Shown here: positions 1 through 64,000 of the stretch, one piece after another | Position numbering within the stretch: the first letter of the stretch is position 1 | How the letters are laid out: every line of letters starts with the position of its first letter | Position numbers and translations under genes: made by a program | The notes under the pieces: model-generated | Seen by the model: the letters and a program-made list of their open reading frames with translations, nothing else | Databases searched by the model: none | Told to the model about the DNA's origin: nothing | From: Escherichia coli | GTDB taxonomy: Bacteria; Pseudomonadota; Gammaproteobacteria; Enterobacterales; Enterobacteriaceae | DNA length: 64,000 nucleotides | Direction: 5' to 3' (one strand) | Assembly: GCF_003334785.1 (NCBI RefSeq) | Contig: NZ_QOWV01000015.1

Positions 1-241
1 AGAAAATATCCGGCGGGTTCCGGAGCGCCAGTCTGTAGGTTTATCCATCAATAGAACTCCGTCTAATTTAGAAGGAGCTCTAATTTAGTCTGCAAGGAGC
101 AGGTGTTACAGACGGCATTGGCTTTACGCTTACAGACCGGGTTATGCAGCCACGCGTAGAACCCGGCCCGGGCGACATCCAGTACCCGACACATTGTCAT
201 CACACCCCATACAGTGCGGTGCTCATTGATAAAGCGGTACT

Positions 242-526
242 TCAGTAGGGCTCCCTTGCAAAGTACCGCGCGGCCTTTTTCAGGATATCCCGTTCTTCTT
301 CGGTACGTTTTAGCTGCGCCCGTAGTTTCAGGATCTCGCTTTTGGCTTCCAGTAAATCCCGGGCATGCTGCTCGCTGTTATCCGGTTTGATAGCCCGTAG
401 CCACTTGTAGAGGCTGTGGGCAGAAACGCCCAGACGGTGAGATACTTCGGCAACGGAATAACCGCGTTCCGTTATCTGTCGGACGGCTTCTTCCTTAAAT
501 TCAGGTGTAAATCGTGGTGTGCTCAT
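242..526 (-). mobile_element. IS3-family transposase OrfA (helix-turn-helix N-terminal ORF, 94 aa); downstream orfB appears disrupted
   Basis: Translation has the typical IS3-family OrfA architecture (HTH then leucine-zipper-like C-terminus ending KKAARYFA). Reverse complement of ~130-241 encodes an OrfB-like N-terminus (KYRFINEHRTVWGVMTMCRVLDVARAGFYAW) that hits stops in all frames near position ~75-115. Confidence 0.75.
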
Positions 527-809
527 ATGCTCCCCCCTATACTCAAACTATAGGGCAGGATCGTCTACCGGGGTGGGGTCAGTCCATTACTAACTGACAG
601 TTGTACCGAATACTGGGGGCAGGTCAAGCGCTTTAGCTTGTGTGGCAACAACCTCCTTTACAGGACCAGGTAGACGATTACCCTCTGCTGTTTCTGTGCT
701 CAACGCAATCTACGGCTATCCATTTTCTGCCAGTGGTTGCAAAGACGACCATTCAACGTCAGCAAAGTTTCGCAATGCACTGCTATGTAACTCATTGATC
801 CTACGTAGA

Positions 810-865
810 ATTTAAAATCCCTCGGCGTTCGCGCTGTGCGGGTTCAAGTCCCGCTCCGGGTACCA
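810..865 (+). other. 3' fragment (anticodon loop to CCA end, ~56 nt) of tRNA-Leu(UAA), leuZ-type; probable attachment-site remnant
   Basis: Sequence atttaaaatccctcggcgttcgcgctgtgcgggttcaagtcccgctccgggtacca matches the 3' part of E. coli leuZ as I recall it; the preceding bases do not form the tRNA 5' half. Confidence 0.75.
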
Positions 866-908
866 TGGGAAAGATAAGAATAAAATCAAAGCAATAAGCA
901 GTGTCGTG

Positions 909-933
909 AAACCACCTTCGGGTGGTTTTTTTG
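909..933 (+). terminator. Rho-independent terminator (original tRNA operon terminator)
   Basis: GC hairpin accacc-ttcg-ggtggt followed by a T7 run. Confidence 0.7.
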
Positions 934-1060
934 TGCCTGCAACTTGTCGTTACACTCTCCTTAATTTTTAATCACCAGCAAAGCCACTCAAAAAGTATCT
1001 CTGATACGGACCGGCATGTAAGATAGGTGCTGGCGAGTTGAGATCCACAAGGAAAAGCGT

Positions 1061-1726
1061 ATGAAAACGGGACCGTTAAACGAAAGTGAGTTGGAATGGC
1101 TGGACGATATTCTGACCAAATACAACACTGACCACGCCATCCTTGATGTGGCGGAGCTGGACGGTTTATTGACGGCGGTGTTGAGTTCTCCGCAAGAGAT
1201 TGAACCGGAACAGTGGCTGGTTGCCGTGTGGGGTGGGGCTGACTATGTGCCGCGCTGGGCGTCAGAGAAAGAGATGACGCGCTTTATGAATCTGGCTTTT
1301 CAACATATGGCCGATACCGCAGAGCGTCTGAACGAATTCCCGGAGCAGTTTGAGCCGTTATTCGGCTTGCGAGAAGTTGATGGCAGCGAGCTGACGATTG
1401 TTGAGGAGTGGTGCTTTGGCTATATGCGGGGCGTGGCACTTTCTGACTGGTCAACGTTGCCCGATTCGTTAAAACCAGCGCTGGAGGCGATTGCGCTGCA
1501 CGGTACTGAGGAAAACTTCGAGCGGGTAGAGAAAATGTCGCCAGAAGCGTTTGAAGAGAGCGTAGATGCCATTCGACTGGCGGCGCTTGATCTACATGCG
1601 TACTGGATGGCGCATCCGCAGGAAAAAGCTGTTCAGCAACCGATCAAAGCAGAAGAGAAACCGGGGCGTAACGATCCTTGCCCGTGCGGTAGTGGTAAGA
1701 AATTTAAGCAGTGCTGCCTGCATTAA
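1061..1726 (+). CDS. yecA: YecA, UPF0149/SEC-C motif metal-binding protein
   Basis: 221-aa ORF ending in the SEC-C Zn-finger motif [13 protein letters not shown]; position next to leuZ and tyrP as in K-12. Confidence 0.93.
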
Positions 1727-1787
1727 GAGGTCAAATTGGGTGTCAGCGTTAATTCTGGCACCCAATAAGGAATTTGAGGCTATCTGA

Positions 1788-2999
1788 TCACCCCACTTCT
1801 GGTAACAACCCTGCCGCAATCAAAAATTGCACGCCAATCACAGCAATACCACAGAGAAACACCACCACCAGCGCCGGACGACCACCTTTCACCCGGTAAC
1901 CCGCCTGAGGATTGTGCTTTCTGCTTTGCCAGGTCAACAGCGAAGGGATAATCAATGCCAGTACCGCCAGCGCCACACCGGCGTAACCCAGCGCCATCAC
2001 AAATCCTCGTGGATAAAACAGTGCAAACGCCAACGGCGGCAGAAAGGTAATTGCACCAGTTTGCAACCGTCCACCAACGGTATTTGAACGCTGAAATAAA
2101 TCAGCCAGATAATCAAATAAGCCTAACGCAACGCCGAGAAATGACGTGGCGAGGGCTAAATCAGCAAATAAATGCACTGCCAGCTCAACATGCGGAGAGG
2201 CCACCATTTCGCGTAATGCCTGTAACAGCCCGTTTAATCCGGCATGATTAGCCAGCAATCCCATAAAGGTTGTTGAATCAATGCTGCCAAGCGTTGCCAC
2301 CTGCCAGAAAATATATGCCACCAGGGGGATCGCACTACCGGTTATAAACACCCAGCGTAGCTTACGAACGTTGCCATCCATATAGCTGACAATACTCGGC
2401 ACGCTACCGTGAAAACCAAATGAGGTAAAAATCACCGGGATTGCTGACAGAGCCAGCCCCTGTTGCAACGGCAGGGTTAAAAGATTCACTTTGTGAATAT
2501 GCGGTAGCAGCAATACCAGCATCACCACCAGAAAAATAATTTTGGCGCTGAACAGAAAACGGTTAAATAAATCGACCAGCGATGTCCCGACACAAACCAC
2601 GCCACCGGCAACAAAAGTGAACAACAGCACGCCAGCGGTTGCCGACATTGAAATACCTGTCCAGTCGCTGATGCTGGAGGCCAACAATTCACCGGCACCG
2701 CTGATGTATGCCGCAGTCAGAGCATACATTAAGAACATCATACTGAAGCCCGTCAGCCATTGACCGTAGCGTCCCAGATAGCGTTTTGCCAGCGTGCCCA
2801 GACCGGTATCTGCCGGAACATGCTGGTACACCTCCAGCAGTAATAGCGCCGTGTAGCACATCAACGCCCAAAGCCCAATCAACAAGATTAACGTAACGCT
2901 AAAACCAACACCGGCCGCAGCCAGCGGCATTGCCAGCATGCCAGCGCCAATTGTGGTTCCCGCCACGATAAAAACACTTCCCAGGGTTCTGTTTTTCAC
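1788..2999 (-). CDS. tyrP: Tyrosine-specific transport protein TyrP
   Basis: 403-aa polytopic membrane ORF recognised as TyrP; conserved synteny. Confidence 0.93.
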
Positions 3000-3077
3000 G
3001 CTTTCTTCTGTCCTGACGATCTTTATGAGTGATATCTGCGGCGCAGGTTAAGGCATAACGGCTTCTTCGTCAAACCG

Positions 3078-3110
3078 ACGTTACATATGGTGTAAATATA
3101 AATGTACAAT
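3078..3110. promoter_or_regulatory. TyrR box(es) in the tyrP promoter
   Basis: tgtaaatataaatgtaca at 3091-3108 matches TGTAAA-N6-TTTACA with one mismatch; adjacent weaker half-sites. Confidence 0.6.
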
Positions 3111-3190
3111 AAAAAGCATTCAGTCCTGCGCTGGCGCAAAGTCTTCATAAGCGGCAATCGCTACGCTAGGCTTTTTTTTGAGGAGGAACG

Positions 3191-3430
3191 ATGGACTCTA
3201 TTCACGGTCATGAAGTGTTAAATATGATGATTGAATCAGGCGAGCAATATACGCATGCCAGTCTGGAAGCTGCGATTAAAGCGCGTTTTGGTGAACAGGC
3301 ACGTTTTCACACCTGCTCGGCAGAAGGGATGACAGCGGGAGAGCTGGTGGCGTTTCTGGCAGCAAAAGGCAAATTTATACCTTCAGAAGAAGGTTTTTCG
3401 ACCGATCAGAGTAAGATTTGCCGTCACTGA
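3191..3430 (+). CDS. yecH: Uncharacterised protein YecH
   Basis: 79-aa ORF recognised as YecH; position between tyrP and ftnA. Confidence 0.85.
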   Translation: MDSIHGHEVLNMMIESGEQYTHASLEAAIKARFGEQARFHTCSAEGMTAGELVAFLAAKGKFIPSEEGFSTDQSKICRH

Positions 3431-3432
3431 TT

Positions 3433-3460
3433 TGAAACGGCGGCAGAAACCTGCCGCCGG
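3433..3460. terminator. Bidirectional hairpin terminator between yecH and ftnA
   Basis: Inverted repeat cggcggcag-aaac-ctgccgccg between convergent genes. Confidence 0.6.
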
Positions 3461-3466
3461 AGAGCA

Positions 3467-3964
3467 TTAGTTTTGTGTGTCGAGGGTAGAGAGTTCTTTG
3501 TCGATAAAATACAGACCTTCGCCGCTTTTGCCTGCCAGGCTTAATTTATCAATAATCGATTTGAACAGTTTCTCTTCTTCATGCTGCTCAGAAACATACC
3601 ATTGCAGGAAATTAAATGTTGGGTAGTCCTGATTGGTCATTGCTGCATGAGCCAGTTCGTTAATTTTCTGGGTGATTAATTGTTCGTGTTTATAGGTTTC
3701 CTGGAATAATTCATCAAGTGAGGAATATTCAGCAAACGGAGATTCAACGGTATTAATACGCGGTAAATTGCCGGTATCAGTCAGATAATCAAACAGACGC
3801 TGCATATGCGTCATCTCTTCCTGGGCGTGACGGCGCAGGAACGCGGCAGCACCTTCGAAGGTATGATAGCTGCACCAGGCGCTCATTTGCTGATAAAGCA
3901 GTGAAGAGTACAGTTCCAGGTTCATCTGCTCATTAAGTTTTTCAATCATTTCTGGTTTCAGCAT
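3467..3964 (-). CDS. ftnA: Ferritin FtnA (iron storage)
   Basis: Translation [15 protein letters not shown]... (165 aa from the internal ATG of the 170-aa ORF) recognised as FtnA. Confidence 0.95.
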
Positions 3965-4135
3965 GATAGTGCTCCACAAAGGTTATATTTGTTGCTGTGG
4001 CGTCACTATAATTTGTTATTTTATTATTTGCAAAAGGTAAAATATAAACTTCAATTATTAAAAATACGAATGGGAATAAAACGCATTACCGCTATTTATT
4101 TAATCAGCGAAGATCCCCCTCGCTGATTAAAACAT

Positions 4136-4459
4136 TTAGAGAAAGACAGGGAAGGCGGAATGATGGCACTGATATGACAAAGTGAATTCCGTATTCAAAC
4201 ATAAGGAACCCGCAAAAAGGCTACAGTTGCCTACTGGCTGACCAAAGGGGATCGCGTGGGTATAGCCTTCCTGCTGGCATGCGCGATCGGCGATCCCGCG
4301 ACTGACATAATGATCGGTATGGGCATGCTGCAAAAAAGCCTGGTCATAAACCAACCGTACAATACCTGTTGCCGCGTCAACTTCGCTCACATGGGCCTGG
4401 CGAGTAACCGTACACCCCGCCAGCGTTATTAATGAAAGAGTCAGAATCAGAAGTCTCAT
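4136..4459 (-). CDS. yecR: Lipoprotein YecR
   Basis: 107-aa ORF with lipoprotein signal (LAGC lipobox); recognised as YecR. Confidence 0.88.
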   Translation of the reverse strand: MRLLILTLSLITLAGCTVTRQAHVSEVDAATGIVRLVYDQAFLQHAHTDHYVSRGIADRACQQEGYTHAIPFGQPVGNCSLFAGSLCLNTEFTLSYQCHHSAFPVFL

Positions 4460-4623
4460 GGTCCAGCCAGAAGAGTAAGAGAAAGCACTATTTTACGCGT
4501 TACAGCGCTGCGACAATGGCCGGAAAAGACGCCTGGCAGGCGCTATTTCTTGCCATCTGTAGGTGTCAGAAATGGGGGGGTTGTTTTTTGATTATCATTT
4601 TTATAACATTAAAGGGGTATTTA

Positions 4624-4639
4624 TGTGATTTGCATCACA
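4624..4639. promoter_or_regulatory. CRP binding site (azuC promoter)
   Basis: Perfect TGTGA-N6-TCACA (tgtgatttgcatcaca) about 90 bp upstream of the azuC start. Confidence 0.7.
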
Positions 4640-4721
4640 TAAAGATTGATTTTTGTGATGGTTGTCATATTATAAGCGCAAAGACAATAACACCTGTATA
4701 ACAAATGGTCGGAGTGCCGCG

Positions 4722-4808
4722 ATGAAACTGCGCAAAATCCTGAAAAGTATGTTCAATAACTATTGCAAGACGTTCAAAGACGTACCGCCAGGCAATATGT
4801 TCCGATAA
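4722..4808 (+). CDS. azuC: Small protein AzuC (28 aa)
   Basis: ORF translates to MKLRKILKSMFNNYCKTFKDVPPGNMFR, matching the AzuC small protein; too short for the supplied ORF track. Confidence 0.85.
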   Translation: MKLRKILKSMFNNYCKTFKDVPPGNMFR

Positions 4809-4810
4809 CA

Positions 4811-4838
4811 AAAAACCTGCTCCGGCAGGTTTTTTTGT
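4811..4838 (+). terminator. Rho-independent terminator after azuC
   Basis: Hairpin cctgctccgg-caggttt followed by a T-run. Confidence 0.7.
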
Positions 4839-4922
4839 GTCCTGATGACGGTGGATGTGACTATCGCTGAAGATGTGAAGTCGCTACTATAACGGCTTTC
4901 AAAATGCTATCAGGAGTTTACG

Positions 4923-5174
4923 ATGTCCCAGCCGCTGAATGCCGATCAGGAACTGGTTTCTGATGTGGTTGCTTGCCAGTTGGTTATCAAACAAATTCTG
5001 GATGTTCTCGATGTAATCGCGCCCGTTGAAGTTCGTGAAAAAATGTCCAGTCAGCTGAAGAATATCGACTTTAGTAACCATCCCGCCGCCGCAGACCCGG
5101 TCACCATGCGGGCAATCCAAAAAGCCATCGCGCTGATTGAACTCAAGTTTACCCCACAGGGTGAATCCCATTAA
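4923..5174 (+). CDS. yecJ: Uncharacterised protein YecJ (DUF2766)
   Basis: 83-aa ORF recognised as YecJ; followed by a hairpin terminator at ~5175-5210. Confidence 0.88.
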
Positions 5175-5252
5175 AAAAACCGCTGCTTCAAACAGATGAG
5201 GCAGCGGTTTCTCAAAACCTTCATCGGCGCAATGCATTAGCGCCGATGATGA

Positions 5253-5756
5253 TCAATGCAGCTGGTGTGACACGACATTCAGAACATGTTGGTCGGTCTG
5301 CACAGGGCACATACCCGCAAGTTTCGCACTGCGCACTTCATCAAGAATGGTTTGCAGCAACAGACCATCATGCTGCTGTTCTTTTTCCAGATCGCGCAGG
5401 AAATTGACGGTTGAATCATCATTCAGTTCTTTCGCTTCATCGGCTAACTGTGCCAACGTACTAGAACGTTGCTCGTATTCTTCCATCGTTTTTTGGAACA
5501 GTTCTTCCAGAGAGTTCAGTTTTTCACCGGGAACATCAATGGCTTTAACGATGGGGGTAGCGCCGACACTCTTCATAAAGTTAAACATGCGCATCATTTG
5601 GGTCACATTACTCTGTGCCTGGGCGCGAAGGAAAGTGGCGGTGCCGTTCAGACTCTGTTCAGAACACCAGTTACTCAGGTGAAGGTAGAGATTGGATGCG
5701 TAAAACTCGCGGTTCATTTGAGAGTTGAGTTTGAGAAGCATTCCAGCGGTTGCCAT
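5253..5756 (-). CDS. ftnB: Ferritin-like protein FtnB
   Basis: 167-aa ORF recognised as FtnB (YecI); ferritin fold. Confidence 0.92.
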
Positions 5757-6552
5757 ACCTAATATCCTTATATCCAGAAGTGGAGAGGTGCAAGATAAAT
5801 CAAAACACCATAATTACTGTTTGCAGAATAATTCCTTTCTGCCGGTCCGAAATGTGATCGTGGAGTCAATTCTGACGATGATCTGAAATAAGAATAACGT
5901 CTGAACGGGTATAAGAAAATGCTTAAATCATCAAGTTTATATATTTTTACATTTCATTGATGAAATCAATGTAACTGCAATGAATTTTAATGATAGTGCT
6001 TTTTGTATCTTGTTGATATTAATCAATGAATTTGAATTCATGATGAAATGATGATTTTATAAAAGGTTTTTTCATTTTTGCGAGATGGCTCTCATTATAC
6101 GTGTTCTGTTAATTAATGAGCACAGTGATAATTAATGGCGAAATGAATGGCGTGCATTTTCCACATCTTTGAGTTGCGGTTATTACACCATTTCAAAAAC
6201 TCAACGCCAGGTAATGCGGCCTATTGACTGGTTAAAAAGAAGACATCCCGCATGGGTACCAAAGACAACAAGGATTTCCAGGCTAATCTTATGGATTAAT
6301 CTGCTGTGCATTCGACAATTTGTCTGACAAATTGGCTTTCCCTTATGTCTTTTCCCGCTAAATTTATGCACGTTCTCACTGTAATTCTGCGATGTGATAT
6401 TGCTCTCCTATGGAGAATTAATTTCTCGCTAAAACTATGTCAACACGGTCACTTATCTTTTAGTTAAAAGGTAATGCTTTGTTTTCCGATTAATTTAACG
6501 AATGTCATTCGTTTTTGCCCTACACAAAACGACACTAAAGCTGGAGAGAACC

Positions 6553-7542
6553 ATGCACAAATTTACTAAAGCCCTGGCAGCCATTGGTCTGGCAGCCGTT
6601 ATGTCACAATCCGCTATGGCGGAGAACCTGAAGCTCGGTTTTCTGGTGAAGCAACCGGAAGAGCCGTGGTTCCAGACCGAATGGAAGTTTGCCGATAAAG
6701 CCGGGAAGGATTTAGGGTTTGAGGTTATTAAGATTGCCGTGCCGGATGGCGAAAAAACATTGAACGCGATCGACAGCCTGGCTGCCAGTGGCGCAAAAGG
6801 TTTCGTTATTTGTACTCCGGACCCCAAACTCGGCTCTGCCATCGTCGCGAAAGCGCGTGGCTACGATATGAAAGTCATTGCCGTGGATGACCAGTTTGTT
6901 AACGCCAAAGGTAAGCCAATGGATACCGTTCCGCTGGTGATGATGGCGGCGACTAAAATTGGCGAACGTCAGGGTCAGGAACTGTATAAAGAGATGCAGA
7001 AACGTGGCTGGGATGTCAAAGAAAGCGCGGTGATGGCGATTACCGCCAACGAACTGGATACGGCACGTCGCCGTACAACGGGTTCTATGGATGCGCTGAA
7101 AGCGGCCGGATTCCCGGAAAAACAAATTTATCAGGTACCTACCAAATCTAACGACATCCCGGGGGCATTTGACGCTGCCAACTCAATGCTGGTTCAACAT
7201 CCGGAAGTTAAACATTGGCTGATCGTCGGTATGAACGACAGCACCGTGCTGGGCGGCGTACGCGCGACGGAAGGTCAGGGCTTTAAAGCTGCCGATATCA
7301 TCGGCATTGGCATTAACGGTGTGGATGCGGTGAGCGAACTGTCTAAAGCACAGGCAACCGGCTTCTACGGTTCCCTGCTGCCAAGCCCGGACGTACATGG
7401 CTATAAATCCAGCGAAATGCTTTACAACTGGGTAGCAAAAGACGTTGAACCGCCAAAATTTACCGAAGTTACCGACGTGGTGCTGATCACGCGTGACAAC
7501 TTTAAAGAAGAACTGGAGAAAAAAGGTTTAGGCGGTAAGTAA
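6553..7542 (+). CDS. araF: L-arabinose ABC transporter periplasmic binding protein AraF
   Basis: Translation from MHKFTKALAAIGLAAVMSQSAMA (signal peptide) gives 329 aa recognised as AraF; RBS ggaga upstream. Confidence 0.96.
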   Translation: MHKFTKALAAIGLAAVMSQSAMAENLKLGFLVKQPEEPWFQTEWKFADKAGKDLGFEVIKIAVPDGEKTLNAIDSLAASGAKGFVICTPDPKLGSAIVAKARGYDMKVIAVDDQFVNAKGKPMDTVPLVMMAATKIGERQGQELYKEMQKRGWDVKESAVMAITANELDTARRRTTGSMDALKAAGFPEKQIYQVPTKSNDIPGAFDAANSMLVQHPEVKHWLIVGMNDSTVLGGVRATEGQGFKAADIIGIGINGVDAVSELSKAQATGFYGSLLPSPDVHGYKSSEMLYNWVAKDVEPPKFTEVTDVVLITRDNFKEELEKKGLGGK

Positions 7543-7611
7543 TTTGCCGGAAAAATTCCCCTCTGCATGATGCAGAGGGGGTGTGAACGACCAGTGATTC
7601 ACGGAGACGTT

Positions 7612-9126
7612 ATGCAACAGTCTACCCCGTATCTCTCATTTCGCGGCATCGGTAAAACGTTTCCCGGCGTTAAGGCGCTGACGGATATTAGTTTTGACTG
7701 CTATGCCGGTCAGGTTCATGCGTTGATGGGTGAAAATGGCGCAGGAAAATCAACTCTCTTAAAAATCCTCAGCGGCAACTATGCGCCAACCACGGGTTCT
7801 GTAGTGATTAATGGGCAGGAAATGTCCTTTTCCGACACGACCGCAGCACTTAACGCGGGTGTGGCGATTATTTACCAGGAACTGCATCTCGTGCCGGAAA
7901 TGACCGTCGCGGAAAACATCTATCTCGGCCAGCTGCCGCATAAAGGCGGCATTGTGAATCGCTCATTGCTGAATTATGAGGCGGGTTTACAACTTAAACA
8001 TCTTGGTATGGATATTGACCCGGACACGCCGCTGAAATATCTCTCCATTGGTCAGTGGCAGATGGTTGAAATCGCCAAGGCGCTGGCGCGTAACGCTAAA
8101 ATTATCGCCTTTGATGAGCCAACCAGCTCCCTTTCTGCCCGCGAAATCGACAATCTTTTCCGCGTTATTCGTGAACTGCGAAAAGAGGGGCGGGTGATCT
8201 TATACGTTTCTCACCGTATGGAAGAAATATTTGCCCTCAGCGATGCCATCACTGTCTTTAAAGATGGACGTTATGTCAAAACCTTTACCGATATGCAGCA
8301 GGTTGACCACGACGCGCTGGTGCAGGCGATGGTCGGGCGCGACATTGGCGATATCTACGGCTGGCAACCTCGTAGTTATGGCGAGGAGCGCCTGCGTCTT
8401 GATGCTGTGAAAGCACCAGGCGTGCGTACGCCAATAAGTCTGGCGGTTCGCAGTGGTGAAATTGTTGGGCTGTTTGGTCTGGTAGGGGCGGGGCGTAGCG
8501 AATTAATGAAAGGCTTGTTTGGCGGGACGCAAATCACCGCCGGTCAGGTTTATATCGACCAACAGCCGATCGATATTCGTAAACCGAGCCACGCCATTGC
8601 CGCAGGCATGATGCTCTGCCCGGAAGATCGCAAAGCGGAAGGCATTATTCCCGTGCACTCCGTTCGCGACAATATCAACATCAGTGCCAGACGTAAACAT
8701 GTGCTCGGCGGTTGTGTAATCAACAACGGTTGGGAAGAAAACAATGCCGATCACCACATTCGTTCGCTCAACATCAAAACGCCGGGCGCTGAGCAACTGA
8801 TCATGAATCTCTCAGGCGGAAATCAGCAAAAAGCCATTCTGGGCCGCTGGTTATCGGAAGAGATGAAGGTCATTTTGCTGGATGAACCTACGCGCGGCAT
8901 TGATGTTGGCGCTAAGCACGAAATATATAACGTAATTTATGCGCTGGCGGCGCAGGGTGTGGCGGTGCTGTTTGCCTCCAGCGACTTACCTGAAGTCCTC
9001 GGCGTTGCCGACCGGATTGTGGTGATGCGCGAAGGTGAAATCGCCGGTGAATTGTTACACGAGCAGGCAGATGAGCGTCAGGCACTGAGCCTTGCGATGC
9101 CTAAAGTCAGCCAGGCAGTTGCCTGA
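7612..9126 (+). CDS. araG: L-arabinose ABC transporter ATP-binding protein AraG
   Basis: [17 protein letters not shown]... with two ABC cassettes (Walker [10 protein letters not shown]); 504 aa. Confidence 0.96.
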
Positions 9127-9140
9127 GTAAGGAGAGTATG

Positions 9141-12493
<3,353 letters not shown>

Positions 12494-12499
12494 GAGCGG

Positions 12500-12928
12500 T
12501 TAATCTCCCGTAAGTGGAACTAACAGCACATCGACCTCACTTGAGGCAATCACTCTTTTCGCCGAGCAGGATGCTCGCGAAAAGAAACTGTGATTGTGAT
12601 TACCGCAAATCACCAAATCGAAATGATGTTTGTGACATACTTCCAGAATATGTTCGCTTAACTCACCGTAGGCAATAAACGTCTTGTCAACGGGATACCC
12701 CGCATCCTGAATTAACTTATCAAGAAAGCTTTGCGTTTCTTCCTGCATCACGCTGCGTAAATCTTCAAGCATCGGCGCGGCTAATTGATTGTACATTTCC
12801 GGGTCGGAAGCGAGAGTAATTAAACTGATGTGTCCCTTTACTGGCCTGGCGATAGATACCGCTTTTGCCAGCAGTTGCTGACTTTCCGGTGTAACCGCAA
12901 CAGCGACAAGAATATTGCTATAGCTCAT
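12500..12928 (-). CDS. uspC: Universal stress protein UspC
   Basis: 142-aa ORF recognised as UspC; convergent with otsA. Confidence 0.93.
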   Translation of the reverse strand: MSYSNILVAVAVTPESQQLLAKAVSIARPVKGHISLITLASDPEMYNQLAAPMLEDLRSVMQEETQSFLDKLIQDAGYPVDKTFIAYGELSEHILEVCHKHHFDLVICGNHNHSFFSRASCSAKRVIASSEVDVLLVPLTGD

Positions 12929-13429
12929 AACCTGTTCCTTATTCTGTGAACTTCAGGTGACATTAAAGCTTTACTCCTAATGGAGAAACGACGCAATCCC
13001 AACTCGGTCAAACAGGTAAATATTAGTCTGATTATTAGTAAAGACAATTAATCAATCACTCCCGGTGATCATATAATTTCAAATGTAATTATAAGAAAAT
13101 AGTGTACTGATTCTCCGCATTAAACAGTGGTTAATATATGCAAAACATTTTATTAACATTAAGTTGATTGTTGCCTTTCTTTGTATTTAATTAGTTTGTT
13201 GTGCGGTAAGTGTCTGTTTAAAAATAGCTTATCTGGTATTGCATGAAAGTGATTATTTATAGCAGATGATTATTTACGGTGTGTTATTTTAACTGTGCGC
13301 AACATCCCATTTCGATTATTCCTGTTTCATTTTTGCTTGCTAGCGTAGCGAAAAACTTTTTAACAGATTGAAATACACCCAAAACAAAAGTATGGCTTAT
13401 GCATTTATGTTAAGTAATTGAGTGTTTTG

Positions 13430-13445
13430 TGTGATCTGCATCACA
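13430..13445. promoter_or_regulatory. CRP binding site of the flhDC promoter
   Basis: tgtgatctgcatcaca is a perfect TGTGA-N6-TCACA, ~260 bp upstream of flhD in an AT-rich regulatory region. Confidence 0.75.
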
Positions 13446-13706
13446 TATTATTGAAAATCGCAGCCCCCCTCCGTTGTATGTGCGTGTAGTGACGAGTACA
13501 GTTGCGTCGATTTAGGAAAAATCTTAGATAAGTGTAAAGACCCCCTTCTATTTGTAAGGACTTATTAAACCAAAAAGGTGGCTCTGCTTATTGCAGCTTA
13601 TCGCAACTATTCTAATGCTAATTATTTTTTGCCGGGGCTTCCCGGCGACATCACGGGGTGCGGTGAAACCGCATAAAAATAAAGTTGGTTATTCTGGGTG
13701 GGAATC

Positions 13707-14057
13707 ATGCATACCTCCGAGTTGCTGAAACACATTTATGACATCAACTTGTCATATTTACTACTTGCACAGCGTTTGATTGTTCAGGACAAAGCGTCCG
13801 CTATGTTTCGTCTCGGCATAAATGAAGAAATGGCGACAACGTTAGCGGCACTGACTCTTCCGCAAATGGTTAAGCTGGCAGAAACCAATCAACTGGTTTG
13901 TCACTTTCGTTTTGACAGCCACCAGACGATTACTCAGTTGACGCAAGATTCCCGCGTTGACGATCTCCAGCAAATTCATACCGGCATCATGCTCTCAACA
14001 CGCTTGCTGAATGATGTTAATCAGCCTGAAGAAGCGCTGCGCAAGAAAAGGGCCTGA
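13707..14057 (+). CDS. flhD: Flagellar master regulator subunit FlhD
   Basis: [24 protein letters not shown]... (116 aa); an in-frame GTG at 13698 would add 3 residues. Confidence 0.96.
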
Positions 14058-14059
14058 TC

Positions 14060-14638
14060 ATGAGTGAAAAAAGCATTGTTCAGGAAGCACGGGATATTCA
14101 GCTGGCAATGGAATTGATCACCCTGGGCGCTCGTTTGCAGATGCTGGAAAGCGAAACACAGTTAAGTCGCGGACGCCTGATAAAACTTTATAAAGAACTG
14201 CGCGGAAGCCCACCGCCGAAAGGCATGCTGCCATTCTCAACCGACTGGTTTATGACCTGGGAACAAAACGTTCATGCTTCGATGTTCTGTAATGCATGGC
14301 AGTTTTTACTGAAAACCGGTTTGTGTGATGGCGTCGATGCGGTGATCAAAGCCTACCGTTTATACCTTGAACAGTGCCCACAAGCAGAAGAAGGACCACT
14401 GCTGGCATTAACCCGTGCCTGGACATTGGTGCGGTTTGTTGAAAGTGGATTACTGCAACTTTCCAGCTGCAACTGCTGCGGCGGCAATTTTATTACCCAC
14501 GCTCACCAGCCTGTTGGCAGCTTTGCCTGCAGCTTATGTCAACCGCCATCCCGGGCAGTAAAAAGACGTAAACTTTCCCAGAATCCTGCCGATATTATCC
14601 CACAACTGCTGGATGAACAGAGAGTACAGGCTGTTTAA
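14060..14638 (+). CDS. flhC: Flagellar master regulator subunit FlhC
   Basis: 192-aa ORF with the Cys cluster (CNCCGG...CSLC) typical of FlhC. Confidence 0.96.
14569..14595 (+). promoter_or_regulatory. Sigma-28 (FliA) class III promoter for motA operon / MotR leader
   Basis: TAAACTTT-N11-GCCGATAT closely matches the FliA consensus TAAAGTTT-N11-GCCGATAA; lies inside the flhC 3' end. Confidence 0.65.
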
Positions 14639-14662
14639 CTGATACGGTGTGGTGCAACATTC

Positions 14663-14697
14663 CAGCAGCGGTAACGACGTACCGCTGCTTTTTTTTG
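14663..14697 (+). terminator. Hairpin terminator after flhC, in the motA 5' leader
   Basis: cagcagcggtaacgacgtaccgctgc followed by a T8 run. Confidence 0.7.
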
Positions 14698-14764
14698 CCC
14701 CAATCGCGCGTTAACGCCTGACGACTGAACATCCTGTCATGGTCAACAGTGGAAGGATGATGTC

Positions 14765-15648
14765 GTGCTTATCTTATTAGGTTACCTGGTTGTTCTCGGT
14801 ACAGTTTTCGGCGGTTATTTGATGACCGGTGGAAGCCTTGGAGCACTCTATCAACCCGCTGAACTGGTGATTATTGCCGGTGCAGGGATTGGGTCGTTTA
14901 TCGTCGGCAATAATGGCAAAGCGATTAAAGGCACGCTGAAGGCGCTGCCGTTGCTGTTTCGTCGCTCCAAATACACCAAAGCAATGTATATGGATCTGCT
15001 GGCTCTGCTTTATCGGTTGATGGCGAAATCGCGGCAGATGGGGATGTTTTCGCTGGAACGTGATATTGAAAATCCCCGTGAGAGCGAGATCTTCGCCAGC
15101 TACCCACGCATTCTCGCGGATAGCGTCATGCTTGATTTTATCGTCGATTATCTGCGCCTGATTATCAGCGGTCACATGAACACCTTCGAAATCGAAGCCC
15201 TGATGGATGAAGAGATTGAGACGCACGCAAGCGAGGCAGAAGTCCCGGCGAACAGTCTGGCGCTGGTCGGGGACTCACTTCCGGCGTTTGGTATTGTCGC
15301 GGCTGTAATGGGGGTCGTTCACGCGTTAGGTTCAGCCGATCGTCCTGCCGCCGAGCTGGGGGCGCTTATCGCACATGCGATGGTGGGGACTTTCCTCGGC
15401 ATTTTATTGGCTTACGGATTTATTTCCCCATTAGCGAGTGTTTTACGTCAGAAAAGCGCCGAAACCAGCAAAATGATGCAGTGCGTCAAAGTCACTCTGC
15501 TTTCTAATCTGAACGGTTACGCACCGCCTATCGCCGTTGAGTTTGGTCGCAAAACGCTCTATTCCAGCGAACGTCCGTCGTTTATTGAACTGGAAGAGCA
15601 TGTGCGTGCGGTGAAAAATCCGCAACAACAGACGACAACCGAGGAAGC

Positions 15649-15652
<4 letters not shown>
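14765..15652 (+). CDS. motA: Flagellar motor stator protein MotA
   Basis: GTG start; [20 protein letters not shown]... 295 aa. Confidence 0.96.
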
Positions 15653-18544
<2,892 letters not shown>

Positions 18545-18564
18545 ATGAGTAAAAAGGTAACAAT

Positions 18565-19068
18565 ATGACCGGTATGACGAATGTAACAAAGCTGGCCAGC
18601 GAGCCGTCAGGCCAGGAATTTCTGGTATTTACCCTTGGTGATGAAGAGTACGGTATTGATATCCTGAAAGTGCAGGAGATCCGTGGCTACGATCAGGTAA
18701 CACGGATTGCGAACACGCCAGCGTTTATCAAAGGCGTCACGAATCTGCGCGGCGTTATTGTGCCGATTGTTGACTTACGAATTAAGTTCAGCCAGGTGGA
18801 TGTGGACTATAACGACAACACGGTAGTTATCGTCCTGAATCTCGGACAGCGGGTGGTCGGCATCGTGGTTGACGGCGTCTCAGACGTGCTTTCATTGACG
18901 GCGGAGCAAATTCGTCCGGCACCGGAATTTGCCGTGACGCTTTCAACAGAATATCTCACTGGACTGGGCGCACTGGGCGACCGGATGTTGATTCTGGTGA
19001 ACATCGAAAAACTGCTGAACAGCGAAGAGATGGCGCTGTTAGATAGCGCGGCGTCAGAAGTGGCGTAA
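18565..19068 (+). CDS. cheW: Chemotaxis coupling protein CheW
   Basis: 167-aa ORF recognised as CheW. Confidence 0.96.
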
Positions 19069-19095
19069 TTCTCCCGATTTCCTCAATTGAAATGA

Positions 19096-19125
19096 ACCCG
19101 ATGATCTGCGCATCGGGTTTTTTAT
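19096..19125 (+). terminator. Rho-independent terminator after cheW
   Basis: Hairpin cccgatg-atctgcg-catcggg followed by a T-run. Confidence 0.7.
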
Positions 19126-19154
19126 TTCAATTTCGCGGCGGGTGGCATCAGCAA

Positions 19155-19181
19155 TAAAGTTTCCCCCCTTCTTGCCGATAA
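19155..19181 (+). promoter_or_regulatory. Sigma-28 (FliA) promoter of the tar-tap-cheRBYZ operon
   Basis: TAAAGTTT-N11-GCCGATAA, an exact consensus match, 32 bp upstream of the tar start. Confidence 0.85.
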
Positions 19182-19212
19182 CGAGATCAACTTGTTTTCA
19201 GGAAGGTGCCTT

Positions 19213-20874
19213 ATGATTAACCGTATCCGCGTAGTCACGCTGTTGGTAATGGTGCTGGGGGTATTCGCACTGTTACAGCTTATTTCCGGCAGTCTGTTTT
19301 TTTCTTCCCTTCACCATAGCCAGAAGAGTTTTGTGGTTTCCAATCAATTACGGGAACAGCAGGGCGAGCTGACGTCAACCTGGGATTTAATGCTGCAAAC
19401 GCGCATTAACCTGAGTCGTTCAGCGGTGCGGATGATGATGGATTCCTCCAATCAACAAAGTAACGCCAAAGTTGAATTGCTCGATAGCGCCAGGAAAACA
19501 TTGGCGCAGGCAGCGACGCATTATAAAAAATTCAAAAGAATGGCACCGTTACCTGAAATGGTCGCTACCAGTCGTAATATTGATGAAAAATATAAAAACT
19601 ATTACACAGCGTTAACTGAACTGATTGATTATCTAGATTATGGCAATACTGGAGCTTATTTCGCTCAGCCAACCCAGGGAATGCAAAATGCAATGGGCGA
19701 AGCGTTTGCTCAGTACGCCCTCAGCAGTGAAAAACTGTATCGCGATATCGTCACTGACAACGCAGATGATTACCGATTTGCCCAGTGGCAACTGGCGGTT
19801 ATCGCGCTGGTGGTGGTATTGATTCTGCTGGTGGCGTGGTACGGCATTCGCCGTATGTTGCTTACTCCGCTGGCAAAAATTATTGCTCACATTCGCGAAA
19901 TCGCCGGTGGTAACCTGGCGAATACCCTGACCATTGACGGGCGCAGTGAAATGGGCGACCTGGCGCAGAGCGTTTCACATATGCAACGCTCTTTGACTGA
20001 CACCGTCACTCATGTCCGCGAAGGTTCAGATGCCATCTATGCCGGTACCCGTGAAATTGCGGCGGGCAACACCGATCTTTCCTCCCGTACTGAACAGCAG
20101 GCATCCGCGCTGGAAGAAACTGCCGCCAGCATGGAGCAGCTCACCGCGACAGTGAAGCAAAACGCCGATAACGCCCGCCAGGCCTCGCAACTGGCTCAAA
20201 GTGCCTCCGACACCGCCCAGCACGGCGGCAAAGTGGTGGATGGCGTAGTGAAAACGATGCATGAGATCGCCGATAGTTCGAAGAAAATTGCCGACATTAT
20301 CAGCGTTATCGACGGTATTGCCTTCCAGACTAATATCCTCGCGCTGAATGCCGCGGTTGAAGCCGCGCGTGCGGGTGAACAGGGCCGTGGTTTTGCCGTG
20401 GTGGCGGGTGAAGTGCGTAATCTTGCCAGTCGCAGCGCCCAGGCGGCAAAAGAGATCAAAGCCCTCATTGAAGACTCCGTCGCACGCGTTGATACCGGTT
20501 CGGTGCTGGTCGAAAGCGCCGGGGAAACAATGAACAATATCGTCAATGCTGTCACTCGCGTGACTGACATTATGGGCGAGATTGCATCGGCATCGGATGA
20601 ACAGAGCCGTGGCATCGATCAAGTCGCATTGGCGGTTTCGGAAATGGATCGCGTCACGCAACAGAACGCATCGCTGGTGCAGGAATCAGCTGCCGCCGCC
20701 GCTGCGCTGGAAGAACAGGCGAGTCGTTTAACGCAAGCGGTTTCCGCGTTCCGTCTGGCAGCCAGCCCACTCACCAATAAACCGCAAACACCATCCCGTC
20801 CTGCCAGTGAGCAACCACCGGCACAGCCACGACTGCGAATTGCTGAACAAGATCCAAACTGGGAAACATTTTGA
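19213..20874 (+). CDS. tar: Methyl-accepting chemotaxis protein II Tar (aspartate/maltose)
   Basis: [22 protein letters not shown]... 553 aa, HAMP and MCP signalling domains, C-terminal NWETF pentapeptide. Confidence 0.96.
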
Positions 20875-20919
20875 CGAGTATTTACTAACGCGGTCATTGC
20901 CGCCTGATGGGGAGCGTTG

Positions 20920-22521
20920 ATGTTTAATCGTATTCGAATTTCGACCACGCTGTTTTTAATTTTGATTCTCTGCGGGATCTTGCAGATTGGCAGTAACGGC
21001 ATGTCTTTTTGGGCATTTCGCGACGATTTGCAACGACTGAATCAGGTCGAGCAGAGCAATCAGCAACGTGCGGCATTAGCGCAAACTCGGGCGGTAATGT
21101 TACAGGCCAGTACCGCGCTGAACAAAGCGGGCACTCTGACGGCACTTAGCTATCCGGCGGATGACATTAAAACGTTGATGACGACGGCGCGCGCCAGTCT
21201 GACGCAATCCACCACGCTGTTTAAAAGTTTTATGGCGATGACTGCGGGCAACGAGCACGTCAGGGCATTGCAAAAAGAGACGGAGAAAAGTTTTGCCCGC
21301 TGGCACAACGATCTCGAACATCAGGCGACCTGGCTTGAAAGTAATCAACTTTCGGATTTCCTCACTGCGCCGGTGCAGGGATCACAGAATGCGTTTGACG
21401 TTAACTTTGAGGCCTGGCAGCTGGAGATCAACCATGTGCTGGAAGCCGCCAGTGCGCAAAGCCAGCGTAACTATCAGATTTCGGCGCTGGTGTTTATCAG
21501 CATGATTATTGTTGCGGCGATCTACATCAGCAGTGCGCTGTGGTGGACGCGCAAGATGATTGTTCAACCACTGGCCATTATCGGTAGCCATTTTGACAGC
21601 ATTGCTGCGGGTAATCTGGCGCGTCCGATTGCGGTATATGGTCGTAATGAGATTACCGCCATTTTTGCCAGCCTGAAGACCATGCAGCAGGCTTTGCGTG
21701 GGACGGTGAGTGATGTGCGTAAGGGAAGCCAGGAGATGCACATTGGTATCGCGGAGATTGTCGCAGGCAATAACGATCTCTCAAGCCGTACCGAACAGCA
21801 GGCGGCATCGCTGGCACAAACGGCCGCCAGTATGGAGCAATTAACCGCCACGGTAGGGCAAAACGCCGATAACGCACGACAGGCGTCGGAACTGGCAAAA
21901 AATGCCGCGACAACGGCGCAGGCGGGCGGTGTTCAGGTCAGTACCATGACTCACACCATGCAGGAGATCGCCACCAGCTCGCAAAAAATTGGCGACATTA
22001 TCAGCGTTATCGACGGCATTGCTTTCCAGACCAATATTCTGGCCCTGAATGCAGCAGTGGAAGCGGCTCGCGCCGGAGAGCAGGGGCGTGGTTTTGCGGT
22101 AGTGGCAGGTGAAGTGCGCAATCTTGCCAGCCGTAGCGCGCAGGCAGCAAAAGAGATCAAAGGGCTGATCGAAGAGTCAGTCAATCGTGTCCAGCAGGGT
22201 TCGAAACTGGTGAATAACGCCGCCGCGACCATGATCGATATTGTCAGTTCGGTGACCCGCGTGAACGACATTATGGGAGAAATTGCCTCTGCGTCGGAAG
22301 AACAACAGCGGGGGATTGAGCAGGTTGCACAGGCTGTCAGCCAGATGGATCAGGTGACTCAGCAGAACGCCTCGCTGGTAGAAGAAGCGGCGGTGGCAAC
22401 GGAACAACTGGCGAATCAGGCCGACCATCTTTCGTCGCGTGTGGCGGTATTTACCCTTGAAGAACATGAAGTAGCACGACATGAGTCGGCGCAGTTACAA
22501 ATTGCGCCAGTGGTATCCTGA
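20920..22521 (+). CDS. tap: Methyl-accepting chemotaxis protein IV Tap (dipeptide/pyrimidine)
   Basis: MFNRIRISTTLFLILILCG... 533 aa; lacks the NWETF tail, as expected for Tap. Confidence 0.95.
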   Translation: MFNRIRISTTLFLILILCGILQIGSNGMSFWAFRDDLQRLNQVEQSNQQRAALAQTRAVMLQASTALNKAGTLTALSYPADDIKTLMTTARASLTQSTTLFKSFMAMTAGNEHVRALQKETEKSFARWHNDLEHQATWLESNQLSDFLTAPVQGSQNAFDVNFEAWQLEINHVLEAASAQSQRNYQISALVFISMIIVAAIYISSALWWTRKMIVQPLAIIGSHFDSIAAGNLARPIAVYGRNEITAIFASLKTMQQALRGTVSDVRKGSQEMHIGIAEIVAGNNDLSSRTEQQAASLAQTAASMEQLTATVGQNADNARQASELAKNAATTAQAGGVQVSTMTHTMQEIATSSQKIGDIISVIDGIAFQTNILALNAAVEAARAGEQGRGFAVVAGEVRNLASRSAQAAKEIKGLIEESVNRVQQGSKLVNNAAATMIDIVSSVTRVNDIMGEIASASEEQQRGIEQVAQAVSQMDQVTQQNASLVEEAAVATEQLANQADHLSSRVAVFTLEEHEVARHESAQLQIAPVVS

Positions 22522-22539
22522 AGTGATTGAGAAGGCGCT

Positions 22540-23400
22540 ATGACTTCATCTCTGCCCTGTGGGCAAACGTCTTTATTGTTACAGATGACCGAGCGCCTGG
22601 CGCTTTCCGACGCGCATTTTCGGCGGATAAGTCAATTGATCTATCAACGAGCCGGGATCGTTCTGGCTGACCATAAACGCGACATGGTTTACAACCGACT
22701 GGTTCGTCGTTTGCGTTCGCTGGGACTGACGGATTTCGGTCATTATCTGAACTTGCTGGAATCTAATCAGCACAGCGGTGAGTGGCAGGCGTTTATCAAT
22801 TCGCTGACCACGAATCTGACGGCATTTTTCCGTGAGGCACACCATTTCCCTCTGCTCGCGGATCACGCACGTCTCCGTTCTGGCGAGTATCGCGTATGGA
22901 GCGCGGCGGCTTCGACCGGCGAAGAGCCATACAGCATTGCGATGACGCTGGCTGACACATTGGGCACCGCGCCCGGACGCTGGAAAGTGTTTGCCAGCGA
23001 TATCGACACCGAAGTGCTGGAAAAAGCCAGAAGCGGTATTTATCGCCATGAAGAGTTGAAAAACCTGACGCCGCAGCAACTGCAACGGTATTTCATGCGA
23101 GGGACGGGACCGCATGAAGGGCTGGTACGCGTGCGTCAGGAGCTGGCGAACTATGTTGATTTTGCCCCGCTGAATCTACTGGCGAAACAGTACACCGTGC
23201 CGGGGCCGTTTGATGCGATCTTCTGTCGTAACGTCATGATCTACTTCGATCAAAATACCCAGCAGGAGATTTTGCGCCGCTTTGTTCCGCTCCTTAAACC
23301 CGACGGATTGCTGTTTGCGGGTCACTCTGAAAACTTTAGCCACCTTGAGCGCCGCTTCACGCTGCGTGGTCAGACGGTGTATGCGCTAAGTAAGGATTAA
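22540..23400 (+). CDS. cheR: Chemotaxis methyltransferase CheR
   Basis: 286-aa ORF recognised as CheR. Confidence 0.96.
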
Positions 23401-23402
23401 CG

Positions 23403-24856
<1,454 letters not shown>

Positions 24857-24866
24857 GGATGCGACT

Positions 24867-25511
24867 ATGATGCAACCATCAATCAAACCTGCTGACGAGC
24901 ATTCAGCTGGCGATATCATTGCGCGCATCGGCAGCCTGACGCGTATGCTGCGCGACAGTTTGCGGGAACTGGGGCTGGATCAGGCCATTGCCGAAGCGGC
25001 GGAAGCCATCCCCGATGCGCGCGATCGTTTGTACTATGTTGTGCAGATGACCGCCCAGGCTGCGGAGCGGGCGCTGAACAGTGTTGAGGCGTCACAACCG
25101 CATCAGGATCAAATGGAGAAATCAGCAAAAGCGTTAACCCAACGTTGGGATGACTGGTTTGCCGATCCGATTGACCTTGCCGACGCCCGTGAACTGGTAA
25201 CAGATACACGACAATTTCTGGCAGATGTACCCGCGCATACCAGCTTTACTAACGCGCAACTGCTGGAAATCATGATGGCGCAGGATTTTCAGGATCTCAC
25301 CGGGCAGGTCATTAAGCGGATGATGGATGTCATTCAGGAGATCGAACGCCAGTTGCTGATGGTGCTGTTGGAAAACATCCCGGAACAGGAGTCGCGTCCA
25401 AAACGTGAAAATCAGAGTTTGCTTAATGGACCTCAGGTCGATACCAGCAAAGCCGGTGTGGTAGCCAGTCAGGATCAGGTGGACGATTTGTTGGATAGTC
25501 TTGGATTTTGA
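24867..25511 (+). CDS. cheZ: CheY-P phosphatase CheZ
   Basis: [22 protein letters not shown]... 214 aa from the internal ATG of a 224-aa ORF. Confidence 0.95.
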
Positions 25512-25519
25512 TTTGTATT

Positions 25520-25600
25520 GCCTGATGTGGCGTGACCACGTCATATCAGGCGGTCTGATAAGGCGATGACGCCGCATCCGACAAACGCACACTATGCTTG
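25520..25600. repeat. REP (repetitive extragenic palindrome) element(s)
   Basis: gcctgatgtggcgtga...ataaggcgatgacgccgcatccgaca is a typical REP palindrome. Confidence 0.6.
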
Positions 25601-25712
25601 ATGTGTGGCAGCAAAAGCCCTAAATCCCACCTGTTTTGCCCCTTACTCAAACCATTGAACGCTTTGCGCTCTGGCATCATTTACGCTTAATACTCTTTCC
25701 AGGATTGGCGAC

Positions 25713-26861
25713 GTGTCTGACGAGAGCGACGACAAAACAGAAGCCCCCACACCTCACCGACTAGAAAAAGCGCGGGAAGAGGGGCAAATCCCGCGTTCCC
25801 GTGAACTGACTTCACTGCTGATTTTGCTGGTGGGCGTTAGTGTTATCTGGTTTGGCGGTGTGTCGCTGGCCCGTCGATTGTCGGGCATGCTCTCCGCTGG
25901 GCTGCATTTTGATCACAGTATTATCAATGACCCGAATCTGATCCTCGGGCAGATTATTCTGCTGATCAGAGAAGCCATGCTGGCGCTGCTACCGCTGATT
26001 AGCGGCGTGGTGCTGGTGGCGCTCATTTCTCCGGTTATGCTGGGGGGGCTGGTATTTAGCGGAAAATCCTTGCAGCCGAAGTTTTCCAAACTCAACCCGC
26101 TACCGGGCATAAAACGGATGTTCTCGGCTCAGACTGGCGCGGAGTTGCTTAAGGCAATTTTGAAAACCATCCTGGTTGGTAGCGTGACGGGGTTTTTTCT
26201 CTGGCATCACTGGCCGCAGATGATGCGCTTAATGGCCGAGTCTCCGATTACCGCCATGGGTAATGCGATGGATTTGGTAGGGCTATGCGCACTGCTGGTG
26301 GTGCTTGGTGTCATTCCAATGGTGGGATTTGACGTCTTTTTCCAAATCTTCAGCCACCTGAAAAAGCTGCGAATGTCGCGGCAGGATATTCGTGATGAGT
26401 TCAAACAAAGCGAAGGCGACCCCCATGTTAAAGGACGGATCCGTCAGATGCAGCGAGCTGCCGCACGGCGTCGGATGATGGCCGATGTGCCGAAAGCGGA
26501 TGTCATTGTCAATAACCCGACCCACTATTCGGTAGCGTTGCAGTATGACGAAAACAAAATGAGCGCACCGAAAGTGGTCGCTAAAGGTGCAGGGCTGGTC
26601 GCGCTGCGCATTCGTGAAATCGGCGCTGAAAATAACGTCCCGACGCTTGAAGCGCCGCCGCTGGCGCGAGCGCTGTATCGACATGCGGAGATTGGTCAAC
26701 AAATCCCGGGTCAACTGTACGCCGCGGTGGCGGAAGTGCTGGCCTGGGTCTGGCAACTGAAACGCTGGCGTCTGGCTGGTGGACAGCGTCCTGTACAACC
26801 TACTCATCTTCCGGTGCCGGAAGCCCTGGATTTTATTAACGAGAAACCGACCCATGAGTAA
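25713..26861 (+). CDS. flhB: Flagellar export apparatus protein FlhB
   Basis: GTG start; MSDESDDKTEAPTPHRLEKAREEGQIPRSRE... 382 aa with NPTH autocleavage motif. Confidence 0.96.
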   Translation: MSDESDDKTEAPTPHRLEKAREEGQIPRSRELTSLLILLVGVSVIWFGGVSLARRLSGMLSAGLHFDHSIINDPNLILGQIILLIREAMLALLPLISGVVLVALISPVMLGGLVFSGKSLQPKFSKLNPLPGIKRMFSAQTGAELLKAILKTILVGSVTGFFLWHHWPQMMRLMAESPITAMGNAMDLVGLCALLVVLGVIPMVGFDVFFQIFSHLKKLRMSRQDIRDEFKQSEGDPHVKGRIRQMQRAAARRRMMADVPKADVIVNNPTHYSVALQYDENKMSAPKVVAKGAGLVALRIREIGAENNVPTLEAPPLARALYRHAEIGQQIPGQLYAAVAEVLAWVWQLKRWRLAGGQRPVQPTHLPVPEALDFINEKPTHE

Positions 26862-28932
26862 TCTGGCCGCGATGCTGCGCCTGCCCGCAAACCTGAAATC
26901 GACACAATGGCAGATCCTTGCCGGACCGATTTTGATCCTGTTGATCTTGTCGATGATGGTGCTGCCACTGCCCGCATTCATACTCGACCTGTTGTTTACC
27001 TTCAATATTGCCTTGTCGATCATGGTGTTGCTGGTGGCGATGTTTACCCAGCGCACGCTTGAGTTTGCTGCGTTTCCGACCATTTTGTTGTTTACCACGC
27101 TGTTGCGTCTGGCACTTAACGTGGCTTCAACCCGTATCATTTTAATGGAAGGGCATACCGGCGCAGCGGCGGCAGGGAAGGTGGTTGAAGCGTTCGGTCA
27201 CTTCCTCGTTGGTGGCAATTTCGCTATCGGTATCGTGGTGTTTGTCATTCTCGTGATCATCAACTTTATGGTCATTACCAAAGGTGCCGGGCGTATCGCA
27301 GAAGTGGGTGCGCGCTTTGTTCTCGATGGTATGCCGGGTAAGCAGATGGCGATTGACGCCGACCTTAACGCCGGATTGATTGGTGAAGATGAGGCGAAAA
27401 AACGCCGCTCCGAAGTCACTCAGGAAGCCGATTTTTACGGCTCAATGGACGGGGCAAGTAAGTTTGTTCGCGGCGATGCCATCGCCGGGATCCTCATCAT
27501 GGTCATTAACGTTGTCGGCGGGTTGCTGGTCGGCGTGCTGCAACATGGCATGAGCATGGGACACGCGGCGGAAAGTTATACGCTATTGACCATTGGCGAC
27601 GGTCTGGTGGCACAAATTCCGGCGCTGGTGATTTCTACCGCCGCGGGGGTCATCGTTACGCGTGTCAGCACCGATCAGGATGTTGGCGAGCAGATGGTGA
27701 ATCAGCTTTTCAGTAACCCAAGCGTTATGTTGTTAAGCGCCGCCGTGCTCGGTTTGCTCGGCCTGGTGCCTGGAATGCCGAACCTGGTATTTTTGCTGTT
27801 CACGGCGGGATTGCTCGGGCTGGCCTGGTGGATACGCGGGCGCGAACAAAAAGCGCCTGCCGAACCCAAACCGGTAAAAATGGCAGAAAATAATGCTGTA
27901 GTCGAAGCAACGTGGAATGATGTGCAGCTGGAAGATTCCCTGGGAATGGAAGTAGGCTATCGGCTGATCCCGATGGTCGATTTCCAGCAGGATGGTGAGT
28001 TGTTGGGCCGTATACGCAGTATCCGCAAGAAATTTGCCCAGGAGATGGGATTTCTGCCGCCAGTGGTGCACATTCGCGACAATATGGATCTGCAACCTGC
28101 CCGCTATCGCATTTTGATGAAAGGCGTGGAGATAGGCAGTGGTGATGCTTATCCGGGGCGCTGGCTGGCGATTAACCCTGGAACCGCTGCCGGGACGTTA
28201 CCTGGTGAGGCGACCATCGATCCGGCATTTGGCCTGAATGCTATCTGGATTGAAAGTGCGCTAAAAGAACAGGCGCAGATTCAGGGGTACACCGTGGTTG
28301 AGGCCAGCACGGTGGTGGCAACGCATCTTAACCACCTCATTAGCCAGCATGCCGCAGAGCTGTTTGGTCGTCAGGAGGCGCAACAGCTGTTGGATCGCGT
28401 CGCCCAGGAGATGCCAAAGCTGACGGAAGATCTCGTTCCTGGCGTCGTCACGCTCACCACACTGCATAAAGTGCTGCAAAATCTCCTCGATGAAAAAGTA
28501 CCGATTCGCGATATGCGCACCATTCTCGAAACGCTGGCGGAACATGCGCCCATCCAAAGCGATCCACATGAATTAACCGCCGTCGTGCGCGTGGCGTTGG
28601 GACGGGCGATTACCCAGCAGTGGTTTCCTGGCAAAGATGAAGTCCATGTTATTGGCCTCGATACACCGCTGGAACGTTTGTTACTACAGGCGCTGCAGGG
28701 CGGGGGAGGACTGGAGCCAGGGCTGGCGGATCGTTTACTGGCGCAAACTCAGGAAGCGCTATCCCGTCAGGAGATGCTGGGTGCGCCGCCAGTATTGTTG
28801 GTGAACCACGCGCTGCGACCATTATTGTCTCGCTTCCTGCGCCGCAGCTTGCCGCAGTTAGTGGTCCTGTCGAATCTGGAACTGTCTGATAACCGACATA
28901 TCCGCATGACGGCGATAATTGGCGGCAAATAA
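26854..28932 (+). CDS. flhA: Flagellar export apparatus protein FlhA
   Basis: MSNLAAMLRLPANLKSTQWQILAGPIL... 692 aa, overlapping the flhB stop. Confidence 0.96.
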   Translation: MSNLAAMLRLPANLKSTQWQILAGPILILLILSMMVLPLPAFILDLLFTFNIALSIMVLLVAMFTQRTLEFAAFPTILLFTTLLRLALNVASTRIILMEGHTGAAAAGKVVEAFGHFLVGGNFAIGIVVFVILVIINFMVITKGAGRIAEVGARFVLDGMPGKQMAIDADLNAGLIGEDEAKKRRSEVTQEADFYGSMDGASKFVRGDAIAGILIMVINVVGGLLVGVLQHGMSMGHAAESYTLLTIGDGLVAQIPALVISTAAGVIVTRVSTDQDVGEQMVNQLFSNPSVMLLSAAVLGLLGLVPGMPNLVFLLFTAGLLGLAWWIRGREQKAPAEPKPVKMAENNAVVEATWNDVQLEDSLGMEVGYRLIPMVDFQQDGELLGRIRSIRKKFAQEMGFLPPVVHIRDNMDLQPARYRILMKGVEIGSGDAYPGRWLAINPGTAAGTLPGEATIDPAFGLNAIWIESALKEQAQIQGYTVVEASTVVATHLNHLISQHAAELFGRQEAQQLLDRVAQEMPKLTEDLVPGVVTLTTLHKVLQNLLDEKVPIRDMRTILETLAEHAPIQSDPHELTAVVRVALGRAITQQWFPGKDEVHVIGLDTPLERLLLQALQGGGGLEPGLADRLLAQTQEALSRQEMLGAPPVLLVNHALRPLLSRFLRRSLPQLVVLSNLELSDNRHIRMTAIIGGK

Positions 28933-29324
28933 TGAGAACCTTATTAGCAATATTATTGTTTCCGCTGCTGGTGCAAGCCGCCGGGGAGGGGATGTGGCAG
29001 GCAAGTAGTGTAGGAATTACGCTAAATCATCGCGGTGAGTCGATGTCGTCTGCGCCTCTTTCTACGCGACAACCTGCTTCAGGATTGATGACGCTGGTAG
29101 CGTGGCGTTATCAGCTTATCGGCCCGACACCTTCAGGACTGCGGGTTCGCTTGTGTTCGCAATCTCGTTGTGTCGAATTAGAGGGGCAGAGCGGAACCAC
29201 CGTGGCCTTTTCCGGTATAGCGGCAGCAGAACCGTTGCGATTTATCTGGGAAGTGCCTGGCGGTGGGCGGTTAATTCCGTCGCTGAAAGTACAACGTAAT
29301 GAAGTGATTGTGAATTATCGCTGA
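28932..29324 (+). CDS. flhE: Flagellar protein FlhE
   Basis: 130-aa secreted ORF overlapping the flhA stop. Confidence 0.94.
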   Translation: MRTLLAILLFPLLVQAAGEGMWQASSVGITLNHRGESMSSAPLSTRQPASGLMTLVAWRYQLIGPTPSGLRVRLCSQSRCVELEGQSGTTVAFSGIAAAEPLRFIWEVPGGGRLIPSLKVQRNEVIVNYR

Positions 29325-29382
29325 AGGACAAAAAAAATTACGCGCTCGCGAGTATGTTTAATAACTCAGTGAAAAAGGCTGG

Positions 29383-29429
29383 ATGTTTTGTTGCAATCAT
29401 TTATCAGGAATAGATTGCAACAAAACATG
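29383..29429. terminator. Perfect 16-bp inverted repeat (probable bidirectional terminator) between flhE and yecT
   Basis: atgttttgttgcaatc ... gattgcaacaaaacat with a 15-nt loop between convergent genes. Confidence 0.55.
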
Positions 29430-29444
29430 CCAAAAATATGTGAA

Positions 29445-29954
29445 TTATCCTCTTGTCAAAGGGCTTGGATAAAAATCTTCAGAGTTACGGTATAGCTGCA
29501 ACTGGCGAGTTCGCGTATTGGTCTGTATGATCATACATGAGAGCCATTCTGATTCAGAATAAGGGTCACTTAAATCCTGAACGTCCTCATTTGAAAGGAT
29601 TAATTCACATTCTTTGTCCCTAAAATCCAGCCAGGCTCGCTGTGATTTTTTAAGCAAGTTAAGTTGTTCGGTATCAGGTTTTTTTACACCTGTGCGTGGC
29701 ACTTGTTCTATATAACGATAAGCTTCACCATAGGCTTTATTTAATTGCGCATCGACGAGATTGTATTCTTGTCGCAGGCATGATTTGATCACGTTAACGT
29801 CAGTATCATCATCTGAATTTTTTTGCCAACAATCTTTGATGGCTGAAATGTCATGGTCGTTTACTATAACCGTATCTTCTGCGTAAGCCTGGCAAGAGAT
29901 AATGCCTAATGTTAATACAAGAAATTTAAACACTGCGGTATTCCTTAAATTCAA
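29445..29954 (-). CDS. yecT: DUF1311-family (LprI-like) secreted protein YecT
   Basis: 169-aa ORF with N-terminal signal peptide, recognised as YecT; exact start not verified. Confidence 0.8.
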   Translation of the reverse strand: MNLRNTAVFKFLVLTLGIISCQAYAEDTVIVNDHDISAIKDCWQKNSDDDTDVNVIKSCLRQEYNLVDAQLNKAYGEAYRYIEQVPRTGVKKPDTEQLNLLKKSQRAWLDFRDKECELILSNEDVQDLSDPYSESEWLSCMIIQTNTRTRQLQLYRNSEDFYPSPLTRG

Positions 29955-30109
29955 CCGTTATCGTTTCCCTGGGGCCGGATATTACGCTTCTGGCCTCTTA
30001 TCCAACAGTGAGAAAACAATGGCATGTCCATTTTCAGAATACATTTAGATGGCAATAAAAAAGCCTGATCAGGTAACCCTGATCAGGCTTTACTCTCACG
30101 AAAAATCGA

Positions 30110-31843
30110 TTACATACGCTCTACTGTCTCAATACCCAGCGTATCCAGACCCAGCTTTAGCGTCTTCGCTGTCAGTTGTGCCAGTTTCAGACGGCTGTTA
30201 CGCACTTCTTCGTTTTCTGCGCTGAGGATCGGGCAGTGCTCGTAGAAGCCAGAGAACAGACCAGCCAGATCGTACAGGTAAGCACACATCACATGCGGCG
30301 TGCCTTCACGGGCAACCACGGTGAGGGTTTCTTCAAACTGCAGCAGGCGAGCTGCCAGTTGCGCTTCACGATCTTCACGGATGATTACCGGAGCTGCAGC
30401 CAGTTGCTCTTCGTTAATTTCTGCCTTACGGAACACGGACAATACACGCGTGTAAGCATACTGCATGTATGGCGCGGTATTACCCTCAAACGCCAGCATG
30501 TTGTCCCAGTCGAAGATGTAGTCCGTGGTGCGGTTTTTGGAGAGATCCGCATATTTCACCGCACCAATACCAACCGCGTTAGCCAGTTTTTCCAGCTCGT
30601 CGGCTGGCATATCCGGGTTCTTTTCTGCCACCAGACGGCGTGCACGTTCCAGGGCTTCATCCAGCAGATCGGCCAGTTTCACTGTACCACCCGCGCGGGT
30701 TTTGAACGGTTTGCCGTCTTTACCCAGCATCATGCCGAACATGTGGTGTTCCAGCGGTACGGATTCCGGTACATAGCCTGCTTTACGGACGATCGCCCAT
30801 GCCTGCATCAGGTGTTGATGCTGACGGGAGTCGATGTAATACAGCACGCGATCGGCATGCAGTGTTTCATAACGATATTTCGCACAGGCGATATCAGTGG
30901 TGGTGTAGAGATAGCCGCCATCTTTCTTCTGAATGATCACGCCCATCGGTTCGCCTTCCTTGTTTTTAAACTCATCAAGGAATACAACGGTCGCCCCTTC
31001 GCTTTCTACTGCCAGACCTTTGGCTTTGAGATCCGCCACAATTCCTGGCAGCATTGGGTTGTAGAGGCTTTCGCCCATCACGTCATCACGGGTCAGCGTC
31101 ACGTTGAGACGATCGTAAGTGATCTGGTTCTGCGTCATGGTGATGTCGACCAGTTTGCGCCACATCTCGCGGAAATATTCGTCACCGCTTTGCAGTTTTA
31201 CCACGTAGTTACGTGCACGCTCGGCAAACTCTTCATCTTCGTCGTAATGCTTTTTCGCATCGCGGTAGAAACCTTCAAGGTCAGCCAGCTCCATTTCACC
31301 GGCGTTTTCCTGCTGCTGCTTTTCCAGCCATGCAATCAGCATACCGAACTGAGTGCCCCAGTCGCCGACGTGGTTTGCGCGAATCACTTTGTGACCGAGG
31401 AACTCCAGAGTACGCACTGCTGCGTCACCAATAATGGTAGAGCGCAGGTGACCGACGTGCATCTCTTTCGCCACGTTTGGCGCAGAGTAGTCAACCACAA
31501 TGGTCTGTTTTTCTGGCGTAGCAACACCGAGACGATCGGACGCCAGCGCCTGCTGAACATGTTCAGCCAGGAATGCCGGATCAAGGAAAATGTTGATAAA
31601 GCCTGGACCGGCGATCTCAACTTTGCTGGCGATACCGTTAAGATCCAGATGAGTCAGCACCTGCTCTGCTAATTGTCGCGGTGCCATACCCAGTTTTTTA
31701 GCAACTGCCATCATGCCGTTAGCCTGATAGTCGCCGAACTGAACTTTTGCTGACTGACGAACCTGCGGTTCGCAATCCGCAGGCGCGCCTGCCGCAATCA
31801 TGGCCTGACGGACTTTTTCTGAGAGAAGAGCCTGAATATTCAC
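30110..31843 (-). CDS. argS: Arginine--tRNA ligase ArgS
   Basis: 577-aa ORF with class I HVGH motif (EMHVGHLRS) and KMSK-like region; hairpin plus T-run terminator at ~30050-30092. Confidence 0.97.
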
Positions 31844-32058
31844 CGGAATACCTTACATTGATGAAGCGAGCAAAAATTGCCCGCACCAGTTAAAGAAATT
31901 AGGGCGGGAGTATACTGCAAATGGCTGTTTTCGTCAGCAACGTGCGCGTGGCGTATTGCCGTTTTCACTATTGCATCAGAAGCGGCGTGAAATCAGCGGT
32001 TGGTTGGCACAGGGCAACAGGGTAAATTAACGCTTTTACTGAAAGACGAAGAGTGATT

Positions 32059-32625
32059 ATGGCGAACTGGCAATCTATCGACGAGCTGCAGGATATTGCA
32101 TCGGATTTACCGCGATTTACCCACGCATTAGATGAACTTTCCCGCCGTCTGGGGTTGAATATCACTCCGCTGACTGCCGATCACATTTCTTTGCGTTGCC
32201 ATCAAAACGCCACTGCTGAACGCTGGCGTCGCGGGTTTGAACAGTGTGGCGAGCTTTTGTCAGAAAATATGATCAATGGCAGACCGATTTGTCTGTTTAA
32301 ATTGCATGAACCGGTACAGGTTGCGCACTGGCAGTTTTCTATTGTGGAGCTACCGTGGCCCGGGGAAAAACGTTACCCACACGAAGGTTGGGAACATATT
32401 GAAATCGTTCTGCCGGGTGATCCAGAAACGCTGAATGCCCGTGCGCTGGCATTGCTTTCTGATGAAGGACTCAGCCTACCGGGGATCTCAGTGAAAACCA
32501 GTTCGCCAAAAGGTGAGCATGAGCGATTACCGAATCCGACGCTGGCGGTCACCGATGGCAAAACAACTATTAAGTTTCATCCGTGGTCCATTGAAGAGAT
32601 CGTTGCCAGCGAGCAGTCGGCGTAA
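32059..32625 (+). CDS. yecM: Uncharacterised protein YecM (VOC-like fold)
   Basis: MANWQSIDELQDIASDLPRF... 188 aa. Confidence 0.9.
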   Translation: MANWQSIDELQDIASDLPRFTHALDELSRRLGLNITPLTADHISLRCHQNATAERWRRGFEQCGELLSENMINGRPICLFKLHEPVQVAHWQFSIVELPWPGEKRYPHEGWEHIEIVLPGDPETLNARALALLSDEGLSLPGISVKTSSPKGEHERLPNPTLAVTDGKTTIKFHPWSIEEIVASEQSA

Positions 32626-32629
32626 TTAA

Positions 32630-33385
<756 letters not shown>

Positions 33386-33772
33386 TTTTTACCGTTGCAT
33401 CATGTCGCCCAATATGATGCTTGCTCGTACCAGGCCCCTGCAATTTCAACAGGGGCCTTTTTTTATCCCTGAGCAGTATAAAAAACGAACGATAACCGTG
33501 ATCTGTTGAGCGGGTGACAGTGCGCATAGCGTTGTGCTAAAAATATTTTTTATATTCACATTGATTATGGGATTTAAATTGCTAAAACTGATAAATATAT
33601 ATTCTAAATAGCAACTGGGTTATTCCTTAGCAATTAATGATTACATTGTAATAAATCATATTCTTTATCGATTATTTCAGGCAGTGTTGTGCCGAGTTAT
33701 GCAAGCGGTTAATTCGTTGTGTATTTAATTATACAATGATTTCGGTGTTCTGGAATTTATTTAGAGGAATCT

Positions 33773-34873
33773 ATGCGAGGGAAAAAACGCATTGGGTTAT
33801 TGTTTTTGCTGATAGCGGTTGTGGTTGGTGGCGGCGGGTTATTGCTGGCGCAAAAAGCCTTACATAAAACGTCGGATACAGCATTTTGCCTTTCCTGCCA
33901 CTCGATGAGTAAACCTTTTGAGGAATATCAGGGAACTGTCCACTTTTCGAACCAGAAAGGGATACGTGCGGAATGTGCCGATTGCCATATTCCAAAGTCA
34001 GGGATGGATTATTTATTTGCTAAATTAAAAGCATCTAAAGATATTTATCATGAATTTGTTAGCGGCAAAATAGACAGTGACGATAAGTTCGAAACTCATC
34101 GCCAGGAAATGGCCGAAACAGTATGGAAAGAATTAAAAGCAACTGACTCTGCAACGTGCCGTAGTTGCCATTCTTTTGATGCCATGGATATTGCCTCGCA
34201 AAGTGAATCTGCGCAGAAAATGCATAACAAAGCACAAAAGGGCGGCGAAACCTGTATCGATTGTCATAAAGGCATTGCCCATTTTCCGCCAGAAATAAAA
34301 ATGGATGACAACGCGGCGCATGAGCTGGAAAGTCAGACCGCTACTTCAGTGACTAATGGCGCACATATTTATCCTTTCAAAACTTCTCGCATAGGCGAGC
34401 TGGCTACCGTGAATCCTGGTACCGATCTCACCGTCGTTGATGCCAGTGGCAAACAGCCGATCGTTCTGTTGCAGGGTTATCAAATGCAGGGCAGTGAAAA
34501 CACGCTCTACCTGGCGGCAGGTCAACGGCTGGCGCTAGCCACATTAAGTGAAGAAGGTATCAAGGCGCTCACGGTAAACGGGGAATGGCAGGCTGACGAA
34601 TACGGCAATCAATGGCGTCAGGCGTCTTTACAGGGTGCGCTTACCGATCCCGCATTAGCGGACCGTAAACCGCTATGGCAATACGCTGAAAAACTTGACG
34701 ATACCTATTGCGCTGGTTGTCATGCCCCTATTGCCGCCGACCATTACACCGTCAATGCGTGGCCGTCCATTGCCAAAGGAATGGGGGCACGAACCAGCAT
34801 GAGCGAAAACGAACTGGACATTTTAACGCGGTATTTCCAGTACAACGCCAAAGATATTACCGAGAAACAGTGA
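33773..34873 (+). CDS. torY: Pentahaem c-type cytochrome TorY (NapC/NirT family)
   Basis: 366-aa ORF with multiple CxxCH haem motifs (CLSCH, CADCH, CRSCH, CIDCH, CAGCH). Confidence 0.95.
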
Positions 34874-34897
34874 TCCTCGTTGATCAGGGAGGAAGTT

Positions 34898-37327
34898 ATG
34901 ACATTAACAAGACGTGAATTTATTAAACACAGCGGTATTGCCGCTGGAGCGCTGGTGGTGACATCGGCAGCACCGCTACCCGCATGGGCAGAAGAGAAGG
35001 GCGGTAAAATCCTCACCGCGGGACGCTGGGGAGCGATGAACGTAGAAGTGAAGGACGGCAAGATTGTTTCTTCGACAGGCGCGCTGGCGAAAACCATACC
35101 GAACTCCTTACAGTCTACGGCGGCGGATCAGGTACACACCACGGCGCGTATTCAGCATCCGATGGTGAGAAAAAGCTATCTCGATAATCCACTGCAACCG
35201 GCGAAAGGTCGAGGCGAAGATACCTATGTACAGGTGAGCTGGGAACAAGCATTAAAACTGATTCATGAGCAACACGATCGTATTCGTAAAGCTAACGGAC
35301 CATCGGCCATTTTTGCCGGATCTTACGGCTGGCGCTCTTCTGGCGTGTTGCATAAAGCGCAAACCTTACTGCAACGTTATATGAACCTCGCGGGCGGTTA
35401 TTCCGGGCATAGCGGCGATTATTCAACCGGGGCAGCACAGGTGATCATGCCGCATGTGGTCGGTTCTGTAGAGGTGTATGAACAGCAGACCTCCTAGCCG
35501 CTGATTCTGGAAAACAGCCAGGTTGTGGTGCTGTGGGGGATGAACCCGCTGAATACCTTAAAAATTGCCTGGAGCAGTACCGATGAGCAAGGGCTGGAAT
35601 ACTTCCATCAGCTGAAAAAATCTGGCAAACCAGTGATTGCCATTGATCCTATCCGCTCCGAAACCATTGAGTTCTTTGGCGATAATGCCACCTGGATCGC
35701 GCCGAATATGGGCACCGACGTGGCACTGATGTTAGGGATTGCGCATACCCTGATGACACAAGGCAAACACGATAAAGTGTTCCTTGAAAAATACACCACC
35801 GGGTATCCGCAGTTTGAAGAATATCTGACAGGTAAGAGCGATAATACTCCGAAGAGCGCGGCCTGGGCGGCGGAAATTACTGGCGTACCGGAAGCGCAGA
35901 TAGTCAAACTCGCTGAACTGATGGCGGCGAATCGCACAATGCTGATGGCAGGCTGGGGAATTCAGCGCCAGCAATATGGTGAACAGAAACACTGGATGCT
36001 GGTGACGCTGGCGGCGATGTTAGGGCAGATTGGTACACCGGGCGGCGGTTTTGGTTTCTCTTATCATTACTCCAATGGTGGCAACCCGACACGTGTTGGC
36101 GGCGTGCTGCCGGAAATGTCTGCGGCGATTGCCGGACAGGCCAGCGAGGCCGCTGATGATGGCGGAATGACGGCGATTCCTGTTGCCCGTATCGTCGATG
36201 CGCTGGAAAATCCTGGCGGCAAATATCAGCATAACGGTAAAGAGCAAACGTATCCGAATATCAAAATGATCTGGTGGGCGGGTGGCGGTAACTTTACCCA
36301 TCACCAGGATACTAATCGTCTGATTAAAGCATGGCAGAAACCGGAGATGATCGTCGTTTCTGAATGCTACTGGACCGCAGCTGCTAAACATGCAGATATC
36401 GTATTACCGATCACCACATCGTTTGAGCGCAATGACTTAACGATGACCGGTGATTACAGCAACCAGCATATTGTGCCGATGAAGCAGGTTGTTGCTCCGC
36501 AATTTGAAGCGCGAAACGATTTTGATGTGTTTGCCGATCTTGCGGAATTACTCAAACCTGGCGGAAAAGAGATCTATACCGAAGGTAAAGATGAAATGGC
36601 GTGGCTGAAATTTTTCTATGATGCCGCTCAGAAAGGTGCCCGTGCGCAACGCGTGACTATGCCGATGTTTAATGCCTTCTGGCAGCAAAATAAACTGATC
36701 GAAATGCGCCGCAGCGAGAAGAACGAACAGTACGTTCGTTATGGTGATTTCCGCGCCGATCCGGTGAAAAATGCGCTGGGTACGCCAAGCGGCAAAATTG
36801 AGATTTACTCCAAAACGCTGGAAAAATTTGGCTATAAGGATTGCCCGGCACACCCAACCTGGCTTGCGCCTGATGAGTGGAAGGGTACCGCCGACGAGAA
36901 GCAGTTGCAGCTTCTGACCGCACATCCGGCACACCGTTTACATAGTCAGCTTAACTATGCGGAACTGCGTAAAAAATATGCGGTTGCAGATCGTGAACCA
37001 ATCACTATTCACACCGAAGATGCTGCTCGCTTTGGTATTGCGAATGGTGATCTGGTGCGTGTGTGGAACAAACGTGGTCAGATTCTGACAGGCGCGGTGG
37101 TGACTGACGGGATCAAAAAAGGCGTGGTATGCGTGCATGAAGGTGCATGGCCAGATCTGGAAAATGGCTTGTGTAAAAACGGCAGTGCGAACGTGTTAAC
37201 GGCGGATATCCCCAGCTCGCAGCTGGCAAATGCCTGTGCCAGTAACTCTGCGCTGGTGTATATCGAAAAATATACGGGCAATGCGCCGAAGTTAACGGCG
37301 TTTGATCAGCCAGCTATTCAGGCATAA
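34898..37327 (+). pseudogene. torZ: torZ (bisZ) TMAO/biotin-sulfoxide reductase, interrupted by an in-frame TAG at 35495-35497
   Basis: Two same-frame ORFs (34880-35497, 35525-37327) together encode a full-length molybdoenzyme with Tat signal ([21 protein letters not shown]); they are separated only by TAG where TGG (Trp) is expected. Confidence 0.8.
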
Positions 37328-37375
37328 GAAGTGAATAGCGCCCGGAAACGGGCGCTGAGGTTATGCAAACGTAAA

Positions 37376-37482
37376 GCTGCCTGATGCGCTATGCTTATCA
37401 GGCCTACATAGTCCCTGCAATATATTGAATTAGCAAGGTTTTGTAGGCCGGATAAGGCGTTCACGCCGCATCCGGCAGTAAT
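37376..37482. repeat. REP/BIME elements downstream of torZ
   Basis: gcctgatgcgctatgcttatcaggcctaca and gtaggccggataaggcgttcacgccgcatccggca are canonical REP palindromes. Confidence 0.7.
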
Positions 37483-37491
37483 ACCAGACCT

Positions 37492-39639
<2,148 letters not shown>

Positions 39640-39691
39640 ACAAACTCCCTTTAAAATGGCCGATTGCACCTGTCTATGATAGGTGGCAAAT

Positions 39692-40510
39692 TCAGAAAAG
39701 AGAAGATTGCTGTGGAATAGCCGGAACTGCTCCGATCTCTGGAAGCGTTTTACGTAAGTCTTCCCACAGGGTATGTACCAGTTCCGGGGCCTGGGCAATA
39801 TCTGGCGTATGTAAAAAAAGATAAGGCGTAGTGGTCTGATGCCACTGCGCTAATTTCTGTAACCAGACCTGAAATAATTCCCGGTTTTGCGTCATATCAT
39901 CACTACCGATAAAACGGATCAGCGGATTTGTCGCCGTCAGTACAGCATGTACCGGAACTTTAGGTTTTTTTCGTTGAGCGTCGCGAATAGCTTCACTGTG
40001 TGGACATGCTGCATGAACCGGGCGGCTGTCTAAAATCACCCGATTAACGCCGCGCTGATGTAAACCGCGATTAAGCGTTTGTTCCTCTTCCCCTTTGGCG
40101 AAAAACTGTGGATGGCGGACTTCCACACCATAATTAAATTCGCCAGGGAGAGAATCGAGAAAATTCCAAAGCGCAGGCAGCTCCCGTGGGCCGAATGTGG
40201 CAGGCAGTTGCAGCCAGTATTGCCCAATGCGCGGAGCCAACGGTGACATGCGGGTCAAAAATTCAGTCACTAAATCATCGCAATGCCGTAATGCTGCCTG
40301 ATGCGAAATGGTCGCCGGAAACTTAAAACAGAAGCGGAAGTCATCTGTGGTCTGCTCACGCCAGCGCAGGACAACCTCGGGTTTCGGCAGGGCGTAAAGC
40401 GTGGTGTTGCCCTCCACGCAGTTAAAGTGGCGGGCATACTCTTCAAGGCTGGTGATCCCCAACCGCACCCATTTAGGATGCGACCATTGCGGTAGACCGA
40501 TGTAAATCAT
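39692..40510 (-). CDS. yecE: DUF72-family protein YecE
   Basis: 272-aa ORF recognised as YecE. Confidence 0.9.
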
Positions 40511-41073
40511 AACGCGTGAAGGATCTCTTCCACACTGCGCACACGGGCGATGCGTGGGTAGATATGGTTGATGCTGTTATTGTGCTGCTCGGCGCTGGCG
40601 GCACTACAGGCGTCTTCGGCAATCACCAGATTAAAGCCAAGTTCCCAGGCATTGCGGGCGGTGGATTCAACACCGATATTGGTCGAGATCCCACATAACA
40701 CTATTGTATCGATACCTCGGCGGCGTAATTGCAACTCCAGATCCGTACCGTAAAACGCACCCCACTGACGTTTGATGATTTCGATATCACTGTCAGTTGC
40801 ACCTAATGCAGCTGGATGTTGCCACCAGTTTTCGGGCAACACTTTAGCGGGGGAGGGGGCATCAACCGGCTGTTTTAATGCTTCGGCGTAATCGGCAGAC
40901 CAGCCAACGCGCACCAGAAACACGGGCTGACCGCTGGCGCGAAATTTCGCCGCCAGCTTCCCGGCGCGATTAACTACCTCATCGGCAGTATGTGGACCAC
41001 CGGCAAAAGGTAAGATGCCTTCTTGTAAATCGATCACCACCAACGCAGTGGTTTTAGCATTAAGTTCAAGCAT
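40507..41073 (-). CDS. yecD: Isochorismatase-family hydrolase YecD
   Basis: [17 protein letters not shown]... 188 aa from the internal ATG of a 199-aa ORF. Confidence 0.9.
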
Positions 41074-41382
41074 GCTGACTCCTGAAAAAACAAAATCGTG
41101 CCTCACACCTTAATGCGATTAGCCGATGGCGGAACGACAAATTTTGTTAATTTTTATGAGTTCGGGCAACACCTTTATAGCAAACTGGCGTAGAGTCTGA
41201 TTTCAGGCCCGATATAAAGTGGTAACGAGGCGTTCCAGCGCGGGCCAGGCTCTTACGGTGCGGCAGAATTTCCAGTATAATAGCCGCCTTTTTTCATTCA
41301 GTTGTGACATACAGCTAACGCTGCGACTTGGTCACCTGCGCAGCAGGGGGCATCCGCCGGCAGCTAAGTTAAGGGATATCTC

Positions 41383-43155
41383 ATGCGTACAGAATATTGT
41401 GGACAGCTCCGTTTGTCCCACGTGGGGCAGCAGGTGACTCTGTGTGGTTGGGTCAACCGTCGTCGTGATCTTGGTAGCCTGATCTTCATCGATATGCGCG
41501 ACCGCGAAGGTATCGTGCAGGTATTTTTCGATCCGGATCGTGCGGACGCGTTAAAGCTGGCCTCTGAACTGCGTAATGAGTTCTGCATTCAGGTCACGGG
41601 CACCGTACGTGCGCGTGACGAAAAAAATATTAACCGCGATATGGCGACCGGCGAAATCGAAGTGCTGGCGTCCTCGCTGACTATCATCAACCGCGCAGAT
41701 GTTCTGCCGCTTGACTCTAACCACGTCAACACCGAAGAAGCGCGTCTGAAATACCGCTACCTCGACCTGCGTCGCCCGGAAATGGCTCAGCGCCTGAAAA
41801 CCCGCGCTAAAATCACCAGCCTGGTGCGCCGTTTTATGGATGACCACGGCTTCCTCGACATCGAAACTCCGATGCTGACCAAAGCCACGCCGGAAGGCGC
41901 GCGTGACTACCTGGTGCCTTCTCGTGTGCACAAAGGTAAATTCTACGCGCTGCCACAATCCCCGCAGTTGTTCAAACAGCTGCTGATGATGTCCGGCTTT
42001 GACCGCTACTATCAGATCGTTAAATGCTTCCGTGACGAAGACCTGCGCGCTGATCGTCAGCCTGAATTTACTCAGATCGATGTGGAAACTTCTTTCATGA
42101 CCGCGCCGCAAGTGCGTGAAGTGATGGAAGCGCTGGTGCGTCATTTGTGGCTGGAAGTGAAGGGCGTGGATCTGGGCGATTTCCCGGTAATGACCTTTGC
42201 GGAAGCAGAACGCCGTTATGGTTCTGATAAACCGGATCTGCGTAACCCGATGGAACTGACCGACGTTGCCGATCTGCTGAAATCTGTTGAGTTTGCAGTA
42301 TTTGCGGGGCCGGCGAACGATCCGAAAGGCCGTGTTGCCGCTCTACGTGTTCCGGGTGGCGCATCGCTGACCCGTAAGCAGATCGACGAATACGGTAACT
42401 TCGTTAAAATCTACGGCGCGAAAGGTCTGGCTTACATCAAAGTTAACGAACGCGCGAAAGGTCTGGAAGGTATCAACAGCCCGGTAGCGAAGTTCCTTAA
42501 TGCAGAAATCATCGAAGCCATCCTGGATCGTACTGCCGCGCAAGATGGCGATATGATTTTCTTCGGTGCCGACAACAAGAAAATTGTTGCCGACGCGATG
42601 GGCGCACTGCGCCTGAAAGTGGGTAAAGACCTTGGTCTGACCGACGAAAGCAAATGGGCACCGCTGTGGGTTATCGACTTCCCGATGTTTGAAGACGACG
42701 GTGAAGGCGGCCTGACGGCAATGCACCATCCGTTCACCTCACCGAAAGACATGACTGCTGCAGAACTGAAAGCTGCACCGGAAAATGCGGTGGCGAACGC
42801 TTACGATATGGTCATCAATGGTTACGAAGTGGGCGGTGGTTCAGTACGTATCCATAATGGTGATATGCAGCAGACGGTGTTTGGTATTCTGGGTATCAAC
42901 GAAGAGGAACAGCGCGAGAAATTCGGCTTCCTGCTCGACGCCCTGAAATACGGTACTCCGCCGCACGCAGGTCTGGCATTCGGTCTTGACCGTCTGACCA
43001 TGCTGCTGACTGGCACCGACAATATCCGTGACGTTATCGCCTTCCCGAAAACCACGGCGGCAGCGTGTCTGATGACTGAAGCACCGAGCTTTGCTAACCC
43101 GACTGCACTGGCTGAGCTGAGCATTCAGGTTGTGAAGAAGGCTGAGAATAACTGA
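41383..43155 (+). CDS. aspS: Aspartate--tRNA ligase AspS
   Basis: 590-aa ORF recognised as AspS (class II aaRS motifs). Confidence 0.97.
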
Positions 43156-43272
43156 TATGACTCAAATACACGAAATCATTCGCGTTGCATCAAGGCGGCA
43201 ACTGAGTGAACTCCCATGAGCATAGATAACTATGTGAATGGGATGAGCGAAGGCAGTCAACGAAGAGGCAGC

Positions 43273-43725
43273 GTGAAGGATAAAGTGTATAAGCGTCCCG
43301 TTTCGATCTTAGTGGTCATCTACGCACAAGATACGAAACGGGTGCTGATGTTGCAGCGGCGTGATGACCCCGATTTCTGGCAGTCGGTAACCGGCAGCGT
43401 GGAAGAGGGTGAAACCGCGCCGCAAGCTGCCATGCGCGAAGTAAAGGAAGAGGTCACCATTGATGTTGTCGCTGAACAACTGACCTTAATTGACTGTCAG
43501 CGCACGGTAGAGTTTGAAATTTTTTCACATTTACGTCATCGCTATGCGCCGGGCGTGACGCGTAATACGGAATCATGGTTCTGTCTTGCGCTCCCGCACG
43601 AACGCCAGGTAGTCTTCACTGAACATCTGGCTTACAAGTGGCTTGATGCGCCTGCTGCCGCGGCGCTCACTAAGTCCTGGAGCAACCGGCAGGCGATTGA
43701 ACAGTTTGTAATTAACGCTGCCTGA
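43273..43725 (+). CDS. nudB: Dihydroneopterin triphosphate diphosphatase NudB
   Basis: GTG start giving [15 protein letters not shown]...; Nudix box [20 protein letters not shown]; 150 aa. Confidence 0.93.
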
Positions 43726-43753
43726 ACAGGCAGGGCTATCTGGAGATATTTTT

Positions 43754-44494
43754 ATGGCAGGTCATAGTAAATGGGCCAACACCAGACATCGTAAAGCTGC
43801 GCAGGATGCTAAGCGCGGTAAAATCTTCACTAAAATCATTCGTGAGCTGGTAACCGCGGCTAAGCTGGGCGGTGGCGATCCGGACGCTAACCCGCGTCTG
43901 CGTGCAGCAATTGATAAAGCACTGTCTAACAACATGACCCGCGACACACTGAACCGCGCAATTGCACGTGGTGTGGGCGGTGATGATGATGCAAACATGG
44001 AAACCATCATCTACGAAGGTTACGGTCCTGGCGGCACGGCAATCATGATTGAATGTCTGTCTGACAACCGCAACCGTACCGTTGCTGAAGTGCGTCATGC
44101 ATTCAGCAAATGTGGCGGTAACCTCGGTACTGATGGTTCCGTAGCTTATCTGTTCAGCAAAAAAGGCGTGATCTCCTTCGAGAAAGGCGATGAAGACACC
44201 ATCATGGAAGCAGCACTGGAAGCAGGTGCTGAAGACGTTGTGACCTATGATGACGGCGCGATTGATGTCTACACTGCATGGGAAGAAATGGGTAAAGTGC
44301 GCGACGCTCTGGAAGCGGCAGGTCTGAAAGCAGACAGCGCGGAAGTTTCCATGATCCCGTCTACCAAAGCTGATATGGATGCAGAAACCGCACCGAAACT
44401 GATGCGTCTGATCGATATGCTGGAAGATTGCGACGACGTGCAGGAAGTTTACCATAACGGTGAAATCTCTGATGAGGTCGCAGCGACTCTCTGA
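43754..44494 (+). CDS. yebC: YebC/PmpR-family transcriptional regulator
   Basis: [27 protein letters not shown]... 246 aa. Confidence 0.96.
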
Positions 44495-44528
44495 TGAGGC
44501 CTGCTAAACAGCAAAACGGAGACGCGTG

Positions 44529-45050
44529 ATGGCTATTATTCTCGGCATTGATCCGGGTTCGCGCGTGACCGGCTACGGCGTCATCCGCCAGGTAGGTAGG
44601 CAACTGTCCTACCTGGGTAGCGGATGCATACGCACCAAAGTGGATGATTTACCGTCTCGTCTGAAACTCATCTATGCGGGCGTGACGGAAATCATCACCC
44701 AGTTCCAGCCTGATTATTTCGCCATTGAACAAGTCTTTATGGCAAAGAACGCTGACTCAGCCCTGAAACTGGGCCAGGCGCGCGGCGTGGCGATTGTGGC
44801 GGCGGTGAATCAGGAGTTGCCGGTATTTGAATATGCTGCACGTCAGGTGAAGCAAACGGTGGTGGGTATTGGTAGCGCCGAAAAAAGCCAGGTGCAGCAT
44901 ATGGTCCGCACCTTGCTGAAACTGCCCGCTAATCCACAGGCGGATGCCGCTGATGCGTTGGCGATTGCCATCACCCACTGCCACGTTAGTCAGAATGCGA
45001 TGCAGATGAGCGAATCGCGGCTGAACCTGGCGAGAGGGCGACTGCGTTAA
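44529..45050 (+). CDS. ruvC: Holliday junction resolvase RuvC
   Basis: [18 protein letters not shown]... 173 aa. Confidence 0.96.
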
Positions 45051-45051
45051 G

Positions 45052-45654
45052 TTATACCGCCTCGGTCAGTTCCGGCTGAGGCGTTTCCACTCCCTCCGCA
45101 TGAATCAACACCAAACCCGGATGATGCCACAAACTGGCTGGCGTAACGGTTTTACGCTCCCACGGAATAGAACCCAGGAACCAGAATTTCCAGAAAGTGA
45201 GTTTTGCATTCGGATTGCTATTTAACAATTCTCCAAACGTCTCTATTTCACCCACCGGAATACATAGCGCTTCTTTATAAATATCAAAAACAAATTTTGA
45301 ACAGAACTGGCGCGAAGATTCGTATTTAAAACCGGTGTGGTAAAGTTTGCGTAGCCGGGAGGGAACCTGTTCAACAATTCGTTGTTTTTGTTGTTCTGTC
45401 AGCCCAGCGTCTAATCGCTTTATAGCATAGCGTTGATTAGAAGAACGTTTAATAAAACGAGATAGCGTGGTGATGGTTGAAAGGGGGACCCGGCTTTCTG
45501 CAACCAGGAAGTCTTCACCGTTATGACCGATAATGATCCCGACGTGATTACTCCAACAATTTGATGCAGCTGATATTTGACCAAATAAGGCAGCACCTAT
45601 ACATGTAAAGGCGATATCTCCAATTTCATATTCAGCAGGGTAATTAATATTCAC
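45052..45654 (-). CDS. yebB: DUF830-family protein YebB
   Basis: ORF recognised as YebB; GTG at 45654 gives 200 aa, while the open frame extends to an ATG at 45753 (233 aa). Confidence 0.8.
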
Positions 45655-45861
45655 GTTGTCATTCCATTGAAATAGATACGAATATACGTAATAGCATAAA
45701 AAATTTATTTTTTCAGGAGGCGCAATGTATATTTTTATTACGCATTTTTTCACTGAATATGTAATATTAAAATATTTGCTTCCAAAATAACCTGTAGAAT
45801 AAATTATACTGTGCCATTTTTCAGATCATCGAGACACCTCGCAAGTTTTCTTCATCCTTCG

Positions 45862-45877
45862 CTGGATATCTATCCAG
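45862..45877. promoter_or_regulatory. LexA (SOS) box of the ruvAB promoter
   Basis: ctggatatctatccag fits CTG-N10-CAG, ~50 bp upstream of ruvA. Confidence 0.75.
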
Positions 45878-45928
45878 CATTTTTTTATCATACAGCATTA
45901 TCTTTGATTCATTACGCAGGAGCGTCAT

Positions 45929-46540
45929 GTGATAGGCAGACTCAGAGGCATCATCATTGAAAAACAACCCCCGCTGGTGTTAATTGAAGTGGGCGGCGTA
46001 GGCTATGAAGTGCATATGCCGATGACCTGTTTTTATGAACTCCCTGAAGCGGGACAGGAAGCGATCGTTTTCACCCACTTTGTGGTGCGTGAAGACGCGC
46101 AGCTGCTGTACGGTTTTAACAATAAACAAGAGCGCACGTTGTTCAAAGAGTTGATCAAAACCAACGGCGTCGGCCCGAAGTTGGCGCTGGCGATCCTCTC
46201 CGGAATGTCAGCGCAGCAGTTCGTTAATGCCGTTGAGCGTGAAGAAGTGGGGGCGCTGGTGAAACTGCCGGGTATTGGCAAAAAAACCGCCGAACGCTTG
46301 ATTGTTGAAATGAAAGACCGATTTAAAGGTCTGCATGGCGATCTCTTTACGCCAGCCGCCGACCTGGTACTCACATCACCTGCCAGCCCGGCAACCGACG
46401 ATGCTGAACAGGAAGCGGTTGCCGCGCTGGTGGCGCTGGGCTATAAACCACAAGAAGCAAGCCGCATGGTGAGCAAAATCGCTCGCCCTGACGCCAGCAG
46501 TGAAACATTAATTCGCGAAGCCCTACGCGCCGCGTTATGA
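45929..46540 (+). CDS. ruvA: Holliday junction branch-migration protein RuvA
   Basis: GTG start; [28 protein letters not shown]... 203 aa. Confidence 0.96.
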
Positions 46541-46545
46541 GGTAA

Positions 46546-47559
<1,014 letters not shown>

Positions 47560-47561
47560 GT

Positions 47562-47885
47562 CGGATTGGTCGCTCGCACCGCATCCGAAATTGGCAGTGT
47601 GCCTGATGCGACGCTATTCGCGTCTTATCCGGCCTACCAGAGATAGCGAACCGTAGCTCGGATAAGGCGCTCGCGACGCATCCGACATTGGCAGTGTGCC
47701 TGATGCGACGCTATTCGCGTCTTATCCGGCCTACGAGAGATAGCGAACCGTAGGTCAGATAAGGCGCTCGCACCGCATCCGACATTGGCAGTGTGCCTGA
47801 TGCGACGCTGTTCGCGTCTTATCAGGCCAGCCAGAGATAGCGAACCGTAGGTCGGATAAGGCGCTCGCGCCGCATCCGACAAATG
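47562..47885. repeat. BIME/REP cluster (about three tandem ~100-bp units)
   Basis: Repeated units of cgcatccgacattggcagtgtgcctgatgcgacgct(a/g)ttcgcgtcttatc(c/a)ggcc...agagatagcgaaccgtagg with small variations. Confidence 0.85.
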
Positions 47886-47899
47886 TGTTCAGCGATAGA

Positions 47900-48685
47900 T
47901 TAGCTGGCCTGCTTTTTCATCATACTGAGAATAAATAACAGTGCCGCACATAGCACCACCGACGGACCCGCCGGCGTATCGTAAACCGCGGAAAAGGTTA
48001 AACCGCCAGTCACTGCCACCATCCCCACCAAAACAGCGACACCAGCCATCTGTTCCGGCGTGCGGGCAAAGCGACGCGCAGTAGCAGCAGGAATAATCAG
48101 CAACGAAGTAATAATCAACGCACCGACAAATTTCATCGCTACACCAATCGTCAATGCCGTCACCAGCATCAACAACAATTTCACTCGCTGTAATTTCACA
48201 CCATCAACAAACGCCAGATCCGGGCTTATCGTCATTGACAGCAAATTGCGCCATTGCCAGAACAAAATAGCCACCACGATGACCACGCCAATCGCAATAG
48301 AGATGAGATCTTCTGGCGTCACTGCCAGCAAATCACCGAACAGGTAAGCCATCAAATCAACACGAATATTAGACATCAGACTCACGACCACCAGGCCCAG
48401 CGACAGGGCACTGTGCGCCATAATCCCTAATAACGTGTCGATCGCCAGCTGTGGACGCTTCTCCAGCCATACCAGACCGCCCGCCAGCAGCAGCGTAACG
48501 GCAATCACCGCATAGAATGGATTCACGTCCAGCAACAAACCAAACGCGACGCCAAGTAATGAGGCATGAGCCAGCGTATCACCGAAATAAGACATACGAC
48601 GCCAGACTACAAACGAACCCAGCGGACCCGCGGCACAGGCGAGCATGATCCCGGCTAACCAACCGGGAAATAATAATTCAATCAT
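47900..48685 (-). CDS. znuB: Zinc ABC transporter permease ZnuB
   Basis: 261-aa polytopic membrane ORF recognised as ZnuB. Confidence 0.95.
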
Positions 48686-49437
48686 GAGCGATCATTTCCC
48701 CGACGCAAAACAATTCGTCCCTGTAAATCGTGACGATGGTTATGATGATGGCGATAGATACCCAGTTGTTCAGCACCACGAGGACCAAACATTGAAATAA
48801 ACTCCGGATGCAGGGAAACAACTTCCGGTGTGCCGGAACAACAAATGTGGTGATTCAGGCACAGCACTTCATCGGTTTTTGCCATCACCAGATGCAGATC
48901 GTGAGAAACCATTAAAACGCCACAATCCAGTTCACGACGCAGTTGGTCAATAAGGTCATATAACGCCACCTGGCCATTTACATCCACGCCTTGAGTGGGT
49001 TCATCCAGCACTAATAATTGCGGGCGATTTAACAATGCTCGCGCTAATAGTACACGCTGCGTTTCGCCACCAGAGAGCTTTTGCATCGGTGCGTTAATCA
49101 GGTGCCCGGCCTGGACACGTTTCAGTGCAGGCAAAATATCTTCTTTATGTGTACCAGGGCGTAAGCGTAAAAAACGGTTTACGGTCAGTGGCAACGTGGT
49201 GTCGAGATACAGCTTCTGCGGTACATAGCCGATGCGCAGTTTTCCGTTGCGCTTGATAACCCCTTCATCGGGTGTTACCAGCCCGAGCACTATCCGTACC
49301 AGTGTCGACTTACCTGCGCCATTTGGCCCAAGTAAAGTCAAAATTTTTCCAGGTTTAAGTTCCAGCGACACATCAGAGAGGACGCGGCGTTGGCCAAAAG
49401 AAACCGAGACATTTTCCAGGGAAACCAGACTTGTCAT
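48682..49437 (-). CDS. znuC: Zinc ABC transporter ATP-binding protein ZnuC
   Basis: 251-aa ORF with Walker [10 protein letters not shown]. Confidence 0.95.
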
Positions 49438-49463
49438 GTTAATTTTAGTCTTGCAGTAGTCAT

Positions 49464-49486
49464 GAAATGTTATAATATCACACTTC
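49464..49486. promoter_or_regulatory. Zur box in the divergent znuA / znuCB promoter
   Basis: gaaatgttataatatcacactt matches the Zur operator palindrome. Confidence 0.75.
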
Positions 49487-49515
49487 TCATATTCATTACG
49501 ATGATTGGTCGCATT

Positions 49516-50448
49516 ATGTTACATAAAAAAACGCTTCTTTTCGCAGCATTATCCGCCGCTCTCTGGGGAGGTGCAACACAGGCCGCAGATGCCGCCGTTG
49601 TCGCTTCGCTTAAACCCGTTGGGTTCATCGCTTCTGCCATTGCTGATGGTGTAACAGAAACGGAGGTTTTACTGCCTGACGGCGCTTCTGAACATGATTA
49701 TTCACTGCGTCCATCGGATGTAAAACGCTTACAGAACGCGGACTTAGTCGTTTGGGTTGGCCCGGAGATGGAAGCGTTTATGCAAAAACCGGTAAGCAAA
49801 TTACCAGAAGCGAAGCAGGTAACGATTGCGCAGCTTGAAGATGTGAAACCGCTACTGATGAAAAGTATTCACGGCGATGATGATGATCACGACCACGCGG
49901 AAAAAAGTGACGAAGATCACCATCACGGCGATTTCAACATGCATCTTTGGCTTTCCCCAGAGATAGCGCGGGCTACAGCGGTTGCAATCCATGGAAAATT
50001 AGTGGAACTTATGCCGCAAAGTCGAGCCAAACTTGACGCCAACCTGAAGGATTTTGAGGCACAATTAGCCTCAACCGAAACGCAGGTTGGTAACGAGCTC
50101 GCGCCGCTCAAGGGGAAAGGTTATTTCGTTTTTCACGATGCTTACGGCTATTTCGAAAAACAGTTTGGACTGACACCGCTTGGTCATTTTACCGTTAACC
50201 CTGAGATTCAACCTGGCGCGCAGCGTTTACATGAAATAAGAACACAGTTGGTTGAGCAAAAAGCAACCTGCGTTTTTGCTGAGCCACAGTTCAGGCCAGC
50301 GGTCGTTGAGAGCGTCGCACGAGGGACATCCGTTCGTATGGGAACGTTGGATCCCCTGGGGACGAATATCAAACTGGGTAAAACAAGCTATTCAGAATTC
50401 CTGAGTCAATTAGCCAACCAGTATGCGAGCTGCCTGAAAGGAGATTAA
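49516..50448 (+). CDS. znuA: Zinc ABC transporter periplasmic binding protein ZnuA
   Basis: [23 protein letters not shown] signal peptide; His/Asp-rich loop ([21 protein letters not shown]); 310 aa. Confidence 0.95.
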
Positions 50449-50463
50449 TGAGGAAGTGATTAC

Positions 50464-51786
50464 GTGCAACAGATAGCCCGCTCTGTCGCCCTGGCGTTTA
50501 ATAATTTACCGCGACCACACCGCGTTATGTTGGGGTCGCTCACCGTTCTTACTCTGGCCGTCGCTGTCTGGCGGCCTTATGTTTATCACCGTGATGCCAC
50601 GCCAATTGTCAAAACCATTGAGCTGGAACAGAACGAAATTCGTTCGCTCTTACCTGAAGCCAGTGAGCCGATTGATCAAGCTGCACAAGAAGATGAAGCC
50701 ATTCCCCAGGACGAACTGGATGACAAAATCGCCGGTGAAGCGGGCGTGCATGAATATGTTGTTTCCACTGGCGATACGCTAAGCAGCATTCTCAATCAGT
50801 ATGGTATTGATATGGGTGATATCACCCAACTGGCTGCGGCCGACAAAGAATTGCGTAACCTGAAAATCGGTCAACAACTCTCCTGGACATTAACCGCGGA
50901 CGGCGAACTGCAGCGCCTCACCTGGGAAGTGTCTCGTCGTGAAACCCGAACCTATGACCGTACTGCCGCTAACGGTTTTAAAATGACCAGCGAAATGCAG
51001 CAAGGAGAGTGGGTTAACAATCTGCTGAAAGGTACCGTCGGGGGAAGCTTTGTTGCCAGCGCCAGAAACGCCGGTTTAACCAGCGCCGAAGTGAGCGCAG
51101 TGATTAAAGCCATGCAGTGGCAAATGGATTTCCGCAAACTGAAAAAAGGCGATGAATTTGCGGTGTTAATGTCTCGAGAAATGCTTGATGGTAAACGTGA
51201 GCAAAGCCAGCTGCTGGGCGTACGTTTGCGTTCAGAAGGTAAAGATTATTACGCTATCCGCGCTGAAGATGGCAAATTCTACGATCGTAACGGTACTGGT
51301 CTGGCGAAAGGATTCTTGCGATTCCCGACGGCGAAACAGTTCCGTATCTCGTCTAACTTTAACCCGCGTCGTACTAATCCGGTGACCGGTCGCGTTGCAC
51401 CACACAGAGGTGTTGATTTCGCCATGCCGCAGGGTACGCCAGTGCTTTCAGTGGGTGACGGTGAAGTGGTGGTTGCCAAACGCAGTGGCGCAGCAGGTTA
51501 TTATGTGGCTATTCGTCATGGTCGCAGCTACACCACGCGTTATATGCACTTGCGCAAGATTCTGGTGAAACCGGGACAGAAGGTGAAACGTGGCGACCGT
51601 ATCGCGCTTTCCGGTAATACCGGACGTTCAACCGGGCCGCATCTGCACTATGAAGTATGGATAAACCAGCAGGCCGTAAACCCGCTGACGGCAAAACTGC
51701 CGCGTACCGAAGGGCTGACCGGCTCCGATCGTCGCGAATTCCTGGCGCAGGCCAAAGAGATTGTGCCGCAGCTACGGTTTGATTAA
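50464..51786 (+). CDS. mepM: Murein DD-endopeptidase MepM (YebA), LysM + M23 peptidase
   Basis: GTG start; 440-aa ORF recognised as MepM. Confidence 0.94.
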
Positions 51787-51905
51787 TTAACATCCATTCG
51801 CAGCCGGTACGCAGTCAGTACCGGCTTTTTTTATTTGGTGCGGGGCAAGTTGCGCCGCTACACTATCACCAGATTGATTTTTGCCTTATCCGAAACTGGA
51901 AAAGC

Positions 51906-52877
51906 ATGGAAACGAAAAAAAATAATAGCGAATACATTCCTGAGTTTGATAAATCCTTTCGCCACCCGCGCTACTGGGGAGCATGGCTGGGCGTAGCAGC
52001 GATGGCGGGTATCGCTTTAACGCCGCCAAAGTTCCGTGATCCCATTCTGGCACGGCTGGGACGTTTTGCCGGACGACTGGGAAAAAGCTCACGCCGTCGT
52101 GCGTTAATCAATCTGTCGCTCTGCTTTCCAGAACGTAGTGAAGCTGAACGCGAAGCGATTGTTGATGAGATGTTTGCCACCGCGCCGCAAGCGATGGCAA
52201 TGATGGCTGAGTTGGCAATACGCGGGCCGGAGAAAATTCAGCCGCGCGTTGACTGGCAAGGGCTGGAGATCATCGAAGAGATGCGGCGTAATAACGAGAA
52301 AGTTATCTTTCTGGTGCCGCACGGTTGGGCCGTCGATATTCCTGCCATGCTGATGGCCTCGCAAGGGCAGAAAATGGCAGCGATGTTCCATAATCAGGGC
52401 AACCCGGTTTTTGATTATGTCTGGAACACGGTGCGTCGTCGCTTTGGCGGTCGTCTGCATGCGAGAAATGACGGTATTAAACCATTCATCCAGTCGGTAC
52501 GTCAGGGGTACTGGGGATATTATTTACCCGATCAGGATCATGGCCCAGAGCACAGCGAATTTGTGGATTTCTTTGCCACCTATAAAGCGACGTTGCCCGC
52601 GATTGGTCGTTTGATGAAAGTGTGCCGTGCGCGCGTTGTACCGCTGTTTCCGATTTATGATGGCAAGACGCATCGTCTGACGATTCAGGTGCGCCCACCG
52701 ATGGATGATCTGTTAGAGGCGGATGATCATACGATTGCGCGGCGGATGAATGAAGAAGTCGAGATTTTTGTTGGTCCGCGACCAGAACAATACACCTGGA
52801 TACTAAAATTGCTGAAAACTCGCAAACCGGGCGAAATCCAGCCGTATAAGCGCAAAGATCTTTATCCCATCAAATAA
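51906..52877 (+). CDS. lpxM: Lipid A myristoyltransferase LpxM (MsbB)
   Basis: 323-aa ORF recognised as LpxM; followed by a hairpin terminator and REP at ~52880-53005. Confidence 0.95.
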
Positions 52878-53007
52878 AAAAGCCTCTCGCGAGGAGAGGC
52901 CTTCGCCTGATGATAAGTTCAAGTTTGCTTCAGAATATTCGAAATCTGTTGAACTATCATTGAACTGTAGGCCGGATGTGGCGTTTTCGCCGCATCCGGC
53001 AACGTAC

Positions 53008-54450
53008 TTACTCTACCGTTAAAATACGCGTGGTATTAGTAGAACCCACGGTACTCATCACGTCGCCCTGGGTGACAATCACCAGGTCACCAGACATCAA
53101 GTAACCTTTATCGCGCAGCAGATTAACCGCTTCGCTGGCAGCTGCTACGCCGTCATTAGCGCTATCAAAGTGCACCGGCGTAACGCCACGATAGAGAGCA
53201 GTCAGGTTCAGCGTACGTTCATGGCGCGACATGGCGAAAATTGGCAGACCAGAGCTGATACGGGAGGTCATCAGCGCGGTACGACCCGATTCGGTCATGG
53301 TGATGATCGCCGTAACGCCTTTCAGGTGGTTAGCTGCGTACATTGCTGACATGGCAATAGCTTCTTCCACATTGTCGAACTGAACGTCCAGACGGTGTTT
53401 AGAAACGTTGATGCTCGGGATTTTTTCCGCACCCAGGCAAACGCGCGCCATGGCTGCAACGGTTTCTGACGGATACTGCCCAGCGGCAGTTTCTGCAGAC
53501 AGCATCACAGCGTCAGTACCATCCAGAACGGCGTTTGCTACGTCCATGACTTCTGCACGCGTCGGCATCGGGTTAGTAATCATTGACTCCATCATCTGGG
53601 TCGCCGTGATTACCGCTCGGTTTAGCTGACGCGCACGACGGATCAACGCTTTCTGAATGCCGACCAGTTCCGGGTCGCCAATTTCCACACCGAGGTCGCC
53701 ACGTGCAACCATTACCACGTCAGAGGCGAGGATGATGTCATCCATTGCATCCTGGCTGCAAACGGCTTCCGCACGTTCAACCTTGGCAACAATTTTCGCA
53801 TCACATCCTGCATCGCGTGCCAGGCGACGGGCATAGTTCAGATCTTCGCCACAGCGTGGGAAGGAGACAGCCAGGTAATCTACGCCAATCAACGCCGCAG
53901 TCTTAATGTCTGCTTTGTCTTTTTCGGTCAGCGCTTCAGCCGACAAACCGCCGCCAAGTTTGTTGATACCTTTATTGTTGGAGAGGGGACCACCGACGGT
54001 GACTTCGGTGAACACTTTCATGCCCTGAACTTCCAGTACTTTTAACTGGACGCGACCATCGTCCAGCAGCAGGATGTCACCAGGCACGACGTCAGCAGGC
54101 AGGCCTTTGTAGTCGATACCGACTTTTTCTTTGTCGCCTTCACCTTTACCCAGGTTGGCGTCGAGCAGGAATTTATCCCCAATATTGAGGAAAACTTTGC
54201 CTTCTTTAAAGGTGGATACACGGATTTTGGGCCCCTGGAGGTCACCCAGAATAGCCACATGACGCCCCAGTTTTGCGGCAATCTCACGAACTTTATCCGC
54301 GCGCATTTTGTGATCTTCAGGCGAGCCGTGAGAAAAGTTCATACGTACAACGTTGGCACCCGCCGCGATAACTTTTTCAAGATTATTATCGCGATCTGTT
54401 GCTGGGCCTAACGTGGTAACGATTTTTGTTCTGCGAAGCCTTCTGGACAT
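53008..54450 (-). CDS. pykA: Pyruvate kinase II PykA
   Basis: [19 protein letters not shown]... 480 aa from the internal ATG of a 527-aa ORF. Confidence 0.96.
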
Positions 54451-54577
54451 GTAATACTCCGTTGACTGAAACAACCAGGTGTTGCTTGAACATGAAATCC
54501 GAATGAAATAACGCCGCGATGGCGATAAATTAATCTCATTCGGATGTCGTATAAGATTAGGACAGTGACAGTCGTTT

Positions 54578-55447
54578 TTAGCGATCGTCACTTAAATTAA
54601 GTAACTGCTTATCAAAACGCGATTCCTTCAGCGCTTCCTTGACCCGCTTCAAGTTATCTCTGAATTTTGCACCGCGTCGCAAAGTAAATCCTGTCGCCAG
54701 CACATCTATCACGGTCAGCTGTGCAAGTCGAGAAACCATGGGCATATAAATGTCAGTATCTTCCGGTACGTCGAGGGTAATTGCCAGCGTTGCTTCCCGG
54801 GCGAGCGGGGTACCCGCAGAGGTGAGGGCAATCACCATTGCGTCGTTTTCGCGAGCCAGCTGCGCCAGCTCGACCAGATTTTTTGTTCTTCCAGTGTGAG
54901 AAATCAGCACCACCACGTCTCCGTCGCTACAATTCATACAACTCATGCGTTGCAGCACAATATCATCGGAGTACACCACCGGAACATTAAAACGAAAGAA
55001 CTTATTCATCGCATCGTGGGCAACGGCGGCTGAAGAGCCTAATCCGAAAAAGGCGATTTTTTTTGCCTGAGTGAGCAAGTCGACGGCGCGGTTGATGGCA
55101 GATTTATCCAGTGAATGACGGACATGATCGAGCGTTGCCATTGCGGACTCAAATATTTTCCCTGTGTATGATTCAACGCTGTCATCTTCATTGACGTTGC
55201 GATTAACATAGGGAGTGCCATTCGCCAGACTCTGTGCCAGATGAAGTTTAAAATCAGGAAAACCGCGCGTGTCCATGCTGCGACAGAAACGATTCACCGT
55301 CGGTTCGCTAACATTGGCTTCCAGTGCCATAGCAGCAATACTCGAATGGATCGCGTTATCGGGCGAAGCCAGAATGACCTCGGCAACTTTGCGCTCTGAT
55401 TTGCTCAAATGTTCCAGCTGAGACTGGATTTTTTCCAGCATATTCAT
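54578..55447 (-). CDS. hexR: RpiR-family transcriptional regulator HexR (YebK)
   Basis: 289-aa ORF with HTH and SIS domain; divergent from zwf. Confidence 0.93.
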
Positions 55448-55784
55448 GATGTAAAGAGACTCACGGGTAATGACGATTTCCGCACTGAAAGAAATCGAAA
55501 TGCAGTTTTGTCAGATATTACGCCTGTGTGCCGTGTTAATGACAAAAGCAGATAAAAAAGTTGTTATTTTTTTTCATAACATGATCAGTGTCAGATTTTT
55601 ACCGAATGGAAAACGATGATTTTTTTATCAGTTTTGCCGCACTTTGCGCGCTTTTCCCGTAATCGCACGGGTGGATAAGCGTTTACAGTTTTCGCAAGCT
55701 CGTAAAAGCAGTACAGTGCACCGTAAGAAAATTACAAGTATACCCTGGCTTAAGTACCGGGTTAGTTAACTTAAGGAGAATGAC

Positions 55785-57260
55785 ATGGCGGTAACGCAAA
55801 CAGCCCAGGCCTGTGACCTGGTCATTTTCGGCGCGAAAGGCGACCTTGCGCGTCGTAAATTGCTGCCTTCCCTGTATCAACTGGAAAAAGCCGGTCAGCT
55901 CAACCCGGACACCCGGATTATCGGCGTAGGGCGTGCTGACTGGGATAAAGCGGCGTATACCAAAGTTGTCCGCGAGGCGCTCGAAACTTTCATGAAAGAA
56001 ACCATTGATGAAGGTTTATGGGACACCCTGAGTGCACGTCTGGATTTTTGTAATCTCGATGTCAATGACACTGCTGCATTCAACCGTCTCGGCGCGATGC
56101 TGGATCAAAAAAATCGTATCACCATTAACTACTTTGCCATGCCGCCCAGTACTTTTGGCGCAATTTGCAAAGGGCTTGGCGAGGCAAAACTGAATGCTAA
56201 ACCGGCACGCGTAGTCATGGAGAAACCGCTGGGGACGTCGCTGGCGACCTCGCAGGAAATCAATGATCAGGTTGGCGAATACTTCGAGGAGTGCCAGGTT
56301 TACCGTATCGACCACTATCTTGGTAAAGAAACGGTGCTGAACCTGTTGGCGCTGCGTTTTGCTAACTCCCTGTTTGTGAATAACTGGGACAATCGCACCA
56401 TTGATCATGTTGAGATTACCGTGGCAGAAGAAGTGGGGATCGAAGGGCGCTGGGGCTATTTTGATAAAGCCGGTCAGATGCGCGATATGATCCAAAACCA
56501 CCTGCTGCAAATTCTCTGCATGATTGCGATGTCTCCGCCATCTGACCTGAGCGCAGACAGCATCCGCGATGAAAAAGTGAAAGTACTGAAGTCCCTGCGC
56601 CGCATCGACCGCTCCAACGTACGCGAAAAAACCGTACGTGGGCAATATACTGCGGGCTTCGCCCAGGGCAAAAAAGTGCCGGGATATCTGGAAGAAGAGG
56701 GCGCGAACAAGAGCAGCAATACAGAAACCTTCGTGGCGATCCGCGTCGACATTGATAACTGGCGCTGGGCCGGTGTGCCATTCTACCTGCGTACTGGTAA
56801 ACGTCTGCCGACCAAATGTTCTGAAGTCGTGGTCTATTTCAAAACACCTGAACTGAATCTGTTTAAAGAGTCGTGGCAGGATCTGCCGCAGAATAAACTG
56901 ACTATCCGTCTGCAACCTGATGAAGGCGTGGATATCCAGGTACTGAATAAAGTTCCTGGCCTTGACCACAAACATAACCTGCAAATCACCAAGCTGGATC
57001 TGAGCTATTCAGAAACCTTTAATCAGACGCATCTGGCGGATGCCTATGAACGTCTGCTGCTGGAAACCATGCGTGGTATTCAGGCACTGTTTGTACGTCG
57101 TGATGAAGTGGAAGAAGCCTGGAAATGGGTAGACTCCATTACTGAGGCGTGGGCGATGGACAATGATGCGCCGAAACCGTATCAGGCCGGAACCTGGGGA
57201 CCCGTTGCCTCGGTGGCGATGATTACCCGTGATGGTCGTTCCTGGAATGAGTTTGAGTAA
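55785..57260 (+). CDS. zwf: Glucose-6-phosphate 1-dehydrogenase Zwf
   Basis: 491-aa ORF; active-site motif RIDHYLGKE. Confidence 0.97.
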
Positions 57261-57285
57261 TATCTGCGCTTATCCTTTATGGTTA

Positions 57286-57302
57286 TTTTACCGGTAACAT
57301 GA
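57286..57302. promoter_or_regulatory. GntR operator-like palindrome in the edd promoter
   Basis: ttttaccggtaacatga resembles the GntR operator ATGTTACCGGTAACAT. Confidence 0.55.
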
Positions 57303-57494
57303 TCTTGCGCAGATTGTAGAACAATTTTTACACTTTCAGGCCTCGTGCGGATTCACCCACGAGGCTTTTTTTATTACACTGACTGAAACGTTTTTGCCCT
57401 ATGAGCTCCGGTTACAGGCGTTTCACTCATAAATCCTCTGAATGAAACGCGTTGTGAATCATCCTGCTCTGACAACTCAATTTCAGGAGCCTTT

Positions 57495-59306
57495 ATGAAT
57501 CCACAATTGTTACGCGTAACAAATCGAATCATTGAACGTTCTCGCGAGACTCGCTCTGCTTATCTCGGCCGGATAGAACAAGCGAAAACGTCGACCGTTC
57601 ATCGTTCGCAGTTGGCATGCGGTAACCTGGCACACGGTTTCGCTGCCTGCCAGCCAGAAGACAAAGCCTCTTTGAAAAGCATGTTGCGTAACAATATCGC
57701 CATCATCACCTCCTATAACGACATGCTCTCCGCGCACCAGCCTTATGAACACTATCCAGAAATCATTCGTAAAGCCCTGCATGAAGCGAATGCGGTTGGT
57801 CAGGTTGCGGGTGGTGTTCCGGCGATGTGTGATGGTGTCACCCAGGGGCAGGATGGAATGGAATTGTCGCTGTTAAGCCGAGAAGTGATTGCGATGTCTG
57901 CGGCGGTGGGGCTGTCCCATAACATGTTTGATGGTGCTCTGTTCCTCGGTGTATGCGACAAGATTGTCCCAGGTCTGACGATGGCAGCCCTGTCGTTTGG
58001 TCATTTGCCTGCGGTGTTTGTGCCGTCTGGACCGATGGCAAGCGGTTTGCCAAATAAAGAAAAAGTGCGTATTCGCCAGCTTTATGCCGAAGGTAAAGTG
58101 GACCGCATGGCCTTACTGGAGTCAGAGGCCGCGTCTTACCATGCGCCGGGAACATGTACTTTCTACGGTACTGCCAACACCAACCAGATGGTGGTGGAGT
58201 TTATGGGGATGCAGTTGCCAGGCTCTTCTTTTGTTCATCCGGATTCTCCGCTGCGCGATGCTTTGACCGCTGCCGCTGCGCGTCAGGTTACACGCATGAC
58301 CGGTAATGGTAATGAATGGATGCCGATCGGTAAGATGATCGATGAGAAAGTGGTGGTGAACGGTATCGTTGCACTGCTGGCGACCGGTGGTTCCACTAAC
58401 CACACCATGCACCTGGTGGCGATGGCGCGCGCGGCCGGTATTCAGATTAACTGGGATGACTTCTCTGACCTTTCTGATGTTGTACCGCTGATGGCACGTC
58501 TCTACCCGAACGGTCCGGCCGATATTAACCACTTCCAGGCGGCAGGTGGCGTACCGGTTCTGGTGCGTGAACTGCTCAAAGCAGGCCTGCTGCATGAAGA
58601 TGTCAATACGGTGGCAGGCTTTGGTCTGTCTCGTTATACCCTTGAACCATGGCTGAATAATGGTGAACTGGACTGGCGGGAAGGGGCGGAAAAATCACTC
58701 GACAGCAATGTGATCGCTTCCTTCGAACAACCTTTCTCTCATCATGGTGGGACAAAAGTGTTAAGCGGTAACCTGGGCCGTGCGGTTATGAAAACCTCTG
58801 CCGTGCCGGTTGAGAACCAGGTGATTGAAGCGCCAGCGGTTGTTTTTGAAAGCCAGCATGACGTTATGCCGGCCTTTGAAGCGGGTTTGCTGGACCGCGA
58901 TTGTGTCGTTGTTGTCCGTCATCAGGGGCCAAAAGCGAACGGAATGCCAGAATTACATAAACTCATGCCGCCACTTGGTGTATTATTGGACCGGTGTTTC
59001 AAAATTGCGTTAGTTACCGATGGACGACTCTCCGGCGCTTCAGGTAAAGTGCCGTCAGCTATCCACGTAACACCAGAAGCCTACGATGGCGGGCTGCTGG
59101 CAAAAGTGCGCGACGGGGACATCATTCGTGTGAATGGACAGACAGGCGAACTGACGCTGCTGGTAGACGAAGCGGAACTGGCTGCTCGCGAACCGCACAT
59201 TCCTGACCTGAGCGCGTCACGCGTGGGGACAGGACGTGAATTATTCAGCGCCTTGCGTGAAAAACTGTCCGGTGCCGAACAGGGCGCAACCTGTATCACT
59301 TTTTAA
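57495..59306 (+). CDS. edd: Phosphogluconate dehydratase Edd
   Basis: 603-aa ORF recognised as Edd (ILVD/EDD family). Confidence 0.96.
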
Positions 59307-59342
59307 GACGACAAATTTGTAATCAGGCGAGAGAAAACTCTG

Positions 59343-59984
59343 ATGAAAAACTGGAAAACAAGTGCAGAATCAATCCTGACCACCGGCCCGGTTGTACCGG
59401 TTATCGTGGTAAAAAAACTGGAACACGCAGTGCCGATGGCAAAAGCGTTGGTTGCTGGTGGGGTGCGCGTTCTGGAAGTGACTCTGCGTACCGAGTGTGC
59501 AGTTGATGCTATCCGTGCTATCGCCAAAGAAGTGCCTGAAGCGATTGTGGGTGCCGGTACGGTGCTGAATCCACAGCAGCTGGCAGAAGTCACTGAAGTG
59601 GGTGCACAGTTCGCAATTAGCCCGGGTCTGACCGAGCCGCTGCTGAAAGCTGCTACCGAAGGGACTATTCCTCTGATTCCGGGGATCAGCACTGTTTCCG
59701 AACTGATGCTGGGTATGGACTACGGTTTGAAAGAGTTCAAATTCTTCCCGGCTGAAGCTAACGGCGGCGTGAAAGCCCTGCAGGCGATCGCGGGTCCGTT
59801 CTCCCAGGTCCGTTTCTGCCCGACGGGTGGTATTTCTCCGGCTAACTACCGTGACTACCTGGCGCTGAAAAGCGTGCTGTGCATCGGTGGTTCCTGGCTG
59901 GTTCCGGCAGATGCGCTGGAAGCGGGCGATTACGACCGCATTACTAAGCTGGCGCGTGAAGCTGTAGAAGGCGCTAAGCTGTAA
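59343..59984 (+). CDS. eda: KDPG / KHG aldolase Eda
   Basis: 213-aa ORF recognised as Eda. Confidence 0.96.
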
Positions 59985-59989
59985 AAGTC

Positions 59990-60020
59990 AAAATGCCCGA
60001 TCGAGGATCGGGCATTTTTG
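59990..60020. terminator. Hairpin terminator between eda and purT
   Basis: aatgcccgatc-gag-gatcgggcatt followed by tttt. Confidence 0.7.
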
Positions 60021-60039
60021 TAGCGTTTTTTTGCCGGGT

Positions 60040-61218
60040 TTAACCCTGTACTTTTACCTGTCCGGCGGCGTGCTTCGCGCGCTCAATGGCGTCAACAACA
60101 CTCTCAGCGGTCGCCAGCGCAACACCCAGACGACGGTTGCCATCAATTTCCGGCTTACCAAATAAACGAATCTGCAAATCTGCGCCTACGGCATTCTGCA
60201 CATTATCAAACGTGACATTCTGACTGGTCAGTTGTGGCAGAATAACGGCAGAAGCTGCAGGACCATACTGACGGATCCCGCCAACCGGAAGTCCGAGGAA
60301 GGCACGTACATGCAGGGCAAACTCTGAGAGATCTTGAGAAATTAACGTCACCATCCCGGTATCATGTGGACGAGGGGAGACCTCACTGAAAATCACCTCA
60401 TCACCACAGACAAACAGCTCGACACCAAACAGACCATAACCGCCCAGTGCCAGCACCACTTTACGGGCAATCTCCTGCGCACGTTCAAGGGCAAGCGGGC
60501 TCATTTGCTGTGGTTGCCAGGATTCACGGTAGTCGCCATCTTCCTGGCGATGACCTACCGGTGCACAGAAATGGACGCCATCCACCGCGCTGACGGTTAG
60601 CAAGGTAATTTCGAAGTCAAACTTAACGACGCCTTCAACAATTACGCGGCCCGCTCCGGCGCGACCGCCTTGCTGAGCGTACTTCCATGCCTGAGCAAGT
60701 TGCTCTGCAGAACGAATAAACGTCTGCCCCTTGCCGGAAGAGCTCATCACCGGTTTTACAATGCAGGGATAGCCAATGTCAGCAACCGCCTCGCGGAAAA
60801 GGCTTTCGCTATCGGCAAAACGATAAGTGGAAGTGGGCAGCTGCAGCTCTTCTGCCGCCAGGCGACGGATACCCTCGCGATTCATCGTTAATTTCGTTGC
60901 GCGAGCGCAGGGGACAACATTCAGTCCTTCCTCTTCAAGTTGGATCAGCATATCGGTGGCAATAGCTTCGATCTCCGGCACGATATAATGTGGTTTTTCC
61001 AGTTCAACCACACGGCGTAATGCATCACCATCAAGCATATTAATGATATGGGAGCGATGCGCGACATGCATGGCTGGTGCGTCGGCATAGCGATCGACAG
61101 CAATCACCTCTACGCCGAGACGCTGACACTCGATTGCCACTTCTTTACCCAGTTCACCGGAGCCTAATAACATCACGCGAGTTGCTGCCGGACGCAGCGC
61201 AGTGCCTAATAACGTCAT
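60040..61218 (-). CDS. purT: Formate-dependent GAR transformylase PurT
   Basis: 392-aa ATP-grasp ORF recognised as PurT. Confidence 0.96.
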
Positions 61219-61254
61219 AACGAATATCCCCTGATTAATTCCGCGCGCAGTATA

Positions 61255-61272
61255 AACGAAAACGTTTGCGCG
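61255..61272. promoter_or_regulatory. PurR box in the purT promoter
   Basis: cgaaaacgtttgcgcg; its reverse complement CGCAAACGTTTTCG matches the PurR operator consensus. Confidence 0.7.
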
Positions 61273-61314
61273 TGTCTTTATTGCTGATGTTGATTTCTCA
61301 ACCGAAAAGAAATA

Positions 61315-61334
61315 TACTGTATAAAATCACAGTT
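61315..61334. promoter_or_regulatory. LexA (SOS) box of yebG
   Basis: tactgtataaaatcacagtt = CTGT-N8-ACAG, immediately upstream of yebG. Confidence 0.8.
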
Positions 61335-61351
61335 ATTATGAGAGGCTGCAA

Positions 61352-61642
61352 ATGGCGGTTGAAGTTAAATACGTAGTCATTCGTGAGGGCGAAGAGAAAA
61401 TGTCGTTTACCAGCAAAAAGGAAGCCGATGCTTATGATAAAATGCTTGATACGGCGGATCTGCTTGACACCTGGCTGACAAATTCTCCAGTGCAAATGGA
61501 AGACGAGCAACGTGAAGCCCTTTCGCTATGGCTGGCAGAACAAAAAGATGTGCTGAGCACCATTCTGAAAACCGGCAAATTACCGTCCCCACAGGTCGTC
61601 GGTGCTGAATCCGAAGAGGAAGATGCCTCACACGCGGCCTGA
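61352..61642 (+). CDS. yebG: DNA damage-inducible protein YebG
   Basis: 96-aa ORF recognised as YebG. Confidence 0.92.
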   Translation: MAVEVKYVVIREGEEKMSFTSKKEADAYDKMLDTADLLDTWLTNSPVQMEDEQREALSLWLAEQKDVLSTILKTGKLPSPQVVGAESEEEDASHAA

Positions 61643-61660
61643 AGCAACTTGCGCTCCTGA

Positions 61661-62065
<405 letters not shown>

Positions 62066-62391
62066 TGGCTTCTGATAATTCGATTGACCGTTGGCGGATG
62101 CGGCGCGAGTGCCTTGTCCGCCCCAGAACGCACCACAATCGTAGGCCTGAGAAGACGCAACAGCGTCGCATCGGGCAATCAGCATCAAACAATGCCACTC
62201 AAAACGACAAACTACTTTCACCTAAAATACCCTTATCACCTGATATACAGTAAATACCTTACCTGGCGCGAATTTCTTTGAATAACGGCCTACCGCCCCG
62301 CTTATTTGCGCATCTTTTGTCTCGATATACATTTTCTGACATCCTCATCCGCTATGCTACAGGCACTAAAAATGGTTATTGAGGAGCAAAT

Positions 62392-63051
62392 ATGGCTAAC
62401 TGGTTAAATCAACTGCAATCCCTGCTTGGGCAAAGCAGTTCTTCTACCTCCTCGTCTGCGGATCAGGGATTGGGCAAACTGTTAGTACCAGGCGCATTAG
62501 GCGGACTGGCTGGGCTGCTGGTCGCAAATAAATCAGCACGTAAACTTCTTACGAAATATGGCACCAACGCGTTACTGGTTGGCGGCGGAGCGGTAGCGGG
62601 TACGGTGCTGTGGAATAAATACAAAGATAAAATTCGCGCGGCGCATCAGGACGAACCGCAGTTTGGCGCGCAAAGTACGCCGCTGGATGAGCGTACAGAA
62701 CGTTTGATCCTTGCGCTGGTCTTTGCCGCTAAAAGTGATGGTCATATTGATGCCAAAGAACGTGCGGCAATCGACCAGCAATTGCGTGAAGCCGGCGTGG
62801 AAGAGCAGGGGCGTGTACTCATTGAGCAGGCAATCGAACAACCGCTGGATCCACAACGCCTGGCTACCGGGGTCCGCAATGAAGAAGAGGCGCTGGAAAT
62901 CTATTTCCTGAGTTGCGCGGCTATTGATATTGACCATTTTATGGAACGCAGTTACCTGAATGCACTGGGTGACGCGCTGAAAATCCCCCAGGATGTTCGT
63001 GACGGCATTGAACGCGATCTCGAACAGCAAAAACGCACTTTGGCGGAATAA
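62392..63051 (+). CDS. yebE: DUF533-family inner membrane protein YebE
   Basis: 219-aa ORF recognised as YebE. Confidence 0.9.
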
Positions 63052-63232
63052 TTCCGCTCTCTGGATAGCCTGAAGTTGACTATTTCGGGCTATCCAGAAC
63101 CGCACAGCCATTTGAACAGGTTGATTTTCTCTGTCTGCATAACATTCGATATCCGCGCCATTACCTGTCATCATCTAAGCAATGACGACCCTGTTTCGCT
63201 TGCATCCCCGGTGAGTTTTGCCACCCTTATAA

Positions 63233-64000
<768 letters not shown>

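Follow-up and report, generated by a model that had tools for sequence, protein, structure and literature searches.

The 3' fragment of leuZ at the left edge of the 64-kb stretch of E. coli DNA analysed here (the window) is very probably the attR of a leuZ-integrated island of the family found in strains 13C1065T, WCHEC050613 and 203740. As such, the scar is an ordinary E. coli island feature of a kind that has been described before. For annotation purposes, the left edge of the window falls just within a leuZ island, and the relatives of this island encode anti-phage systems, namely Hhe, a type I R-M system and a pair of DUF262 proteins. The direct repeat left by the insertion extends well beyond the tRNA sequence and takes in the entire sRNA sponge 3'ETS-leuZ. 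Coordinates of all features are collected in Table 1.

Table 1. Features at the left edge of the window, in window coordinates
Feature	Position	Strand	Basis
IS66-family element, left end; terminal repeat GTAAGCGTAAAGCC... from 133, tnpA ATG at 48	1..133	-	99-100% identity to annotated elements
IS3-family element, left part; terminal inverted repeat 587-626 (TGACCTGCCCCC... from 626), orfA 242-526, start of orfB	134..626	-	
Right arm of the leuZ island, non-coding, beside attR	627..809	.	Missing from the K-12 empty site; present in many island genomes
leuZ', 3' 56 nt of tRNA-Leu(UAA), starting at the final base of the 5' anticodon stem and ending with CCA; tRNA part of attR	810..865	+	Exact match to K-12
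Full attR copy of the direct repeat common to the attL of related islands	810..948	+	Alignments with the attL of SCEC020023 and 13C1065T
Native chromosomal 3'ETS-leuZ sRNA and operon terminator (hairpin 908-929, U-run to 932)	866..932	+	Identical to K-12 b4759; RNA fold
yecA, first core chromosomal gene past the island	1061..1726	+	ORF; annotated yecA in all matching genomes

The leuZ fragment and the extent of the direct repeat

The leuZ' sequence (ATTTAAAATCCCTCGGCGTTCGCGCTGTGCGGGTTCAAGTCCCGCTCCGGGTACCA) was identified by exact-pattern search and by alignment as the last 56 nt of K-12 leuZ (b1909, tRNA-Leu(UAA)), where it forms the 3' end of the annotated gene. There is no mismatch, and a perfect match of 56 nt cannot be chance. 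The 56-mer occurs once in the window when both strands are checked. Identity with K-12 begins at the final base of the 5' anticodon stem, and the bases preceding position 810 (ctacgtaga; ...gatcctacgtaga) are unrelated to the 5' half of the tRNA in the same alignment. ARAGORN made no tRNA call anywhere in the 64-kb window, and an Rfam search of positions 1-3000 at E<=1 gave no tRNA hit for the fragment. Its only two hits, STnc130 and sroD, fell in the region of the terminator, and we rejected them as sub-threshold chance hits. From the fragment onwards the sequence is chromosomal, with a single-base difference from K-12 (position 956) over window 810-1060. K-12 itself carries the empty site, in which leuZ is followed by its 3'ETS and by yecA, and the DNA on the inner side of the window junction is missing from that site. 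A truncated 3' copy of a tRNA gene, with its 5' half missing, thus stands at the junction between island and chromosome, as is characteristic of islands integrated at tRNA genes.

A preliminary description of this DNA, made from the sequence alone, had reported an exact copy of the leuZ 3' end that is not preceded by the tRNA 5' half and is followed by the native terminator and yecA; pattern search, alignment with K-12 and RNA folding bear out all of these observations. It had also read the fragment as the scar of an integrase-mediated insertion with the foreign DNA on the left, a reading supported by the absence of the arm from the K-12 site, and had proposed alignment to a genome with an unoccupied leuZ-yecA junction, for which K-12 serves, showing leuZ, 3'ETS and yecA with no insert. 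Its estimate of about 56 nt for the repeat was too short, as the repeat measures about 125-139 bp and runs through 3'ETS-leuZ and the terminator.

The length of the repeat is apparent from the other ends of related insertions. In SCEC020023 the attL and the native sequence agree perfectly over 125 nt, which reach from the anticodon loop across the terminator. The two ends of the 13C1065T island are homologous over about 139 nt at ~94% identity, and the six differences all lie downstream of the position equivalent to window 872. A K-12-like allele is present at the attR of the window, of 13C1065T and of O157, and a variant allele at the attL of 13C1065T, GZ2408P and GD33. The variant has a 2-nt deletion and one to three substitutions within the A-rich tract, and the terminator loop of some copies carries one change as well (attL copies compared: L002 23043-23107, L012, L013 and L007). 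This division beyond 872, with native alleles at attR and variant alleles at attL, is as expected from a crossover within the tRNA part of the repeat.

We propose that the island entered leuZ through site-specific recombination by a tyrosine integrase and that 810-948 represents the right-hand junction. The attP would have carried the 3' half of leuZ together with a 3' external transcribed spacer and terminator, in the order arm, core, island-borne 3'ETS and island left end, and the attB would have comprised leuZ, the native 3'ETS and yecA. The crossover would have fallen within the identical 63-nt block at 810-872; we infer its exact point, which was probably in the anticodon loop. The exchange may have taken place at this 7-nt loop, which is flanked by the imperfectly symmetric TAGAA/TCCCT, as the known behaviour of tRNA-targeting tyrosine integrases suggests; Williams reportedly distinguished, in 2002 (NAR), sublocation classes among tRNA-targeting integrases. 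An intact leuZ would have been rebuilt at attL with the 3' sequence borne by the island, and the chromosomal 3' half, 3'ETS-leuZ and terminator would have been left stranded at attR beside yecA. In the source genome, the right end has decayed further through entry of an IS66-family element into an IS3-family element.

Insertions of this general kind are common. The 126-nt repeat (810-935) is found at 7,105 places in 5,425 E. coli genomes and the 3'ETS part alone (866-935) at 7,098 places in the 5,425 genomes, which amounts to ~1,675 extra copies, essentially all of them with the sRNA and terminator. Two copies of the repeat were present in 10 of 40 and in 9 of 30 genomes taken as evenly spaced samples of the rankings. 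On these counts, leuZ is occupied by an insertion in roughly one quarter to 30% of the complete E. coli genomes.

The island family and the decay of its right end

In 13C1065T, the left end of the island runs from pgsA, glyW, cysT and an intact leuZ through a hypothetical gene to a 399-aa site-specific integrase. Past the integrase lie assorted genes, among them one for a second recombinase, then type I R-M genes that enclose a YecA-family gene, and an M48 peptidase gene. The right end is made up of two DUF262 genes, hhe, an IS3-family element interrupted by a group II intron, the arm and the leuZ fragment, after which yecA follows. The 56-mer occurs exactly twice in this 78-kb stretch, in the intact leuZ and on the yecA side, and the island between them spans ~35 kb. 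The WCHEC050613 island (20 kb) is composed of the integrase, IS1, type I R-M, M48, two DUF262 genes, hhe, an IS3 stub, the arm and the scar, so the arm here comes after hhe. The cargo of ETEC 203740 is the same, and its IS3-family element contains a nested ISCro1. The integrase seen in relatives is 399 aa in length, lies ~1 kb from the intact leuZ and consists of Arm-DNA-bind_3 and Phage_integrase domains, which is the architecture of P4-type island integrases. When the cargo of the relatives was searched with PADLOC, it yielded a full-length Hhe (4300 bits), REase_I, the candidate PDC-S12 and DUF262 proteins resembling GmrSD/HEC-06. Not all members are so complete: SCEC020023 retains a 4.3-kb remnant with IS1 from which the integrase has been lost. 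The attL junction of the island family is present, with >=80% of the query covered, in 533 genomes.

The PDC-S12 candidate (E=1.9e-98) is a 227-aa 'YecA family protein' encoded between hsdS and hsdR in the type I R-M operon of 13C1065T (L001 1929-2612). It is curious that a YecA-family gene is embedded in the R-M operon of an island that adjoins chromosomal yecA, and this may be a coincidence.

The window can be assigned to this family by its arm and by the IS3-family sequence next to it, both of which are common to the islands of 13C1065T, WCHEC050613 and 203740; the scar thus belongs to a common defence-island family at leuZ. Across window 134-1100, identity to the island ends of 203740 and 13C1065T amounts to 99.6-99.9%, and the value for the attR end of 13C1065T is 99.9%; in both islands the RefSeq annotation lists an IS3 family transposase pseudogene there. 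With window 585-830 as the query, at least 362 of the 5,426 complete E. coli genomes searched gave >=80% coverage, with the arm next to a leuZ fragment, and the arm is partly present in 603.

An 8-nt palindrome, CTACGTAG (801-808), lies immediately beside the att core. When the attR arm was compared with the attL arm of 13C1065T, only two 9-mers proved to be common to both, CTGTGCTCA and GCAATCTAC, which are colinear; ~1.3 would be expected by chance. We rejected a set of arm-type integrase repeats proposed from the common 9-mers (694-713), as their count is not above chance. CTACGTAG, CTGTGCTCA and GCAATCTAC could nonetheless be integrase or Xis binding sites.

A copy of the arm is also found away from any chromosome, on the 157-kb plasmid NZ_CP146666.1 (88475-88681; locus L009), which has ~200 bp of arm together with 11 nt from the start of the leuZ core. 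There the arm is joined to a different IS3-family element, and the base at which they meet is the one seen in the window; this suggests IS-associated capture of an island end.

The sequence to the left of the arm consists of two nested insertion elements. The product of the IS3 orfA matches NCBIfam transpos_IS3 (E=1.9e-15). The terminal repeat of the element starts TGACC..., and its orfB is cut after ~37 codons, which leaves the DDE domain and the second repeat outside the window. Its boundary at 626 is confirmed by the plasmid locus L009 in two respects: the junction of a related IS3-family element with this arm falls on the identical base, and the opposite terminal repeat of that element is matched by window 587-627. 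In WCHEC050613 the IS3 is reduced to a 115-bp stub that corresponds to window 512-626. The other element is assigned to the IS66 family by its terminal 133 bp, which include the start of tnpA. Window 1-133 matches the ends of tnpA-tnpB-tnpC elements of this family on many E. coli chromosomes and ETEC plasmids. Its end, GTAAGCG..., is at 133, and the body and second end extend past the window start. At the point where the window changes over to IS66 sequence, 13C1065T carries on in IS3 sequence, and the IS66-family element must therefore have inserted into IS3 orfB at 133/134. The IS3-family element has been hit independently three times, by the IS66-family element in the window, by ISCro1 in ETEC 203740 and by a group II intron in 13C1065T, and it is a recurrent landing pad for nested mobile elements (window 134-626; L001 16988-20393; L011 16551-20393).

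The IS66::IS3 junction could not be followed into other genomes. Megablast of 5,426 complete E. coli genomes returned no hit spanning 133/134, an exact pattern for 114-150 had no hit in GTDB species-representative genomes or JGI metagenome contigs, and nothing was recorded in a gene-position index for the junction ORF (63-203, minus strand) with any of three alternative starts. Over the core sequence (134-20000), the best island-bearing genomes reach 99.1% identity, and so there is no close relative to serve as a surrogate genome. The junction is absent from the collections searched, and the island body, the integrase and the intact leuZ of the source genome, which would lie on the far side of the IS66-family element, are inferred. 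In many strains this element is multicopy, at up to 22 places per genome, and the 133-bp IS end at position 1 looks to us, as an impression only, as though a short-read contig had been broken at a repeat. If that is true, the source assembly itself is not extendable leftward. The accessory genes would be reached at least ~3.4 kb past the window start, after the rest of the IS66-family element and then the rest of the IS3-family element.

Other origins for the scar have to be weighed against the same evidence. The attR could be a fossil, orphaned when IS-mediated deletion or inversion removed or relocated most of the island, integrase included, and would then no longer border a mobilisable element. 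Such a history would suit the heavy IS decay at the right end, with IS66 nested in IS3, and the abundance of the IS66-family element, whose copies are substrates for rearrangement; the resemblance of the window start to a contig break at a repeat would also fit. Stepwise decay is moreover seen among the relatives, as in the 115-bp IS3 stub of WCHEC050613 and the 4.3-kb SCEC020023 remnant with IS1 in place of the integrase. However, all three relatives examined that have both arm and IS3 (13C1065T, 203740 and WCHEC050613) carry hhe and the remaining cargo directly upstream, and the nested group II intron and ISCro1 have left colinearity intact in the genomes that carry them. We therefore regard an orphaned attR as unlikely, although it is the likeliest of the alternatives considered.

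Two further readings are refuted by the sequence between the IS end and the fragment, and we give them almost no credence. The tRNA 5' half might have been lost through a simple deletion or the insertion of the IS3-family element, whose end is nearby at 626, without any site-specific integration. The 183 bp that separate this end from the fragment are, however, conserved island arm and not glyW-cysT-leuZ operon sequence, and in 13C1065T, whose junction is the same, the opposite end of the island carries an intact leuZ together with an integrase. To our knowledge leuZ is the sole tRNA-Leu(UAA) gene in E. coli K-12, which makes its outright loss unlikely. This was the outcome that the preliminary description had named as fatal to its reading, and it is excluded; its expectation of accessory content fared less well within the window, where positions 1-866 hold no accessory gene and, to the left of the arm, only IS debris. 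It is just as hard to maintain that the leuZ element is a P2-like prophage of the sort found in O157:H7 and not a defence island. O157:H7 F6321 does have such a prophage at leuZ, with a 125-nt copy of the leuZ 3' half and 3'ETS on the yecA side, but the prophage integrase gene ends ~100 bp from attR, where the window has a 183-bp arm and IS3 instead, and this arm and IS3 are 99.9% identical to the 13C1065T island end. An island of the 13C1065T family accordingly remains the best explanation of the scar.

3'ETS-leuZ within the repeat

3'ETS-leuZ is released by RNase E processing and acts as a sponge for both RyhB and RybB; it binds the distal face of Hfq through its ARN repeats (bioRxiv 10.1101/2021.04.25.441314). 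Window 866-932 is identical to b4759 and includes the RyhB/RybB pairing stretch and the terminator. The K-12 and window copies are the same in sequence and differ in context: the window copy follows a truncated tRNA and, as judged from the arrangement, is now separated from the glyW-cysT-leuZ promoter. A consensus scan of window 500-1100 found no sigma-70-like promoter; the scan also missed the real terminator at 908-932, which RNA folding shows. Since the att repeat at leuZ includes the whole sponge, about one quarter of complete E. coli genomes have a second 3'ETS-leuZ copy that is off the operon promoter.

The expressed copy is affected as well. In island-bearing strains, the 3'ETS copy behind the intact leuZ is the allele of the element and should, from its position, be the one that is expressed. 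Elements that target leuZ and carry the whole sponge in their att repeat would in this way swap the expressed host allele for their own upon integration. The attL alleles borne by islands alter the ARN or A-rich Hfq tract and leave AATCAAAGCAATAAGCAGTGTCGTGAAA and the terminator stem invariant; the RyhB/RybB pairing stretch is likewise unaltered. Whole-molecule RNAduplex runs with K-12 RyhB and RybB gave near-equal energies whether the native 3'ETS allele or an island allele was the partner, and as RNAduplex ignores intramolecular structure, this result shows only that the pairing stretch is retained.

Any functional consequence of the island 3'ETS allele is speculative. The swap could change the buffering of RyhB and RybB in the ~10% of E. 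coli with the island family, or the orphan copy could be expressed through read-through from the island or an IS and supply a second dose; we consider it rather improbable that either occurs. A search for literature on 3'ETS-leuZ together with islands returned only reviews. The allele swap is the sole thread of this analysis that we regard as mildly novel.

Comparison with known elements at leuZ and other tRNA genes

leuZ is a published and frequently occupied integration site. Its described occupants are the 'leuZ-associated island' (Island 9) of APEC O78-9 (PMC4313913), an integrative element in STEC O145:H28 (PMC7067040) and prophages in O121:H19 (PMC8767318), and they also include small integrase-less remnants such as that of SCEC020023. 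Island 9 of APEC O78-9 and the O145:H28 element are likened to the window island by their insertion site. The likeness to the 20-35 kb islands of 13C1065T, WCHEC050613 and 203740 goes further, as the window has the same site, the same arm and the same orientation, with the integrase on the leuZ side and the scar on the yecA side; the IS66-family insertion at 133/134 sets the window apart from all 5,426 complete genomes searched.

The P2-like prophage of O157:H7 and STEC has the same tRNA target and a repeat of 125 nt that extends from the anticodon loop to the terminator. It differs from the island in being a phage, in having its integrase beside attR and in lacking homology to the arm at 627-809. 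In O157:H7 F6321 (L010), the copy of the repeat on the yecA side starts within 1 nt of the window position and ends at the same terminator. Because the repeats of prophage and island nearly coincide, unrelated integrases seem to use a near-identical and unusually long identity block.

Islands of the P4 type that target tRNA genes have the same identity block, which begins at the final base of the 5' anticodon stem and reaches the tRNA 3' end, and in them, as in the relatives of the leuZ island, the tRNA is rebuilt at attL beside the integrase. Classic PAIs have short att cores, shorter than the block of the leuZ island. In the leuZ island, by contrast, the block continues for ~70-80 nt past CCA, through the whole of the sRNA and its terminator.

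Follow-up and report, generated by a model that had tools for sequence, protein, structure and literature searches.

At the left edge of a 64,000-nucleotide stretch of Escherichia coli DNA (contig NZ_QOWV01000015.1 of assembly GCF_003334785.1; called the window below, with all positions counted from its first base) stands a piece of an IS3-family insertion sequence whose second reading frame breaks off. Which element was it, what broke it, and where is the missing part? We are highly confident of the following answer as a whole: an element of the ISEc14 group, placed at the edge of a leuZ-associated island, was hit in orfB by an ISEc47-like element of the IS66 family, and the two meet at 133/134. 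Nested IS insertions are a common sight in E. coli, above all in ETEC-like lineages. This one is ordinary mobile-element debris, one known IS disrupted by a second known one, with nothing new beyond a strain-specific junction.

The IS3-family remnant occupies 134–586 on the minus strand and corresponds to positions 1–453 of a 1231-bp element, being identical (100%, zero mismatches) to that part of a reference copy reconstructed from NZ_CP019259. BLAST with the reconstructed IS matched 134–586 only, so the 64-kb window contains neither a further copy nor the missing 778 bp. The left terminal inverted repeat (IRL) was located at 551–586 of the minus strand (5'-TGGACTGACCCCACCCCGGTAGACGATCCTGCCCT), with its outer tip at 586 and TGGACTG as its beginning. 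In a local alignment against the sequence past the orfB stop in L001 (the locus of E. coli 13C1065T), the IRL from 586 to 551 pairs with the right repeat (IRR) of the reference as a 36/37-bp imperfect inverted repeat with TG start. The IRL therefore has the TG...CA form of IS3-type repeats; the IRR is absent from the window.

Inside the remnant, the list of Open Reading Frames (ORFs) gives a complete orfA at 242–526 (minus strand, ATG start, 94 aa). Exactly this OrfA sequence is recorded on 133 contigs, and its DNA-binding domain (Pfam HTH_Tnp_1, residues 4–72, E = 3.5e-16) lies entirely inside the window copy. Frame positions and the modelled fusion place an AAAAAG slippery site for the -1 programmed frameshift from OrfA to OrfB at 275–280 (minus strand), which is followed in the -1 frame by the N-terminal ~47 codons of OrfB at 134–274 (minus strand; translation GRAVLCKGALLKYRFINEHRTVWGVMTMCRVLDVARAGFYAWLHNPV). 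The window copy thus keeps the two-ORF organization of the IS3 family, with orfA and orfB in 0 and -1 phases and an A-rich slippery site. Past orfA, the -1 frame reads ...KGRAVLCKGALLKYRFINEHRTVWGVMTMCRVLDVARAGFYAWLHNPV. It has no stop between a point above 280 and 134 and continues through 23 codons of IS66 DNA as far as the stop at 65–63. The minus-strand stops in the other frames are at 82–80 and 70–68 (orfA frame) and at 132–130, 126–124, 108–106 and 87–85 (third frame).

On the transpos_IS3 profile (NCBIfam NF033516, curated cut-off 160 bits), the OrfA-OrfB fragment of the window covers positions 1–124 of 369 with 94.4 bits, a score under the cut-off because the fragment is about one third of the protein. 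With 418.5 bits over the whole profile (1–369), the full reference OrfAB passes the cut-off. In the window copy homology stops at residue 131 of the fusion, and the domains HTH_21 (137–191) and rve (218–315) are beyond the break, so the DDE catalytic part is absent from the window. Judged by its sequence, the window holds a remnant of an IS3-family member and not a functional member.

A preliminary description of this DNA, made from the letters alone, had already recognized most of this arrangement. Its assignment to the IS3 family is borne out by the profile match of the fragment and of the full-length relative, and so are the complete orfA, the OrfB-like N-terminus downstream (the quoted peptide is contained in the -1 frame) and the stops in all three minus-strand frames, which all fall between 63 and 132. 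The view that orfB is interrupted or truncated is equally right, as homology ends at 134 and an IS66 end adjoins it. For the same reason no frameshift model rescues a full-length orfB, the one outcome which had been named as speaking against such a break, and none is found in the window. Two details need correction. Stops do occur around ~75–115, where the break had been put, but the true homology break is at 133/134; and the element, which had been called degenerate, is truncated or interrupted without mutational decay, since 134–586 is 100% identical to reference positions 1–453.

Signals that might control expression of the remnant were also searched. A hairpin with a stem of 10–11 bp is predicted at 234–269 (minus strand), beginning 6 nt 3' of the slippery site and present in both the minimum free energy (MFE) and centroid folds, and it may act as a frameshift stimulator. 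The 81-nt stretch containing it is not more stable than its shuffles (z = -0.28). In an Rfam scan of 1–1100 (E <= 1), no known frameshift-stimulating RNA was found, such as the pseudoknot that PGAP annotates in other IS3 elements; the only matches, two weak and sub-threshold ones, fell in the region of the leuZ terminator. The stump may still produce OrfA. A simple scan of 1–1100 detected no sigma-70-like promoter, including upstream of orfA, which leaves OrfA expression unsupported.

The intact form of the element is known from other genomes. In E. coli 13C1065T (L001), the element continues past the window break, with a 2270-bp group II intron (GTGTG...CTAC, with ltrA) inserted in it; the 1231-bp reference is the NZ_CP019259 copy minus this intron. 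This reference is bounded by imperfect inverted repeats of ~36 bp with TG start (TGGACTGACCCCAC...), which enclose the 94-aa orfA, the AAAAAG slippery site and orfB in -1 phase. The modelled OrfAB (378 aa) contains HTH_Tnp_1 at residues 4–72, HTH_21 at 137–191 and rve at 218–315 (rve E = 1.1e-28). Across the frameshift the fusion reads ...DILKK/GRAVLCK..., and the whole 378-aa product is exactly a deposited E. coli ‘IS3 family transposase’ found on 45 contigs, which validates the frameshift model. As a side observation, the ‘representative’ of the 90%-identity cluster with the 378-aa OrfAB is an unrelated 46-aa JGI protein (P0002, MENAGRAGDLEAV...), apparently a database quirk.

Other E. coli strains, for example PSS-08-1, where PGAP annotates a ‘programmed frameshift’, have uninterrupted 1231-bp copies with 99.3–99.7% identity at this chromosomal locus, and further intact copies are carried by Klebsiella and Enterobacter plasmids. 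Near-full copies were counted in 545 genomes. Members of the IS3 family are expected to make a target-site duplication of 3–5 bp. None was found at the intact copy of this locus in L004, whose flanks are ...AGTTAGTAA and CAACACC..., and its absence suggests some later rearrangement at one end. The IS3-family copy at the leuZ edge may have taken part in the turnover of the neighboring cargo.

With regard to the name, the ISfinder criterion for near-identity to the reference is >95% at the amino-acid or >90% at the nucleotide level. The 90%-identity cluster of OrfA comprises 971 proteins, some of which (from Klebsiella oxytoca and Citrobacter freundii) were deposited as ‘ISEc14 transposase A’, and the window OrfA is 97% and 94% identical to these. 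Moreover, in an IS1-interrupted copy with 99.4% identity, PGAP names the C-terminal fragment ‘IS3-like element ISEc14 family transposase’. On the basis of OrfA identity and this label we filed the element in the ISEc14 group, as ISEc14 proper or as an isoform or sister of it. The reference copy resembles ISEc14 in its 1231 bp, TG...CA repeats of ~36 bp, orfA with HTH_Tnp_1, -1 frameshift and orfB with HTH_21 and rve/DDE, whereas the window copy comprises positions 1–453 only. ISEc14 is a recognized element in the IS inventories of E. coli and Citrobacter rodentium (PMC3032704, PMC3072379).

The DNA on the other side of the break, 1–133 (minus strand), belongs to an IS66-family, ISEc47-like element: it is the left end, with the tip at 133, and the element continues past position 1, out of the window. 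The first ~115 bp had been suspected to belong to another element, which is correct in kind and too short in extent. These 133 bp are 100% identical to the element ends in NZ_CP025917 (L002) and NZ_CP025847 (L003) and finish with ...CGCTTAC; a BLAST of the IS66 element against the whole 64-kb window matched 1–134 only. The non-coding end with the terminal repeat is at 49–133 (minus strand, 5'-GTAAGCGTAAAGCC...), and the first 16 codons of a small tnpA-like first ORF (‘transposase’) are at 48–1 (minus strand; MDKPTDWRSGTRRIFS). The IS66 family has three ORFs (tnpA, tnpB and tnpC), and these 16 codons are all that the window contains of them.

The GTAAGCG terminal repeat of the IS66 family is present at minus-strand 133–120 (GTAAGCGTAAAGCC) in the window, and the opposite end of the identical element in L003 reads GTAAGCGTCAA. 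The small first ORF comes next to the identical ends in both L002 and L003; in L003, tnpB and an ‘IS66-like element ISEc47 family transposase’ come after it. The complete element in L003 (GTAAGCG...CGCTTAC) is flanked by an 8-bp duplication, ATATCTCG, which fixes the IS66 tip at window position 133. The likeness to ISEc47 consists in the identity of 1–133 to ends of ISEc47-family elements, the GTAAGCG repeat and the 8-bp duplication seen elsewhere; the difference is that the window has only 133 bp. From the 8-bp IS66 duplications in L003 and L008, the target site is predicted to be the 8 bp at 134–141 (AGACCGGG), and by analogy AGACCGGG should recur directly behind the other end of the IS66 element, outside the window.

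The homology break is exactly at 133/134, with the right side collinear in every close relative and the left side IS66. This junction is present in none of 5426 complete E. coli genomes, it was not found among GTDB representative genomes by an exact 38-mer scan, and exact look-ups of the chimeric 46-aa and 45-aa ORF products gave zero matches. In the collections searched, the IS66/IS3 junction is strain-specific, and it could be used as a typing marker.

To the right, the sequence is that of the leuZ-yecA locus on the E. coli chromosome, with yecA at 1061–1726 and then tyrP, yecH and ftnA as annotated in reference genomes. The region 134–1000 is collinear with E. coli 13C1065T at 99.9% identity and with several ETEC-like strains at 99.7%. 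A 3' fragment of leuZ, the last 56 nt of this 87-nt tRNA-Leu gene, is located at 810–865 (plus strand), without the 5' 31 nt of the gene, and forms the displaced attachment-site repeat at the yecA-proximal end of the island; ARAGORN found no whole tRNA in window 1–3000. Island-free genomes such as C600 can be aligned only from window 810, that is, from within the annotated tRNA-Leu (L007 570–656, match start 601). The partial leuZ together with this alignment start indicates that an island integrated in the 3' end of leuZ and left the tRNA fragment on the yecA side. A direct repeat of the tRNA 3' part at the boundary, with the core gene yecA beyond, is what a leuZ island presents, and from this comparison the window begins inside a leuZ-associated genomic island. 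At the opposite end of such an island, outside the window, an integrase gene and an intact tRNA would be expected.

Between the IS3-family remnant and the tRNA fragment lies a non-coding island end segment (587–809), carried by ~330–365 of the 5426 genomes, usually once per genome, while the majority match from 810 on only. Strain N-01, which has no IS at this locus, is collinear with the window from 587 rightwards. The IS3-family copy is placed where this conserved island end meets variable cargo, and the cargo immediately left of it differs between strains. In relatives the cargo contains Hhe, DUF262 proteins, type I restriction genes and further IS elements. From these results the first ~870 bases of the window can be annotated correctly, as an IS66-family end, an ISEc14-group remnant, an island end and a leuZ fragment.

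Among the relatives, the cargo at leuZ (L004 13417–22825; L008 1–9061; L006 1–4877) consists of anti-phage and restriction genes and is strain-variable; a 5.7-kb hhe (DUF4011), paired DUF262 genes and a type I restriction R subunit with an M48 peptidase are found there. By its gene content, the leuZ island looks like a variable defence island.

Taken together, a 1231-bp ISEc14-group element lies at the yecA-proximal edge of the leuZ-integrated island, and its orfB received, behind element position 453, an IS66-family (ISEc47-like) insertion, probably with AGACCGGG as the 8-bp target. The window keeps the left third of the older element (IRL, orfA, the frameshift site and 47 orfB codons) and the first 133 bp of the IS66 element. 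A frameshift product of this stump would be ~154 aa long, with 131 native residues and 23 from IS66 DNA, and would be without HTH_21 and rve. In the IS3 family, OrfAB made by -1 frameshifting is the transposase, which acts on both inverted repeats. Because the window copy is without HTH_21 and the DDE core and has no IRR adjacent to it, it cannot move by itself, as far as the missing parts and established IS3-family biology tell.

Other strains show how such copies are broken. The closest relatives of the window are the ETEC-like strains 13C1065T and F5505-C1, which have the same IS3-family copy at the same locus and in the same island (with Hhe and DUF262 cargo), likewise broken by mobile elements, but at different positions. 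In both, a group II intron (2270 bp, with the ltrA reverse transcriptase/maturase) is inserted at 747/748 of the same IS copy (L001 3437–5706 in 13C1065T; L008 12437–14706 in F5505-C1), in the DDE region, where it splits the VTDITY/IRTW motif. In F5505-C1 (L008), the same copy was also hit by an ISCro1-family IS66 element at 1052, with an 8-bp duplication of 1045–1052, whereas in the window it was the ISEc47-like element that entered, at 453. GPEC996 carries an IS1 inside a copy at a different locus, and there the 9 bp at 532–540 are duplicated. Both halves of the IS3-family element are retained in each of these nested cases (F5505-C1 and GPEC996). The source genome of the window may also carry this group II intron further left.

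These simple nested insertions, in which both halves were retained, favor interruption over deletion, and the remaining 778 bp probably follow beyond the ~2.6-kb IS66 element. Loss of that part is possible and clearly the less probable course: a deletion or an IS66-IS66 recombination, after or with the insertion, would have removed positions 454–1231 and perhaps cargo, leaving only the 453-bp stump. The window has a single junction, which accords with such a loss, and recombination would have ample substrate, as ISEc47-like elements occupy up to 23 places per genome in carrier strains; the cargo directly left of the IS3-family copy also varies between strains. However, the nested insertions in all relatives examined are simple ones, with target duplications and both halves kept. 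It is very improbable that the junction is an assembly artefact, namely a chimeric join at a repeat boundary with the IS3-family copy intact or otherwise broken in the strain. Multi-copy IS elements are classic misassembly sites, and the junction is unique among the 5426 genomes and absent from the GTDB representatives, but the break falls precisely at the IS66 terminus (...CGCTTAC), a tip seen with an 8-bp duplication elsewhere, as true transposition would give, and the flanking 134–1000 is collinear at 99.9% with real genomes.

Two further readings concern the meaning of the interruption. With orfA intact and its HTH domain complete, the IRL-orfA module might be under selection as a stand-alone regulator, for example as a trans repressor of related IS3-family copies, given that the OrfA proteins of IS911 and IS3 modulate transposition. 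We give this hardly any credence, even less than the artefact, because the stump DNA is 100% identical to active copies, so that the interruption is recent and there has been too little time for selection to show; moreover, the window has no second copy of the element and no promoter-like site, and the junction occurs in no other genome. The other reading regards the ISEc14-like copy at the leuZ edge as a preferred landing pad for mobile elements. Independent hits across strains are on record, by the ISEc47-like element at 453, the ISCro1-family element at 1052 and the group II intron at 747, as well as by IS1 at 540 in a copy from a different locus. If it were true, IS66-family elements and group II introns would target IS3-family transposase genes or this chromosomal spot; we consider it doubtful and chance hits much the better explanation.

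Two minor observations concern the sequence around the leuZ fragment. Just past it, at 909–937, a stem-loop with a T-run (accaccttcgggtggttttttt) gave weak sub-threshold Rfam matches to STnc130 and sroD; the structure looks like the terminator of the tRNA operon and not like a small RNA. On the other side, at 594–626 of the minus strand (TGACCTGCCCCCAGTATTCGGTACAACTGTCAG), a string resembling an IS3-type terminal repeat (TG..C.TG.CCCC.A....GGTA) is found 7 bp beyond the IRL and oriented like it, comparable to the IRL of the element itself (TGGACTGACCCCACCCCGGTAGAC). It occurs about once per genome in E. coli, at the leuZ locus, and so it is not the end of an active multi-copy IS. IS911 inserts beside IR-like sequences; the string at 594–626 may be an old solo inverted repeat, or the IS may have been drawn to it as an IR-like target.

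Follow-up and report, generated by a model that had tools for sequence, protein, structure and literature searches.

The azuCR (isrB) locus in a 64-kb sequence from Escherichia coli: a 28-codon gene on a CRP-repressed dual-function RNA

Introduction

The closest described system to the locus reported here is azuCR of Escherichia coli K-12, a familiar case of catabolite repression acting on a dual-function RNA. Its protein product, AzuC, for which the K-12 sequence is identical to the one described below, has been reported to associate with the membrane, and to bind and stimulate GlpD (PMC8915982). The transcript is also a base-pairing small RNA, AzuR, which represses cadA and galE, as proven by compensatory mutations (Raina 2022, PMC8915982). 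The AzuR pairing region lies within the azuC coding sequence, and translation and pairing interfere with each other (PMC8915982). The RNA binds both ProQ and Hfq, and compensatory mutations have also shown that pairing with FnrS blocks the synthesis of AzuC (PMC8915982).

Expression of this RNA responds to the carbon source. AzuC-SPA levels are higher in glucose than in glycerol and rise when crp is deleted; the RNA behaves like a CRP-repressed transcript (PMC8915982). CRP-dependent repression is documented there with a citation of Hemm 2010, and CRP repression of azuCR is also covered in a review (PMC12612679). Both PMC8915982 and PMC12266141 mention two predicted or annotated CRP sites in the azuCR promoter. 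The second of these papers (Ekdahl et al. 2025, PMC12266141) reported additional repressors of the isrB/azuCR promoter, with coordinates.

Here we analysed a 64,000-nucleotide stretch of E. coli DNA (the window), in which an earlier reading of the letters alone (the first-pass annotation) had picked out azuC together with a CRP site and a terminator. We have very little doubt that this region is the azuCR (isrB) locus of the E. coli chromosome, with the AzuC mRNA and the AzuR small RNA made from one CRP-repressed transcript.

Results

Identity of the 28-codon gene

The frame that the first-pass annotation had assigned to the 28-amino-acid protein AzuC proved correct to the base. It is initiated by ATG, contains 28 codons followed by TAA (Table 1), and encodes MKLRKILKSMFNNYCKTFKDVPPGNMFR. 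The peptide matched the NCBIfam equivalog model NF033642 with a score of 75.9 bits (cut-off 30; E = 1.3e-21), with residues 2-27 of the peptide aligned to profile positions 1-26 of 26. Its length, 28 residues, falls within the 27-28 residues expected of AzuC, and it contains the AzuC core, MKLRKILKSMF..YC.TFKDVPP.

Comparison with the K-12 annotation, a check that the first-pass annotation had proposed, led to the same gene. At the matching place, the annotation of K-12 MG1655 has azuC (b4663, 1987873-1987959) and the ncRNA azuR (b4434, 1987843-1988001), and the transcript from 4680 to 4838 was identical to K-12 azuC/azuR at 159 of 159 nucleotides, with no differences. The order of genes around azuC (tyrP, yecH, ftnA, yecR, azuC, yecJ, ftnB, araFGH) is as in K-12, and azuC is at the orthologous position, in the yecR-yecJ interval and near both ftnA and ftnB. 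Of 5426 complete E. coli genomes, 5420 contain the 463-bp stretch between yecR and yecJ, and all the E. coli records listed have azuC annotated there.

The K-12 locus, known as azuC/azuR, AzuCR, IsrB or IS092, therefore shares with the window the same transcript, the same flanking genes (yecR, yecJ, ftnA and ftnB), the same promoter hexamers and both CRP sites. Four single-base changes, at 4506, 4574, 4581 and 4633, separate the two. All of these lie 5′ of the transcript and none touches a motif; the change at 4633 (C here, T in K-12) falls within the spacer of CRP site 1 (TTTGCA versus TTTGTA), which is non-contacted. None of the sequence evidence contradicted the assignment to azuCR. The locus is no different from the published K-12 system, and the azuCR system found here is already known (Raina 2022; Hemm 2008, 2010; Ekdahl 2025).

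Table 1. Features of the azuCR region, in window coordinates except in the last row, which uses the coordinates of each locus named.
Feature	Position	Strand	Basis and remarks
NarP motif AACATTAAAGGGGTAT	4605-4620		K-12 1988061-1988076 (PMC12266141); identical to K-12; reverse strand has TACCCCT
PhoP motif	4618-4635		PMC12266141; mapped to the window
FNR motifs	4623-4642		K-12 1988039-1988058 (PMC12266141); mapped to the window
CRP site 1, perfect palindrome TGTGATTTGCATCACA	4624-4639		Centre at -48.5 from the transcription start
-35 hexamer TTGATT	4646-4651	+	Promoter scan; 16-bp spacer to TATTAT; invariant in 9/9 loci
CRP site 2, TGTGATGGTTGTCATA, one mismatch	4654-4669		Centre at -18.5
-10 hexamer TATTAT	4668-4673	+	Promoter scan; ends 7 nt before the 5′ end at 4680; invariant in 9/9 loci
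AzuCR (IsrB/IS092) transcript, 159 nt	4680-4838	+	K-12 azuR b4434 annotation (1987843-1988001), mapped
FnrS pairing site CACCUGU	4691-4697	+	25-31 nt 5′ of the azuC AUG (PMC8915982)
Shine-Dalgarno GGAG	4711-4714	+	Read from the sequence; 7 nt 5′ of the ATG
azuC coding sequence, 28 aa + TAA	4722-4808	+	Translation, family profile, K-12 annotation
Predicted AzuR base-pairing region, inside azuC coding sequence	4762-4797	+	Local duplexes; limits are a prediction
Intrinsic terminator: A6, hairpin CCTGC-TCCG-GCAGG, T7	4810-4836	+	Folding
azuC-to-yecJ stretches outside Escherichia	L036 1501-2061; L037 and L038 1501-2083; L039 1501-3195; L040 1501-1780		

Short genes and length thresholds

By itself, an ORF of 28 codons would mean little here, because 39 ORFs of at least 20 amino acids overlap positions 3500-6000. 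We took azuC to be real because it is identical to an annotated, experimentally studied gene and because of its conservation pattern, described below. In an ORF listing made at 20 amino acids, the azuC frame appeared only as a 48-residue ORF beginning at the TTG at 4662, which cannot be the azuC start codon because it is upstream of the transcription start. The default minimum of the listing is 60 amino acids, and it is plausible that azuC was hidden from the supplied ORF track by this kind of length limit.

Two other ORFs that overlap the region were dismissed. An 89-residue ORF on the + strand (4432-4701) runs through the promoter and the CRP sites, and a 48-residue ORF on the - strand (4665-4811) is antisense to azuC; neither has support from annotation or from homologues.

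The window also contains the exact sequences of two other annotated genes of fewer than 30 codons: yecV (30024-30068; 14 amino acids, MSIFRIHLDGNKKA), and yobI (45725-45790; 21 amino acids), which is annotated as a stress response small protein. As yecV and yobI are, like azuC, below 30 codons and in the same window, the blind spot of length-thresholded ORF tracks is systematic.

Promoter and CRP sites

The transcription start published for the K-12 RNA (1988001; PMC8915982) corresponds to position 4680. With this as +1, the -10 hexamer occupies -12 to -7 and the -35 hexamer -34 to -29. The consensus CRP site that the first-pass annotation had placed 5′ of azuC is exact: TGTGATTTGCATCACA matches the CRP core consensus TGTGA-N6-TCACA at all 10 specified positions. 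Exact matches to this consensus are rare, with two in the 64-kb window compared to 0.07 expected, and at least two in none of 100 shuffles. The only other exact palindrome in the window, TGTGATCTGCATCACA, is at 13430-13445, between uspC (- strand) and flhD (ATG at 13707). We take this to be the site at which CRP activates the flhDC promoter; with a 5′ UTR of about 198 nt, its centre would be near -71.5.

A second CRP site, left out of the first-pass annotation, occupies the space between the two promoter hexamers and runs into the -10, sharing its first two bases. This is the overlap of operator and core promoter that is expected for a sigma-70 promoter repressed by CRP. The centres of the two sites are 30 bp apart, or roughly three helical turns, and the sites are on the same face of the helix. 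Such an arrangement suits a repressor, not an activator of class I or class II, in line with the published repression by CRP, and we infer from the position of site 2 that CRP bound there would occlude the promoter. Counting against the overall reading of the locus, IPOD-HR occupancy was reported to change mainly 5′ of the annotated CRP sites (PMC12266141).

Transcript and terminator

The first-pass annotation had also placed an intrinsic terminator 3′ of azuC, and the hairpin and T7 run found there form a stable fold. The A6 run (4810-4815) is followed by the core hairpin (4816-4829) and by T7 (4830-4836). The 46 nucleotides from 4800 to 4845 folded with an energy of -18 kcal/mol (z = -4.8), and none of 200 shuffles was as stable. 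The hairpin is rich in G+C, a U tract follows it, and the annotated 3′ end at 4838 is two bases past T7. A consensus terminator scan did not list this terminator, and instead reported an unrelated hairpin at 4530-4542. We infer that the miss is an artefact of the tool, in which the A and T runs pair with each other and use up the T tail.

The hairpin reported by the scan is a feature of the yecR-azuC spacer. Here, on the + strand, the G+C hairpin CGCCTGGCAGGCG (4530-4542) is followed by a G7-TTG-T6 run (4574-4590). Conservation of this stretch does not extend to other Escherichia lineages, which have an 11-bp deletion there; the stretch probably belongs to the promoter or leader of yecR, on the other strand.

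A scan of positions 4000-5400 with Rfam 15 (E <= 1) gave no model at its gathering score, and none for AzuCR/IsrB. The best match, to STnc370 (33.4 bits compared to a threshold of 54), was on the opposite strand and was driven by the terminator alone. As no Rfam family matched usefully, the assignment of the RNA rests on the K-12 annotation and on the papers. These differ in small ways: the RNA is 164 nt long in PMC8915982 versus 159 nt in the RefSeq annotation, and the ORF is placed at +40 to +126 in that paper, while counting from the annotated 5′ end gives +43 to +129, stop codon included. These discrepancies in RNA length and ORF position leave the verdict unaffected.

Predicted base pairing

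We predicted duplexes with the published AzuR targets by tiled local prediction, as prediction over the whole length gave meaningless long duplexes. The best local duplex with cadA paired AzuCR nucleotides 83-114 (4762-4793) with cadA -16 to +16, at -29.7 kcal/mol, and covers the ribosome-binding site and start codon of cadA. The best local duplex with galE paired nucleotides 90-118 (4769-4797) with galE +13 to +44, at -20.9 kcal/mol. In a crude test of whole-length duplexes, 3 of 300 shuffles were as good for cadA, and 201 of 300 for galE.

The FnrS pairing site, CACCUGU, is complementary to the 5′ end of K-12 FnrS, GCAGGUG. In E. coli the target is CACCTGT, which leaves a terminal G-U pair with the 5′ G of FnrS. 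In three other Escherichia lineages and in GCA_013422945 it is CACCTGC, which gives a full Watson-Crick 7-mer, and it is absent from Cronobacter-type 5′ UTRs. Control by FnrS may be limited to part of the AzuC family.

Conservation of AzuC and of its control region

A homologue search returned 99 AzuC-family proteins, with Pfam PF28150 on all 99. The query was the 47-residue in-frame translation from 4665, which pads the 28-residue peptide. Source names among the homologues include Shigella, E. albertii, Citrobacter, Klebsiella, Raoultella and Leclercia, and also Cronobacter, Siccibacter, Buttiauxella, Pluralibacter and Intestinirhabdus. The peptide hardly varies across the family: MKLRKILKSMF[NDE][NSQ]YC[KNR]TFKDVPP, with 3-5 further C-terminal residues ending in F or FR.

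At the level of DNA, we compared loci from three divergent Escherichia lineages with five non-Escherichia loci (Cronobacter condimenti, two Logan assemblies and two NCBI assemblies), with the window as the ninth sequence. The Escherichia loci came from a scan of genome contigs with the back-translated pattern MFNNYCK, and the non-Escherichia loci were reached via over-long gene calls in the same frame. The scan returned the three Escherichia loci and 30 matches in unrelated organisms, which were taken to be due to chance. Outside E. coli, residue 12 is E or D, which made the pattern too strict. The scan also returned no standard E. coli representative even though the pattern fits the window and K-12, so that absence from its results means nothing.

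Variation among the coding sequences was strongly periodic. In the first 23 codons of eight loci, from at least two genera, there were 2, 1 and 16 variable columns at codon positions 1, 2 and 3, respectively, and pN/pS of the loci compared to the window ranged from 0 to 0.12; retrieval of the related loci by protein similarity inflates the apparent conservation of the protein, but not the period-3 pattern. The codon-periodic variation and low pN/pS indicate selection on the AzuC protein. Residues 2-19 of AzuC form an amphipathic helix with a net charge of +6, whose hydrophobic moment (0.60) exceeded that of shuffled sequences (0.26 +/- 0.13; 37 of 5000 were as high). This agrees with the published membrane association of AzuC.

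The block TTGATT-TTTGTGA-N6-TCATATTAT, which contains the -35 hexamer, CRP site 2 and the -10 hexamer, was invariant in all nine sequences, its 6-bp spacer aside. Within it, both half-sites of CRP site 2 (TGTGA and TCATA) were invariant in 9/9 loci while the spacer varied. The half-sites of CRP site 1 (GTGA-N6-TCACA) were kept in 8/9, again with a free 6-bp spacer. CRP site 2 is the more strictly conserved of the two. The spacers of the CRP sites differ in nearly every lineage, and conserved half-sites with a free spacer are the look of a site contacted by a dimeric regulator. The Shine-Dalgarno GGAG was kept in place in all aligned loci, and the AUG was conserved. A hairpin followed by a T run was kept in eight of the nine, the Cronobacter-type stem having a different sequence (CCTGCC-GCCT-GGCAGG). 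Most of the 5′ UTR, and everything 5′ of about 4590, diverged among the aligned loci. The NarP motif (Table 1) was partly conserved in other Escherichia lineages, as GGGGTA, GGAGTA and GAGGTA.

Alternative readings of the transcript and of CRP site 1

Could the transcript be only a base-pairing small RNA (IsrB/AzuR), in which the 28-codon ORF is incidental and has no protein function? ORFs as short as azuC are abundant by chance, the RNA came to light as a small-RNA candidate (IS092/IsrB), its base-pairing targets are proven, and the levels of AzuCR RNA and AzuC protein are discordant under some conditions (PMC8915982). However, the periodic variation seen across Escherichia, Cronobacter and the other loci speaks against this, because constraint on an RNA alone would not be codon-periodic. 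The Shine-Dalgarno sequence and AUG are conserved, and the peptide is almost unchanged across loci in which the FnrS-pairing 5′ UTR has diverged. Moreover, tagged AzuC has been detected, ribosome profiling supports its translation, and AzuC co-purifies with GlpD (PMC8915982). Given codon-periodic conservation together with published detection of the protein, we excluded an incidental ORF, which is extremely improbable. A role for azuCR as, in part, a regulated leader of yecJ, with read-through of the terminator coupling yecJ to the CRP-controlled promoter, is also improbable, if less extremely so. The azuC gene is on the same strand as, and directly 5′ of, the DUF2766 (yecJ) gene in Escherichia, in Cronobacter and in two Logan-assembled loci, while its upstream neighbour changes from yecR in Escherichia to an MFS transporter outside it. 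This azuC-yecJ pair is a conserved unit outside Escherichia too (Table 1); in GCA_036620675 one aminotransferase gene lies between azuC and the DUF2766 gene (an insertion in locus L039). The spacer from 4839 to 4922 is well conserved within Escherichia, and a promoter scan of its + strand found no promoter-like site for yecJ. Set against these points, a promoter scan of this simple kind has low sensitivity, gene order kept among close relatives says little about co-transcription, the terminator 3′ of azuC is strong and conserved, and the RNA is detected as a discrete ~160-nt species (PMC8915982).

The preferred reading, of a CRP-repressed transcript that encodes AzuC and also acts as AzuR, assigns both operators to CRP. 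The palindrome at site 1 might instead be mainly an FNR site, or be shared by CRP and FNR, in which case repression there would be anaerobic and the glucose signal would act via site 2 only. By coordinate mapping, the published FNR motifs fall exactly on the DNA of the perfect CRP palindrome, and derepression was seen on mutation of the motif or deletion of fnr (PMC12266141). Site 1 is also less strictly conserved than site 2, being degenerate in GCA_013422945 and having CGTGA in Cronobacter. The FNR consensus is TTGAT-N4-ATCAA, which the core of the palindrome, GTGAT-N4-ATCAC, matches at 4 of 5 positions per half-site. On the other hand, CRP sites are distinguished from FNR sites by a G:C pair in the half-site, and the half-sites here (TGTGA/TCACA) have this CRP-type pair and match the CRP consensus at 10/10 positions. 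CRP-dependent repression is, moreover, documented for this RNA, as described above. Since both motifs are the same DNA, the published binding-site mutations cannot tell FNR from CRP: any change that abolishes the FNR motif abolishes the CRP site as well, so that the reporter data cannot distinguish the two proteins. The CRP and FNR readings of the palindrome can both hold. We consider a palindrome given over mainly to FNR, or shared, to be possible but rather unlikely, and hold equally tentatively that FNR makes a real contribution there, adding to repression by CRP rather than replacing it. A speculative combination of the yecJ and FNR ideas is a functional azuCR-yecJ unit, in which partial read-through would put YecJ under the control of CRP (and FNR), with the palindrome as a shared CRP/FNR operator. 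This is quite unlikely. If true, YecJ, an uncharacterised DUF2766 protein, would act in the glycerol, galactose and acid-stress circuit of AzuC, and the shared operator would integrate the signals for carbon and oxygen in a single DNA element.

Other differences from a related chromosome

Two further parts of the window differ from the chromosome of E. coli H6, to which it is otherwise 99.1% identical. The first ~810 bases do not align with it. At the place of 1-810, E. coli H6 has pgsA and genes for tRNA-Gly, tRNA-Cys and tRNA-Leu; ARAGORN found no tRNA in positions 1-1500 of the window. Other E. coli genomes contain an IS3-family transposase to which bases 134-1000 correspond at up to 99.9%, and positions 1-810 look like an IS insertion or a rearrangement next to yecA in the source strain. 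The other difference, between ruvB and znuB, is of about 198 extra bases compared to E. coli H6 at 47651-47784. A stretch of about 134 bp at 47651-47784 is present twice, with about 90% identity, and looks like a duplicated intergenic repeat.

Discussion

The sequence data above, read together with the published work on K-12, support a CRP-repressed azuCR locus, and suggest how it would work. A sigma-70 promoter (TTGATT/TATTAT) would start transcription at 4680, to give an RNA of about 159 nt that ends at the terminator. Without glucose, cAMP-CRP on both sites would block RNA polymerase, so that the RNA would be made mainly on glucose. As an mRNA, it would be translated from the GGAG and AUG (4711/4722) into the cationic, amphipathic, 28-residue AzuC. 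As AzuR, it would pair through approximately 4762-4797 with cadA and galE and repress both, with translation competing for the same nucleotides. Under anaerobiosis, FnrS pairing at 4691-4697 would block the translation of AzuC.

The first-pass annotation was right about AzuC, the CRP site and the terminator, but was incomplete, in that it left out the second CRP site, the role of CRP as a repressor, the dual function of the RNA and the published assignment of the palindrome to FNR. The main value of the case is as an example of real genes hidden by length-thresholded ORF tracks, azuC having been recognised despite the threshold. Small additions to what is published are the pattern of conservation of the two CRP sites across genera, the conserved linkage of azuC to yecJ, and the finding that the FNR motif and the CRP palindrome are the same DNA.

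How does AzuCR compare with other dual-function RNAs? As described in PMC8916003 and PMC12612679, the E. coli Spot 42 (spf)/SpfP and the Vibrio cholerae VcdRP are, like AzuCR, CRP-repressed small RNAs that regulate carbon metabolism, and each combines a base-pairing RNA with a very small protein. Their sequences are unrelated to AzuCR, and their proteins and targets differ. SgrS/SgrT is, like AzuCR, a dual-function RNA of E. coli, in which the RNA and the peptide both act on sugar metabolism. However, SgrS is activated by SgrR, whereas AzuCR is repressed by CRP, and the target of SgrT is a transporter, which it inhibits, while that of AzuC is an enzyme, which it stimulates. Finally, the pairing region of AzuCR is inside the ORF, while in SgrS-SgrT, RNAIII and VcdRP the two regions are separate (Raina et al., PMC8915982). 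Because its pairing region is inside the ORF, the two activities of AzuCR compete directly.

Follow-up and report, generated by a model that had tools for sequence, protein, structure and literature searches.

The 796-bp AT-rich region between ftnB and araF of Escherichia coli probably comprises two control regions and a neutral spacer left by the loss of a DJ-1 family gene

At the araFGH promoter of Escherichia coli, Hendrickson and colleagues reportedly named two AraC sites in 1990/1992, araFG1 and araFG2, and found a weak −10 element and no −35 element; the order of elements is said to be AraC, CRP, polymerase, as described by Johnson and Schleif in 2000. In E. coli, mutation of araC silences an araF reporter (PMC8489885), and, as cited there from Chen & Gottesman 2017, araF is reported to be controlled by the small RNA Spot 42. 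A second araF promoter is recognised by sigma-S polymerase in vitro (PMC3141248).

The divergently transcribed neighbour, ftnB, has a 127-nt 5′ untranslated region that contains four GGA motifs; footprinting located three CsrA sites in it, of which the one on the Shine-Dalgarno sequence is the strongest, and CsrA represses ftnB translation in vitro (Pourciau et al., PMC6686035). ftnB is a listed member of the Cpx regulon, and a sigma-E promoter has also been cited for it (PMC9600279; PMC6686035). FNR binds at ftnB in vivo in E. coli (PMC2690998). In Salmonella, ftnB is a target of H-NS, which binds and represses it (PMC3212961).

Within the window analysed here, a 64-kb stretch of E. coli DNA, ftnB occupies positions 5253–5756 on the minus strand (ATG at 5756) and araF occupies positions 6553–7542 on the plus strand, which leaves a gap of exactly 5757–6552. 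The plus strand of the window corresponds to the minus strand of MG1655, and MG1655 coordinates equal 1992681 minus the window coordinate. The initial annotation described a long (~800 bp) AT-rich intergenic region with no assigned feature, and both parts of that description hold: the gap is 796 bp long with 35.1% GC (50.6% in the window), and no feature is annotated between araF and ftnB in the RefSeq record of MG1655 (NC_000913.3, 1986129–1986924) or in that of strain MLI023K1. Among all windows of 796 bp in the 64 kb, only 0.06% are equally AT-rich, the GC minimum falls at this gap, and its core at 5900–6130 has 26% GC. Bases 5600–6700 are 100% identical to strain MLI023K1, and this region was found in 5419 of 5426 complete E. 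coli genomes. The absence of assigned features is specific to GenBank-style annotation; the literature describes several regulatory elements in the gap.

In our assessment, the gap probably consists of two control regions, one for ftnB and one for araF, separated by a neutral middle that was left by the loss of a DJ-1 family gene. The ftnB side (~5757–6028) would comprise the leader, the core promoter, a CpxR-type box, and an FNR box, and CsrA bound to the 127-nt leader blocks the ribosome-binding site. The araF side (6264–6552) would comprise three AraC-type repeats, a CRP-like site, a weak −10 element, and a leader that serves as a Spot 42 target. The middle (~5966–6263) would be some 250–300 bases of freely drifting DNA at the place where the ancestral gene was lost; the loss, in the Escherichia ancestor, would have fused two intergenic regions, and the remainder would have drifted since.

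The features on the ftnB side are as follows.
5757–5883, minus strand: ftnB 5′ untranslated leader, 127 nt, placed by the published leader length
5848–5846, minus strand: leader GGA motif 1, read from the sequence
5835–5833, minus strand: leader GGA motif 2, in the loop of a hairpin at 5842–5823 predicted by folding
5775–5773, minus strand: leader GGA motif 3, read from the sequence
5767–5765, minus strand: leader GGA motif 4, within the Shine-Dalgarno sequence AAGGA (5769–5765), 9 nt before the ATG
5884–5919, minus strand: predicted ftnB core promoter, with −10 TATTCT (5896–5891) and −35-like TTTTCT (5919–5914)
5936–5950, minus strand: CpxR-type box GTAAAAATATATAAA, one mismatch to GTAAA-N5-GTAAA, centred ~60 bp upstream of the ftnB start
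6013–6026, either strand: perfect FNR consensus box TTGATATTAATCAA, centred 136.5 bp upstream of the ftnB start

Taken from 5883 on the minus strand, the leader contains exactly four GGA motifs, arranged as in CsrA-repressed leaders: one sits in the loop of a hairpin and another falls within the Shine-Dalgarno sequence. Two Term-seq 3′ ends map within it, at MG1655 1986856(+) and 1986899(+) (Adams et al., PMC7815308). On the minus strand of the window these ends are 5825 and 5782, which places them 69 and 26 nt ahead of the ftnB open reading frame; they are the only curated RNA 3′ ends in the whole gap across the three growth conditions of that data set. Leader identity among Escherichia species is 93–99%, and a comparison of seven E. 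coli strains found no variable sites in the leader and promoter. A 33-codon open reading frame with a TTG start inside the leader (5869–5768) was considered as a gene and rejected: the substitutions seen between its aligned translations alter the amino acid, no Shine-Dalgarno sequence was seen before the TTG, and the frame is intact in Escherichia only because the leader itself is conserved.

From the published leader length, the ftnB transcription start would lie at ~5883, and the −10 and −35 elements are placed relative to it by prediction. Promoter identity to the window is 0.84–0.93 in an interspecies alignment that sets E. coli beside four further Escherichia lineages at species level and one close relative, and two plus-strand blocks at the promoter, AAATAAG.ATA and TAAGAAAA, are invariant from Escherichia through Citrobacter to Enterobacter. 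The CpxR-type box lies within a block conserved across genera and has the tandem form found at CpxR-activated promoters; we infer that this exact box is the CpxR site.

The FNR box is the sole match without mismatch to the FNR consensus in the 64-kb window, and it is presumably the published far-upstream FNR site. Of seven E. coli strains, four have one or two mismatches in the box, and the closest relative of E. coli has one; in the other Escherichia species no match was found within one mismatch. Given this polymorphism within E. coli and the lack of a match in other Escherichia, the box appears to be a young and weakly constrained site. Its centre, at −136.5 from the documented start, does not fall at the spacings of FNR-dependent promoters (−41.5 for class II; −61.5 and further helical turns for class I); a class II reading would require an unmapped start near 5978, with TAAAAT at 5989–5984 as its −10 element. 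The box illustrates how drifting DNA can give rise to a perfect consensus that is bound with little effect on regulation.

The araF side of the gap covers ~290 bp (6264–6552) and carries three direct repeats of AraC type (A, B, and C) on the minus strand in a 21-bp register, which we located with the half-site consensus TAGC-N7-TCCATA (17 bp) and direct repeat starts 21 bp apart. Its features are as follows.
6269–6306, minus strand: AraC-type repeat A, CAGCAGATTAATCCATA-AGAT-TAGCCTGGAAATCCTTG, with half-sites at 6290–6306 (1 mismatch) and 6269–6285 (2 mismatches)
6316–6334, either strand: perfect 19-bp palindrome CAATTTGTC-T-GACAAATTG, found by inverted-repeat scan (MG1655 1986347–1986365)
6344–6381, minus strand: AraC-type repeat B, CAGTGAGAACGTGCATA-AATT-TAGCGGGAAAAGACATA, with half-sites at 6344–6360 (2 mismatches) and 6365–6381 (3 mismatches, placed by eye)
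6394–6431, minus strand: AraC-type repeat C, TAGCGAGAAATTAATTC-TCCA-TAGGAGAGCAATATCAC, adjoining the promoter, its register taken from the direct repeat shared with B
6438–6453, either strand: CRP-like site TGTCAACACGGTCACT, two mismatches to TGTGA-N6-TCACA, between the AraC repeats and the −10 element
6472–6477, plus strand: probable araF −10 element TAATGC preceded by GG, within CTAATGC.TTGTTTT; CTAATGCcTTGTTTT is conserved in 80 genomes
6485–6552, plus strand: araF 5′ leader, with conserved CCCTAC (6518–6523) and Shine-Dalgarno sequence GGAG (6543–6546)

The 330 bp that precede araF in 79 Enterobacteriaceae loci were aligned with those of the window. Across these ~80 Enterobacteriaceae the araF-side elements are kept, with the exception of the CRP-like site. 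The blocks of repeats A, B, and C are kept at 80–100%, positions 6379–6437 are almost invariant, and repeat C is the most conserved stretch of the gap, with at least 90% identity to the window base at nearly all positions. Repeats B and C are themselves related: TTTCCCGCTAAATTTATG of repeat B recurs 71 bp downstream in repeat C, and an 18-mer, TTTC(C/T)CGCTAAA..TATG, is common to both at the same distance of 71 bp. Repeat C is probably the araFG1 reported by Hendrickson et al. (1990/1992). Matches to a single AraC half-site number 38 in the window against 39 expected by chance, so the AraC assignment rests on the paired register and on conservation. In the interspecies alignment, AraC-block identity to the window is 0.82–0.91.

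CRP-like matches with two mismatches are no commoner in the window than expected by chance, and the site upstream of araF is kept in Escherichia and poorly conserved in other genera. Based on the position of the −10 element, the araF transcript probably starts near 6484–6487; a generic sigma-70 scan reported no promoter at araF, in agreement with the weak −10 element and missing −35 element reported for this promoter. The predicted duplex between Spot 42 and the araF leader has an energy of −26.9 kcal/mol, compared with −18.7 ± 3.6 kcal/mol for shuffled leaders, which agrees with the reported control of araF by Spot 42. Within the leader, CTACACA at 6520–6526 is a candidate −10 element for the second araF promoter. 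A conserved-looking 40-codon open reading frame at 6345–6467 was rejected as coding: it covers the AraC sites, its entropy at the three codon positions (0.77/0.73/0.70) shows no third-position excess, and it is truncated or lacks the ATG in many genomes.

These assignments bear out the initial annotation on two points, namely that the araFGH promoter uses only part of the gap (the ~290 bp at 6264–6552) and that further regulatory elements are present, mainly the leader, core promoter, CpxR-type box, and FNR box of ftnB. The idea of more regulation was right mainly because ~560 of the 796 bp are taken up by elements of ftnB (promoter, leader, and FNR site) together with the upstream AraC repeats. 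The AraC half-sites, which the initial annotation had left unplaced, are now found on the minus strand, where they form three direct repeats in 21-bp steps.

The palindrome between repeats A and B lies ~160 bp upstream of the expected araF start. Its core, TTGT-N3-ACAA, is kept in most of the 80 genomes, and its three central bases and flanks are variable; three Klebsiella loci extend the palindrome to 23 bp, and in several distant genera a non-palindromic variant, TTCATCATACATAT, replaces it. It did not fit the consensus of CRP, FNR, Fis, IHF, LexA, MetJ, Mar/Sox/Rob, or LacI-family regulators, and to our knowledge no regulator has been assigned to it at araFGH. The palindrome contains the 11-mer TTGTCTGACAA, which is a footprinted operator of the GntR-family repressor LhgR of Pseudomonas putida (PMC8206213). 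We tentatively raise the possibility, doubtful on present grounds, that the palindrome is the operator of an as yet unassigned regulator of the GntR/FadR type. If it is, such a regulator would provide a third transcriptional input to the high-affinity arabinose transporter, besides AraC and CRP, and this input would be common to most Enterobacteriaceae.

Between the two control regions, one further feature remains.
~5966–6263, no strand: fast-evolving AT-rich spacer, at the site of a DJ-1 family glyoxalase III gene in relatives

In the interspecies alignment, identity to the window is 0.47–0.66 in two central segments, compared with 0.60–0.70 at the four-fold sites of ftnB and araF in the same pairs, which indicates that the centre evolves at about the neutral rate. 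Across seven E. coli strains, the same two segments vary at 9.5 and 9.4 sites per 100 bp, the AraC block at 4.0, and the araF core promoter and leader at 1.7; all seven variable sites of the AraC block fall in its less conserved stretches, outside the near-invariant 6379–6437. At the level of the species, 60 of 5417 E. coli genomes have at least 99% identity to the window over 5966–6263, compared with 3516 over 6264–6552. The centre is single-copy in E. coli, positions 6029–6263 have no detectable homology outside Escherichia, and the only tandem or direct repeats in the centre are short ones of chance size. A few short islands in the centre, for example GT[GT]ATAAT[TA]AA at 6125–6135 and TTGATA at 6013–6018, are common to all Escherichia, and they could be weak functional sites. 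Judged from its sequence, the middle (~5966–6263, especially 6029–6263) appears to be without sequence-specific function, and its AT-richness may reflect unconstrained drift.

Comparison of 80 AraF-encoding loci, one genome per species, suggests how this spacer arose. In 45 of the 80 loci, a full-length gene of 185 codons lies between ftnB and araF on the araF strand, and in 41 of these 45 its stop codon is 288–335 bp before the araF ATG. Its product scores just above the cut-off of the DJ-1 family glyoxalase III model TIGR01383 (131.8 bits; cut-off, 131.25). The gene is present in Citrobacter, Enterobacter, Leclercia, Lelliottia, Klebsiella, and Buttiauxella, and also in Phytobacter, Pseudescherichia, Cedecea, Franconibacter, and others; no Escherichia locus among the 80 has it. 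Decay is visible in some lineages: only codons 139–183 are left in Citrobacter sp. R56, the match in Leclercia adecarboxylata falls in two overlapping pieces, which suggests a disrupted gene, and the gene is cleanly deleted in several Enterobacter species and in one Citrobacter metagenome-assembled genome (MAG). The partial and complete deletions in Citrobacter and Enterobacter lineages appear to be independent.

In relatives that carry the gene, AraC repeat A starts directly after its terminator. An nhmmer profile of the ftnB–DJ-1–araF interval aligns only to positions 4–272 and 508–796 of the E. coli gap, and the profile positions that have no E. coli counterpart are the promoter-proximal spacer of the DJ-1 gene, the gene itself, and its terminator. 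In place of that interval, E. coli has 235 bp (gap positions 273–507; window 6029–6263) that match nothing in the profile. The spacers on the two sides of the gene in C. koseri, ~490 and 318 bp, add up to ~808 bp, close to the 796-bp gap in E. coli. A pseudogene remnant of the DJ-1 gene was sought in the E. coli gap and rejected: tblastn gave E = 62, and the nhmmer profile found nothing in 6029–6263. The only thing shared with the DJ-1 gene is thus its position, which makes the spacer a scar rather than a pseudogene, and the loss is accordingly an inference from synteny and phylogenetic distribution. On that basis, the Escherichia ancestor most likely lost the DJ-1 gene, and the ftnB–araF gap would be long because the loss joined the ftnB–DJ-1 spacer to the DJ-1–araF spacer.

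An alternative is that the centre has been kept for its composition, as a platform for H-NS nucleation and silencing or as an insulator, such that ftnB would stay low until FNR, Fur, or CpxR counteract H-NS and the divergent promoters would be isolated from each other. Anti-silencing arrangements exist, for example at ftnA, and the far-upstream FNR site of ftnB resembles them; this site binds FNR and is reportedly unable on its own to induce ftnB. A platform of this kind would also fit the GC content of the centre (25–36%), its nearly constant length across Escherichia despite heavy substitution, and the binding and repression of ftnB by H-NS in Salmonella (PMC3212961). However, the FNR box is polymorphic within E. 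coli, the Enterobacter and Citrobacter lineages without the DJ-1 gene have spacers that differ in length and content, and AT-richness could equally arise by neutral drift. For Fur, a box scan gave 2 matches at 12 or more of 19 positions, compared with 3.4 expected in composition-matched shuffles, and a Fur box was therefore rejected. We regard selection for composition as unlikely. Under the reading that we prefer, two control regions with a neutral middle, H-NS would likely coat the AT-rich middle and the ftnB promoter, judging from their composition and from the Salmonella data.

Horizontally acquired AT-rich DNA could instead have replaced the DJ-1 gene in the Escherichia ancestor, as might be suggested by the lack of detectable homology between gap positions 273–507 and this region in other genera and by a composition far below the genome average. 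We consider this improbable: a phage collection gave no match to the centre, and the matches in a plasmid collection fall in E. coli records of megabase size or several hundred kb, apparently mislabelled chromosomal DNA, such that no genuine plasmid match was found. In addition, the centre is present in one copy, no flanking repeats, integrase, or insertion-sequence ends were found, and at neutral rates a segment of such age would be unrecognisable anyway.

The initial annotation had also suggested that the AT-rich remainder may hold a small RNA or a peptide that is not annotated. Several open reading frames of 23–56 codons, a GATAAT hexamer (6127–6132) common to most Escherichia, and the tendency of AT-rich DNA to fire spurious promoters would speak for such a gene. 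For the centre this idea found no support. None of the central open reading frames (23–52 codons) is conserved, as all of them lose the start codon or gain stops or frameshifts in sister species, some already in the closest relative; an intact frame with a coding pattern in relatives, as expected of a small protein gene, was found nowhere in the gap, including the frame at 6345–6467 over the AraC sites. Nor did the scans of the centre reveal the marks of a small RNA gene, namely its own promoter, a terminator or 3′ end, and conservation. The promoter and terminator predictions that had been proposed as a check returned, at the scan threshold, no promoter-like sites in the gap for generic sigma-70 (3.0 expected) and a single terminator-like match, which lies inside an AraC repeat and not in the centre. 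RNA folding of the two central segments was no better than that of shuffles (z = +0.85 and −0.29), and an Rfam scan of 3500–8000 at E ≤ 1 gave no match in the gap. A further transcript in the centre likewise finds no support in the curated Term-seq set, which lists no RNA 3′ end in MG1655 1986100–1986799 under three growth conditions. With a centre that diverges at the neutral rate, a hidden gene is very improbable.

In the best-studied bacterial genome, the preferred reading, two control regions and a neutral middle, accounts for a gap of 796 bp that had looked empty, which is useful for annotation: with the gap explained, there is no need to mine it for hidden genes. It matters little to biology at large. 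The regulatory features of the gap were already known, and the origin of the spacer by gene loss and the orphan palindrome add only a little to them. Both go beyond the descriptions that we found, the one as an account of the length of the gap and the other as a deeply conserved palindrome of GntR-operator form in the araF control region. The loss of the DJ-1 gene would be a clean example of how long AT-rich spacers arise.

Compared with the published regulatory region of ftnB, nothing material differs here: the length of the leader, its four GGA motifs (one of them on the Shine-Dalgarno sequence), the CpxR-type box, and the FNR box far upstream agree with it. What is added is that the FNR box occurs only in E. 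coli and the closest relative of this species, and that it varies among E. coli strains. The araF side occupies the same locus as the known araFGH promoter and shares its order of AraC repeats, CRP-like site, and −10 element, half-sites opposite in orientation to those of araBAD, and no recognisable −35 element; however, three conserved AraC-type repeats are present, whereas two named AraC sites are reported for araFGH, and an additional conserved palindrome lies between repeats A and B. That palindrome contains an 11-mer identical to the LhgR operator of P. putida and has the form of GntR/FadR operators (NyGTNxACNy), with the GT and AC positions kept and the centre variable, although no cognate regulator is known or encoded near it. 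As for the spacer, E. coli retains no recognisable fragment of a pseudogene; what it has in common with gene-loss scars is that most related genera have the gene in this position, that some lineages keep parts of it, and that the Escherichia spacer drifts neutrally.

In most Enterobacteriaceae, a DJ-1 family glyoxalase III gene lies between ftnB and araF, as at positions 2125-2682 of locus L009 and at 44 other loci in our set of 80 araF loci from related species; it is absent from this position in all Escherichia. In Citrobacter sp. R56 (locus L027), the gene is reduced to a partial remnant corresponding to codons 139-183, and the DJ-1 match in Leclercia adecarboxylata (locus L028), which consists of two overlapping pieces, was also counted as a partial remnant. 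Several Enterobacter species have undergone independent clean deletions of the gene.

Within the ftnB-DJ-1 spacer of Enterobacter species, we identified a near-consensus FNR box, TTGAG(C/T)TAAATCAA, located as follows:
about 394 bp upstream of the start codon (ATG) of ftnB in loci L010, L012, L013 and L021
about 396 bp upstream of the ftnB ATG in locus L016
The E. coli FNR box occurs at a different position upstream of ftnB, and this difference in placement suggests that the sites were gained independently.

Published Term-seq data place two RNA 3' ends on the minus strand within the ftnB leader, at 5825 and 5782 (69 nt and 26 nt upstream of the ftnB ORF, respectively). The first falls in the 3' arm of a hairpin whose loop bears a CsrA-type GGA; together, these positions suggest premature termination or processing, which might be linked to CsrA binding. 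Another Term-seq 3' end, detected in all three conditions, is antisense to araF (MG1655 1985131(+), corresponding to window position 7550, minus strand), at the site of the following feature:
7557-7581, GC-rich hairpin between araF and araG
For transcripts arriving from the opposite direction, this hairpin may thus serve as a terminator.

Outside the ftnB-araF gap, the known dual-function azuC/azuR (IsrB) gene occupies about 4680-4838 on the plus strand, where Rfam returned only sub-threshold matches to unrelated families (STnc370 and rsmX). A perfect CRP consensus, TGTGATTTGCATCACA, lies closely upstream at 4624-4639; a second perfect CRP consensus in the window is TGTGATCTGCATCACA, at 13430-13445.

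Two further elements flank or overlap the AraC sites upstream of araF:
6316-6334, perfect 19-bp palindrome CAATTTGTC-T-GACAAATTG, between two AraC repeats
6345-6467, plus strand, 40-codon ORF beginning MSFPAKFMHVLTVILRCDIALLWRINF, with apparent conservation in many genera
We rejected the ORF as coding, as it overlaps the AraC sites, lacks a codon-position pattern and exists only in truncated form in many genomes. The ORF represents a pitfall for small-ORF finders based on conservation. The 9-mer AGGTAATGC at 6469-6477, which contains the probable araF -10 element, has a second copy at 6209-6217 in the neutrally drifting centre of the gap; in 796 bp, chance alone would produce about one repeat of this kind.

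Sequence comparison showed that the palindrome core, TTGT-N3-ACAA, is kept in most of the 80 Enterobacteriaceae. As far as the literature could be searched, we found no regulator assigned to this palindrome. Its form is that of a putative GntR-type operator, and the 11-mer of the Pseudomonas LhgR operator is identical to sequence within it.

Follow-up and report, generated by a model that had tools for sequence, protein, structure and literature searches.

In Escherichia coli K-12, insertion sequences (IS) located at about -96 to -476 relative to the flhD transcription start have been shown to lift the repression of flhDC and to increase motility (PMC5100188, PMC11237407, bioRxiv 10.1101/840991), and the literature agrees with a preliminary description of the locus studied here that laboratory K-12 lines often carry an activating IS1 or IS5 at this place (PMC5100188, PMC5493358, PMC11237407, bioRxiv 10.1101/840991). 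Regulator binding as well as IS activation has been documented for the region (PMC5493358, PMC11237407, PMC9600491). Insertions at the locus arise outside the laboratory too, as illustrated by the uspC-IS30-flhDC marker (PMC5007776). The question raised by the uspC-flhD region in a stretch of 64,000 nucleotides of E. coli DNA (hereafter the window) is whether it is free of such elements and what its state tells about the source strain and its motility.

We are nearly certain that it represents the native divergent control region of uspC and flhDC of a natural, non-K-12 lineage, as found in NCTC 86, that this region has never been hit by an IS, and that it should work as in E. coli generally. 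This explanation is built on the anatomy of the locus, the absence of IS, the sequence of the CRP (cAMP receptor protein) site and the allele frequencies determined here.

Organization and integrity of the uspC-flhD region

The genes uspC and flhD are divergently transcribed within the order otsBA-uspC / flhDC-motAB-cheAW, with motA and motB on the plus strand after flhC; the RefSeq annotation of the colinear FORC 064 genome places the same genes at the same coordinates around uspC-flhDC (Table 1). Both flanks of the native region are present in their otsBA-uspC / flhDC-motAB context, and the DNA between them is colinear with IS-free references and contains nothing added. UspC differs from its MG1655 counterpart in a single residue, at codon 62 (Q62 in the window, H62 in MG1655). 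The ATG at 13707 is the RefSeq start of flhD and an in-frame GTG at 13698 is the older one, hence the intergenic region measures 778 bp in the current annotation and 769 bp (12929-13697) when counted to the GTG. The preliminary description of about 770 bp of AT-rich sequence holds for composition (35.7% G+C as compared with 50.6% for the whole window) and, by those earlier bounds, for length; its end at 13697 reflects the older GTG start and has to be moved to 13706.

Table 1 Coordinates of features in the uspC-flhDC region of the window
Feature	Position	Strand	Basis or remark
uspC (universal stress protein C)	12500-12928	-	142-aa ORF; annotated as uspC at matching FORC 064 coordinates
uspC-flhD intergenic regulatory region, uninterrupted	12929-13706		Colinear with IS-free E. 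coli genomes
Empty IS1 target site CATTTATG	13402-13409		Single copy; 8-bp duplication around IS1H in MG1655
Intact TTAA, published IS5 insertion hotspot, -99 to -96 of flhD transcription start	13410-13413		Sequence; PMC5100188
CRP site TGTGATCTGCATCACA, perfect palindromic core, centre -71.5 for a start at 13509	13430-13445		Sequence
Lineage-specific T at -63, adjoining the CRP core	13446		Allele alignment; C in most E. coli
Inferred weak sigma-70 promoter: -35 TTGTAT (13474-13479), 17-bp spacer, -10 TACAGT (13497-13502)	13474-13502	+	Sequence and start at 13509
flhDC 5' untranslated leader, 198 nt, inferred start 13509	13509-13706	+	Homology to K-12; six differences from MG1655
Putative position of antisense RNA AsflhD	13509-13728	-	Homology: MG1655 b4839 mapped through the alignment
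TAGGAAAAATCTTA, resembling an RcsAB box just downstream of the flhD start	13513-13526	+	Sequence; identical to MG1655
Predicted 5'-UTR hairpin, GCCGGG-GCUU-CCCGGC core	13629-13648	+	Predicted fold; also in the full-leader fold
flhD, intact, 116 aa	13707-14057	+	Protein without differences from MG1655 FlhD
flhC, intact, 192 aa	14060-14638	+	One difference from MG1655: D90 versus N90 (codon at 14327-14329)

The earlier statement that the flhDC region lacks an IS is confirmed by the absence of a transposase ORF and of IS ends and by the end-to-end alignment with IS-free genomes. Two frames of at least 40 aa touch the intergenic region (one of 40 aa and one of 45 aa), neither of them a transposase, and the ORF list contains no transposase ORF in 12929-13706. 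When the terminal inverted repeats of 13 IS elements common in E. coli were used in a fuzzy search, the best hit had six mismatches in 16-18 nt, and a repeat search of the region returned short chance pairs but no IS-like inverted or direct repeats. The alignment with MG1655 and five other alleles revealed no extra base, scar or target-site duplication, the differences within the region being substitutions and a single 1-bp indel. Thousands of genomes matched the region over its full length in one piece of 769-771 bp.

Towards K-12 the region proved colinear once IS1H was removed, with neither IS inverted repeats nor a target-site duplication in 12929-13697. The window aligns to both MG1655 flanks of the 768-bp IS1H, which lies between uspC and flhD in that strain, and IS1H itself is missing. 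Because CATTTATG occurs once in the window and is duplicated in MG1655, the IS1 target site is empty.

The IS-activated alleles concern the same locus: the sequenced MG1655 has IS1 at about -106 (placed 106 bp ahead of the transcription start in bioRxiv 10.1101/840991), RP437, MC1000 and BW25113 derivatives have IS5 at -99/-96 (a hotspot position given in PMC5100188, there citing Barker 2004 and Wang & Wood 2011), and further insertions reach out to -476. In contrast to these alleles, the window has no IS1, IS3 or IS5 at about -96 to -476 and keeps both target sequences unoccupied. The derepression ascribed to IS insertions is not applicable to it, since no IS is present and the targets are free. 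The uspC-IS30-flhDC marker of wastewater-naturalised phylogroup A E. coli (PMC5007776) maps to the same intergenic region, but the window carries neither IS30 nor ISEc33 there.

Interrupted versions of the region, unlike the window, are illustrated by two natural isolates. In O78 strain 3 the otherwise 99.8% identical region carries IS1 in the flhD leader at about 13652-13666, a position at which insertions abolished motility in laboratory work (PMC5100188); in IAL7255 the CRP site itself is interrupted, at about 13439-13451, by an element of approximately 1.1 kb. The clinical genome BHUCD01 (NZ_CM183442.1), a candidate natural relative with IS1 at the MG1655 site, was set aside on account of its MG1655-like size and coordinates. 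Its SNPs are window-like and its UspC is of the window type; the genome was probably assembled with guidance from a reference, so that its IS1 may be an artefact.

Lineage and frequency of the IS-free state

Twenty-two genomes of natural isolates share the 769-bp region at 100% identity, among them NCTC 86 (Escherich's strain), FORC 064 and O157:H16 98-3133, and only 68 genomes reach at least 99% identity to it. Eight independently assembled natural isolates are also 100% identical over the 24 kb around it (8000-32000); they come from humans, a pig, a cloacal swab and hospital wastewater, with the source of one isolate unrecorded. On the grounds of these two identities the window comes, as judged from its sequence, from a natural isolate and not from a K-12 derivative. 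IS-free K-12 (BW25113 and non-motile MG1655 stocks) has the same genes, promoter position and 198-nt leader and, bar one 1-bp indel, the same length; its region is about 98% identical to that of the window, the two differing at 15 of 769 positions, of which six fall in the leader.

Comparison of seven alleles leaves the window with seven private changes, namely a 1-bp deletion at 13125, T at 13282, G at 13395 and 13401 (both beside the IS1/IS5 hotspot), T at 13446 (-63, flanking the CRP core), G at 13631 in the leader hairpin and C at 13706, position -1 of the flhD ATG. Between 13006 and 13582 the intergenic allele is a mosaic with respect to six reference alleles. Its uspC-proximal part is mostly like K-12 and BL21, positions 13141, 13151 and 13544-13562 match O157:H7 (13544-13562 also CFT073) and 13582 matches O157:H7 only, a pattern that suggests past recombination within the intergenic region.

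The 769-bp query matched 5,422 of 5,426 complete E. coli genomes, 5,272 of them with one place at 80% coverage or more, in a search that joins pieces up to 884 bp apart and can therefore mask IS1. When the search was repeated with a 500-bp query (13000-13499) unable to bridge IS1, 5,586 places were found in 5,416 genomes, which corresponds to about 170 genomes (about 3%) with a split region; the split records listed include K-12 laboratory strains. The IS-free state is thus the default of the species, at about 96-97% of complete genomes, and the locus is ordinary. In a survey whose scope was IS30, the one element specifically reported, IS30 at this region was absent from 845 human and animal isolates and carried by naturalised wastewater strains (PMC5007776).

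As the IS-free state is the species default, the missing IS says little by itself. The feature is a known one, the textbook regulatory region as it usually occurs, and carries little weight as a discovery. Its value is practical: the source strain is not a motility-activated laboratory derivative of K-12 and lacks the wastewater IS30 marker.

CRP site, promoter and leader

A perfect CRP site had been proposed at 13430-13445, and TGTGATCTGCATCACA is located exactly there as a faultless 16-mer of the consensus TGTGA-N6-TCACA, but it is the norm of the species and nothing special to this strain. The 64-kb window contains two perfect TGTGA-N6-TCACA sites versus 0.07 expected from shuffled sequences. 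The other palindrome, TGTGATTTGCATCACA at 4624-4639, precedes by about 80-100 bp azuC, a small protein gene placed at 4722-4808 by colinearity with FORC 064. If transcription starts at 13509, a start transferred from K-12, the flhDC site is centred at -71.5 and has a spacing of class I type (-61.5, -71.5, -82.5). Work by Soutourina and co-workers from 1999 reportedly placed CRP at -71.5 of flhDC and found it to be an activator. CRP has been shown to activate flhDC from this region (PMC5493358), and cAMP-CRP-dependent transcription of flhDC has been reported for K-12 and UTI89 (bioRxiv 10.1101/840991).

The same CRP 16-mer was found in the aligned alleles of BL21(DE3), O157:H7, O111:H8, CFT073 and Ecol_244. 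A 32-mer with TCACA-C is present in 4,474 of 5,426 genomes, so the perfect palindrome occurs in at least 4,474. The K-12 form TCACG-C, with G in place of A at 13445 (-64), occurs in 415 of the 5,426, mostly laboratory K-12 strains in the sampled listing, and the TCACA-T form of the window is rare, the exact 58-mer of its CRP region being present in 64 of 5,338 genomes. The majority natural allele (BL21, O157:H7, O111:H8, CFT073 and the at least 4,474 genomes) is uninterrupted and has the perfect palindrome, as does the window, but is followed by C where the window has T, and the window shows six further private changes. IS-free K-12 ends its right half-site in TCACG, whereas the window has a perfect TCACA and then T, a base that matches the extended CRP consensus ending in TCACATTT.

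K-12 carries a minority, degenerate allele at the flhDC CRP site. Since the perfect palindrome is the majority allele, K-12 is a poor yardstick for the wild type at this site, a point of relevance whenever K-12 motility rules are applied to natural isolates. It is conceivable, though on balance unlikely, that the K-12 half-site TCACG is derived and weakened, the perfect palindrome being typical of the species, and that the lineage of the window improves the site further by T at -63. The polarity assumed here rests on the A at 13445 in all non-K-12 alleles compared, namely BL21(DE3), O111:H8, O157:H7, CFT073 and Ecol_244; a search of genome contigs for an outgroup, run with TGTGATCTGCATCACNNATTATTG, yielded only an unrelated Kosakonia locus that precedes a galactarate-dehydratase-like gene. 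Should the K-12 change reduce activation by CRP, this might partly account for the poor motility of IS-free K-12 and the ready selection of IS insertions in it, as well as the motility of IS-free natural isolates without insertions.

The transcription start was placed at 13509 because both the IS5 hotspot at -99/-96 (PMC5100188) and the 3' end of MG1655 AsflhD map accordingly. A consensus promoter scan of the region gave no plus-strand promoter and one minus-strand candidate (13315-13286). That the flhD promoter stays below the threshold is compatible with a weak, activator-dependent promoter, and the scan is not informative in this respect. The motif TAGGAAAAATCTTA may be the RcsAB box that Francez-Charlot et al. 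2003 reportedly located just after the flhD start.

In the leader, the hairpin has a predicted minimum free energy of -14.5 kcal/mol with G at 13631 versus -9.3 kcal/mol with the common A, owing to an extra G-C pair; the 198-nt leader as a whole folds no better than shuffled sequence (z = -0.41). AsflhD has been described as an RNA of about 220 nt that starts 22 nt inside flhD (PMC9600491). No Rfam family matched inside 12929-13706 at gathering thresholds.

Expression of flhDC, motility and other features of the window

Transcription start, regulator occupancy and the resulting expression level are carried over from K-12 work; against such a transfer stand the 15 differences from K-12 and the private changes of the window close to functional elements. 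By this analogy a weak sigma-70 promoter would start flhDC transcription at about 13509, with cAMP-CRP on the -71.5 palindrome as its activator. Upstream AT-rich DNA and the box just after the start may bind the repressors H-NS, LrhA, OmpR, RcsAB and others; binding of regulators such as these to the flhDC region has been described (PMC5493358). At the post-transcriptional level, CsrA, small RNAs and the antisense AsflhD would act on the 198-nt leader.

Two other accounts of the locus have to be weighed against this one. An IS could once have been present and then excised, or the assembly could have collapsed one that the genome in fact contains. Laboratory cultures frequently gain or lose an IS at this place, with mixed populations on record (PMC11237407, PMC5100188), and the genome does carry IS elements, as window 1-809 matches an IS3-family transposase. 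Yet no duplicated target, scar or extra base distinguishes the region from IS-free genomes, and the sequence recurs unchanged in the 22 independent complete genomes with the 24-kb flanks identical in eight, which makes such a history extremely improbable.

The other account accepts the IS-free state and questions the regulation: lineage-specific changes, with T at -63, G at 13395 and 13401, G at 13631 and C at -1 of the ATG as candidates, would shift flhDC expression away from that of the textbook locus, so that neither 'wild-type' nor 'tight' would be apt. The seven private positions, the rarity of the CRP-region 58-mer and the predicted gain of about 5 kcal/mol in the leader hairpin speak for it, as does the occurrence of a change at the same -63 position in an MC1000 derivative with altered motility, though this derivative had also lost its IS5 in comparison with the parent (PMC5100188). 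We nevertheless regard a shifted regulation as distinctly unlikely: the core elements (CRP 16-mer, -10, -35 and start codon) are unaltered, 22 genomes from varied hosts carry the allele without any change, and NCTC 86, a carrier of the allele, makes H10 flagellin (PMC5382810), which is compatible with ordinary function.

The native, never interrupted control region remains the preferred reading, and no observation speaks against its structural side, but it does not warrant the prediction of 'wild-type, tightly regulated motility' made in the preliminary description, since IS-free natural isolates can be strongly motile. The term 'tightly regulated' transfers unsafely because it was derived from IS-free K-12 strains. 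Three uropathogenic strains without any insertion displayed fast, flagella-dependent and glucose-insensitive motility (bioRxiv 10.1101/840991), and H10 flagellin was detectable in NCTC 86, the region of which is 100% identical (PMC5382810). The sequence supports a native architecture, presumably CRP-dependent, and no particular level of motility.

Several features were noted elsewhere in the window. Over its first 809 bases it lacks homology to the pgsA / tRNA-Gly-Cys-Leu stretch that FORC 064 has there; in the best-matching genomes the DNA matched by bases 134-900 carries the annotation of an IS3-family transposase, and a 900-base query from the window start was covered to at least 80% in only 70 genomes. 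Within the 3' part of tRNA-Leu the homology to FORC 064 sets in again; ARAGORN detected no complete tRNA, and the segment 1-865 looks like an IS or island junction at a tRNA-Leu gene. The interval between ruvB and znuB contains a tandem repeat (47550-47880; period about 97 bp, copies about 91% identical), which overlaps an Rfam naRNA4 match (47753-47828) and is about 195 bp (two units) longer than in FORC 064. Rfam matches at gathering level were also obtained for MicL (33157-33464, plus strand), overlapping the 3' part of cutC, for C0465 (19088-19165, minus strand) between cheW and tar, and for ES036 (37400-37442, minus strand) between torZ and cmoB.

Follow-up and report, generated by a model that had tools for sequence, protein, structure and literature searches.

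The DNA that joins flhC to motA raises the question of what it encodes besides the end of one protein and the leader of the next. A sigma-28 motif lies within the last codons of flhC and a terminator lies ahead of motA; between them they could delimit a small RNA and also control an operon. We analysed this region in a 64-kb window (the whole stretch of Escherichia coli DNA under study, 64,000 nucleotides). There is very little doubt that the locus is E. coli motR, with a sigma-28 promoter that yields either the sRNA MotR or the motAB-cheAW mRNA. The gene has been described before: RefSeq annotates it, it has been characterised experimentally in K-12, and the conservation of its promoter has been published. 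The K-12 literature supplies the dependence on FliA, the start of transcription, the ~95-nt product, the binding to Hfq and the targets; what is established here are the sequence elements, the identity to the K-12 locus and the conservation. The coordinates of the features are collected in Table 1.

Table 1. Features of the flhC-motA region in window coordinates.
Feature	Position	Strand	Remarks
flhC CDS	14060-14638	+	192 codons; from the open reading frame list; stop TAA 14636-14638
sigma-28 (FliA) -35 element TAAACTTT	14569-14576	+	inside the flhC open reading frame
sigma-28 -10 element GCCGATAT	14588-14595	+	overlaps FlhC codons Ala177-Asp178
motR, 95-nt sRNA MotR and motAB-cheAW 5' leader	14602-14696	+	corresponds to b4828
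5' box CUGCUGGA, MotR nt 5-12	14606-14613	+	candidate anti-terminator 5' strand
Published seed region, MotR nt 40-54	14641-14655	+	M1 mutation at 14647-14649
UCCAGCAG, MotR nt 60-67	14661-14668	+	exact reverse complement of the 5' box
Intrinsic terminator	14664-14696	+	10-bp hairpin 14664-14689, T-tract 14690-14696
Rest of motA 5' UTR	14697-14764	+	Shine-Dalgarno AAGGA 14753-14757
motA	14765-15652	+	GTG start, 295 aa; first gene of motAB-cheAW

The promoter is located exactly to the base where the first-pass annotation of this DNA had placed it (TAAACTTT-N11-GCCGATAT at 14569-14595, within flhC). The 11-nt spacer reads CCCAGAATCCT, and the site has two mismatches to the sigma-28 consensus TAAAGTTT-N11-GCCGATAA. 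Six nucleotides separate GCCGATAT from A+1 (14602), which is the spacing expected for a sigma-28 promoter, and the last 70 nt of flhC carry the promoter together with MotR's first 37 nt. Over 28 nt the site is identical to the published FliA ChIP-seq motif for (flhC)motAB-cheAW, TAAACTTTCCCAGAATCCTGCCGATATT (Fitzgerald et al. 2014, PMC4183435). The table in that paper gives paired motA expression values of 302 and 1 at the FliA site, which we read as wild type versus fliA deletion. The motR promoter has been described as lying within the flhC CDS and doubling as the motAB-cheAW promoter (Melamed et al. 2023, PMC10578931).

The terminator was claimed at 14663-14697 and is present there, with each end off by no more than 1 nt. 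The hairpin, AGCAGCGGTA-ACGACG-TACCGCTGCT, has 10 pairs, 6 of them G-C, around a 6-nt loop and is followed by 7 T, a U-tailed 3' end of the Hfq type; it sits at the 3' end of the predicted fold of 14602-14697 (-29.3 kcal/mol, z = -2.2). It begins 26 nt past the flhC stop, so flhDC transcripts should end at the same terminator too. The motA start was also called correctly, with a GTG at 14765 and an AAGGA Shine-Dalgarno sequence upstream. The final ~45 nt of the motA 5' UTR do not change between E. coli and E. albertii.

The span from A14602 to T14696 is 95 nt, in agreement with the ~95-nt transcript that the first-pass annotation had proposed and tentatively called MotR-like. In the MG1655 RefSeq record the ncRNA motR (b4828, 'small RNA MotR') occupies 1977208..1977302 on the minus strand, is likewise 95 nt long and overlaps the 3' end of flhC, the same layout as in the window. 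The suggested comparison with the published MotR coordinates puts b4828 on 14602-14696 with 93/95 positions identical. Between a point upstream of the -35 element and the motA start, 231 nt in all, the window and MG1655 differ only at 14650 and 14653; the promoter, the terminator and the remaining leader are 100% identical. The +1 cloning primer SM001 (Melamed et al. 2023) matches window 14602-14627 exactly, and the MotR-M1 gBlock equals 14529-14764 once the engineered GTG>CAC (14647-14649) and the two positions of allelic difference are set aside. A 501-nt segment around the site matches 5,377 of 5,426 complete E. coli genomes, in which the genes are annotated as flhC and motA. The MotR span opens within the 3' end of flhC, shares its strand and stops in the flhC-motA intergenic region.

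These features fit what is published for the RNA: MotR derives from the motA 5' UTR, a ~95-nt MotR band co-immunoprecipitates with Hfq, and the longer bands are read-through at MotR's terminator to give the operon mRNA (PMC10578931), as the first-pass annotation had supposed for motAB-cheAW. No MotR family was found in Rfam 15 by a gathering-threshold scan of the whole window or by a permissive scan of 14500-14800, where hits below threshold, to miRNA and snoRNA models, are due to chance. The miss reflects an absent model and is no evidence against membership in MotR. The locus shares its position, promoter, +1, 95-nt length, terminator and leader with MotR of E. coli K-12 (Melamed et al. 2023, eLife 12:RP87151), but the seed of the window differs at nt 49 (A>U) and nt 52 (C>U). 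A reading of the raw sequence alone had recovered a dual-function locus made up of an intragenic promoter, an sRNA and an operon leader. Nothing in the sequence is at odds with motR.

The proposed working of the locus is simple. RNA polymerase carrying sigma-28 (FliA) would initiate at A14602 from the promoter within the last flhC codons. Transcripts that stop at 14690-14696, the end of the terminator (14664-14696), would become the 95-nt Hfq-binding sRNA MotR, and those passing it would become motAB-cheAW mRNA. In K-12 the sRNA pairs inside the rpsJ and fliC coding sequences through nt ~40-54 and flagella number rises (PMC10578931). Through MotR, transcription of the late (class 3) flagellar genes is tied to ribosomal protein S10 and to the synthesis of flagellin.

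The conservation of the locus was followed in 80 Enterobacterales flhC loci from one-genome-per-species collections. The loci were retrieved by FlhC protein, so the sample is unselected for the promoter. The motif TAAACTT[TA]-N11-GCCGATAN is present in 79 of the 80, and in each of the 78 loci that allowed measurement it lies 67 nt ahead of the flhC stop. It fails in one Enterobacter cloacae strain, where a 1-nt deletion in the spacer also shifts the flhC frame. Neither the -35 TAAACTT nor the -10 GCCGATA varies in 47 genera. A MotR-type terminator (GCAGCG-loop-CGCTG-T run) occurs in 70/70 evaluable loci of Enterobacteriaceae and Erwiniaceae, recognised in four of the loci by direct folding and not by the scan (loop of at most 8 nt, no bulge), and the predicted RNA is 88-96 nt long in 69 of those 70. 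Nine loci of Pectobacterium, Brenneria and Serratia keep the promoter, lack the MotR-type terminator and have longer, different leaders. Across the alignment of 47 genera, 97.6% of the terminator's cells are paired, and its three apical pairs show compensatory changes, with a covariation score attained by none of 500 shuffles.

The constraint on this region extends to the silent positions of flhC. Of 154 degenerate codons compared among 70 distinct flhC genes, only 13 are frozen to one codon, and 12 of these 13 fall in codons 167-172 (the -35 element and just upstream), 177-178 (the -10 element) and 182-187 (MotR nt 2-19); the -35 codons 170-172 are frozen at synonymous sites. MotR nt 2-22 form the window of lowest synonymous entropy in flhC (0.018 vs a gene mean of 1.20). 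The sequence ACAACUGCUGGAUGAACAG is practically invariant in the 47-genus alignment, the invariant stretch being 14602-14620, and conservation within MotR peaks at the 5' end, not at the published seed. The intragenic FliA promoter of motAB-cheAW has been described as a coding/promoter 'duon' (Fitzgerald et al. 2017, bioRxiv 10.1101/188474). The 28-nt motif is identical to the one published (PMC4183435; bioRxiv 10.1101/188474), and the constraint on Ala177-Asp178 is reproduced here by codons. The present analysis goes beyond it in that the frozen stretch runs on into the transcribed region, FlhC codons 182-187 (QLLDEQ), which the accessible text of that work does not mention.

The two substitutions that separate the window from K-12 are both located in the seed, which reads GGUGUGGUGC in the window vs GGUGAGGCGC in K-12 (14650 A>T and 14653 C>T relative to K-12). 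The MotR-like assignment made from the raw sequence stands, but that reading had missed that the window carries a rare allele with two seed substitutions. With 46-nt megablast queries able to match their own allele alone, the window allele is found in 54 and the K-12 allele in 2,981 of 5,426 complete E. coli genomes; about 2,300 genomes carry neither. Strains NCTC86 and VR50 have the window allele and match the window at 100% identity over 14400-14900. Among the sampled seeds, O157:H7 has GGUGUGGCGC, the B2 strains and the divergent E. coli SCPM-O-B-8794 (its own species representative) have GGUGUGGCGA, and E. albertii has GGUGUGGCUA; GUGUGG is found in most other aligned Enterobacteriaceae. 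Since O157:H7, B2, E. albertii and the other Enterobacteriaceae have these seeds, U at nt 49 is ancestral. Judged from the nine sampled sequences, the A49 by which the rpsJ duplex becomes complete in K-12 is a derived base, to which the window allele contributes a further change, C52>U, on the U49 background. The perfect seed match to rpsJ thus belongs to a derived allele carried by ~55% of complete E. coli genomes, and other lineages, the window included, have a U at nt 49 that gives a mismatch in the rpsJ duplex.

The MotR-rpsJ duplex is predicted at rpsJ +141..+154 with -22.4 kcal/mol for K-12. At the same rpsJ site the window allele gives -16.8 kcal/mol, with one mismatch and one G-U pair, and is 5.6 kcal/mol weaker; the rpsJ of the source strain lies outside the 64-kb window. 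We infer that the rare window allele acts like the K-12 RNA; because its predicted rpsJ duplex is weaker, its target regulation may be quantitatively different from that in K-12. In the 47-genus alignment few parts of MotR are conserved as poorly as the published seed, and given this poor conservation between genera the K-12 target set may not be general.

Two other explanations of the region would take away its promoter or its sRNA. That the sigma-28 motif is a chance match in coding sequence and no promoter is hardly conceivable. Weak sigma-factor motifs are generally frequent inside genes and nothing further speaks for this explanation, whereas the 64-kb window holds 3 sigma-28 matches with at most 3 mismatches against 0.59 expected from shuffles, a number attained in 2 of 100 shuffles. 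The two best of them, the flhC site and one of perfect consensus (19155-19181, upstream of tar), are both known class 3 promoters. The flhC motif is also the same sequence as the FliA ChIP-seq site, with fliA-dependent expression downstream (PMC4183435), and its retention in 79/80 loci, at a fixed offset where measured and with frozen synonymous sites, would not be expected of a coincidence. It is improbable, if less strikingly so, that the terminated RNA is a mere by-product of a motA promoter placed upstream of the flhDC terminator and has no trans-acting sRNA function in this strain. The conserved elements would then serve motA transcription and flhDC termination alone. The variation of the published seed (nt 44-54) among genera and even within E. 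coli, the weaker predicted rpsJ pairing of the window allele, and the promoter without terminator in lineages beyond Enterobacteriaceae and Erwiniaceae are all consistent with a by-product. However, in K-12 the RNA binds Hfq and yields RIL-seq chimeras, and a chromosomal seed mutation alters flagella number and reporter activity (PMC10578931). The terminator is also kept at a fixed distance from the start, giving the 88-96 nt RNA in 69/70 loci, and GGUGUGG is common to most aligned Enterobacteriaceae.

Small RNAs derived from 5' UTRs can arise by premature intrinsic termination, and leaders that switch between a terminator and an anti-terminator include the trp and pyrBI attenuators. The motR leader may possibly also be an intrinsic attenuator of this kind, a reading that supplements MotR and is no replacement for it. 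In this reading, nt 5-12 would pair with nt 60-67 and occupy the 5' arm of the terminator, of which UCCAGCAG covers the first 5 nt. The 3' arm would then have to oust the 5'-box helix before polymerase quits the U-tract, which would result in less termination, and the helix would fix how much MotR is made relative to motAB-cheAW mRNA or make this proportion open to regulation. On flhDC transcripts ribosomes translate the 5' box (FlhC codons 183-185), so that, more speculatively, translation could make the terminator tighter for flhDC than for sigma-28 transcripts.

The pairing has several properties suggestive of such a role. The 8-bp complement is perfect; among 5,000 dinucleotide shuffles, only 0.9% produce one of at least 8 bp that overlaps the terminator arm. 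While the nascent RNA is 65 to 82 nt long, its minimum-energy fold contains this helix, and the terminator prevails only with the 3' arm complete (-29.3 vs -25.2 kcal/mol). The pairing is present in the nascent minimum-energy fold of 47/47 genera, with 8 pairs in 44 and 6-7 in the remaining 3, and persists though the intervening sequence varies. The 5' box CUGCUGGA is invariant in the 47 genera and lies in the stretch of lowest synonymous entropy in flhC (nt 2-22), and the UCC of nt 60-67, which the terminator stem does not include but directly adjoins, is nearly invariant. The published variant MotR*, 'a more abundant derivative identified by chance' (nt 6-8 TGC>GAG; PMC10578931), removes the helix in silico, and the terminator then forms unopposed. 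However, the greater abundance of MotR* is equally explicable by RNA stability. Covariation carries no information here, all 8 pairs being essentially invariant, and the terminator is thermodynamically favoured by ~4 kcal/mol. In most Pectobacterium, Brenneria and Serratia loci (including Serratia silvae) the 5' box is just as frozen and there is no MotR-type terminator, so some further constraint must act on the box. An RNAduplex search for a partner of the 5' box in the leaders of these three genera returned inconsistent sites that differ from genus to genus, so these lineages speak neither for the anti-terminator nor against it.

The candidate resembles the trp and pyrBI attenuators and the 5'-UTR-derived sRNAs in that one promoter gives a short RNA or the full mRNA and an alternative helix competes for the 5' arm. 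Unlike those attenuators, the motR leader has no leader peptide and no known ligand, and the candidate helix is weaker than the terminator, has no covariation support and has its upstream strand within the coding sequence of the preceding gene. It is therefore a tentative proposal, more doubtful than not, that the invariant first 19 nt of MotR are frozen by more than FlhC coding and the promoter and that nt 5-12 act as a co-transcriptional anti-terminator. If true, it would explain why MotR* is more abundant, why the lower terminator stem does not vary and why QLLDEQ is conserved in the disordered FlhC C-terminus. The pairing of the 5' end with the terminator offers a simple, testable hypothesis for read-through into motAB-cheAW. 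An RNA-intrinsic anti-terminator or a BoxA is not mentioned in PMC10578931, and full-text literature searches on related terms returned no other paper on the motR leader.

Read-through could also be governed by a BoxA-like NusB/S10 site, GCUGUUUAACU (nt 29-39), that recruits the Nus complex. S10/NusB-promoted read-through of the motR terminator was a speculation by the authors of PMC10578931, and the stretch is well conserved and matches 9/11 positions of the published consensus GYTCTTTAANA. However, GCTGTTTAACT has a G at position 4, where the C is critical, and a T at position 11. In published BoxA work a C4T/T6C double mutation in the suhB BoxA abolished SuhB association, and a cryptic hisG BoxA that is off at the critical position was unbound; motA and flhC are absent from the published BoxA paper. 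The conservation of nt 29-39 is confounded by coding, as they encode the FlhC C-terminus and stop codon, and Erwiniaceae read GCCGUUUAA, a poorer match. The stretch was dropped as a good candidate on account of the mismatch at position 4 and the coding overlap; from its sequence it is unlikely to be functional, and control of read-through by a BoxA is highly improbable.

Three minor features of the window may be added. The third sigma-28-like match (54173-54199, minus strand) lies within a pykA-like ORF, has GGGGATAA as its -10 element and is probably a chance match. A 45-aa minus-strand ORF at 14595-14732 runs antisense over the terminator and leader and was dismissed, as it has no support. 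The 5' box (CUGGAUGA) and the motA Shine-Dalgarno sequence (AAGGAUGA) both contain putative CsrA-like GGA motifs.

The MotR sRNA varies within E. coli in its seed (nt 40-54, the published pairing region for rpsJ), at window positions 14650 and 14653. The seed allele of the window, GGUGUGGUGC, is found in 54 of 5,426 E. coli genomes, and the allele of the K-12 reference strain MG1655, GGUGAGGCGC, in 2,981 of the same 5,426. Still other alleles occur in O157:H7 and B2 strains. At MotR nt 49 the derived state is the A49 of K-12, which completes the rpsJ duplex. The MotR terminator also differs in two B2 strains, UM146 (locus L089) and APEC O1 (L090). In both, TTTCTTTT replaces the unbroken T-tract aligned to window 14690-14696, and the loop is changed too. 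These differences might alter the efficiency of MotR termination.

The sigma-28 promoter of motR lies inside flhC, and the synonymous sites of FlhC codons 167-168 (GTA AAA; 14558-14563), immediately 5' of its -35 element, are frozen in 70 of 70 flhC genes. These codons may represent an extension of the promoter on its upstream side. The flhC-motA locus of Enterobacter cloacae DSM 26481 (L069:2010-2045) has lost 1 nt from the promoter spacer, giving N10 versus N11. The same deletion frameshifts the 3' end of flhC, and the tblastn match stops at residue 173; the locus is a candidate for a natural loss in which the C-terminus of FlhC disappeared together with the motA promoter. In Serratia, Pectobacterium and Brenneria (L072-L079, L081), the sigma-28 promoter inside flhC is retained, as is, in most of these loci, the frozen 5' box (MotR nt 5-12). 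The leader between flhC and motA is longer in these loci (133-218 nt), has a different structure and lacks a MotR-type terminator; in Pectobacteriaceae a conserved long hairpin takes its place.

The motif scan of the window returned two further matches to the sigma-28 consensus (table). The perfect one is positioned downstream of cheW (18565-19068) and upstream of the tar ORF (19192-20874); it is the known tar-tap-cheRBYZ promoter, which differs from that of K-12 by one base in the spacer. An Rfam match to C0465 overlaps this promoter on the other strand. The other site is in sense orientation within a pykA-like ORF and is probably a chance match because its -10 lacks the GCCG core.

Sigma-28 matches and other small RNAs in the window
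Feature	Position	Strand	Basis
tar promoter, perfect consensus, TAAAGTTT-N11-GCCGATAA	19155-19181	+	Motif scan
Sigma-28-like site, 3 mismatches, CAAAGTTT-N11-GGGGATAA	54173-54199	-	Motif scan
C0465 sRNA	19088-19165	-	Rfam
MicL	33157-33464	+	Rfam
naRNA4	47753-47828	+	Rfam
ES036	37400-37442	-	Rfam
Equivalent position of K-12 AsflhD, antisense to flhD 5' end	about 13509-13728	-	Comparison with K-12

MicL (370 bits), naRNA4 and ES036 all exceed their Rfam gathering thresholds and are already known small RNAs. Upstream of flhD, MG1655 carries an IS1H insertion, whereas the window has none there. The flanks of the K-12 IS1H meet at window 13402-13409 and share an 8-nt overlap, which is consistent with a target-site duplication.

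Follow-up and report, generated by a model that had tools for sequence, protein, structure and literature searches.

We propose that the palindrome between the convergent genes flhE and yecT of Escherichia coli is the 3′-end RNA hairpin of yecT, most likely its Rho-independent terminator, a reading to which we assign a probability of about 0.6. The palindrome forms a stable hairpin, is followed by a U-tract on the yecT-sense strand, lies just past the yecT stop codon, is conserved and co-occurs with yecT, and from these features we infer both termination and 3′-end formation. The hairpin would most likely be a routine signal at the end of a gene rather than an element of a new kind.

The window, by which we mean the whole 64,000-nucleotide stretch that was analysed, holds a perfect 16-bp inverted repeat whose arms, ATGTTTTGTTGCAATC (29383-29398) and GATTGCAACAAAACAT (29413-29428), are 100% complementary. 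This agrees with the original prediction made from the letters alone, except that the loop, ATTTATCAGGAATA (29399-29412), is 14 nt long and not 15 nt, and that the repeat ends at 29428 rather than at 29429. The convergent arrangement is likewise borne out by RefSeq annotation, taken from a strain identical over the flhE-yecT stretch, in which flhE, the last gene of flhBAE, occupies 28932-29324 on the plus strand and yecT, a gene of the LprI/DUF1311 family, occupies 29445-29933 on the minus strand with its TAA stop codon at 29447-29445, leaving a spacer of 120 nt. The repeat exceeds what chance would give. It is the longest perfect inverted repeat in the window among those with a loop of 3-30 nt, an arm of at least 14 bp appears in none of 30 dinucleotide shuffles of the window, and there is no other copy of the palindrome in the window within 2 mismatches. 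The stem is AU-rich, with GC at 5 of its 16 pairs (31% GC), and both the hairpin and yecT are held in a block of low GC content (~38-42%, versus 52-57% in the flanks).

Folding of the RNA, which had been suggested as a check, yields a strong structure on both strands, with a minimum free energy of -26.3 kcal/mol (z = -6.0) for plus-strand RNA and -25.3 kcal/mol (z = -6.9) for minus-strand RNA. Across all alleles and both outgroup species described below the folds range from -21 to -26 kcal/mol, those of the minus strand from -21 to -25 kcal/mol, and the plus-strand fold equals or betters the minus-strand fold in most alleles. Plus-strand RNA gains extra pairing inside the loop, giving a 5-nt loop and ~20 pairs, and in minus-strand RNA the 14-nt loop is either open or closed by 4 weak pairs.

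The sequences that flank the stem are not equivalent on the two strands. The absence of a flanking T-run on either side, as first reported, does not hold, since UUUUU follows a GCC clamp on the minus strand. Read in that direction, the order is GGC (29431-29429), stem, loop, stem, CCA (29382-29380), GCC (29379-29377) and UUUUUC (29376-29371). GGC, the 5′ half of a 3-bp GC clamp, is invariant in all 10 sequences compared and pairs with its 3′ half, GCC at 29377-29379, in the minimum free energy folds of most alleles, and CCA forms a 3-nt bulge that varies between CCA, CGA, GAA and GGA. Because GGC and GCC pair across this bulge, no base separates the stem from the U-run, and the U5 tract (29376-29372 on the minus strand, A5 on the plus strand) abuts the stem base on the 3′ side of yecT-sense RNA. 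The tract is kept in E. coli and in Escherichia sp. E1V33 and is degraded to GUUUA in E. whittamii. A TransTermHP-style tail score taken after GCC on the minus strand is 3.84, within the top 0.25% of window positions and the top 0.66% within the local low-GC block, whereas the plus strand scores 0.14, having A5 on both sides (29372-29376 and 29432-29436) and no 3′ U-run. The stem starts 17 nt after the yecT stop codon on the minus strand and 58 nt after the flhE stop codon on the plus strand, and neither folding nor a terminator scan finds a canonical terminator between the flhE stop codon and the hairpin. Since A-runs stand on both plus-strand sides, this is not the classic bidirectional design of A-tract, hairpin and U-tract. 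The suggestion of a bidirectional terminator therefore survives in part, with a terminator-type hairpin on the yecT strand and, on the plus strand, A-runs and a negligible tail; terminator-like anatomy is supported, as far as sequence features go, for the yecT strand only.

In the mechanism that we envisage, RNA polymerase would pass the yecT stop codon on the minus strand and would next transcribe GGC, the 14-16-bp AU-rich stem, its 14-nt loop, the return arm, the 3-nt bulge, GCC and then UUUUUC. The hairpin would zip down to the GC clamp beside a weak rU:dA hybrid, and the transcript would be released a few bases into or past the U-run, at a position predicted to be ~29365-29372. The hairpin left on the released RNA may then shield yecT mRNA from 3′-5′ exonucleases. 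As the DNA is palindromic, flhBAE RNA reading through on the plus strand makes the same stem without a U-tail, and there the hairpin would at most slow the polymerase or block exonuclease trimming, with Rho ending transcription further downstream.

Several aspects of this hairpin match intrinsic terminators and several do not. On the minus strand a stable hairpin occurs soon after the yecT stop codon with a U-tract abutting the stem base; the GC-rich stem with a loop of 3-8 nt that is characteristic of such terminators is lacking, the 3-bp clamp beyond the bulge being the only GC-rich part. A GC-rich stem with a short loop is typical of intrinsic terminators rather than obligatory. The AU-rich stem, the 14-nt loop and the 3-nt bulge before the clamp are all atypical of an efficient terminator, and the U-run is just 5 nt long and degraded in E. 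whittamii. A simple scan for consensus terminators does not flag the site, and its sixth place among 418 in a crude window-wide ranking of hairpins with a T-tail, dominated as that ranking is by long imperfect folds in coding regions, is not evidence. The hairpin thus resembles the intrinsic terminators of E. coli in its placement just past a stop codon, its basal GC clamp, its U-run on the yecT-sense strand and a possible role in 3′-end protection, and departs from them in its long AU-rich stem, 14-nt loop, bulge, run of only five U and missing upstream A-tract. With bidirectional terminators, such as the argS terminator at 30060-30091, a perfect 14-bp palindrome with the classic A-run and T-run flanks, it shares a single palindrome between convergent genes, but here the flanks are not mirror-symmetric and the U-tail is on the minus strand only. 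The 14-codon open reading frame yecV (30024-30068, plus strand) ends inside the left arm of the argS terminator palindrome. Like REP/BIME elements, the hairpin is extragenic and palindromic, lies in a region of convergent 3′ ends and could stabilise mRNA; unlike them, it occurs once per genome and does not resemble the REP consensus. No Rfam family matches it above threshold, a search of Rfam 15 at a permissive threshold returning generic hairpin matches only (best 23.6 bits against a threshold of 50, E ~0.5).

The allele present in the window, with its perfect 16 bp, is a minority form, the 91 nt around the hairpin being identical in 179 genomes. An O157:H7-type allele reads AATC...GCTT, a PE15/EC974-type allele reads AATT...GCTT and has a perfect 14-bp stem, and the K-12-type allele, shared without change across 90 nt by 2,449 genomes, adds T29387C. 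A29414 in the right arm is found in the window allele only, every other allele and both outgroups having C. The 14-bp state is that of E. whittamii and Escherichia sp. E1V33 alike, which indicates that C29398 and A29414 are derived: the former extends the stem by a C-G pair lying past a mismatch, and the latter repairs that mismatch, completing the perfect 16 bp. What is conserved, judging from these alignments, is the 14-bp stem and not the 16-bp form. The first 14 nt of the left arm make up this core and are invariant except for T29387C in K-12-type alleles.

To quantify conservation, variable columns were counted free of gaps between the two stop codons in 10 sequences that include the two outgroup species. 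The core stem varies at 1 of 28 columns, the stem top plus loop at 3 of 18 (the loop itself at 1 of 14), the GC clamp at 0 of 6 and the remaining spacer at 20 of 48, so that both the core stem (Fisher p = 3.5e-4) and the whole hairpin (4 of 46; Fisher p = 3e-4) differ from the remaining spacer. This signal stems from the two outgroup species; when only E. coli is counted, hairpin and flanks are about equally polymorphic (3 of 46 versus 5 of 73 variable columns). Conservation across E. coli genomes, which had been proposed as a check, is found together with conservation in two outgroups, and concerns the 14-bp core. Divergence climbs sharply between the hairpin and flhE (29325-29382), and E. 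whittamii has lost ~13 nt downstream of the U-run; the rise on that side fits a functional yecT unit that ends near the U-run. Substitutions within the stem do not point to one strand. T29387C, the only core-stem substitution, produces a C·A mismatch in plus-strand RNA and a G·U pair in minus-strand RNA, costing the plus-strand stem ~3.7 kcal/mol and the minus strand nothing, and the U·G wobble at the top of the stem pairs in plus-strand RNA (5 of 6 haplotypes) but fails to do so in minus-strand RNA. As these two wobbles are opposed, the pattern of substitution favours neither strand as the one that matters. The stem shows no compensatory double change, and 13 of its 16 pairs never vary.

Among 5,426 complete E. 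coli genomes a match to the hairpin is found in 3,614-3,616, complete in ~3,560, at a median of one place per genome (3,614 genomes), making it a single-copy element; the remaining genomes lack yecT. Its presence follows a polymorphism of yecT itself, with ~1,810 of the 5,426 genomes lacking the region (window 29347-30100); the hairpin is missing where yecT is deleted, and genomes without the hairpin keep flhBAE. In strain HH97 a ~481-bp deletion (window 29347-29827) has taken the hairpin and most of yecT and left a 5′ remnant of the gene. The stretch with the yecT promoter, with yecV and with the hairpin of the argS terminator has been swapped (L004 2543-2690) for unrelated sequence that is very C-rich on the flhE-sense strand and that may possibly serve as a Rho-loading site. 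Strain CAVP819 has an IS1A inserted in the hairpin loop directly after ATTTATCAGG (L010 1540-1570, ~window 29408), and yecT is deleted beyond the IS1A. Apart from E. coli, a genome scan recovered the element only from E. whittamii and Escherichia sp. E1V33; protein matches at 83-84% identity, considered as distant orthologues, were frameshifted E. coli yecT genes with K-12-type hairpins and were set aside. The element has no phage match, and its four matches in the plasmid collection, which include records of 0.4-4.8 Mb, look like chromosomal sequence. A dispersed repeat or MITE was rejected on these grounds, together with the single copy per genome.

Transcript-end data bear on the proposal at low coverage. 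The hairpin corresponds to positions 1962477-1962522 of MG1655, and the curated Term-seq data contain no 3′ end on either strand from 1962300 to 1962699, at a locus whose coverage is very low (Adams et al. 2021, PMC7815308); yecT and flhE are also absent from the TERMITe and SMRT-Cappable-seq supplements. In K-12, yecT is repressed by H-NS and activated by BglJ-RcsB (PMC3950696), and poor expression under standard conditions is expected from this repression. As the locus is poorly expressed, the missing 3′ ends are weak evidence. The original prediction had named, as the outcome that would speak against it, a lack of transcript 3′ ends at the repeat together with a palindrome that is not conserved; the palindrome is conserved, and K-12 Term-seq lists no 3′ end there, at this very low coverage. 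On the flhE-sense strand of K-12 a bicyclomycin-sensitive Rho region peaks at MG1655 1962401, with a Rho score of 4.16 (p = 1.8e-5) at a coverage of ~30 reads per 800 nt (Adams et al. 2021, supplementary file 2, PMC7815308), which maps to ~29504 on the plus strand of the window, ~76 nt past the hairpin.

This peak is one reason to consider that the palindrome serves both strands, acting as the intrinsic terminator of yecT and, in addition, as an exonuclease-blocking stem-loop that sets a stable 3′ end for a Rho-terminated flhBAE mRNA, a proposal that we consider possible but doubtful. Rho-dependent transcripts of E. coli end at stable stem-loops without U-tracts, and such ends arise by trimming with PNPase and RNase II (Dar and Sorek 2018, PMC6061677). 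The flhE-sense hairpin resembles this class (PMC6061677) in being a stem-loop without a U-tract with a bicyclomycin-sensitive region shortly downstream in K-12. In most alleles the fold of its plus-strand RNA, with a 5-nt loop and ~20 pairs, is at least as strong as that of the minus-strand RNA, the U·G pair at the top of the stem is kept in plus-strand RNA in 5 of 6 haplotypes, and no canonical terminator intervenes after the flhE stop codon. Against this, the hairpin has no reported 3′ end on the plus strand, the sequence downstream on the plus strand contains about as much C as G and so has no rut-like C-over-G bias, and the Rho signal, which is weak and of low resolution, rests on ~30 reads per 800-nt window. 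That signal rises mainly downstream, so its source could be antisense transcription initiated within yecT and not flhE read-through. In the majority K-12 allele the plus-strand stem is ~3.7 kcal/mol weaker, with no change on the minus strand, and one third of E. coli genomes keep flhBAE without the hairpin, an absence that also sets the element apart from the stem-loops of Dar and Sorek. An extension of this scheme, in which the dual mechanism is joined to a stepwise lengthening of the stem from the ancestral 14 bp in one E. coli lineage, by T29398C (O157 type) and then C29414A, is in our view unlikely; were it true, it would imply that selection is still acting to insulate the flagellar export operon from its neighbour.

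Three further alternatives were weighed. A palindrome without function, persisting through low divergence among the sampled Escherichia or by hitch-hiking beside the end of the yecT coding sequence, would account for the missing compensatory changes, for a hairpin as polymorphic as its flanks within E. coli, for the lack of any reported transcript 3′ end and for the dispensability of the element in ~1,800 genomes. We nonetheless judge it improbable, since a perfect repeat of 14-16 bp is far beyond chance, inclusion of the two outgroup species shows the hairpin to be significantly more conserved than the spacer beside it (p = 3e-4), and the invariant GC clamp and the U-run are placed exactly as a terminator requires. 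A site acting at the level of DNA, whether a palindrome bound by a regulator such as FlhD4C2, a sigma-54 promoter or a site of replication or recombination, could be argued for from the adjoining flagellar operon, from a loop as conserved as noted above and from a sigma-54 core spacing of TGG-N8-TTGCA in the window allele (TGGATGTTTTGTTGCA, 29380-29395, plus strand). The arms are 14 bp apart, though, in an element that is single-copy in the genome, and neither the FlhD4C2 box nor the Ter consensus matches at the palindrome within 3 mismatches. The sigma-54 core pattern occurs at its chance rate (7 found versus 6.7 expected), its GG is absent from K-12-type alleles and both outgroups, and a K-12 sigma-54 ChIP table, where searched by the word yecT, gives just a site inside argS (PMC4591121). 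A DNA site of any of these kinds is thus very improbable, and the protein-binding palindrome, first suggested beside a bidirectional terminator and an RNA-processing hairpin, finds no support. The sigma-54 pattern of TGGATGTTTTGTTGCA is created by G29381, which occurs only in the derived window and O157-type alleles, and a promoter there would fire antisense into yecT. Barely credible, lastly, is a small protein gene, the 29-codon open reading frame MFCCNHLSGIDCNKTCQKYVNYPLVKGLG at 29383-29472 on the plus strand. Its ATG coincides with the start of the palindrome and has AGG 4-5 nt upstream, and no E. coli allele or outgroup interrupts the frame, but the changes among haplotypes are 6 nonsynonymous versus 3 synonymous, an approximately neutral ratio, and the ATG would be sequestered in the stem. 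The frame has no NCBIfam match, is not annotated by RefSeq although the nearby 14-codon yecV is, and is absent from the supplements of a study of intergenic small genes in O157. It was rejected for want of coding-type conservation. The predicted peptide is cysteine-rich, and the frame overlaps the 3′ end of yecT.

Other features of the neighbourhood were recorded alongside the hairpin. Just past the flhE stop codon lies a perfect 8-bp palindrome, CTCGCGAG (29346-29353), preceded by a run of A7-8 that is variable in length; the HH97-type deletion begins at its edge, and in E. whittamii the palindrome is substituted and ~13 nt immediately upstream of it are missing. A perfect 11-nt direct repeat, TGTGAATTATC, brackets the hairpin at 29309-29319 and 29439-29449, its copies covering the last flhE codons and the yecT stop codon, and bracketing of this sort arises in 13 of 2,000 shuffles. 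The repeat was considered as a target-site duplication or insertion scar, which was rejected because the ancestral flhE end, VIVNYR-stop, follows the first copy of TGTGAATTATC and not the second; this end is the same in Salmonella FlhE (PDB 4QXL). Homologues of YecT at ~61% identity (L014, L017 2501-2986) are found inside T6SS clusters, directly after genes for effectors with CHAP or pesticin domains and before PAAR genes, a context not comparable with that in E. coli. From this placement, E. coli yecT looks like an orphan immunity-type gene of the LprI/DUF1311 family. Its similarity to the UmoC flagellar regulator family of NCBIfam is below threshold (36 bits against a cutoff of 120).

The assignment of the palindrome as the probable intrinsic terminator of yecT has mainly annotation value and leaves the current understanding of termination unchanged. 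If confirmed, it would give yecT a defined transcript end and would explain how flhBAE and its silenced neighbour avoid reading into each other. It would also provide a small example of a palindrome with a different termination anatomy on each strand.

What the first reader, a model, noticed from the sequence alone, without database searches (positions are those of the whole stretch)
29445..29954. yecT: signal-peptide DUF1311-type protein of unknown function beside the flagellar export operon
The 169-aa product has a secretion signal and resembles the DUF1311 (LprI/lysozyme-inhibitor-like) family, but its function is not established as far as I know. Its placement convergent to flhBAE and separated from it by the long palindrome is notable.
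Basis: inference. Interest (0 to 1): 0.2.

Follow-up and report, generated by a model that had tools for sequence, protein, structure and literature searches.

The report
yecT: likely orphan T6SS immunity gene
This is the known E. coli gene yecT, an exported small protein of the DUF1311/LprI family; its nearest relatives in other bacteria sit in the toxin/antitoxin arrays of type VI secretion systems, so it is most likely a leftover protective ("orphan immunity") gene against cell-wall-degrading toxins from rival bacteria, not a flagellar gene.

Summary
Window 29445-29954 (-) is yecT of E. coli, lying in flhA-flhE-yecT-yecV-argS. Pfam LprI/DUF1311 matches over the whole model (E=1.6e-17). The protein has a Sec-type signal, four conserved cysteines and an all-helical fold like PDB 3GI7. 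The likelier start is GTG 29933 (162 aa), not TTG 29954 (169 aa).

yecT is under purifying selection (dN/dS 0.06-0.10). It lies in a 785-bp low-GC segment (about 39% GC against 54% in the flanks) that roughly 35% of complete E. coli genomes lack.

New here: the nearest non-Escherichia homologues (52-65% identity) lie inside type VI secretion clusters. They sit at the end of effector/immunity arrays, behind WHIX effectors with muramidase, amidase or chitinase-like toxin domains, and directly upstream of PAAR. LprI-family proteins are published T6SS immunity proteins (Etsi4).

My best reading (about 0.45) is an H-NS-silenced, BglJ-RcsB-activated orphan immunity protein that neutralises a peptidoglycan hydrolase in the periplasm. 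The flagellar link is weaker: the UmoC model scores 36 bits against a cut-off of 120.

This is a known gene with a new but untested functional hypothesis, and interest is modest.

The parts
29445..29933 (-). yecT coding sequence as annotated in RefSeq (GTG start, 162 aa plus stop)
   Evidence: dN/dS 0.06-0.10 against Escherichia whittamii and Escherichia sp. E1V33 orthologues
29934..29954 (-).
   Evidence: No Shine-Dalgarno before the TTG. AAGGA at 29942-29946 serves the GTG at 29933. Homologues align from the GTG start
29880..29933 (-). Signal peptide (residues 1-18, VFKFLVLTLGIISCQAYA, predicted cleavage AYA|ED). Cys14 also forms a lipobox-like I-I-S-C
   Evidence: Read from the sequence. 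The xYA motif is conserved in homologues. Cys14 is present only in the flhE-adjacent alleles
29499..29831 (-). LprI/DUF1311 domain (residues 35-145 of the 162-aa protein) with four conserved cysteines: C35, C52, C109, C133
   Evidence: Pfam PF07007 E=1.6e-17; conserved columns; AF2 model pLDDT 88 with long helices; best PDB match 3GI7, TM 0.78 on the target
29448..29471 (-). Subfamily-specific C-terminal tail YPSPLTRG (S157, P158, R161 and G162 invariant in the YecT subfamily)
29383..29428 (.). Perfect 16-nt inverted repeat with a 14-nt loop between the convergent flhE and yecT. It is a probable transcript-end hairpin for yecT (followed on the minus strand by CCAGCCUUUUUC) and possibly for flhBAE
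   Evidence: the palindrome is conserved in L007 and L008
29325..30109 (.). Low-GC (0.38-0.42) 785-bp segment carrying yecT, its flanking spacers and yecV. In yecT-less E. coli it is replaced by a 52-bp spacer
29934..30059 (-). yecT upstream regulatory region. The BglJ-RcsB-activated promoter was mapped by others. TATTCTGA at 30034-30041 matches the published central motif wwTTCykA (my inference)
   Evidence: PMC3950696; sequence
30024..30068 (+). yecV, an annotated 14-aa small ORF divergent from yecT
30060..30091 (-). argS intrinsic terminator hairpin (14-bp stem followed by a U-run); marks the right edge of the yecT segment

Best explanation
YecT is a small periplasmic LprI/DUF1311-family protein that most likely acts as an orphan immunity protein against a peptidoglycan-degrading toxin delivered by the type VI secretion systems of competing bacteria. 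The proposed mechanism follows. (1) The protein is exported by Sec and the signal peptide is cleaved after AYA18 (read from the sequence). (2) Two disulfides among C35, C52, C109 and C133 stabilise a helical bundle (inferred from the conserved cysteines and from the ScwA experiments). (3) The bundle binds the catalytic domain of an incoming muramidase, lytic-transglycosylase or amidase effector in the periplasm and blocks it (inferred by analogy with the LprI-type immunity protein Etsi4 and from the gene context of the homologues). (4) In E. coli the gene has no cognate effector. It sits alone in a low-GC segment, is kept off by H-NS/StpA, and is turned on through BglJ-RcsB (shown by others). 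The Rcs envelope-stress system is known to respond to T6SS cell-wall attack.
For: Family and fold: Pfam LprI over the full model, E=1.6e-17. The AF2 model has pLDDT 88; its only solid PDB match is the DUF1311 protein 3GI7, followed by a weaker hit to 6AR7 (Foldseek E=1.0; profile search 8.6e-07).

Gene is functional: dN/dS 0.06-0.10.

Context of the closest non-Escherichia homologues (52-65% identity): these are L003, L004, L009 (Mangrovibacter phragmitis), L010 and L014. In each the order is VgrG / WHIX effector (WHGGIH motif) - small secreted ORFs - YecT homologue - PAAR - KPHS_23130-family protein - TssM. L021 adds a YecT homologue behind an L003-type array of small ORFs on a short contig that ends before any PAAR gene.

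Effector toxin domains: Pesticin-like muramidase, CHAP, GH24-like lysozyme and a chitinase-like C-terminal domain (my reading of the sequence motif).

More distant LprI relatives (33-35% identity): these repeat the pattern in pseudomonad-like contigs L017-L020.

Literature: the DUF1311 protein Etsi4 rescues Etse4 periplasmic toxicity in EHEC (PMC12981562). LprI-domain orphan immunity genes are predicted in Pantoea T6SS islands (PMC9796082). A LysM/LprI pair is described in S. Dublin SPI-19 (PMC8867033). DUF1311 genes flank WHIX effectors (PMC12135965).

Accessory, silenced character: about 35% of E. coli genomes lack the gene, and GC is 0.39 against 0.54 in the flanks. BglJ-RcsB activates it and H-NS represses it (PMC3950696). 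Rcs defends E. coli against T6SS cell-wall effectors (review PMC7825059).
Against: No neutralisation or binding has been shown for YecT or for any member of its subfamily.

In the T6SS clusters the YecT homologue is never the gene immediately after an effector. Each effector has its own downstream gene, and the YecT homologue always sits at the PAAR end. Its cognate toxin is therefore unidentified.

The LprI-PAAR-KPHS_23130 order persists down to about 25-35% identity. That could mean a conserved accessory role rather than a fossil immunity gene.

Some subfamily members are in non-T6SS contexts: flhE-adjacent L006, flgE/flgD-adjacent L013, and carbonic anhydrase-leuD in L005 and L011.

E. coli MG1655, which carries yecT, is readily killed as T6SS prey in published assays, although yecT is silent under laboratory conditions and the effectors differ.
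Confidence: 0.45

Rival explanations
1. YecT-type LprI proteins are accessory periplasmic factors that control peptidoglycan-lytic activity or envelope signalling during insertion of trans-envelope machines (T6SS, flagellum). In E. coli, YecT would then be a UmoC-like modulator of flagellar biogenesis or flhDC acting through the envelope and Rcs.
For: yecT lies next to flhBAE in E. coli, E. whittamii and Escherichia sp. E1V33, and in another genus (L006: FlhE 86% identical, YecT 58%). A 62%-identical homologue lies beside flgE/flgD in an AT-rich organism (L013). The LprI-PAAR-KPHS_23130 module is conserved across distant taxa. The NCBIfam 'UmoC family flagellar biogenesis regulator' model matches YecT over its whole length (E=6e-9), and UmoC-family proteins share the fold. 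The promoter depends on RcsB.
Against: The UmoC score is 36 bits against a cut-off of 120, and every LprI protein tested scores 22-47 bits, so this is superfamily similarity only. UmoC-family proteins are 17-18% identical to YecT. About one third of E. coli genomes, including Nissle-type strains with intact flhBAE, lack yecT. E. coli T6SS clusters of the same architecture lack any YecT homologue or remnant. Neither the promoter-consensus scan nor my reading of the upstream sequence found a flagellar class 2 or class 3 promoter.
Confidence: 0.15
2. YecT regulates or buffers the cell's own peptidoglycan hydrolases (for example lytic transglycosylases), as the Salmonella periplasmic LprI-domain protein ScwA does for MltD.
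For: It has the same domain, periplasmic location and four-cysteine pattern. ScwA controls MltD levels and has two disulfides made by DsbA (PMC7933661). An LprI-family gene annotated YecT (PA3021) appeared in a P. aeruginosa beta-lactam Tn-seq screen (PMC7038268).
Against: ScwA is 275 aa with the LprI domain only at its C-terminus, a different architecture. yecT is silenced and dispensable in a third of strains, which is odd for a housekeeping regulator. The nearest homologues are in T6SS arrays.
Confidence: 0.15
3. YecT is a bona fide inhibitor of host (c-type or g-type) lysozyme, as its RefSeq name suggests.
For: The family name comes from M. tuberculosis LprI, reported to inhibit lysozyme (cited). 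The protein is periplasmic.
Against: YecT lacks the MliC domain that accompanies the LprI domain in M. tuberculosis LprI; Pfam finds only PF07007. ScwA, the only enterobacterial LprI protein tested, gave no lysozyme protection, and its authors note that there is no experimental support for the domain's name. E. coli already has Ivy (seen), and also MliC and PliG (my own knowledge).
Confidence: 0.1
4. yecT is a decaying remnant with no current function.
For: It is absent from about 35% of E. coli genomes. Truncated or frameshifted alleles are common in Shigella flexneri. It is silenced by H-NS.
Against: dN/dS is 0.06-0.10 across three Escherichia species with a full-length ORF conserved. Twenty-seven columns are invariant down to 39% identity. 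The gene has a dedicated activator-dependent promoter.
Confidence: 0.08

Closest known systems
Etsi4 (Z0245 / ECs_0213) of E. coli O157:H7, the DUF1311 immunity protein of the T6SS effector Etse4
   Same: Signal peptide plus LprI/DUF1311 domain, similar size (149 aa against 162 aa), and collinear cysteines. It is periplasmic and neutralises a periplasm-acting cell-wall toxin (PMC12981562).
   Different: Only 21% identical to YecT. Etsi4 is encoded directly beside its effector in the T6SS cluster, whereas YecT stands alone between flhE and argS. YecT has the extra C-terminal YPSPLxRG tail.
LprI-domain orphan immunity genes in Pantoea agglomerans T6SS1 hcp island (A7P61_RS17160/17155)
   Same: Secreted LprI-domain proteins kept in arrays without a cognate effector and predicted to protect against lysozyme-like effectors of rivals (PMC9796082). 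This is the same logic proposed here for YecT and its T6SS-embedded homologues.
   Different: Those genes are still inside a T6SS cluster and remain predictions only. E. coli yecT is outside any T6SS locus, and many yecT-carrying strains such as K-12 have no T6SS (my own knowledge).
UmoC of Proteus (NCBIfam NF041434, 'UmoC family flagellar biogenesis regulator')
   Same: Small exported protein with the same helical LprI-type fold. The HMM aligns over its whole length with YecT. Both have a link to flagellar genes.
   Different: YecT scores 36 bits against a cut-off of 120. Identity is 17-18%. UmoC-family proteins are about 134 aa and lack the YecT tail. No evidence ties YecT to flhDC.
ScwA (SL1344_0490) of Salmonella Typhimurium
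   Same: Periplasmic, with an LprI domain and four cysteines forming two DsbA-dependent disulfides. It has no lysozyme-inhibitor phenotype (PMC7933661).
   Different: 275 aa with a long N-terminal region. It acts on the levels of the cell's own MltD. It is not associated with T6SS.
PP0307 of Pseudomonas putida (PDB 3GI7) and M. tuberculosis LprI N-terminal domain
   Same: Same Pfam family. 3GI7 is the best structural match (TM 0.78 on the target, rmsd 2.1 A over 100 columns; profile E=7.7e-15).
   Different: 16-17% identical. 3GI7 has no assigned function. M. tuberculosis LprI is a lipoprotein with an additional MliC domain that YecT lacks.

Membership tests
Pfam LprI / DUF1311 (PF07007; COG3755 'YecT') | Significant match to the family HMM over the whole domain | tested here: met
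   i-E 1.6e-17, 64.3 bits, model positions 1-106 of 106, residues 42-152 of the 169-aa ORF
Pfam LprI / DUF1311 (PF07007; COG3755 'YecT') | Four conserved cysteines | tested here: met
   C35, C52, C109 and C133 are invariant or at least 90% conserved in alignments of 13 and 63 sequences
Pfam LprI / DUF1311 (PF07007; COG3755 'YecT') | All-alpha helical-bundle fold as in PDB 3GI7 | tested here: met
   AF2 model pLDDT 88, helices 46-77, 88-113 and 124-147. Foldseek top hit is 3GI7, probability 1.00, TM 0.78 on the target
UmoC family flagellar biogenesis regulators (NCBIfam NF041434) | Score at or above the curated cut-off (120 bits) | tested here: not met
   36 bits. Eight other LprI proteins score 22-47 bits (two of the ten tested had no hit), so the match is generic superfamily similarity
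UmoC family flagellar biogenesis regulators (NCBIfam NF041434) | Raises flhDC expression or swarming when overexpressed | not testable with these tools
   Needs genetics. No paper found on yecT and motility
T6SS immunity proteins of the LprI type (e.g. Etsi4) | Encoded next to a cognate T6SS effector | tested here: not met
   In the window yecT is flanked by flhE and by yecV/argS, hence 'orphan'. Homologues at 52-65% identity are inside effector/immunity arrays but are not immediately after an effector
T6SS immunity proteins of the LprI type (e.g. Etsi4) | Located in the compartment where the toxin acts (periplasm) | tested here: met
   N-terminal signal peptide with an AYA|ED site, read from the sequence. 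No dedicated predictor was available
T6SS immunity proteins of the LprI type (e.g. Etsi4) | Binds and neutralises a specific effector | not testable with these tools
   Requires co-expression rescue, competition and interaction assays
Proteinaceous lysozyme inhibitors (MliC/PliC, Ivy, PliG; M. tuberculosis LprI) | Presence of an MliC, Ivy or PliG inhibitory domain | tested here: not met
   The Pfam scan finds only PF07007
Proteinaceous lysozyme inhibitors (MliC/PliC, Ivy, PliG; M. tuberculosis LprI) | Inhibits lysozyme in vitro or protects cells | not testable with these tools
   The related ScwA gave no protection (PMC7933661)
Bacterial lipoproteins | Lipobox [LVI][ASTVI][GAS]C at the end of the signal peptide, conserved among orthologues | tested here: inconclusive
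   I-I-S-C14 in E. coli and V-I-S-C14 in the flhE-adjacent L006 allele fit a lipobox. But the cysteine lies only 14 residues from the annotated start, is absent from all T6SS-embedded homologues, and an A-x-A signal-peptidase I site follows

The most novel reading that the evidence does not exclude
YecT-type LprI proteins are not fossil immunity genes but a conserved third partner of the PAAR-KPHS_23130 module. On this reading they are periplasmic governors of the peptidoglycan-lytic step that lets large trans-envelope machines (T6SS, flagellum) cross the cell wall. The copy beside flhBAE in Escherichia, and Proteus UmoC, would then be flagellar versions of the same principle, feeding back on Rcs and flhDC.
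Probability: 0.1. Interest if true: 0.6.

Novelty: already known. Interest (0 to 1): 0.25.

Why it matters
yecT is one of the remaining E. coli K-12 y-genes with no assigned function, and it is the namesake of COG3755. If it is an orphan T6SS immunity gene, even the T6SS-less laboratory strain carries a silent defence against interbacterial cell-wall toxins that can be induced through RcsB. That would be an enterobacterial counterpart of the orphan immunity arrays and acquired interbacterial defence islands described elsewhere. It would also give a simple, testable function for a strain-variable gene present in about 65% of E. coli. Finally, it would caution against reading the RefSeq name 'lysozyme inhibitor' literally.

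Tried and rejected
- **UmoC membership.** Rejected: 36 bits against a cut-off of 120, and other LprI proteins score alike.
- **Sequence search of YecT against PDB.** Only chance hits. A profile search was needed to reach 3GI7 and 6AR7.
- **PADLOC anti-phage models.** No hits for YecT, Etsi4 or neighbouring immunity proteins.
- **GTDB species-representative scan.** Only three loci: two Escherichia species and Mangrovibacter. The subfamily is rare, and a broad census was not possible.
- **Second profile search of the 5.8-billion-protein set.** No new members.
- **yecT remnant in E. coli T6SS clusters with the same PAAR-KPHS_23130-TssM architecture (L015, L016).** tblastn found none.
- **Clean mobile-element borders for the 785-bp low-GC segment.** None found. 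The only repeat is an 11-bp direct repeat (29309 and 29439) that does not flank the segment, and the yecT-less haplotype has an unrelated 52-bp spacer.
- **Sigma-70 consensus scan of the yecT upstream region.** No convincing promoter. The published promoter is activator-dependent.
- **NCBIfam annotation of the T6SS neighbours.** Mostly empty. Pfam was needed to confirm the Pesticin-like domains.
- **Identifying the cognate effector from adjacency.** Failed: the YecT homologue is always at the PAAR end of the array.
- **Pseudogene idea.** Rejected by dN/dS.

Full report
**What is there.** The window around the finding reads flhA - flhE (28932..29324, +) - yecT (-) - yecV - argS (30110..31843, -) - yecM - cutC. 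It is 100% identical to many E. coli chromosomes. RefSeq starts the gene 21 nt further in, at GTG 29933, giving 162 aa. I favour that start for three reasons. It has an AAGGA Shine-Dalgarno 8 nt upstream (29942-29946). The TTG has none. All homologues align from M-x-[KR]-[FL] at that point.

**Family and fold.** The Pfam scan gives LprI (PF07007, the former DUF1311) at i-E 1.6e-17 over the complete model, with nothing else significant. The mature protein keeps four cysteines (C35, C52, C109, C133 in 162-aa numbering), which are invariant or nearly so across 63 family members. An AlphaFold2 model built on that alignment has mean pLDDT 88 and three long helices. Its only meaningful PDB neighbours are the function-less DUF1311 protein PP0307 (3GI7; TM 0.78 on the target, rmsd 2.1 A) and 6AR7. 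No solved complex informs the mechanism. The N-terminus (VFKFLVLTLGIISCQAYA|ED) reads as a Sec signal with an A-x-A site. An I-I-S-C14 lipobox-like motif is also present, but it is not conserved in most homologues. I leave the question of lipoprotein versus soluble protein open.

**Is it a live gene?** Yes. Orthologues at the same flhE-yecT-argS position in Escherichia whittamii (L007) and Escherichia sp. E1V33 (L008) give dN/dS of 0.06-0.10. dS for yecT (0.10-0.16) is lower than for argS (0.26-0.32). This hints that the segment has moved between Escherichia lineages more recently than its flanks diverged.

**Genomic setting.** yecT lies in a 785-bp segment of GC 0.38-0.42, between flanks of about 0.54.
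- Of 5,426 complete E. coli genomes, 3,642 contain the segment and 3,544 have it essentially intact.
- The rest, including a Nissle-derived strain, have flhE and argS separated by an unrelated 52-bp spacer with its own hairpin.
- Truncated or frameshifted alleles are frequent in Shigella flexneri.

It is a perfect 16-nt inverted repeat (29383-29398 / 29413-29428, loop 14 nt), unique in the window. It forms a hairpin of -25 to -26 kcal/mol on either strand (z about -6). It lies within the low-GC segment and is conserved with yecT in L007 and L008. It is most simply the 3'-end hairpin of yecT and perhaps also of flhBAE.

**Published knowledge.** I found no functional study of yecT. Its promoter is one of ten shown to be activated by the BglJ-RcsB heteromer. 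Expression rises moderately in an hns stpA background and strongly with constitutive bglJ (PMC3950696).

**The key new evidence is context.** The subfamily is small.
- An exhaustive phmmer search of 1.84 billion cluster representatives found only a handful of full-length relatives above 40% identity.
- Two searches of the 5.8-billion-protein set added about ten clusters at roughly 60% identity.

Wherever those relatives sit on contigs long enough to read, most lie in type VI secretion loci. L003, L004, L009 (Mangrovibacter phragmitis MP23), L010 and L014 share one order: VgrG, then a large effector, then one to four small secreted ORFs, then the YecT homologue, then 32-68 bp later a PAAR gene, then a KPHS_23130-family membrane protein, then TssM/TssA. 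L021 shows the same kind of small-ORF array as L003.

The effectors share an N-terminal domain with the WHxxxH motif that defines WHIX effectors (PMC12135965). Their C-terminal toxins differ:
- Pesticin-like muramidase in L004 and L009 (Pfam E 8.5e-6 and 3.2e-8).
- CHAP in L003.
- A GH24-type lysozyme fragment in L009.
- Chitinase-like domains in L010 and L014, from my reading of the sequence motif.

More distant LprI relatives (33-35% identity) repeat the pattern in pseudomonad-like DNA. L017 has WHIX-Pesticin, then a 160-aa ORF, then LprI. L018, L019 and L020 have LprI, then PAAR, then a KPHS_23130-like protein.

**How this connects to known biology.** LprI/DUF1311 proteins are documented or predicted T6SS immunity proteins.
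- Etsi4 (Z0245) rescues the periplasmic toxicity of Etse4 in EHEC (PMC12981562). It is 21% identical and collinear with YecT.
- A LysM-type effector with an LprI partner is described in Salmonella Dublin SPI-19 (PMC8867033).
- Two LprI genes are listed as orphan immunity genes in the Pantoea hcp island (PMC9796082).
- DUF1311 genes flank WHIX effectors.

In the arrays I examined, each effector is followed by its own small gene, for example a 124-aa LprI protein in L004. A TsiV3-family gene follows the effector in an E. coli cluster of the same architecture. The YecT homologue always sits at the far, PAAR-proximal end, whatever the current effector is. That is what sequential displacement of effector modules would leave behind: an old immunity gene kept as protection against relatives that still fire the old toxin. 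This step is inference. E. coli yecT would then be the same gene stranded outside any T6SS locus, a true orphan.

**Proposed mechanism and status of each step.**
- Sec export and signal cleavage: read from the sequence.
- Disulfide-stabilised helical bundle: model plus conserved cysteines, with the ScwA experiments as precedent.
- Stoichiometric binding and blocking of an incoming peptidoglycan hydrolase in the periplasm: inferred from family precedent and gene context, not shown.
- Expression silenced by H-NS and switched on through BglJ-RcsB: shown by others.

This fits the reported role of the Rcs envelope-stress response in surviving T6SS cell-wall effectors (review PMC7825059). However, BglJ-RcsB activation is reported to be independent of RcsB phosphorylation. 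I put this explanation at about 0.45.

**What argues against it, and the rivals.** No cognate toxin is identified.

The LprI-PAAR-KPHS_23130 order survives to 25-35% identity. That is long for a fossil gene and could mean an accessory function tied to the PAAR end of the cluster. Against that idea, E. coli clusters with the same PAAR-KPHS_23130-TssM core have no YecT homologue or remnant.

A flagellar reading has some support.
- The flhE adjacency holds in three Escherichia species. It also holds in a contig from another genus, where FlhE is 86% and the YecT homologue 58% identical (L006).
- A 62%-identical copy lies near flgE/flgD in an AT-rich organism (L013).
- The NCBIfam model for UmoC, the Proteus 'upregulator of the flagellar master operon', aligns end to end with YecT.
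- UmoC-family proteins share the fold.

But the UmoC score is 36 bits against a cut-off of 120, and other LprI proteins score 22-47 bits. Identity is 17-18%. One third of E. coli genomes do without yecT. I give this rival 0.15.

A ScwA-like role in controlling the cell's own lytic transglycosylases gets a similar weight. Literal host-lysozyme inhibition is less likely. YecT lacks the MliC domain found in M. tuberculosis LprI, and ScwA showed no such activity. A dead remnant is contradicted by the purifying selection.

**Verdict.** This is an already known, annotated gene of a known family. The added value is a specific, testable hypothesis that it is an orphan T6SS immunity protein. I also note that the 'lysozyme inhibitor' label and the flagellar neighbourhood are both weak guides to function. 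Interest is modest (0.25).

Noticed in passing
window 29325-30109, compared with L002 2126-2177: Presence/absence polymorphism. The 785-bp low-GC segment (yecT, yecV and both spacers) is replaced in about 35% of complete E. coli genomes, e.g. a Nissle-derived strain, by an unrelated 52-bp spacer with its own hairpin (gccgatgt...catcggc). No repeats or mobile-element ends mark the junctions.
   Followed up: partly
window 30024-30068 (+): yecV, an annotated 14-aa ORF (MSIFRIHLDGNKKA), lies between the yecT promoter region and argS. Its 3' end overlaps the argS terminator hairpin (30060-30091). A TATTCTGA match to the published BglJ-RcsB core motif (30034-30041) falls inside it.
   Followed up: no
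window 29309-29319 and 29439-29449: An exact 11-bp direct repeat, TGTGAATTATC, lies at the 3' end of flhE and overlaps the yecT stop codon, 130 bp apart and bracketing the palindrome. About 0.1 such repeats are expected by chance in 900 bp. It could be a deletion substrate or a coincidence.
   Followed up: no
L003, L004, L009, L010, L014, L018, L019, L020: A conserved three-gene order, YecT-like LprI - bare PAAR (85-87 aa) - KPHS_23130-family membrane protein with predicted N-terminal hydrophobic segments (386-428 aa), persists from Enterobacteriaceae to pseudomonad-like contigs. Identities fall to 33-35% for LprI and about 25% for the membrane protein. The role of the KPHS_23130 family appears to be undescribed; only one paper mentions the name.
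   Followed up: partly
L006 1-1312: A contig from a different genus (flhA/flhE about 77% nucleotide identity to E. coli) also carries a yecT-type gene convergent with flhE. That gene is only 58% identical at protein level, against 86% for FlhE. The occupant of this slot therefore evolves much faster than its neighbour, or has been replaced.
   Followed up: partly
L013 6357-9909: A 62%-identical YecT homologue sits in an AT-rich organism, followed 10 bp later by a 257-aa secreted protein of unknown family, and convergent with a 605-aa FlgE and FlgD. This is a second flagellar adjacency, possibly coincidental, and it implies horizontal transfer across distant taxa.
   Followed up: no
hits H1, H2, H15, H26: Several E. 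coli strains carry an IS1 insertion within the flhE-yecT-argS interval. [quoted passage not shown] The region appears to be rearrangement-prone.
   Followed up: no
proteins P0003, P0006, P0008, P0014, P0021-P0025: Many truncated or frameshifted yecT products are on record (for example 110-aa forms ending ...KNHSEPGWILGTKNVN), chiefly from Shigella flexneri. This indicates repeated pseudogenisation in that non-motile lineage.
   Followed up: no
window 29445-29933 compared with 30110-31843: Synonymous divergence of yecT between Escherichia species (dS 0.10-0.16) is about half that of the adjacent argS (0.26-0.32). This suggests more recent exchange of the yecT segment between lineages.
   Followed up: no
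window, inside argS (about 1.4 kb upstream of yecT): A published sigma-54 ChIP site (IS24) lies within argS and is listed with yecT as the downstream gene, 1397 bp away (PMC4591121). Its relevance to yecT is unknown.
   Followed up: no
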